Of a stretch of 32,000 nucleotides of DNA, positions 1 to 32,000 are shown piece by piece (within the stretch, counting starts at the first letter, position 1; each line of letters opens with the position of its first letter). The notes beneath the pieces are model-generated. The model did not search any database. It was not told the origin of the DNA and saw only the letters and a program-made list of their open reading frames with translations. Made by a program: the position numbers and the translations under genes. The DNA is from Candidatus Lokiarchaeum ossiferum (GTDB lineage: Archaea; Asgardarchaeota; Lokiarchaeia; Sigyniarchaeales; Promethearchaeaceae). The stretch is taken from assembly GCA_025839675.1 (NCBI GenBank), contig CP104013.1:120001-152000 (forward strand), in the 5' to 3' direction.

Positions 1-8048: not shown

Positions 8049-9278
8049 ATGAATATGAACAAAATTGAACTCTTGGCCCCTGCTCAGAATAAGAAATCAA
8101 TTAATGCGGTAAAAAATTTTGCCAATGCAGTTTATTTTGGGACTGAAGCTCTTAATATGAGGATGAATGCAGATAATATTTCCTTACAATCTTTGCCAGA
8201 TTTTATTTCTCTCTGCCACTCTTATAATATAAAAGCATATATGACCACAAATGTAATTATCTATGAGAATGAATTGGAATATTTGGAAAAAATTATCACA
8301 ACCGCCAAAGATGCTAACGTGGATGCACTTATTCTTCATGATATGGCAACTCTCGAACTTGCGAGAGAGGTTGGGATCCCATTTCATATTTCTACTCAAG
8401 CAAGTGTTTCGAATTCGAGAGCGGCTCAATTTTACGAAAATCTTGGAGCGGATCGGATTATTCTCGCTCGTGAATGTTCCTTAAATCAAATGAGAGAAAT
8501 CGGAAAAAAACTGTCCAGAGCAAAAATTGAAGCTTTCGTTCATGGGGCGCAATGTACTTCAGTCTCCGGACGATGTTATTTTTCAGCTTATGTGAATAAC
8601 GATCCAATCTGCTCGGCAAATCGTGGGAAATGTTTACAACCATGTCGCCATGAGTGGACCTTAACTCATAAAAATGGGACCGTGATTGATCAGCACCAAG
8701 GTTTCTTCCTCAATTCAAAAGATATGTGCATGATTGAACATGTTCCAGAATTAATTGAAGCAAATATTGCCTCCTTGAAAATTGAAGGGCGTATGAGAGA
8801 TCCTCATTATATTGAAACAGTTGCACGATGTTATCGGGAAGCCATAGATAGTCATTATGACAATACAATTTCACAAGAAAAAGTAGAGCAATGGTTGACA
8901 CAATTAAAAAGCGTGTATAATCGAGGGTTTTCGACTGGTTTTTATTATTCTAAACCTGGATCTGAAGATATCTCTGTAGAACGCTCTGGTAATTTAGCCA
9001 CCACCAAAAAAACTCAAATTGGTAGAGTCATTTCCTATTATCGGAAGGTGAAAGTTGCCAAAATCCAACTTAATACCGGAATGTTGAAAATTGGAGATGA
9101 AATCATCATCGAAGGCGCAAAATCTGGATCCTATTTAAATCAAAAGATTACTTCTATGCAAATTAAAATGAAATCAATTACTGAAACCCCTCCTATTACA
9201 GAGGGATCCCAAATTCTCGTTAGCTTAACTGTTGACGAACCAGTCAAACAAGGAGACTGGATTTACCGATACCTTTAG
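8049..9278 (+). CDS. peptidase U32 family protein (probable Fe-S enzyme of the U32 family)
   Basis: The U32 signature EAFVHGAQCTSVSGRCYFS is present, along with LKIEGRMRDPHY. The Cys pattern is C169-x6-C176 ... C195-x3-C199. Confidence 0.85.
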   Translation: MNMNKIELLAPAQNKKSINAVKNFANAVYFGTEALNMRMNADNISLQSLPDFISLCHSYNIKAYMTTNVIIYENELEYLEKIITTAKDANVDALILHDMATLELAREVGIPFHISTQASVSNSRAAQFYENLGADRIILARECSLNQMREIGKKLSRAKIEAFVHGAQCTSVSGRCYFSAYVNNDPICSANRGKCLQPCRHEWTLTHKNGTVIDQHQGFFLNSKDMCMIEHVPELIEANIASLKIEGRMRDPHYIETVARCYREAIDSHYDNTISQEKVEQWLTQLKSVYNRGFSTGFYYSKPGSEDISVERSGNLATTKKTQIGRVISYYRKVKVAKIQLNTGMLKIGDEIIIEGAKSGSYLNQKITSMQIKMKSITETPPITEGSQILVSLTVDEPVKQGDWIYRYL

Positions 9279-9374
9279 ATATCAAATTTTTCCAAAATTT
9301 CGTTTTTAGTCTTTACTCAAAAGTTCATTTATACAATTGGAAATTTTTTGTAATATTTTCAATATTATGTCTTT

Positions 9375-9578
9375 ATGAGTTTTTGTTCGATGTATCTTAA
9401 TATGGCCCTTTCAATTCATCTCCCTTTTGATGATCAAATACTCTCCAGCTTTGCAGGAATTGTATCATCTGTCACTAAAACCCCAATTATTCAATCAATT
9501 TATAAATTATTTGAAGAAATCAAAGAAGAAGTCATTTATGAGCTTGATCACCCAGAAGCAGAAAAAATGTGGACTTAA
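9375..9578 (+). CDS. hypothetical small protein
   Basis: This is a 67-aa ORF in otherwise non-coding space. It has no recognisable motif. Confidence 0.25.
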   Translation: MSFCSMYLNMALSIHLPFDDQILSSFAGIVSSVTKTPIIQSIYKLFEEIKEEVIYELDHPEAEKMWT

Positions 9579-9608
9579 TTGAGATCCAAAAAAAAATAAT
9601 ACGTTTTT

Positions 9609-11615
9609 TTAATTCGTTTTTCGTTTTCGTTTTATTACAAAAAGGGATGCCGCTTTCTTAATATCTGATTCATTCAAATTTGTTTTTTTCATACGTAATT
9701 TCAATTGTTCTATAAATTTCTCACATAAGGGAAGACTTAAATCTTCACCCAAAGCTTGAATCTCTTTTTGCAATCTAAGTTCATCAGAAATTTTTTCCCC
9801 ATGAACAATGGCGGAGGGATTATTAAAGGATTCTAAGGGGTTATTTTTCACTTCTGCAGTTGGAGTCGCTTTCTTAATATCTCTTTTAACATTTTTAAAA
9901 TCGTCTTTAATCATCGGCGAACGTTCAAGAGTTAGTGCTTTAGTCCGAGTTTCCCCTACTTTAATACCACTTGGTGATTTCGTTGATGGTTTCTGCTCCA
10001 TTTGTTCATGGATGGTTGGTTTTGGAGGTAATTCTATGGATTTCACATTAATCGGGTTAACGCGATGGGTTTGAATTTTGAATTCATTTACAGGAGTACC
10101 TGGATCCATTTGAGGAATGGGGGTTTTTGGTTCTGAAAAATTGGCTGGAACCTTTGGAAGAGGATGTTCTGAAGCCGAATTTTGATCCAAAGAAGGAAGT
10201 CCTTCAAAAATAGGATTTGAATCTGAAATGTCACTTATTACTGAGTTTTCAATAGAATCTTTTGAAGAACTTACATCGGAATCAATTCCAGTCAAGATTG
10301 GTTTTTTTCCCGATAATCCTGTGAAAAATGGATTAGAATTATCAATTGTGTTTAATATATCGTCTTTATCATCATTTGAATCTGCTAAGTTATCCGATTG
10401 AGTTATTTTCGGAGGCAAAGACGAAATTTGGGGTGTAGAGGGTAAATTAGGGGTTTGAGGTTTGAATGATGAAAGCATAGGTAATTTTCCTTGGCCTGGA
10501 AGTGTTTTTGTTCCTTTAAACGAATCAAAGGATATCTTTTTGGGAGCCTTGATTTTTCTGGCTTCTCGTTCTTCCGCTTCCTGTTTTACTTTTGCTTTTT
10601 CTTCCAATTCATTTATTTTGTTTTTGAAGATTTCGAGATAACTATATTCTTGATAGTCTTCACAAATTTGGATAAGATCTTGTAAAATTGAAATTGCTGC
10701 CTTAAATTCTTCAGTTCCTACGAAATCATTGGCTTGTTGTAATTTTGTCCTAAAATCTGAAGGTAAACTACGTTTTAATCCAATTGTATCACTAAAAATC
10801 GAAGAAAGCTGTTCTTTAATATCAGCATCGGCCAAATCAACTTCAAATATTTTTTTTCCTTTTAATAAGTCATATTTCTCGGTTAGTTGTGGACCAGAAA
10901 CAAAATCAGGACTATTTTTATGGGTCAATATGACTACCCAATTGCTATATTTGCCTTCACGGCGTATGAGATTCAAAAAGAATTTTACTTTTTTATCAGT
11001 TAATTTATTTTGGGAGCCATCTAAGATATAAAATATGAGATCTGAACCTCGTACATAATTATTCCATAAGGGAGAATAATCATCAGATTCGACAAAATCC
11101 CATAAATCAAAGAAGATTTCGCCAAGTTTAACTTGATAATATACTGCAAAGTTCATTATCTTCTTGTCTGGAGTTCCTGTTGCTCCCAAAAAAGAAGCGA
11201 TGCTGGTTTTTCCCGCACCTAAGGGACCCATCAAAGTAAACTTTGGATGAAGAAAATAGTGGGTTTCTTTAATGAAGAGGGTAAATTCTTCTTTTCCAGT
11301 TGTTGGGTTTTTAATTTCCATAGGATCAGAAAAATGTTTAGAAAATAATTTAGCCGCTCGTTCAATTTCTTTTGCAATTATTTTCGGTCGATCGGCCATA
11401 TCGGTGACAAAAATATAAAATACTCCCTTGAACATCCCATAATGAGCCTGAAAATCGAACATTGGTTTACTAAAAACTTTACCCTCCATGGGATTGCTAA
11501 TAAAAGTATCAAGTTTTGTTATTAACAAGTTCATTGTGGCTGAATCGTAAGCTTGACCGAAGAAATGTGAAAAAATCATTTCTTTGTGGTGATATAGGAA
11601 GACTTGTCGTAGCAT
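9609..11615 (-). CDS. multidomain protein: longin-like N-terminal domain + divergent Arf-family-like G domain + coiled coil + long disordered region + basic C-terminal helices
   Basis: The P-loop is GPLGAGKTS (res 130-138). An Arf-like interswitch segment reads LWDFVESDDYSPLWNNYVRGSDLIFYILDGS. Residues 1-100 show a sigma-adaptin/longin-like pattern (FQAHYGMFKGVFYIFVTDMADRPKIIAKEIERAAKLF). Residues ~355-600 are Pro/Ser/Asn/Asp-rich low complexity. Confidence 0.8.
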   Translation of the reverse strand: MLRQVFLYHHKEMIFSHFFGQAYDSATMNLLITKLDTFISNPMEGKVFSKPMFDFQAHYGMFKGVFYIFVTDMADRPKIIAKEIERAAKLFSKHFSDPMEIKNPTTGKEEFTLFIKETHYFLHPKFTLMGPLGAGKTSIASFLGATGTPDKKIMNFAVYYQVKLGEIFFDLWDFVESDDYSPLWNNYVRGSDLIFYILDGSQNKLTDKKVKFFLNLIRREGKYSNWVVILTHKNSPDFVSGPQLTEKYDLLKGKKIFEVDLADADIKEQLSSIFSDTIGLKRSLPSDFRTKLQQANDFVGTEEFKAAISILQDLIQICEDYQEYSYLEIFKNKINELEEKAKVKQEAEEREARKIKAPKKISFDSFKGTKTLPGQGKLPMLSSFKPQTPNLPSTPQISSLPPKITQSDNLADSNDDKDDILNTIDNSNPFFTGLSGKKPILTGIDSDVSSSKDSIENSVISDISDSNPIFEGLPSLDQNSASEHPLPKVPANFSEPKTPIPQMDPGTPVNEFKIQTHRVNPINVKSIELPPKPTIHEQMEQKPSTKSPSGIKVGETRTKALTLERSPMIKDDFKNVKRDIKKATPTAEVKNNPLESFNNPSAIVHGEKISDELRLQKEIQALGEDLSLPLCEKFIEQLKLRMKKTNLNESDIKKAASLFVIKRKRKTN

Positions 11616-11650
11616 TTTTCTAATCTCTTTGTAATATATTTAAATCTATG

Positions 11651-12751
11651 TTAAATATGAATTTTTCTCAAATCCGAAATTTTCTGGCGAACTTGGTCAA
11701 TATAGATATCATCTGTAGGTAATTCAGCTAATAGATCTTTCGCAATAGTTTCAGCTTCTTCAATTAAATGCAAATCTTGAAGTAAATCAATCAGTTGAAC
11801 AGCACTATCGGTTGACAATTTAGCATGGACGATTGGGGGGTCATCTTCGTTTTTACCTGGACACGAAAACCCTTTGATAAAACTAAGAATAGAATCTTTA
11901 ATGGGATTAACAACACTCTCTTCAAGAGGAGCTTGACTTTTAGTTAATTCTTTAACCAATCCCTTGAATCCTTGCATAATGGCATATGGTTCTTTATATA
12001 ATTGAATGCCTCGAATAATACGATTAATTAAATCAATGCAAACTTCATCTGCTTTTAGATATAATGCTGAAACAACCAAAATTATTAAAGATTGTTCCCG
12101 TAAATATTGACTTCGAATATTTTTAATTAAATTATCTTTTGCATAAATTAAAATTTCAATGAGAGATGGTTCTTTGGTTTTTTCGATTACATCTGCCAAA
12201 AATAAAATAATTGTGTTCTTTAAACGGGCATCATTAGTATTACTACCAGTAGAATAGTTAATTAGGACATATTTGATACGTTCGATAGCTTCTTCGATCT
12301 TAGGGGGCTGTTCAACTAATTTATAAAAGGTACTTTCTATTGCACTGGCAATTTTTTCCTGATTATCAATTTGAAAGGGAAAATATCGGGATAATTCAGG
12401 TTGAGGACCTGCTTTAGTTGACGCTTTCTTAGTTCTTCTTCTTGGAGATTTGGTAGCATTCGTTGCTGAAGAATTTGAGGCTTTTTTTTCCTTTTGAACA
12501 AGATTAAGGTCTTGAATTTCATACTCTTTGACCTTCTGAAAAATTAACTTATTGTCTTCCTGCCAAAATGCAAACATGAGAGTTTCATCTTCATTTTCAA
12601 CCAATTGTTCCCGTATTTTCTTAGGGATGGTGATTCCTCCATTCTTTCGCATTTTAATGATTTCTACAGGGTGTTTAGGTAACTTGTTTTTTGTGGGAGG
12701 TTCCTCGCTTACGCTTTTGTTATTTTCTAAATTTTGTTGGTTTTCACCCAT
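11651..12751 (-). CDS. AbrB/SpoVT-domain protein fused to a ~240-aa all-helical C-terminal domain
   Basis: The N-terminus VEIIKMRKNGGITIPKKIREQLVENEDETLMFAFWQEDNKLIFQKV is a typical SpoVT/AbrB swapped-hairpin motif. It is followed by a K/S/T-rich linker and then a helix-rich region. The gene ends 35 nt upstream of the GTPase gene on the same strand. Confidence 0.75.
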   Translation of the reverse strand: MGENQQNLENNKSVSEEPPTKNKLPKHPVEIIKMRKNGGITIPKKIREQLVENEDETLMFAFWQEDNKLIFQKVKEYEIQDLNLVQKEKKASNSSATNATKSPRRRTKKASTKAGPQPELSRYFPFQIDNQEKIASAIESTFYKLVEQPPKIEEAIERIKYVLINYSTGSNTNDARLKNTIILFLADVIEKTKEPSLIEILIYAKDNLIKNIRSQYLREQSLIILVVSALYLKADEVCIDLINRIIRGIQLYKEPYAIMQGFKGLVKELTKSQAPLEESVVNPIKDSILSFIKGFSCPGKNEDDPPIVHAKLSTDSAVQLIDLLQDLHLIEEAETIAKDLLAELPTDDIYIDQVRQKISDLRKIHI

Positions 12752-12863
12752 ACTTAACTTATGTCAACTTCCCACAAATAACTTTTACTGTTCTAAATTA
12801 GTTCATTCCTCAACTTGAAAAACCTTTTTGGGAGTCGTTAATAGTTTTAACTTGTAAATAACC

Positions 12864-13841
12864 ATGACATTCACCGAAGAAGATCTTGTTAGTTATGTTT
12901 CCCGATCTAATATCCCTAAAGAAGCCATGGTTCAATTAAATCAACTTTTATTTAAAGAACTTCAAGAATATTGTGATGTTTGTGAAGATGATCGGATGAT
13001 TTGTGTATTATCCCCTCAATGTCCAAAACGAATTTTATTAAAAGTTCGCATTCAATCGGGGGCAGTAGTCGATGATTTACCAAAATTTTGCTACTCTCAA
13101 GCGGTAAACAACATCAAACGATACTTAAACAAGAATACAACTCTCTATTCTCCGAGAGATGAACTCATTTTTAATGAAGATTTCATTAATATTATGTTTC
13201 CACGTTTACAGAAGAAAATTCTCTCCAACTATAAAAAAGATTTAAAATTAGTTCATGAACTCATAGATAAAAGTAAGATTCCCGCAGTACACCTCGATAT
13301 TCGCCATTCTAATCATGATGTCTTTTATAAAATTCGGACAAAAGATAAGCTAATTCGGGAAGGAACTTTCATTTATGATATTATAGGAGAATTTCTTCTC
13401 ATTTGGTATGAAGAAGCAATATTTTTAAGTAATTTTAAGACTGGAGTTACCATTATTAACGCTAAGAAGGATCCAATTGAGGATTTGAAAATAATCGATA
13501 TTGTGTTTCATACCTATTGCTCAGAACTGAATATCCAAGGATTTACAACCTTAAATAGCGATAAACAAATGAATATTATTTTGAAACTCCCATTTGCCGA
13601 TATTCACGAGGCGAATAAAAGCCCAGAAAAAGGCTTTTTCTATTCACTTATTCAATTTTTACAAGATTACTTTTTTGAAATCACCCTCTCTATTGATCCT
13701 CAAGAGAATTTCGTGCTTTCATTGAAATATCATAATTCCAGTGTCACCTACCGTACGTTCAAGTATAACAATCTAACTTATGAAATCATTCGTCAAACGG
13801 TTCAAATGATCGATGCTTTGAGACGAAATGAAAATAATTAA
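12864..13841 (+). CDS. hypothetical protein (no recognisable domain; N-terminal Cys cluster)
   Basis: This is a 325-aa ORF with normal composition. It carries CDVC-x6-C-x5-C at residues 37-53 (12972-13022). It is divergent from the AbrB-like gene. Confidence 0.65.
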   Translation: MTFTEEDLVSYVSRSNIPKEAMVQLNQLLFKELQEYCDVCEDDRMICVLSPQCPKRILLKVRIQSGAVVDDLPKFCYSQAVNNIKRYLNKNTTLYSPRDELIFNEDFINIMFPRLQKKILSNYKKDLKLVHELIDKSKIPAVHLDIRHSNHDVFYKIRTKDKLIREGTFIYDIIGEFLLIWYEEAIFLSNFKTGVTIINAKKDPIEDLKIIDIVFHTYCSELNIQGFTTLNSDKQMNIILKLPFADIHEANKSPEKGFFYSLIQFLQDYFFEITLSIDPQENFVLSLKYHNSSVTYRTFKYNNLTYEIIRQTVQMIDALRRNENN

Positions 13842-13856
13842 GGAGATAAAAAAAAA

Positions 13857-14957
13857 ATGAGTAATATTATGGAAGAAATCTTCGAGTTTTTAGACAAGAA
13901 TCAAAATGATCAAGCGGTTCAACTCATCAAAGAAAATTTGACCAAAAGAGATCAATCCTTTATTGAAGATTTAGTTCCCAGCTTAGGTATAATCACCAAT
14001 ACTTCCATAGAAGTGGTGGAAGCAATAATGCCCTCTTTATTGGGAATATTAAATTTTGACGATGATGTAATTCGGTATTCTATTATTATTTCGATTAAAA
14101 AGTTTGTAGAAGAACATAAGGAACTAATTTTCCCCTATATTGAAGACTTTCTTAAATACGGGTCTCCAAAAAAGCGCGAAGGGATTTTACTTCTCCTACA
14201 ATATGTGGCTGAAACCGATCCAAAATCAATGGAGCCATATTATGATATTATAATTACCGAGTTGGCCGATTCTGAAGATTATGTTCGCAAAAAAGCCGTA
14301 GAAGTATTACAAGCTATCGGGAAAGAAGATCGAAATGAAATTGAATCACGAATTCTCAAATTTCTCAAATCCATGGAAGAAGAGTCGCAAAAGCAACAAA
14401 ATGGGGAGAATATCCTCAAAGCTGCTGATGAAATTTTAGCTAAAAATACCGAAAATTCCCCTATCGACCCTGTGGATCAAATTCTAATTGATGCTGCTGA
14501 TAAAGTATTAAAAAAAGGGTCCGATGGATCCTCAAAACGTGCACCCGAAGATGAATTAAGAGATGCAGCCGGTAGTGTTCTCAAAGAAATTGTTGATATC
14601 AAATCTCTAGAGAAAATTGAGCTGGAAAAGCGCCAAATGGAAGCCCAATCGAAAGCTTTGAAAGAGAAAATTGAAGAAAATGATCAAAAAATGCAGCTCG
14701 AAAAACTGCAATTGGAAGAGGAACAACGACTTATTGAACAAAAGCGATTGGAACAAGAAAAAGAACGTCTCAAGAAAGAAGTGGAACTGCTCGAAAAGCA
14801 ACAAGAACTTAATAAAGTCAAACAAGAATTAGAACTCAAACGAATTGAAGAAGAAAAAGCTCATATCATCGCTAAAGAAGCCAAAAGGATTCAGAAAAAA
14901 ATGAATCAACTGGAAAAAGAAGGTGATTCTGAGGATGAATTCGAAGAATTACTGTAA
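13857..14957 (+). CDS. HEAT-repeat protein with C-terminal Glu/Lys-rich coiled coil
   Basis: HEAT-like units include DDDVIRYSIIISIKKFV and DSEDYVRKKAVEVLQAIG. Residues ~250-355 form a heptad-like E/K/L/Q coiled coil, followed by an acidic tail. AGGAG lies 8 nt upstream of the ATG, and the gap to the preceding gene is 15 nt. Confidence 0.75.
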   Translation: MSNIMEEIFEFLDKNQNDQAVQLIKENLTKRDQSFIEDLVPSLGIITNTSIEVVEAIMPSLLGILNFDDDVIRYSIIISIKKFVEEHKELIFPYIEDFLKYGSPKKREGILLLLQYVAETDPKSMEPYYDIIITELADSEDYVRKKAVEVLQAIGKEDRNEIESRILKFLKSMEEESQKQQNGENILKAADEILAKNTENSPIDPVDQILIDAADKVLKKGSDGSSKRAPEDELRDAAGSVLKEIVDIKSLEKIELEKRQMEAQSKALKEKIEENDQKMQLEKLQLEEEQRLIEQKRLEQEKERLKKEVELLEKQQELNKVKQELELKRIEEEKAHIIAKEAKRIQKKMNQLEKEGDSEDEFEELL

Positions 14958-14999
14958 TCTTGCCCAGTTTCTAATTTCCGAAGATTTATCATCTCTTTT

Positions 15000-15038
15000 T
15001 TGTTTGTTTTTTGGCTCTTGACTCAAAAAGACAAACAA
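15000..15038 (+). terminator. A/U-rich 13-bp hairpin following a T-run (terminator or 5'-UTR structure candidate)
   Basis: Positions 15000-15012 (TTGTTTGTTTTTT) pair with 15026-15038 (AAAAGACAAACAA), giving 12 Watson-Crick pairs plus one G-U and a 13-nt loop. The hairpin lies between the HEAT gene stop (14957) and the next start (15065). Its low-complexity arms weaken the call. Confidence 0.3.
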
Positions 15039-15064
15039 TTTTACCATAACACAACAACCAAAAC

Positions 15065-16405
15065 ATGGGATATATTATGACAAAATTAAAAGCTGTAATA
15101 CTTGCCGCGGGAGAAGGCAAACGGTTAGCTCCTTTAACCGACACCCGCCCAAAACCAATCATTCCAATTGCGGGAAAGCCACTTTTGCAACATACTATTG
15201 AAGCCTTGAAAACCCAAGGTATTGAAGAAATTTTATTGATTGTGGGTTACCGCAAAGAACAAGTTATTGAATATTTTCAAGAAGGCCTTCAATTCGGTGT
15301 GCAGATCACTTATATTGAACAAACCGAATTCTTAGGAACTGGACATGCCGCAAATTTAGCCAAAGATTTTGCGGGATCTGATCCCTTCCTCTTAATTTAT
15401 GGAGATTTATTCATGGATTCTGCAATTTATCACCTTGCCATTCAAAAATTTCAAGAAGACAATTGTGATGGCGTCATCACTGCTAAACAAATGCCCGATC
15501 CAACTAAATGGGGTATTTTAAAAACAGATGTGGGTGGATATTTAGAGCAGTTAATCGAAAAACCATCGGATGATAGATATGGAAATCTCGCAAATGCAGG
15601 AGTTTATTTATTTGATCCTTCGATATTTGAAAGTATCCATGAAACCCCCCTCTCGAGTCGCGGTGAATATGAATTAACTGAATCTATTGAAATTCATCTT
15701 CGCAAGAAAAAGAAATTTGCAGTCGTTGATATCTCTGCTCATTTTTGGAGTGATGTCGGTCACCCATGGCAATTGTTAGACGCCACAAAGCATGTTATCG
15801 AGATGTTGCCCGGAGATCCGGTCACCAAAACCCATTCTCCTCCCGCCCAAGTAATTAATCATGGTGGGAAAGTTGAAGAGGGTGTGACGATCCATGGAAC
15901 TGTGGTTATTGGGAAAAATACCATATTGAAATCTGGCACTTATATTGAAGGACCCGTTATTCTTGGAGATAACTGCACCATTGGCCCTAATTCCTATCTC
16001 CGTCCTTATACTTGTCTTGGTAATGGCTGCAAAGTTGGAAATGGTTCCGAAATCAAAGGGTCGATTATCATGGATAAGACTGCCATCCCGCATCTCTCAT
16101 ACGTGGGCGATAGTATTATTGGAGAAAATGTGAATATGGGGTGTGGCACCATTACAGCTAATTTACGCTTGGATAAAATGCCGATTTCCATGCAAGTCAA
16201 AGAGAAACGGGTTAATACCCATTGTAAAAAACTTGGGACTATTATTGGAGATAATGCTCAACTCGGTATTCAAGTCAGCATTATGCCGGGCAAAACCATT
16301 GGGGCTAATGCCTATGTCGGCAGTAATACGATTGTTACTGAAAATGTCCCTGCTGATTCGATATATTATATGAAAGTTCAAAATAAAATAATTATAAAAA
16401 CTTAA
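15065..16405 (+). CDS. bifunctional sugar-1-phosphate nucleotidylyltransferase/acyltransferase, GlmU-like
   Basis: The N-terminus LAAGEGKRLAPLTDTRPKPIIPIAGKPLL is an NTP-transferase motif. The C-terminal ~180 aa consist of hexapeptide (left-handed beta-helix) repeats. The start could alternatively be ATG 15077. Confidence 0.85.
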   Translation: MGYIMTKLKAVILAAGEGKRLAPLTDTRPKPIIPIAGKPLLQHTIEALKTQGIEEILLIVGYRKEQVIEYFQEGLQFGVQITYIEQTEFLGTGHAANLAKDFAGSDPFLLIYGDLFMDSAIYHLAIQKFQEDNCDGVITAKQMPDPTKWGILKTDVGGYLEQLIEKPSDDRYGNLANAGVYLFDPSIFESIHETPLSSRGEYELTESIEIHLRKKKKFAVVDISAHFWSDVGHPWQLLDATKHVIEMLPGDPVTKTHSPPAQVINHGGKVEEGVTIHGTVVIGKNTILKSGTYIEGPVILGDNCTIGPNSYLRPYTCLGNGCKVGNGSEIKGSIIMDKTAIPHLSYVGDSIIGENVNMGCGTITANLRLDKMPISMQVKEKRVNTHCKKLGTIIGDNAQLGIQVSIMPGKTIGANAYVGSNTIVTENVPADSIYYMKVQNKIIIKT

Positions 16406-16407
16406 CC

Positions 16408-16415
16408 TTTTTTTT
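16408..16415 (+). terminator. oligo-T run after the GlmU-like gene
   Basis: A T8 run starts 3 nt after the stop. Confidence 0.35.
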
Positions 16416-16530
16416 AATCCACTACGTACGTTTTGGGAGACTTTTCATTTCGTGAAATTTCACAAGAAATTCAAAAGTTGAAAAAAAATGAAAAACCTTT
16501 GAAATAAAAATGTTAAAACCCAATTTTCTC

Positions 16531-19500
16531 TCAATCATCCCTTGAGAGATAACTTGCATAATCTTTCTTCTGGTCCCCTAATACTAAAAATCCTAGCATG
16601 CTTATAGTTCCCAAAAGTAAAATTCCAAGTACAACTAAAAATTCTCTCACGTTAAAAATAATTGGAAGGTTTAAATTCGAAACATCTCGTATTCCAGAAT
16701 AGGTTGCAACTTTTAATAGACTAGCTGTCCAAGCATATCCTGTTAATAACCCTATGGTTGTTCCGATGATATAGGAACTAAAAATGACAAATATCATTTG
16801 AGTTATGATCAGAATGGAAATATTTTTTTTCCCAAATCCTTGTATAAGTAGTAACCCATGATATCGTTGATTTTCTTTCCGATATAGCAAGATTAGAATG
16901 ATTATACTTAGTACTAAAAAGAAAGTTAGTAAAGTCAGTTCAATATAGACCGGATAGAATTCCGTAATAACACCTCCATGAGGTGAAAATATGCGCGTGG
17001 TTCCATCATCAATGTCTGTGGCAGTCTTAATTTCAAGTGAATAAGAATAAATTGCTGATATTTCTTGCATTGGGCAAATTGACTTTAATTCACTTAATTC
17101 AAAATGACTCGATAGATTTTTTTCAATAACACCCATGAAATTCAGGGTATCATGAGAGATTTTATCTTCTGGATTAATAAAAAATGCTATATCTGCAAGA
17201 ATTTCTATATTTCCGCCATATGAATAGGTAATTCCAGGAATAAGACCAATAGTATCAATAATTTTTATTGATAGCGTTGATTGATTTGCAAAAGATTCCG
17301 TAAAGGGAAATAGTTTAGGATTTAAAGTAAAAACATCTCCAATCTTGTATTGATTATAATCTAAAAATTCCTCTGTCACTAAGACTCCTAAATCTTCATT
17401 GCTATTGACGTTATAATCCATGGTTTTTCGAATTTTTGAACTTAAATCGGGCATACTGGATTGGAGACTGCTCGATTGGGCTAAAACTTCAAACTTAGTG
17501 AAATTAGAAAGCACAAGTGTATCATATTCATAACGGTTTCCAGCACTCAAATCACTTTGGGATATAATTGAAGTGGCCCAAACATCTTGGATATCCTCAG
17601 AATAATAGGATCTATTTGAGAGGATGTTTTCAATTGTGATTAATTCTTCATAAGTAATAGTTTGATTCCCATCCCTCATATAGCTCCAATCATTTTGTGC
17701 CTGAATGTTAAAATCCCCCCCCAAAATTGCGTTATCAATCACTGGATTTCTTACCATATTTGAATTAAGGGATATGTTTGTAAAAATGAAAGTGCCGGAA
17801 ATTATCGCTAATAGAATGGAAATTACTTTAAGATTATGGTAGCGTAATGTCTCGAGGGCATTTAATAACCCTTTTTCTCCAAGGAAAATTTTTGTAAATT
17901 TTTCACATATATTTGCATATAACAATGGTTTTTCAAAAACTAACCACCGCATTAGTCCATATATGATTAAAAATGGGCTGAAAAACGCTAGTACGACTAA
18001 GATATTATTATAACTATTTAATGTTTGCGCGAAAAATGCTATATTATCCATTTTTGAATAATATCCCCATTGAATTGAATAGATTAAGATCACTGGAATC
18101 CACCCGATAAAAAACAGCGGTAATCCAAATCTTTTGATGTTCTTTTTAAATTCATAATCAAGCGATTTATAGAGTTCTAGTTTAGATTCTCTTAAAAATT
18201 TAGATTTTTCTGTAATTGAAGTCTCATTTGGTGTATATTTTGCATCATTAAAAGAAGGCTGAGGTGGGGTTTTCTCTTTCTTTCTTTTCTTTTTCTTTTT
18301 CTTCTGTTGAGATAATAATAAATTTTCATTCAGTTGAGCATTTAACCCTAAAGTTTTGACAGATTCAGAAATTTCATAAATTTTTACCTTTTGAAATTGA
18401 ACAATCATTTTAAGATATATTAAAGCGACAACCAAAGTACTCATGCCAATACTCCCTAATATTAGTCCAAAATTCAGAGTAAATTCCAAATATGATGTGG
18501 GAGGATATAATCTAACAAATTCAAAGTTACCTTCACTATTGCCCCCTGATGATCTCGCAAAAAGTAATGGATTTAATCCAACTTGAATAGGTTTATAAAA
18601 AATCCAACTGAAAAGAATACTTCCTAAACCAACAACAATTCCAATTATGAAGATCTCCCAAATTAATTGAATGTTTATCATTTTGCGGGGATAACCTTTG
18701 ATTAAGGACTCATGATACGAAGATAATCGGGAAGTAAAAGATGTTTTTACTAGTAAATTTCCCACGATGATTGCACACATCAATAGAGGGACATTTAGTA
18801 TTTGATAAGTATATAGCATTTCAGATGAATTTATGAGCTCTCTAAATGTTTGATGCATATCCGTTGTTAATCTAACTGTATCTGATATATGGGAATAATA
18901 GAAAGATGACCATTTTTCTTGAAAATTCTGTAGTTCTTTCTCTATTCTATTTGGATTAATCGTGCCACGATCATATTGATAACCAAATCCATTGCTTTGT
19001 TTCCAAGGATATGTTGAATTCATTGGTAAAGAAGAATAGGTTGAATTCAAGAGATTTATGTAGGGATTTGACGCAACTGCATTTTGATCTATAACCCCTA
19101 ATATCACTGCCCGGTTCCATATTTGATAAGTGGCACTGGTTATTGAATCAACAGAATTGAAATCATAATAAAACTGTAAAGAATAATTAAAAAACCTGAT
19201 CATACTCTGTTTAGGGGCAAAAATTCCGACAATCTGACCGTTTTGTTGATTAAAATTAAGGTTGCGTAAAATTTGGGAAGAGTTTTGTTTATTGTAGATT
19301 TTAAGAGTTAAATCCCTCGTATCATTGGAAAAAAAGCCAATTTTTTCCGCTGAAACTATGTCAATTATATATTCGGATGAATTTTGAGGTTTTTTTCCTT
19401 CTATCATCTCAAAATCTCTATCAAAATCGGGTGTATTGTAAAAACCTTCATCTGAGAAAAAAAAATCCAAATACTTTGAAGGATCGATTTTATCATCAAT

Positions 19501-19842
19501 TGATGAGAGTCGAATAAAATCATTCGCCATATAGAATATGGGATGACTTGATTCAATGGGAAAATCCGAAATGACATCAGCATTTATGCCAGAATTATTT
19601 CCAAAAATTTCTTGGTTAACAAGGAGGTTTGGACTACCTCCAGTCGAATGATATACTCCAATATCAAAATAATTATACTTTAGGTTATTTATTTTGTATA
19701 GCTTCACGTTATGAACATAAATATTCATGACGCTTAACATTGCTAAAATCATCGCTAATCCTACGATTAATAAGGGTGTTCGCTTGACATTTTTGAGGGA
19801 TTGGGTAAGATTGTACTTGAATTTAATTGGCATAGGGATCAT
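16531..19842 (-). CDS. ABC transporter permease, FtsX/MacB-BceB-like, internally duplicated (about 10 TM, two large extracytoplasmic domains)
   Basis: The N-terminal motif LTQSLKNVKRTPLLIVGLAMILAM is typical of the FtsX family. Two TM triplets each follow a ~300-aa sequon-rich soluble domain. The gene is last in the operon with the ATPase. Confidence 0.8.
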   Translation of the reverse strand: MIPMPIKFKYNLTQSLKNVKRTPLLIVGLAMILAMLSVMNIYVHNVKLYKINNLKYNYFDIGVYHSTGGSPNLLVNQEIFGNNSGINADVISDFPIESSHPIFYMANDFIRLSSIDDKIDPSKYLDFFFSDEGFYNTPDFDRDFEMIEGKKPQNSSEYIIDIVSAEKIGFFSNDTRDLTLKIYNKQNSSQILRNLNFNQQNGQIVGIFAPKQSMIRFFNYSLQFYYDFNSVDSITSATYQIWNRAVILGVIDQNAVASNPYINLLNSTYSSLPMNSTYPWKQSNGFGYQYDRGTINPNRIEKELQNFQEKWSSFYYSHISDTVRLTTDMHQTFRELINSSEMLYTYQILNVPLLMCAIIVGNLLVKTSFTSRLSSYHESLIKGYPRKMINIQLIWEIFIIGIVVGLGSILFSWIFYKPIQVGLNPLLFARSSGGNSEGNFEFVRLYPPTSYLEFTLNFGLILGSIGMSTLVVALIYLKMIVQFQKVKIYEISESVKTLGLNAQLNENLLLSQQKKKKKKRKKEKTPPQPSFNDAKYTPNETSITEKSKFLRESKLELYKSLDYEFKKNIKRFGLPLFFIGWIPVILIYSIQWGYYSKMDNIAFFAQTLNSYNNILVVLAFFSPFLIIYGLMRWLVFEKPLLYANICEKFTKIFLGEKGLLNALETLRYHNLKVISILLAIISGTFIFTNISLNSNMVRNPVIDNAILGGDFNIQAQNDWSYMRDGNQTITYEELITIENILSNRSYYSEDIQDVWATSIISQSDLSAGNRYEYDTLVLSNFTKFEVLAQSSSLQSSMPDLSSKIRKTMDYNVNSNEDLGVLVTEEFLDYNQYKIGDVFTLNPKLFPFTESFANQSTLSIKIIDTIGLIPGITYSYGGNIEILADIAFFINPEDKISHDTLNFMGVIEKNLSSHFELSELKSICPMQEISAIYSYSLEIKTATDIDDGTTRIFSPHGGVITEFYPVYIELTLLTFFLVLSIIILILLYRKENQRYHGLLLIQGFGKKNISILIITQMIFVIFSSYIIGTTIGLLTGYAWTASLLKVATYSGIRDVSNLNLPIIFNVREFLVVLGILLLGTISMLGFLVLGDQKKDYASYLSRDD

Positions 19843-19890
19843 TGGTTTTAAATTGCTTTAGGATATGTTTTTTACGAAAAAAGACTAAAT

Positions 19891-20934
19891 TCAATTAGGA
19901 TTATGCATATCATGCTTGAGATTAAAAATACCTCCAAATTCGTAGGTAATTTTATGACATTCAAGACAAGCCACAGAAATACGACTAACAATTTGCTGAT
20001 TATGGTTGTACATCGCTCCAGCTTCTCTGTCATAATTTTTAATTATATTGGTTGATTGACAATTAGGACACTGGGATATATCGGAATATAGAGGATAATT
20101 TTGTGGACCATTTATTATAAAATGTGCTTCTTTTTGTTTGCGAGTAATTTTAGAAATTGAAGTTTCCTCTTTAACTTCAATATCATCCTCATTTTCATCT
20201 TGAGCTAATCGACCGTATTCTTTAACTATTTCCCCATCTTTCAAGATCATAGTTCTATCAGCGATCTTGCGAAAAGCGCTATCATGGGTCACAATAACCA
20301 TGGCTTTATCTGGATTATCAGCTAAGGCTTTCTTAAAATACTGCATGATTTTTTCCGCAGAAATGGAATCAACATTCCCCGTTGGTTCATCAGCAATAAT
20401 TATATCTGGATCATTTGCAAAAGCTTGAGCTATTGCAATTCTTTGCTTTTCCCCTCCTGAAAGCGCAAAAGGGCGATGTTTTGCACGATCTTCCATCCCA
20501 ACTTCTTTTAATAGTGCTTCAACTCTTTCTTGCCGCTCTTTTTTTGGTACTTTTGCCACAATCATGGGCATCTCTATATTTCCAGCTGCAGATAGTGTCG
20601 GGATTAAGTTAAAAAATTGAAACACTATTCCTATATGGTTTTGCAAGAGGTCTTGTATTCCTGCATCCTTCAGACGATTTACTTCTAGATCGTTTACTAA
20701 AATCGTCCCCGAAGATGGACGGGAAATTCCTGCCAGTACATGTAAAAGAGTCGTTTTGCCAGATCCGCTGGGACCCATAATAACAATTAATTCTCCCGGA
20801 TAAATATTTAGGCTAATATTTTTCAATGCCATGACCTCATTTTGACCTTGTTTAAAGATTTTATATACTTCTGAAAGCTTAGCAACGGGTTGAGTTTTGG
20901 AATTTGTTCGATGATTTGGTAAAGTTTCTGTCAT
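19891..20934 (-). CDS. ABC transporter ATP-binding protein (MacB/LolD-like) with C-terminal zinc-ribbon extension
   Basis: Motifs seen are Walker A GPSGSGKTT, Q-loop, signature LSGGEKQR, Walker B IIIADEPT and H-loop VTHD. The tail carries CPNC...CLEC. I prefer ATG 20934 over the track's TTG at 20964. Confidence 0.9.
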   Translation of the reverse strand: MTETLPNHRTNSKTQPVAKLSEVYKIFKQGQNEVMALKNISLNIYPGELIVIMGPSGSGKTTLLHVLAGISRPSSGTILVNDLEVNRLKDAGIQDLLQNHIGIVFQFFNLIPTLSAAGNIEMPMIVAKVPKKERQERVEALLKEVGMEDRAKHRPFALSGGEKQRIAIAQAFANDPDIIIADEPTGNVDSISAEKIMQYFKKALADNPDKAMVIVTHDSAFRKIADRTMILKDGEIVKEYGRLAQDENEDDIEVKEETSISKITRKQKEAHFIINGPQNYPLYSDISQCPNCQSTNIIKNYDREAGAMYNHNQQIVSRISVACLECHKITYEFGGIFNLKHDMHNPN

Positions 20935-20970
20935 TTTTATCACATTTTTTTTTGGTTTTTTCAATCTATT

Positions 20971-23900
20971 TCACTGCTTAGTATAAGCAAAAAAAGAATC
21001 CATTCTTTGTGTTTTGAAAAAAATAGTATAAAGAAGAATCGATCCCACAAAAATTGATGCCAAATTGATTCCTAAAAGAGGCCAATTAATCAAAATGGGG
21101 TATTTTGCCACTGATAATTTAAATTGCCAGTTTTCTTCCACCAGTAATTGTGCAGGGTAGATTTTAAGGGCGAGAATTATTGGTGCAATTACTGTTATAA
21201 GTGCAATTCCTAATGAAATAAGGAAAAATAGCAGCAATTGACTGAGTCCAAATAGATACACTTGTTTTCTACTTACTCCTCGGGTTAACAAATTTCCGTA
21301 GAAATTAAAATTATCTCGAGTGTTTTGGATGAAAAGTATTCCTTGCCCAAAACAAAGAGTAAATCCTATCAACAACAGGCTGTACAGGGAATAACCTGAT
21401 TTTGTATTGAACACTGCAAAAGATGATGAATAAGCTAAATAACTATAATCCATTTCTCGAATTTCATAATTAGCTGTATTATTTGCAAGGAACGTATTTA
21501 CATTTGAATTTTCTTGGATTGAATGTTTCCCTTTTTCTTCCAAGTTGCCCATAAAAACATAATTATGGGCTAAAATGGAACAATTTTCTTGAGAAATCGC
21601 ATTTACGTCTATGAAAAAACTACTATCCCTTTCCCAAGATGATATTGCATCATAGACACCGGGAAACAAAACGGTTCTGGCAATGAATTCACATTCCAGC
21701 CATGTTGATTCTATTTGCATGCTTGTAAAATTAAAGTAAGTTAAATTCACAAAATACGGAGGATTATCCTTGATATTCTCACTATACTCATAATAGTTCC
21801 CGACTATAATCCCGATCTTGGAATTAGTGGGATCTTCATTATAACTAATCGTTTTTTGGATCGATTTTATTAAATCTCGTGTGGGAAGATATTGATCTCG
21901 GGCCGAATTTAAGGAAAGATATTCAGAATAGTTCAAATAGAACAATTCACGCTCAAATTTGGCTTCGCTTTCTGTACTGGAATATACCTCGGCTTTTTGG
22001 GATAGGATGCAAAGATGATTTTCTAAATCGAGTTTTTCGTCTTGAAATACAACGCTAAGATTTTTGTCAAAATCAAAAACTCCTTTCTGAAATGCCAGAT
22101 TTTCAGGCCCTATATTGATATCAATTGCAATATCCGCCCCAATTCTTCCATTGTCAATCATCATAGGATAACTCGCGCTGGATGTGACAAAGGGGTTCAA
22201 AATTAAAATTGATGTTACATAAACCGATATCAAAATTATAATATAACGAAATTCTTTTCGTCGAATCATTTCCAAGCCTACAAGATAATTAATTTCCTTA
22301 TGGAATGGTTTTGATAAGAATTTGCTCAGCTTGGCAAATCTTCGAGGTGATTCAACAATCAGAAATCTATAAAAGCCATATCCTACAATAAAAATCGGGA
22401 ATATTGCACCAAACACAAGATATAAAGTTGGTTCGGAGTAAATTCTAATCACAGTCCATCTTAAATTATCCGATACTTCATGGTTTCCTGAATAGATTGC
22501 CAGTCCATAAATAAAAATTGGAATCAAAATAAAGGGGAAAAGAAAATAAGATATTTTTCGTATCTTTTTTTCTTCCCCTTCGACACTATCCTCATATTTT
22601 TCTTCGTTTTTACTTTGTTTTCGCTTTTCTACTTTCTCTTTTCCATAGGTTGAGTTCTCATCATAAATCCCTGCCAAATATTCTTGATTTTGCAACTCAT
22701 AAATATCCTGAATTTCAGTTTTCTTTAGAATTTTTAAAAGATGACTGTAGGCAATGCCTATTATAATAAATCCAAATAAAAATGTTATTCCTAACCATAA
22801 AGGGTTAACTACCAGTTTAATATCTTGGGGTTCTAATGTAGGGAAAAATAATGGTGTCAAAGTGGTCCGTATCGGATAGAAGAGGATCATTCCGAGTAAA
22901 ACACTAATTATCATGCTTATTAAACTCAAAATAATTATTTCTTGAATTATTTGAGCCGTAATTTGTTTTTTGGTCATTCCCTTAATCGACATTTGCAGAA
23001 AATTGCTTAATCGAGCTTCTTCCGCGTTCTTCATGCTAAAATAAGTAATTAAGAACGTAAAAAGTATTAAGGGGAGATTAATGGCTATACTTAGAAATCT
23101 TGTTGAATAAATATAAGATCTTAGACGCAATATCGAATCTCCATAGGTTCGGGTATAAATTTCATGAGAAAATTCTTTTTGCAAGAGCTGATGAACTTTA
23201 GTGATTCGATTCTCGTAGGAAATGATTTGATTGTAGTTGATGCTATCAAGCTTAGCCATCAGTGATATTCCATAGTGAATAAGATTTTCAACGTTCTCAC
23301 TTAATCCAAAATTTATGTCATTTACTGCATCATATAAAGATTCATTATGAACAATGGAGTCATAAAATTGGTATACTGGATGATTTCCCAAGCTTGTTTG
23401 TGAAAAATTGGAATAAAAAAAGAGCGGAGCATCCCCAAAATATCCCAGATTGTCTGTTTCTCCTTCTAAAATTTTTTGATAGGTTAAATCCATTTGACAT
23501 TGGTCTCCATTTAGTTCTATAATTCTTGAGGAAAAAGCGTAAAAACCAACGATTTTTGTGGATTCGAGCTGCATTGTATTAACAATCGTATCTATTTCAG
23601 GAAATGTGATATTCAGTTTGTTAGATGTTGGATCTAAATCAATTTGAGGGTGTGAATAGTTTCCGATGAAATAGGTTAGATCATAGGAATCATTCAACTC
23701 ATACTTACTTTGCAATTTATATGTATAGGGTACTAACACTTCATTTTCGGTTTGAGGTACTCGACCTTCGATAATTTTGAAATTCGTGGTAAACCTTTCA
23801 TTTTGGTAATATTCTTCTGAATATAACAAAAAATTGATTCTGGGCAGAAAAAACTCGTAAATTCCATGGAAATCGTACACATCCGTCAAATTTACTCTCG

Positions 23901-24267
23901 CTCCAAAATTACTCCAATGGGATCGAAAATTCAAATACGGGAATGTGTTGAAATCTTTTAGTAAATCTTGATTTTCAGGAGAATTTTCAGAAACCGTCAC
24001 GAATTGATCTTGAAAACTTTCTATATCATTTGCAATATTATCTGGATTTGGAGATATTGGTTGGGAAGAAGTAACTAAAAATTCTGAATTTGTTTCAAGA
24101 TGAGAGCCAGAATCCTCCGCGATTCCCGATTCAATCATACAATTTGTTGCAAAGATCATTGCCAGTGAAATACTTACGGAGAGAATTATCAAATAGGATT
24201 TTTTTACCCATAAAAACGTGAGTCGAAAGTAGAACGGTATTAAAGATTTCATGATTTTCAATTTCAT
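20971..24267 (-). CDS. ABC transporter permease, FtsX/MacB-BceB-like, internally duplicated (paralog of 16531-19842)
   Basis: At 1098 aa it has the same architecture as the other permease: an N-terminal TM, a large sequon-rich domain, a TM triplet, a charged cytoplasmic loop, a second large domain and a second TM triplet. Its stop is 36 nt from the ATPase ATG. Confidence 0.8.
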   Translation of the reverse strand: MKLKIMKSLIPFYFRLTFLWVKKSYLIILSVSISLAMIFATNCMIESGIAEDSGSHLETNSEFLVTSSQPISPNPDNIANDIESFQDQFVTVSENSPENQDLLKDFNTFPYLNFRSHWSNFGARVNLTDVYDFHGIYEFFLPRINFLLYSEEYYQNERFTTNFKIIEGRVPQTENEVLVPYTYKLQSKYELNDSYDLTYFIGNYSHPQIDLDPTSNKLNITFPEIDTIVNTMQLESTKIVGFYAFSSRIIELNGDQCQMDLTYQKILEGETDNLGYFGDAPLFFYSNFSQTSLGNHPVYQFYDSIVHNESLYDAVNDINFGLSENVENLIHYGISLMAKLDSINYNQIISYENRITKVHQLLQKEFSHEIYTRTYGDSILRLRSYIYSTRFLSIAINLPLILFTFLITYFSMKNAEEARLSNFLQMSIKGMTKKQITAQIIQEIIILSLISMIISVLLGMILFYPIRTTLTPLFFPTLEPQDIKLVVNPLWLGITFLFGFIIIGIAYSHLLKILKKTEIQDIYELQNQEYLAGIYDENSTYGKEKVEKRKQSKNEEKYEDSVEGEEKKIRKISYFLFPFILIPIFIYGLAIYSGNHEVSDNLRWTVIRIYSEPTLYLVFGAIFPIFIVGYGFYRFLIVESPRRFAKLSKFLSKPFHKEINYLVGLEMIRRKEFRYIIILISVYVTSILILNPFVTSSASYPMMIDNGRIGADIAIDINIGPENLAFQKGVFDFDKNLSVVFQDEKLDLENHLCILSQKAEVYSSTESEAKFERELFYLNYSEYLSLNSARDQYLPTRDLIKSIQKTISYNEDPTNSKIGIIVGNYYEYSENIKDNPPYFVNLTYFNFTSMQIESTWLECEFIARTVLFPGVYDAISSWERDSSFFIDVNAISQENCSILAHNYVFMGNLEEKGKHSIQENSNVNTFLANNTANYEIREMDYSYLAYSSSFAVFNTKSGYSLYSLLLIGFTLCFGQGILFIQNTRDNFNFYGNLLTRGVSRKQVYLFGLSQLLLFFLISLGIALITVIAPIILALKIYPAQLLVEENWQFKLSVAKYPILINWPLLGINLASIFVGSILLYTIFFKTQRMDSFFAYTKQ

Positions 24268-24602
24268 CTTTTTGAATAATTAATTGTCATTTTATTATAA
24301 GAACTTTTTGACAAAAAAGATTTATAATGTCCCAATATGGCTGAACCAATAACCCTCAAACCATTTTTTCTACTCCAAATTGAAATGATTACTATATAAA
24401 ATTTAATTAATGAAATTTTGATTTTTAAGACTAAATTCCCTATTATTAATCAATCTACGGGTTATGAGATTCTTTAGAAAAAAAGATTGGGAAGAGAAAT
24501 ACCGAGATCAGAATTTTTGCCTCAATTATACAATGAATATTTTGTGATATTTCATTTCAATGGCTTTTTTTTGATCACTTCATTTACCTTTCATGATGTT
24601 AA

Positions 24603-25553
24603 ATGAAAATCGTAATTCTTGAACCATTATCCATTAGGCCCTCCCAATTACAAAGATATGTGGATGAACTTCAACAACTCGGCCATTCTGTTGTCCATTA
24701 CCCTGATAGACCTAATGATACTCCTACGATTCTTTCTCGAGTTCAGGATGCCGATGTAGTAGTGCTCACCAATTTACCTTTTCCCAAAGAAGTAATCTCC
24801 CAGTGTGCTAGTTTGAAAATGATTTCCGTCGCCTTCACTGGAGTGGATCACATTGACTTGGATGCGTGTAAGGAACGAAATGTTGTCGTATGCAATGCGG
24901 CGGGATATTCCACCTATTCTGTCGTTGAATTAACTTTTGGGCTCATTTTTTCCCTCCTCCGGAATATTCTTCTGTGTGACCACAATATTCGTATGGGAAG
25001 AACACGGTGTGGGTTGATCGGGAATGAATTACATGGTAAAACCCTTGGAGTAATTGGCACGGGAGCTATTGGTTCTCAGGTATGTCAAATTGCCACAGCC
25101 TTTGGATGCAAGGTGATTGCCTACTCTCGGACCGAAAAAGCCGATTTACAACAACTTGGGGTTCAGTATGTAGCTCTAAATGAAATGTTGCAAAAGAGTG
25201 ATATTGTCTCGCTTCATCTCCCGTTAAATTCCGAAACGAAAGGCTTGCTTGATCTGCATTCTTTCCAGATGATGAAGAAGACTGCCCTTTTAATTAATTG
25301 TGCCCGAGGACCGATCGTGAACACCAAAGATTTACTTCGCGCGCTTGATTTAAAACTGATTGCTGGGGCCGGTCTTGATGTTTTTGATCAGGAACCTCCA
25401 TTGGATTCCAGTTCTCCCTTGTTTCAAGCGGAAAATCTCGTGGTAACTCCCCATGTTGCTTTTGCTACCCACGAAGCCTTTGAAAACCGCGCCCAAATTG
25501 TGTTTGAAAACATTCTTCAGTGGTTGAATGATACTCCAATCAATCAAGTATAA
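24603..25553 (+). CDS. D-isomer-specific 2-hydroxyacid dehydrogenase (glycerate/phosphoglycerate dehydrogenase-like)
   Basis: The NAD motif is GKTLGVIGTGAIGSQV. Catalytic-region motifs are INCARGPIV, GAGLDVF and TPHVAFAT. Confidence 0.85.
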   Translation: MKIVILEPLSIRPSQLQRYVDELQQLGHSVVHYPDRPNDTPTILSRVQDADVVVLTNLPFPKEVISQCASLKMISVAFTGVDHIDLDACKERNVVVCNAAGYSTYSVVELTFGLIFSLLRNILLCDHNIRMGRTRCGLIGNELHGKTLGVIGTGAIGSQVCQIATAFGCKVIAYSRTEKADLQQLGVQYVALNEMLQKSDIVSLHLPLNSETKGLLDLHSFQMMKKTALLINCARGPIVNTKDLLRALDLKLIAGAGLDVFDQEPPLDSSSPLFQAENLVVTPHVAFATHEAFENRAQIVFENILQWLNDTPINQV

Positions 25554-25659
25554 TATTAGCGAAATAAAAATCTCTTTCCTTCTATTCATCTTTTCTTTTT
25601 CGCTTTTTTAAAACCACATCGGAAAACCTTTTTCATTCCATTCAACTAAGATTAAATAC

Positions 25660-25860
25660 ATGACCATCGAAAAAAAATATTTAATTTCGTGTTGGGGGAC
25701 TATTATCCTCTTCGGTGTTTTGCTCTTTACATTATGGAAAGGGAGTTCCTCTGGGACAACATTGTTCTTAGTCATTTTTATTATAATACTTTGCTTGATT
25801 TCGTGCTATTTGGGAAATAAACCGGGAGAATTTCAGGCACCCAAATCATCGGAATCTTAA
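25660..25860 (+). CDS. small two-TM membrane protein, hypothetical
   Basis: The 66-aa product has two clear hydrophobic helices. The start is ATG. Confidence 0.4.
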   Translation: MTIEKKYLISCWGTIILFGVLLFTLWKGSSSGTTLFLVIFIIILCLISCYLGNKPGEFQAPKSSES

Positions 25861-26036
25861 ATCACACACAAAATGTTTTGTGTTGGAAGTTTTCATGCTG
25901 CTCATAATTGCATCGTGCTATCTGAAACCACCAATCGATGAATTATGAGAGTAACTCAAGAAACCGGGAACCACCGACTTATTCGAGGTTGTAACTAAAA
26001 ATATATAACTTAATACAAATAAACTAAATTACATTT

Positions 26037-26759
26037 ATGAATTACTTCAATTTCATTCTAAAACTTATCATCATAATCGCTGCACTTGTATGCGCTATTT
26101 TAATCATTAAAAAAGATTCTCTATATCTTGGAAACCGATTGATGGCCGTAGCTATGGTTCTTTTCTTATTTTATACTTTAGGTATTTTCCTTTACGATTT
26201 AATCGAATCCGAGTGGGCGGTTCAATTATTCCTACGAATTTCTATGATTTCTGCGATACTTGGGGCCAATTTGATTTATTTTAGCATGCAATGCCTGGTT
26301 AATTCGAGTCACTGGTTCAATCAAAAACGAAATTGGATTCCCCACTTCTTTATTGTGTTCATTTATTCCATTTACATTATCTCCATTGATTTCATAACTT
26401 TTTCCTTGTTACCTGATGGAGGTGTGAATGTACAGATTTCCCTTCTACCTACTGCAATAATGGGTATTGGAATGCTATTTTATTTAGGATCCAGCTTGTA
26501 TTTTGTGAATAAGTATGGGATTAAGAAAACAAGCGGAATTCAACAACAAAAAATGAAAATCTTTTCCATGGGGATTATATCAGGCATTTTGAGCATTTTT
26601 ATGAGTATTTTCAGTCAATTACCATTTTTTACTGATGCAACTGGCTCTCTATTTGATATCTTATTTTTCATGATTTTAGCCTTTTCATTGATGGTCCTGA
26701 CACTTGGGTTTATTAAGAAAGGGAAGAACGATACGAAAGAAAGTAGAGAAAATAATTGA
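26037..26759 (+). CDS. seven-TM integral membrane protein, paralog-like of 1271-1987
   Basis: The 240-aa product has about 7 TM segments. The spacing of its basic loops matches ORF 1271-1987. Confidence 0.7.
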   Translation: MNYFNFILKLIIIIAALVCAILIIKKDSLYLGNRLMAVAMVLFLFYTLGIFLYDLIESEWAVQLFLRISMISAILGANLIYFSMQCLVNSSHWFNQKRNWIPHFFIVFIYSIYIISIDFITFSLLPDGGVNVQISLLPTAIMGIGMLFYLGSSLYFVNKYGIKKTSGIQQQKMKIFSMGIISGILSIFMSIFSQLPFFTDATGSLFDILFFMILAFSLMVLTLGFIKKGKNDTKESRENN

Positions 26760-26782
26760 AACCAACAGTTTGAATCATATAA

Positions 26783-26790
26783 TTTTTTTT
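26783..26790 (+). terminator. oligo-T run after the 7TM gene
   Basis: A T8 run lies 24 nt after the stop at 26759. Confidence 0.35.
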
Positions 26791-26820
26791 ACTTAATCCA
26801 ATAATTTTGTTCAGAAGTAG

Positions 26821-26830
26821 AAAAAAAAAA
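26821..26830 (-). terminator. oligo-T run (minus strand) after rps3ae
   Basis: A10 on the plus strand equals T10 on the minus strand. It begins 17 nt after the rps3ae stop. Confidence 0.4.
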
Positions 26831-26846
26831 TTTAAAATTTTTGAAC

Positions 26847-27644
26847 TTATTCTGCGAGTTCTTTAGGAAGATCTTCAATCTCTTCATCCGCATCTTCTTC
26901 TTCAGCCGGTGCGGCTTCAGGATCTGATTCCATTTCCTTCTTTTTGCGGACTTTCTTGGCTTTAACAGATTTCCCATGTTCATCTAATTCAATCATTACA
27001 TCTTCAAAAGTCTCATCCTCGTTGACAATGATGTCGTCGTTAATGCCTTCAGGGACACTGATTACTTTTACTTTCCGTACTTGGCATTCTCGAAGTGGAT
27101 AGATGGTTTTTGCGATCTTTGAGATGTTTTTAGCGAACTTGCCATTAACGATTCCTTGAATAAACTTCTCATGGGTCATATTTTTGGCAAATTCATTGAG
27201 AACTTGGTGGATAATTTTGCGGATGGTGACTTTTTGACTTTTCTTGGCCCGTCGTCGGGTGACAACAAAAGTGCTGACTCGATAAACAACATTATCGGCA
27301 GTGGTATAATTGAAAATTCCATCAATTCGGGATGATCCACGATGAATCAAAGAGCGGATAAAATCACGGGTTAATTCATGCCCCCAAAAGATAGTGTTAG
27401 CACGTTTACCAGCAATATCGGTAACTTTGAATTTGAGTTTGGTAGTGGTGTGTTTGAAGTTATTGGTTAGATCATACAATAAAATTTCCAAGGTGCGTCC
27501 AATGACACTGTCTGGATTGCTGGATGGAATTTGACCAATAAATTCTTCTTTAAATGTTTTTGGAGCGTAAACATCGTACCATTCTTTTGTCTTCCAGTTA
27601 TCAATGGTTTTTCCTCTTCCTCGTTTTTTAGATTTGCTTGACAT
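26847..27644 (-). CDS. rps3ae: 30S ribosomal protein S3Ae (eS1)
   Basis: The segments KTKEWYDVYAPKTF, GRTLEILLYDLT, FKVTDIAGKRANTIFWGHELTRDFIRSLIHRGSSRID and YPLRECQVRKVKV match the eS1 family as I remember it. The C-terminus carries a long basic-then-acidic extension. Confidence 0.9.
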   Translation of the reverse strand: MSSKSKKRGRGKTIDNWKTKEWYDVYAPKTFKEEFIGQIPSSNPDSVIGRTLEILLYDLTNNFKHTTTKLKFKVTDIAGKRANTIFWGHELTRDFIRSLIHRGSSRIDGIFNYTTADNVVYRVSTFVVTRRRAKKSQKVTIRKIIHQVLNEFAKNMTHEKFIQGIVNGKFAKNISKIAKTIYPLRECQVRKVKVISVPEGINDDIIVNEDETFEDVMIELDEHGKSVKAKKVRKKKEMESDPEAAPAEEEDADEEIEDLPKELAE

Positions 27645-27657
27645 TTTTCATTTCACC

Positions 27658-28113
27658 TTATCGGAGATAAATTTGAATCTTTTCAGGGTCATATTTGAAG
27701 TCTTTTGCTACAACGCCCTTTTTACGATAATATTTGATTAACCGTCGGATTTTTGCTTCGGTTCGATTTAAACCTTTGCGGCCTTCTAAATCCTTTTTGT
27801 TTTCTTCCAAATGTCGTCTTACCGATACAGCTTTACGAGATAAAAATAGAACATCTTCGGGTAACTTAGGGAGTAAATCGTGTTCTTTCAAGATTTGAGA
27901 GATCGATTTTCCAGTTACAATTTTACAAAGAGGGGTTCCATATGCATCACGTAATGTAAGGCCGATAAGTGACATAGATTCTCCCTTTCGGGCTAATTCT
28001 ACGACTTTTGCTTCCACTTCTTCAGCAGAGTGTGGAAACCATGGTTGAATCTCGAGTTTCGCAGGTCGCGAGCTTCCAGATTTTCCCTTTTTTCGACTGT
28101 GCATTCGTGCCAT
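27658..28113 (-). CDS. rps15: 30S ribosomal protein S15 (uS15, S13e type)
   Basis: MARMHSRKKGKSGSSRP is the canonical archaeal S15 N-terminus. RRLIKYYRKKGVVAKDFKYDP is also present. GGTGA lies 8 nt upstream of ATG 28113. The track start at 28155 adds 14 unlikely residues. The gap to rps3ae is 13 nt. Confidence 0.9.
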   Translation of the reverse strand: MARMHSRKKGKSGSSRPAKLEIQPWFPHSAEEVEAKVVELARKGESMSLIGLTLRDAYGTPLCKIVTGKSISQILKEHDLLPKLPEDVLFLSRKAVSVRRHLEENKKDLEGRKGLNRTEAKIRRLIKYYRKKGVVAKDFKYDPEKIQIYLR

Positions 28114-28451
28114 GTTAGTTTCACCAAATTGAAGTAATACGAGTTTATTCAACAAACTTAAATGTGAAATATTCCGGTATATGGTTCAAAGGTTGCTCTT
28201 CTCAAGTTTGAACAGATCGTGAGAAGAGTGTAAGTTGATAAAGCAAGCAAAAATATTAAATTTTCCGATTTAGAAAAAGGAATATCAAATTAAACAAACG
28301 GAAAAGTCTCTAATTTTATGAATTTATGCTGATTTATATTTTTTTCCGAATTGTTGCACCCAAAAAAGAAGAAAAGTAAATTATGGAACGTTTATTCAGT
28401 AGATATATATTGGTAGATTTATGAATCAAAAAATTCGGTGATATGGTTGGT

Positions 28452-30704
28452 TTAAAGTTTTTTTCCTTCCTCATGTAATTCGTTGTTTTGCCAGTTTTCA
28501 AACATTTGATCTAAGGATGCGGTAAATTCCTTCAATTTTTCAATGATTATTCGATTATTTTGGATTTGAAAGGGCAGGATTTGCATCCATTCAATTAAAT
28601 ATTCGTGTAATTCCTCTTCAGCGAGCCCTAAGCCTTGGGCTACTAAGGGGATATCAATTTCTGAGCTCATTTTTAAGATACGGGAGAATTTAATTAGCAG
28701 TTCGGATTTACTTTCCGGATTGGTCTTATGTTCTTGATTTATTCTGTTGTTATTATTAATTGATGAAGGTTGGTTAATTTTTTTTTCAAAATTGGCGAAA
28801 TTATTCGTTTCAATTGCCTTTTCGGGGACTTCAGTAAAATCTTCAAAATTAAAAAATGCAGGCTTTTCTCCTCTAGGTTTAAAAATTTTTCTTATTAGAT
28901 TCACAATTCCAACGAAAATGGCCACACCAATAGCGATTAATACTCCAAAAGTTAGTAAGAGCAAAAATCCATCTAGGAAACTATATCCACCTCCCATAGA
29001 AATTGTAGAATAATCAAATTTCCAAAGATAAAAATAGACTTTATTCATAGGATTCCGAGCGGTATTTTGACATCCGGTGAATTGCACCGATTGAGCGTTG
29101 TAAACGTACAAGTATGCACATACGCCTTGGTCAATTACACGTGCCTGAATGTCATCATAAATTTGTTCACGTTTGGTCACGTTTGTTTCAATTAAACCCG
29201 CTTTCATCAAAGCGTTTAATCCAAAAACAGGTTCCGAATCATTCACATGTGCATGGTTATCAATTGAGGAGGGGGATAATAATGGGTTGATAAAGTTGCT
29301 CGGATCATTATAGTCTGGACCCCATCCCAACATAAAGATTTGGCACGTTCCGTCATCTAATGAATCAACGAATTCTCCCCAAGTTAAACCAATAAGGGTG
29401 ACTTTAATTCCAATTTTAGCAAAGTTCGCTTTTGCTACTTGTCCAACACCTTCACGCATGGAATTTCCAGAGTTGTAGGGGTAGGTATAAGAAACGACTT
29501 CAGTTGATTCCCAATCATCATCAGTTGAAGATGCGGTTAATCCTGTATCTTGAGCTAATGTATAATCTCCAGTCCCTTCTCCTTCCGCTATTGCTTGTAA
29601 TATTATTTCGCGAGCTAAAGTTATATTTTGAACGGGTGCTTTGATGGAAGAATCGTGGTACATAATACCTTTGGGTACGATAGAGGTCATTTGGGCAATT
29701 TCACCTTTACCTAATTCTTCAATAATATAGGTGTAATTTAATGCGGCTTGCATCGCATTACGGGTTAATTTGTCAATGTTGTTACAATCAAATCCGAGAT
29801 AAATGATGACAGTTCCTTGCATTCGGTCTCCCACGTCATGATATTCGCTTGCTTTATATTCTTCCATGAATTCCATGCTGATTCCATCAATTGCATCAAG
29901 GTCTCCATCAAGGAAATCTTGGTTTTTGGAAGTAACATCATCATATAAAACCCAATGCATTTCTAAGATGTCAGGGGCCTCTCCCCCATACCAATCTTCG
30001 AAGTATTTGAATTCAGTTAAACGGGTTCCCATCGAATGTTGGTAATATGGCCCTGTTCCGATTAAAGTATCGGTTGCGGTTATATAATAATCATCGACAG
30101 GCGTGCTACCTGCTGCATTCGATAGGATAACCGAACCAGAAAAACATAACAAAGAAACAAACGCGGCATATTTATAGTTTAATAAAAATTTAACATGGGT
30201 CGCATTTAATGCAGTGGTACTATAGATCAATAATGGTGTGTTCGGATGAAGCGCTGCTAAGGGTTCATATAATTCTGCAATTTGGGTTTTCGTTTCGGCA
30301 GAACAGAATCGATTCAATCGGTCGAAAGTGAAAACCACATCCTCAGCATCAAAATCCGAACCGTCATGGAATGTGACCCCTGTTTTTAATTCAACGGTGT
30401 AGCTATACTTGGTCCCATTGATTGTACTTTCAGTCCCCCACACACCGAAGGCTTTAGCCAACTGTGGCTGGATAGCGAGGTTAGGATCGGTCAAATCATA
30501 AGAGAAAAGCCCTTCGCAGACTTGATTGATGTGGGCGATTGAAGCGCTATCCCAGGCATATTGTGGGTCTAAATCCACAACGAGAGAAGAAGTCCCGTAT
30601 ATCAACGGACGGGGCTTTAATTCTCGTTCACCAGCCACGAGAAAAGGACTAAAAAAACTTCCTAAGATTACCGCTAACATAGCAACTAGGTTTTTTTTTT
30701 TCAC
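28452..30704 (-). CDS. ABC-type solute-binding protein, family 5 (Opp/Dpp-like), with C-terminal TM anchor and 146-aa cytoplasmic tail
   Basis: The product has a signal/anchor peptide MKKKNLVAMLAVILGSFF and an SBP_bac_5-like body (DLDPQYAWDSAS..., VTFHDGSDFDAEDVVFTFDR, GWGPDYNDPSNF). A TM helix GFLLLLTFGVLIAIGVAIFVGIVNLI follows, then a tail. The start is GTG. Confidence 0.8.
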   Translation of the reverse strand: MKKKNLVAMLAVILGSFFSPFLVAGERELKPRPLIYGTSSLVVDLDPQYAWDSASIAHINQVCEGLFSYDLTDPNLAIQPQLAKAFGVWGTESTINGTKYSYTVELKTGVTFHDGSDFDAEDVVFTFDRLNRFCSAETKTQIAELYEPLAALHPNTPLLIYSTTALNATHVKFLLNYKYAAFVSLLCFSGSVILSNAAGSTPVDDYYITATDTLIGTGPYYQHSMGTRLTEFKYFEDWYGGEAPDILEMHWVLYDDVTSKNQDFLDGDLDAIDGISMEFMEEYKASEYHDVGDRMQGTVIIYLGFDCNNIDKLTRNAMQAALNYTYIIEELGKGEIAQMTSIVPKGIMYHDSSIKAPVQNITLAREIILQAIAEGEGTGDYTLAQDTGLTASSTDDDWESTEVVSYTYPYNSGNSMREGVGQVAKANFAKIGIKVTLIGLTWGEFVDSLDDGTCQIFMLGWGPDYNDPSNFINPLLSPSSIDNHAHVNDSEPVFGLNALMKAGLIETNVTKREQIYDDIQARVIDQGVCAYLYVYNAQSVQFTGCQNTARNPMNKVYFYLWKFDYSTISMGGGYSFLDGFLLLLTFGVLIAIGVAIFVGIVNLIRKIFKPRGEKPAFFNFEDFTEVPEKAIETNNFANFEKKINQPSSINNNNRINQEHKTNPESKSELLIKFSRILKMSSEIDIPLVAQGLGLAEEELHEYLIEWMQILPFQIQNNRIIIEKLKEFTASLDQMFENWQNNELHEEGKKL

Positions 30705-31104
30705 GTTTTTTCCCTTTTAGATTTAGAATTTATACAATGGATAATTATTTCCTCAGCTATTTGAAGATAGTGGAAAATATATCCGCCAATATTGCGCAGA
30801 TTATTTTAATCATACTTTTTTTTCCTATTCCGACAGATGGGAAGTAATACCTTTTATTTTATTCTGGAACGAAGAATTAAAAAATGCAATGGTATCCAAG
30901 AAACCAGTCCAATTTTTTTAGTATAAAAGAGATAACAAATTCTGAAATAATTGTAGAAACATAAATTCTTTTTTTCCAAGTAGTATGAAAGATCTTAATA
31001 ATAAGAAAGAACTAGTTTTAAAAATAAATTGAATGTGTTAATGAAAAAAGGGACTGAATTTACCTTATACAAATAAAAATCAACAATATTACTAGGATTT
31101 GAAA

Positions 31105-32000
31105 ATGAGCAATTTACGAAATCTATCTTTATCAAAAAAGAGTTTGAGAAAAATTGAGGGACTGAATATTTATACAGACTTGGTAACACTTGTTTTAAAT
31201 CACAATGAGATACAAAAAATTGAAGGTCTTGATAATTTAAGAAAAATAGAGATTCTTAAAATGAATGATAATCAAATCCATAAAATTGAAAATCTAAGTC
31301 ATTTAACCAATTTAAAAAACCTATCATTAAGTAGAAACTTAATTCAAAAAGTTGAAGGATTAGATAATTTATGTAATCTTCGTTCTTTGAATCTCAGTTA
31401 TAATGATATTTCTAAAATAGAAGGTTTAGATAAGAATTTTGAACTCCGACAATTGCGGATACGTGATAATATACATATTAGAAAAATTGAAGGTTTAGAT
31501 AATCTTAGATCTTTACAAGTATTAGACTTAGGAATAATAAATATAGTAAAAATTGAAGGATTATCTTATTTGCATTCATTAAAAGATTTAATTTTTACCT
31601 TACCAAAGAATTGTGAAGTTGATCTACAAATCGAAGGTTTTGAACACCTTATTTCAGCAAAAAATATCGATATTGATTATTATAAATTCCAAGAAGAATT
31701 TGTGGATTCAAAAACCATTGTATGTCTTTTAAGGTTTGCCTGTATTATTAAAACTCAAATAAAATTGGATGATTGGCAACGTATCTTAATGATTTTTCCG
31801 GGAAATTTTTGGATGTATAGCAATACCCATTCGATTGATCATGTAAATTGGTATTTAAATCAATGTCAACCACATCTGGAGAAATTTATCACAGATTTGA
31901 CTTCTGAACAAAATTATCATTCCATTTATAATGCTTCTAAGAAAAATTGGGATCTTTTTCTAACTCGAGTGAAATTATTTTTGAAAGAATCTCCCCAAAT
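31105..32000 (+). CDS. leucine-rich repeat protein (22-residue SDS22/internalin-type LRRs), 3' end outside window
   Basis: The frame is open from ATG 31105 to the window edge, which is why it is absent from the ORF track. It contains about 7-8 units of LxxLxLxxNxIxKIEGLdnLxx, followed by a non-repeat region. Confidence 0.8.
   Translation, partial: MSNLRNLSLSKKSLRKIEGLNIYTDLVTLVLNHNEIQKIEGLDNLRKIEILKMNDNQIHKIENLSHLTNLKNLSLSRNLIQKVEGLDNLCNLRSLNLSYNDISKIEGLDKNFELRQLRIRDNIHIRKIEGLDNLRSLQVLDLGIINIVKIEGLSYLHSLKDLIFTLPKNCEVDLQIEGFEHLISAKNIDIDYYKFQEEFVDSKTIVCLLRFACIIKTQIKLDDWQRILMIFPGNFWMYSNTHSIDHVNWYLNQCQPHLEKFITDLTSEQNYHSIYNASKKNWDLFLTRVKLFLKESPQ
31111..31653 (+). repeat. 66-bp periodic coding repeats (LRR units)
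   Basis: The element AAAATTGAAGGTTTAGATAAT and close variants recur near 31219, 31351, 31418, 31484 and 31550. Confidence 0.8.

Follow-up and report, generated by a model that had tools for sequence, protein, structure and literature searches.

Four adjoining genes of Candidatus Lokiarchaeum ossiferum probably work together, since their linkage has been kept across Lokiarchaeia despite rearrangement. They encode a longin–Arf-like G-domain protein, an AbrB-like protein, a Cys-cluster protein and a HEAT/coiled-coil protein, which we tentatively interpret as parts of one Lokiarchaeia-specific cytoplasmic protein assembly.

Locus Organization

In the analyzed stretch of 32,000 nucleotides (the window), the ORF listing contains the four open reading frames claimed in the earlier note, namely, NEF87_000113–000116 (Table 1). 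The 668-aa and AbrB-like genes are separated by 35 nt (11616-11650), the 325-aa and HEAT genes by 15 nt (13842-13856), and the AGGAG of the HEAT gene lies at 13841-13845, with the ATG 11 nt further on; the frames, spacings, AGGAG and Cys motif described earlier all match the listing and the sequence. Orthologs are conserved for all four proteins, with searches returning 31, 33 and 14 clusters, and the genes are found close together on many independent contigs.

Table 1. Features of the four-gene locus (coordinates in the window).
Feature	Position	Strand	Basis
668-aa longin–Arf-like G-domain gene NEF87_000113	9609..11615	-	whole ORF including stop codon
Basic helical C-terminal domain, aa 606-668, K+R 24%	9612..9800	-	family alignment and composition
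Low-complexity region, aa 353-605	9801..10559	-	alignment and composition
Helical hairpin / coiled-coil segment, aa 283-352	10560..10769	-	conserved in 30/30 aligned homologs
Arf-like G domain, aa 123-280	10776..11249	-	Pfam and PDB profile search
Longin domain, aa 1-122, ββ-α-βββ-α-α	11250..11615	-	AF2 and Foldseek
366-aa AbrB-like + helical protein gene NEF87_000114	11651..12751	-	ORF listing
Family-specific helical domain, aa 115-366	11654..12409	-	conserved in orthologs
AbrB/SpoVT/MazE-like segment, aa 25-80, VEIIKMRKNGGITIPKKIREQL…	12512..12679	-	sub-threshold profile matches
Shared divergent intergenic region, 112 nt	12752..12863	.	sequence
325-aa Cys-cluster "orphan" gene NEF87_000115	12864..13841	+	ORF listing
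Cys cluster C37-x2-C40-x6-C47-x5-C53 … C76 (with D43, R44, R56, P73, Y77)	12972..13091	+	ortholog alignment
366-aa HEAT + coiled-coil gene NEF87_000116	13857..14957	+	ORF listing
HEAT-repeat domain, aa 1-190	13857..14426	+	Pfam and PDB profile
Glu/Lys-rich predicted coiled coil, aa 250-355	14604..14921	+	composition

Gene Neighborhoods in Lokiarchaeia

The HEAT gene is next downstream of the orphan gene in 16 out of 16 loci having a full-length ortholog, always at a distance of 4–203 nt, and the longin–GTPase and AbrB-like genes join this pair in at least five distinct arrangements. Denoting the longin–GTPase gene as G, the AbrB-like gene as A, the 325-aa orphan as O and the HEAT gene as H, we found the complete set in three layouts, ←G←A|O→H→ (the window, MK-D1, L006, L020, L021; L013 ends before G), ←A←699aa←H←O|G→ (L005) and ←G|O→H→←A (L017), and partial layouts G→O→H→ in L002, where an AbrB-like gene is absent near the other three, and O→H→686aa→←A in L015. 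The AbrB-like family is present in the window, L001, L004, L005, L006, L013, L015, L017 and L019-L021. Thus, the conserved synteny on which the earlier note had staked its proposal is observed: the same families adjoin in related genomes.

Between lineages, protein identities are only 27–36% and the flanking genes differ; in particular, the distant loci L002, L005, L015 and L017 have other flanks (purD/GARS neighborhood), and their gene order and orientation vary. Adjacency of the genes has thus outlasted reshuffling. The orphan–HEAT pair of L007, L008 (Harpocratesius) and L016 has neither a longin–GTPase nor an AbrB-like gene within ~8–10 kb, and the AbrB-like–GTPase pair of L004, L009 and L019 lies 9 kb or more from the orphan–HEAT pair or was not seen with it, suggesting that the two pairs can function apart. 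Two distant lineages (L005, L015) add a 686–699-aa β-sandwich protein with an adaptor medium-subunit match of 31.2 bits (GA 31.6); in L015 this match coincides with a generic DUF11 β-sandwich, and a PDB sequence search left the medium-subunit reading unsupported.

The Longin–G-Domain Protein

The 668-aa protein is 99% identical to L. ossiferum WP_371804417.1 / UYP43828.1, and its 31 homolog clusters all belong to Lokiarchaeia/Promethearchaeota. Its N-terminus, described earlier as longin/σ-adaptin-like, was modeled by AF2 with pLDDT 94.6 and pTM 0.88, and Foldseek comparison with the PDB agreed with this description, yielding AP-1/2/3 σ, the μ N-terminus, SRX, VAMP7, Sec22b, Bet5/Trs23 and ζ-COP (probability 1.0, TM 0.5–0.68), with AP σ subunits, SRX, VAMP7 and Sec22b as the best solved matches. 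At the sequence level, Clat_adaptor_s was matched by only one of 15 orthologs (E=0.013).

The Arf-like nature of the G domain, also proposed earlier, is borne out by Pfam scores at the gathering threshold (Arf, 25.3 bits, GA 22.3; Roc, 27.1, GA 27) and by the family profile, for which Arf1/3/6 and Arl8 are the top PDB matches (E from 3e-14). The P-loop GPLGAGKT is intact, while degeneration has affected G2 Thr, G3 Gly/Gln and G4 (DFVES, THKN). According to the motif alignment, in the family Asn/Asp replaces Thr in switch I, WDF[IV]xxDxFSPLW occupies switch II where WDxGGQ is expected, and THxD/THKN replaces NKxD in G4; the Thr of switch I, the Gly of switch II and the catalytic Gln are missing throughout. 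One ortholog clade lacks the P-loop Lys and Ser/Thr and retains the remainder of the protein. Due to this loss of switch and catalytic motifs, the G domain looks like a scaffold or pseudoGTPase rather than a classical switch. Non-canonical GTPases may still hydrolyze.

Pfam gave no family for the helical segment that follows: the search did not find MIT, and a weak TPR appeared in one paralog only. The next 253 residues (aa 353-605), 69% disorder-promoting and 24% hydrophobic by composition, are probably disordered; conservation islands stand there amid an otherwise gappy alignment, with conserved motifs IKAPKKISFxxFKGxKxLPG, NPFF (aa 428; NPI at 467), FxIxTHxVxPI, GxTRxKxLTLERSPL and NPLxxF. 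The C-terminal domain is kept across the family, distant members included, and retrieved no family in the Pfam search. Unlike Arf, the protein does not begin with an amphipathic helix, and neither a TM segment or other membrane anchor nor a lipidation signal was seen.

The AbrB-Like Protein and the Intergenic Region

The AbrB-like segment matches TIGR01439 (E=0.002), four out of six orthologs match PF04014 (best 0.0057), and the top three PDB matches of the domain profile are the archaeal AbrB-family regulators 5itm, 5itj and 2l66 (E≈0.04), each of these scores being under its curated cut-off; database names for the family are SpoVT-AbrB and AbrB-MazE-SpoVT. The earlier assignment is thus weakly confirmed by matches that are consistent and all sub-threshold. 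For the helical part, Pfam and PDB sequence searches gave no match, and hhalign found it unrelated to the neighboring HEAT domain (probability 0.5%).

AACTT occurs five times on one strand of the intergenic region, compared to 0.22 expected, a repeat spotted post hoc in a sequence where ~3% of 112-nt windows hold some pentamer at least four times. A 17-nt inverted repeat, with one arm inside the region, flanks the AbrB-like start codon.

The Cys-Cluster and HEAT Proteins

The 325-aa protein consists of an N-terminal helical Cys-cluster domain and a C-terminal α/β domain (AF2 pLDDT 81.8, pTM 0.81); the model, though confident, had no match in the PDB or BFVD (Foldseek, E≤0.001). It has homologs in 33 close clusters and 86 representative clusters at E≤1e-3; the named ones among ten representatives looked up are Promethearchaeota and Njordarchaeales, plus one labeled Korarchaeota. 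It belongs to a family of Asgard proteins in which five Cys are conserved. The Cys cluster is invariant among 31 orthologs and, in the wider family, is retained by 52-64 of the 64 representatives aligned; it probably binds metal. The label "orphan" stands in that no recognizable family was found, and the reported CDVC-x6-C-x5-C is present at aa 37-53.

All ten orthologs of the HEAT protein match Adaptin_N below threshold (best 2.3e-7, 30 bits, GA 37), HEAT_2 matches in the orthologs go down to 1.6e-11, and the PDB profile search gave 2db0 (3.6e-10), CAND1 (7e-9) and AP-3 δ (6.6e-4). These matches, and a tail with K+R 23% and D+E 29%, substantiate the HEAT and coiled-coil claims; the likeness to adaptins is generic and sub-threshold. 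Three AA[DG]x[IV]L motifs (aa 189, 213, 237; DNA direct repeats D1, D16) lie upstream of the coiled coil.

Discussion

In the assembly that we tentatively favor, the 668-aa protein, a σ-adaptin-like longin fused to an Arf-derived G domain, would be the hub. As the P-loop is kept but the residues for GTP-dependent switching and hydrolysis are lost, the G domain would most likely be a pseudoGTPase scaffold, whether nucleotide-binding or nucleotide-independent, rather than an Arf-like on/off switch. The longin/G head, the motifs of the ~250-aa flexible region and the basic C-terminal helical domain might then be docking sites for the always-paired Cys-cluster and HEAT/coiled-coil proteins. The Cys-cluster protein, probably metal-binding (Zn or Fe-S), could supply structural or redox input, and the AbrB-like protein would most likely bind DNA as a dimer and regulate the shared promoter region or, alternatively, act as a dimerizing subunit. 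In this reading, interaction among the four products, metal binding and DNA binding are inferred, as is any role in the cell.

The same proteins might instead form a sensing and transcription-control module, in which a redox or metal signal sensed by the Cys-cluster protein is passed on by the longin–G and HEAT proteins, similarly to longin/roadblock–Rag-type nutrient signaling, and is turned by the AbrB-like protein into a change of transcription at the divergent promoter and other sites. The five conserved Cys, the AbrB-like DNA-binding motif in a dedicated family accompanying the genes, the AACTT and inverted repeats, and the proposal of Liu et al. that Asgard longin/Rag-like proteins feed into prokaryote-type regulatory circuits are all consistent with this, but we consider it unlikely, given the sub-threshold AbrB signal, the post hoc nature of the AACTT repeat, the L002 locus with no AbrB-like gene near the other three, and the long coiled coil and motif-rich flexible region, which point to structural assembly over signaling. 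That the genes adjoin merely by order inherited in related Lokiarchaeia, each acting independently, is highly improbable: distant lineages with other flanks still keep them adjacent, and the orphan–HEAT gap is uniformly short. Nevertheless, much of the window-type layout (type A) retains housekeeping genes on its flanks as well (U32 peptidase, aglF-like NTP-transferase), and S3Ae is a further unrelated flank kept by close relatives, hence a part of close-relative synteny is merely inherited gene order; moreover, the two pairs are split in several genomes, and, according to two papers, operons generally do not include the GTPase and ESP genes of Asgard archaea.

Were the G domain a GTP switch of the Arf type, its GTP-bound form would recruit the HEAT/coiled-coil protein, with a longin subunit as in AP/COPI adaptors, to a membrane, and the module would amount to a primitive unit for coat formation or trafficking, close to the membrane-remodeling or trafficking-like module suggested in the earlier note. 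Proximity of the G domain to Arf, the AP σ subunits as top structural matches of the longin, Adaptin_N matches in all HEAT orthologs, the near-threshold β-sandwich protein, the conserved NPF-type motif, and a basic C-terminus that could bind acidic lipids agree with such a role. It is made quite doubtful by the family-wide loss of switch and catalytic residues and the subclade with no P-loop, by the longin standing where Arf has its amphipathic helix, with no TM segment or lipidation signal seen, by the HEAT domain of only ~190 aa, for which archaeal HEAT-like 2db0 and CAND1 outscore adaptins, and by the DUF11 overlap of the L015 medium-subunit match, which the PDB sequence search does not support. 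It also disagrees with a published comment that Asgard Arf-like proteins with extra N-terminal domains, e.g., longin, are probably not membrane-acting (PMC11914678).

The statement of the earlier note that no such system has been described holds for the four-gene neighborhood, for which no published description was found, and not for the longin–GTPase fusion: such fusions have already been published for Asgard archaea, the MK-D1 ortholog WP_162306730.1 falls in class "LGX," and small GTPases are known to use longin/roadblock domains as platforms (PMC10933270).

Organization and conservation of the neighborhood

All four open reading frames that the earlier note had claimed appear in the ORF listing at identical coordinates, with the 112-nt divergent spacer, the 35- and 15-nt gaps and the AGGAG upstream of the last gene, and their products match NEF87_000113 to NEF87_000116 of Candidatus Lokiarchaeum ossiferum, the source of the window. 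These products are G (longin–Arf-like GTPase protein), A (AbrB-like N-terminus followed by a helical part), O (Cys-cluster protein, in which the expected CDVC-x6-C-x5-C was found), and H (HEAT repeats and coiled coil).

Coordinates of genes, protein segments, and sequence features in the window and, where a locus is named, in homologous loci
Feature	Location	Strand	Remark
G gene (NEF87_000113)	9609-11615	-	668 aa
A gene (NEF87_000114)	11651-12751	-	366 aa
O gene (NEF87_000115)	12864-13841	+	325 aa
H gene (NEF87_000116)	13857-14957	+	366 aa
G4 motif of G	10905-10916		aa 234-237
Helical segment of G	aa 283-352		conserved; no Pfam family
Stretch of G poor in hydrophobic residues	~250 aa		five conserved motif islands; no Pfam family
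Basic helical C-terminal domain of G	63 aa		conserved; no Pfam family
TATA-like TTTAAATA	11637-11644	-	within the A/G gap, ~22-29 nt before the G ATG
Divergent spacer	12752-12863
AACTT copies in the spacer	starts 12756, 12766, 12780, 12812, 12849	+	five copies
17-nt inverted repeat	12686-12702 / 12766-12782		88% complementary; brackets the A start codon
Folding RNA segment	12680-12790	-	-22 kcal/mol
AGGAG before H	13841-13845
AA[DG]x[IV]L copies in H	14421-14582		aa 189-242
NTP-transferase/hexapeptide gene (aglF-like)	15065-16405
ABC ATPase and two FtsX-like permease genes	16531-24267		permeases of 1103 and 1098 aa
P-loop-less G genes	L004 7001-9256; L019 10371-12602
Gene of the 686-699-aa protein	L005 2232-4331	-
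Gene of the 686-699-aa protein	L015 6490-8550	+
Genes of the 345-aa-protein family and actin-family gene	L002 11957-12994, 14347-15450; L005 14976-15557
O-type Cys domain and coiled-coil genes	L014 8001-12582		296 and 1228 aa

When profile HMMs of the four families were run on 21 fetched loci (L001–L021), O was found immediately upstream of H in 16 out of 16 loci with a full-length O ortholog, in varying company. The synteny anticipated for the four genes is thus conserved, and the linkage survives rearrangement. In L002, L005, L015, and L017, the proteins are only 27-36% identical to those of the window and the flanking genes are different. The A–G and O–H pairs are separable, and are separated in the clade whose G lacks the P-loop. 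The claim that these genes constitute a module is supported by this rearrangement-resistant linkage.

Gene orders in the homologous loci (arrows give the direction of transcription)
Order	Loci
←G←A O→H→	window; P. syntrophicum MK-D1; L006; L020; L021; L013 (truncated before G)
G→O→H→	L002
←A←699aa←H←O G→	L005
O→H→686aa→ ←A	L015
←G O→H→ ←A	L017 (abundant "Lokiarchaeota archaeon" lineage, consecutive locus tags)
A→G→ ~9 kb from O→H, or not seen with O→H	L004; L009; L019
O→H alone within 8-10 kb	L007; L008; L016

In two distant lineages, an additional gene within the module encodes a protein of 686-699 aa with DUF11 β-sandwich domains (2.7e-12). It scores 31.2 bits (L005) and 19.5 bits (L015) against Adap_comp_sub (gathering threshold 31.6), the L015 match overlapping the DUF11 β-sandwich; a μ-homology assignment of the L005 protein was rejected, as phmmer against PDB finds no such protein. 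In the G→O→H lineage (L002), the genes that come next include one for a 345-aa protein; a paralog of this protein is encoded 8 kb upstream, and the L005 module has a homolog in its vicinity. An actin-family gene is located on the same strand, 4.6 kb downstream.

The longin domain and the degenerate G domain of G

Residues 1-122 of G, modeled alone by AF2 with an alignment of 15 orthologs, give a pLDDT of 94.6 and a ββ-α-βββ-α-α topology (E2-9, E12-18, H25-40, E47-52, E55-62, E65-71, H77-94, H106-121). A Foldseek search with this model against PDB yields 19 matches at E≤1e-3 (probability 1.0, TM 0.5-0.68), all of the longin type: AP-1/2/3 σ, the μ N-terminal domain, SRX of SRα, VAMP7, Sec22b, Bet5/Trs23, and ζ-COP. 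Due to this topology and the exclusively longin-type matches, the longin/σ-adaptin reading of the N-terminus holds at the fold level. The Pfam longin families (Clat_adaptor_s, Longin, SRX) do not match window G, one out of 15 orthologs hits Clat_adaptor_s (E=0.013), and a PDB sequence-profile search with the G N-terminus retrieved no longin.

The second domain is Arf-like, as the earlier note proposed. Window G reaches the Pfam gathering scores for Arf (25.3 bits, threshold 22.3) and Roc; in PDB, the best solved relatives of the family profile are Arf1/3/6 and Arl8 (E from 3e-14), and the best 60 profile matches of G are nearly all Arf/Arl, plus two unnamed GTP-binding proteins. Against reference sequences, a G-domain-only profile scores 48.9 bits for ARF1, 31.3 for SAR1, 27.3 for Rab5, 24.3 for RagA, and 17.9 for HRas. 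Rag/Gtr membership is not indicated: Gtr1_RagA scores 17 bits against a threshold of 22, and no Pfam roadblock match follows the G domain. The N-terminal amphipathic helix of Arf is absent, the 122-aa longin domain occupying its place and the G domain starting directly after it.

Window G retains the P-loop, GPLGAGKT, and departs from Arf in the remaining motifs. Switch-I Thr48 of Arf1 aligns with Asn/Asp in the G family; WDVGGQ is replaced by WDFVES in window G and by the family consensus WDF[IV]xxDxFSPLW, with neither Gly nor Gln; the G4 motif NKxD reads THKN in window G and THxD in most orthologs, NKQD occurring only in a distant clade (P0026-P0031). The G2, G3, and G4 motifs are thus degenerate family-wide, i.e., catalytic and switch motifs have been lost within a G fold. 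In one ortholog clade (P0017, P0019, P0021, and P0022), the P-loop Lys and Ser/Thr of G1 are lost as well, while the remaining protein is kept. A distant, paralog-like relative, P0031, retains both WDFAGQE and NKQD; therefore, the degeneration is derived within the family. In small GTPases, switching is driven by γ-phosphate contacts of the switch-I Thr and the DxxG Gly; the loss of both residues suggests that G is a scaffold or pseudoGTPase rather than a switch of the classical kind.

In the L. ossiferum G4, Asn replaces the guanine-specifying Asp; in other GTPases, this classic substitution moves specificity towards xanthine nucleotides. The P-loop-less variants read GPNSSSRQQ, GPSPFDRQK, and GPHDKDRQK, and their clade has extra NPF-motif repeats.

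The motif islands in the hydrophobic-poor stretch after the G domain are IKAPKKISFxxFKGxKxLPG, NPFF, FxIxTHxVxPI, GxTRxKxLTLERSPL, and NPLxxF. An MIT assignment of the helical segment (aa 283-352) was rejected, as there is no Pfam MIT match; one paralog shows a weak TPR match, and one Vps54_N match is sub-threshold.

The partner proteins

The AF2 model of O (pLDDT 81.8, pTM 0.81) consists of a helical N-terminal and an α/β C-terminal half and has no Foldseek match in PDB or BFVD at E≤0.001. An O profile run against 1.84 billion representatives retrieves 86 clusters; distant members have only the N-terminal domain in common, and the relatives that were looked up and named are from Promethearchaeota and Njordarchaeales, plus one labeled Korarchaeota. 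Residues C37, C40, C47, C53, and C76, along with several of their neighbors, are retained by 52-64 out of 64 representatives. The five conserved cysteines point to a putative metal site. O thus represents a widespread Asgard Cys-cluster family with no match among these solved or viral structures. A longin-like domain in O was rejected (hhalign probability 0.2%, no PDB sequence match), and DUF7026 is sub-threshold in 18 out of 31 orthologs and uninformative. In a Njordarchaeia MAG (L014), a homolog of the N-terminal Cys domain of O alone precedes a long coiled-coil protein that is not a HEAT protein; O-type Cys domains may generally pair with long coiled-coil partners.

H is a HEAT protein, in agreement with the earlier reading. 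Its orthologs match HEAT_2 (best 1.6e-11) and HEAT (2.1e-7), window H alone falling just below the HEAT profile cut-offs, and the best PDB matches of the H profile are archaeal HEAT-like 2db0, CAND1, and the designed alphaRep (HEAT proteins 3.6e-10 to 1e-8). Similarity to adaptins is sub-threshold: Adaptin_N matches in 10 out of 10 orthologs reach at best 30.2 bits against a threshold of 37 and cover only part of the profile, and AP-3 δ and AP-4 ε (~1e-3) rank in PDB below non-adaptin HEAT proteins. Between the HEAT part and the coiled coil, three AA[DG]x[IV]L copies (AADEIL, AADKVL, AAGSVL), possibly a repeated docking motif, precede a Glu/Lys-rich tail; distant orthologs retain the last copy only.

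The AbrB domain proposed for A is favored by concordant signals, every one of which is below threshold: TIGR01439 gives E 0.002 and 17.7 bits (cut-off 28.3), PF04014 matches four out of six orthologs (best E 0.0057), archaeal regulators of the AbrB family take the top three places among the PDB matches of the N-terminal profile (E≈0.04), and two databases annotate A as AbrB-type. No match was found for the ~250-aa helical part; as a candidate paralog of H, it was rejected (hhalign probability 0.5%).

Spacers and flanking genes

The five AACTT copies in the divergent spacer compare with 0.22 expected per 112-nt spacer from the window frequency; they were noticed post hoc, and ~3% of 112-nt windows in this sequence have some pentamer at least four times. 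The repeat may serve as an operator or promoter element; the orthologous spacers that were viewed show no clear conservation of AACTT. For the inverted repeat at the A start, a DNA operator is conceivable as well as a structure in the 5' leader; the minus-strand RNA that spans it folds with z = -3.27 relative to shuffles. Due to the TATA-like element in the A/G gap, of a kind common in AT-rich sequence, G may have its own promoter and not be co-transcribed with A. Searches of the window for tRNAs and Rfam families found none, and a scan for bacterial-type promoters and terminators, whose models do not apply to archaea, remained at the background level.

The flanking genes are unremarkable. Those on one side code for LeuRS, an NHL-repeat protein, and a U32 peptidase; those on the opposite side, for an aglF-like NTP-transferase and an ABC/FtsX transporter. 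The NTP-transferase gene is next after H in every close relative and absent there in distant lineages; probably, it reflects inherited gene order and lies outside the module. Its MK-D1 ortholog, DSAG12_02719, is among N-glycosylation candidates (PMC11284389). The ABC ATPase gene is flanked by the two permease genes, the 1103-aa product carrying a KKKKKKRKKEK run. This block stands between the module and the S3Ae/S15 ribosomal genes in the window; in MK-D1, the latter are less than ~2 kb from the NTP-transferase gene, and in L021 directly adjoin it.

Proposed function and alternatives

In the reading with the best support, the products would form a multi-protein assembly in the cytoplasm, built on G as a longin–pseudoGTPase hub. 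O and H would form an obligate pair, A would be a regulator or a dimerising subunit, and the motifs in the flexible region of G, together with the coiled coil, would provide multivalent contacts. We infer that the module products interact and that metal and DNA binding are among their properties.

Mere inherited synteny is a rival to such an assembly, and the flanks are indeed also conserved among close relatives; a functional link is supported chiefly by the repeated adjacency in varied orders, at 27-36% identity and next to new flanks. Another rival is a module for sensing and transcription. A third, a true Arf switch with a coat, corresponds to the self-contained membrane-remodelling or trafficking-like module suggested in the earlier note. 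We rank this model low, because the switch residues of G are lost, G has neither an amphipathic helix nor a membrane anchor, the HEAT domain of H is short and generic, and Arf-like proteins of Asgard archaea that carry extra N-terminal domains, e.g., longin, are considered probably not membrane-acting (PMC11914678). The putative trafficking role is somewhat disfavored.

A more far-reaching version seems to us improbable: the module would be a surviving relative of machinery ancestral to eukaryotic adaptor/coat cores, seated on membranes or protrusions, with a σ-like longin tethered to an Arf-derived domain, an adaptin-like HEAT/coiled-coil protein, a μ-homology-like β-sandwich in some Lokiarchaeia, and a Cys-cluster subunit lost in eukaryotes.

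Asgard genomes contain hundreds of genes for small GTPases, longin/roadblock proteins, and HEAT proteins. As such genes mostly lie outside operons and conserved neighborhoods, the ESCRT cluster and a LAMTOR1-like/Rab-like/DENN cluster being the exceptions given (Tran et al., 2024, PMC10933270; Liu et al., 2021), matching GTPases to their partners is hard. The present neighborhood is an exception that names three candidate partners for one longin–Arf-like protein, itself from an Asgard Arf-like lineage turned probable pseudoGTPase. Since the two Lokiarchaeia in culture, L. ossiferum and P. syntrophicum MK-D1, both have the module, the proposed complex is directly testable. If binding among the partners resembles that of σ-adaptin to its HEAT trunk, it would be relevant to the origin of the adaptor/coat core; if not, "eukaryote-like" folds would be used for something else in archaea.

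Comparison with known systems

The closest published counterparts of G are the Asgard LG/LGX fusions, which have the same order of longin, small G domain, and C-terminal extras (PMC10933270; Liu et al., 2021; PMC11914678). The MK-D1 ortholog of G, WP_162306730.1, 42% identical to window G, is classed as "LGX" (PMC10933270); "Rag family GTPases with fused longin" (Liu et al., 2021) and longin-bearing AArfs (PMC11914678) have been described as well. These accounts deal with architecture only, whereas G has conserved gene partners and degenerate motifs, without the switch-I Thr and DxxGQ. A published listing of signature families enriched in L. ossiferum includes "Adaptin N heat repeats" as well as Arf-like GTPases and longin domains.

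AP/COPI coats with Arf1 likewise bring together longin, HEAT, and Arf folds, and AP σ1, σ2, and σ3 are the top structural matches of the G longin. In the AP/COPI core, a σ/ζ longin subunit is packed on a HEAT-solenoid large subunit and is recruited by Arf1-GTP. In G, longin and G domain form one chain, the latter, unlike Arf1, lacking switch/catalytic residues and the amphipathic helix. The HEAT part of H is ~190 aa and below Pfam thresholds, compared with a ~600-aa trunk in the AP/COPI large subunits; the window has no gene for a μ-homology protein and no appendage domains, and O and A have no AP/COPI counterpart.

The same two-part unit as in G, a longin-type domain with an Arf-related GTPase, is seen in SRα SRX–SRβ (PDB 1nrj), SRX being the sixth-best structural match of the G longin (E 1.2e-4). 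SRβ is a working GTPase, in contrast to the degenerate domain of G. It has been grouped with the Arf family (preprint). SRX and SRβ are two chains, whereas G is fused and has neither an SRP-type NG domain nor a transmembrane anchor, and the module neighbors have no link to SRP.

A pseudoGTPase next to a σ-type longin also recurs in PDB 9ddt, which, judging from the entry title, we take to be the AAGAB pseudoGTPase domain with AP-1 σ3; its σ3 chain is the fourth-best structural match of the G longin (TM 0.68). AAGAB is an adaptor-assembly chaperone. It is eukaryotic and not longin-fused, and its likeness to G is drawn from the entry title.

MglA/MglB and Rag–Ragulator share with G the principle of a small G domain on a roadblock/longin platform, on which small G domains are known to work (PMC10933270). 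Rag C-terminal domains and LAMTOR subunits are further down the structural match list of the G longin; G is closer to ARF1 than to RagA, and the topology is longin, not roadblock.

We regard σ-adaptin/HEAT/Arf1, SRX–SRβ, and AAGAB–σ3 as analogies, the resemblance being one of fold. Literature searches by locus tag and accession returned the aglF-like neighbor only, and "Asgard + pseudoGTPase" returned nothing. The view that the system had not been described thus needs division: the longin–GTPase fusion is published (PMC10933270; Liu et al., 2021; PMC11914678), and the four-gene set was not found described. The aspects that appear to be new are the conservation of the partnership, the degeneracy of the G domain, and the Cys-cluster family.
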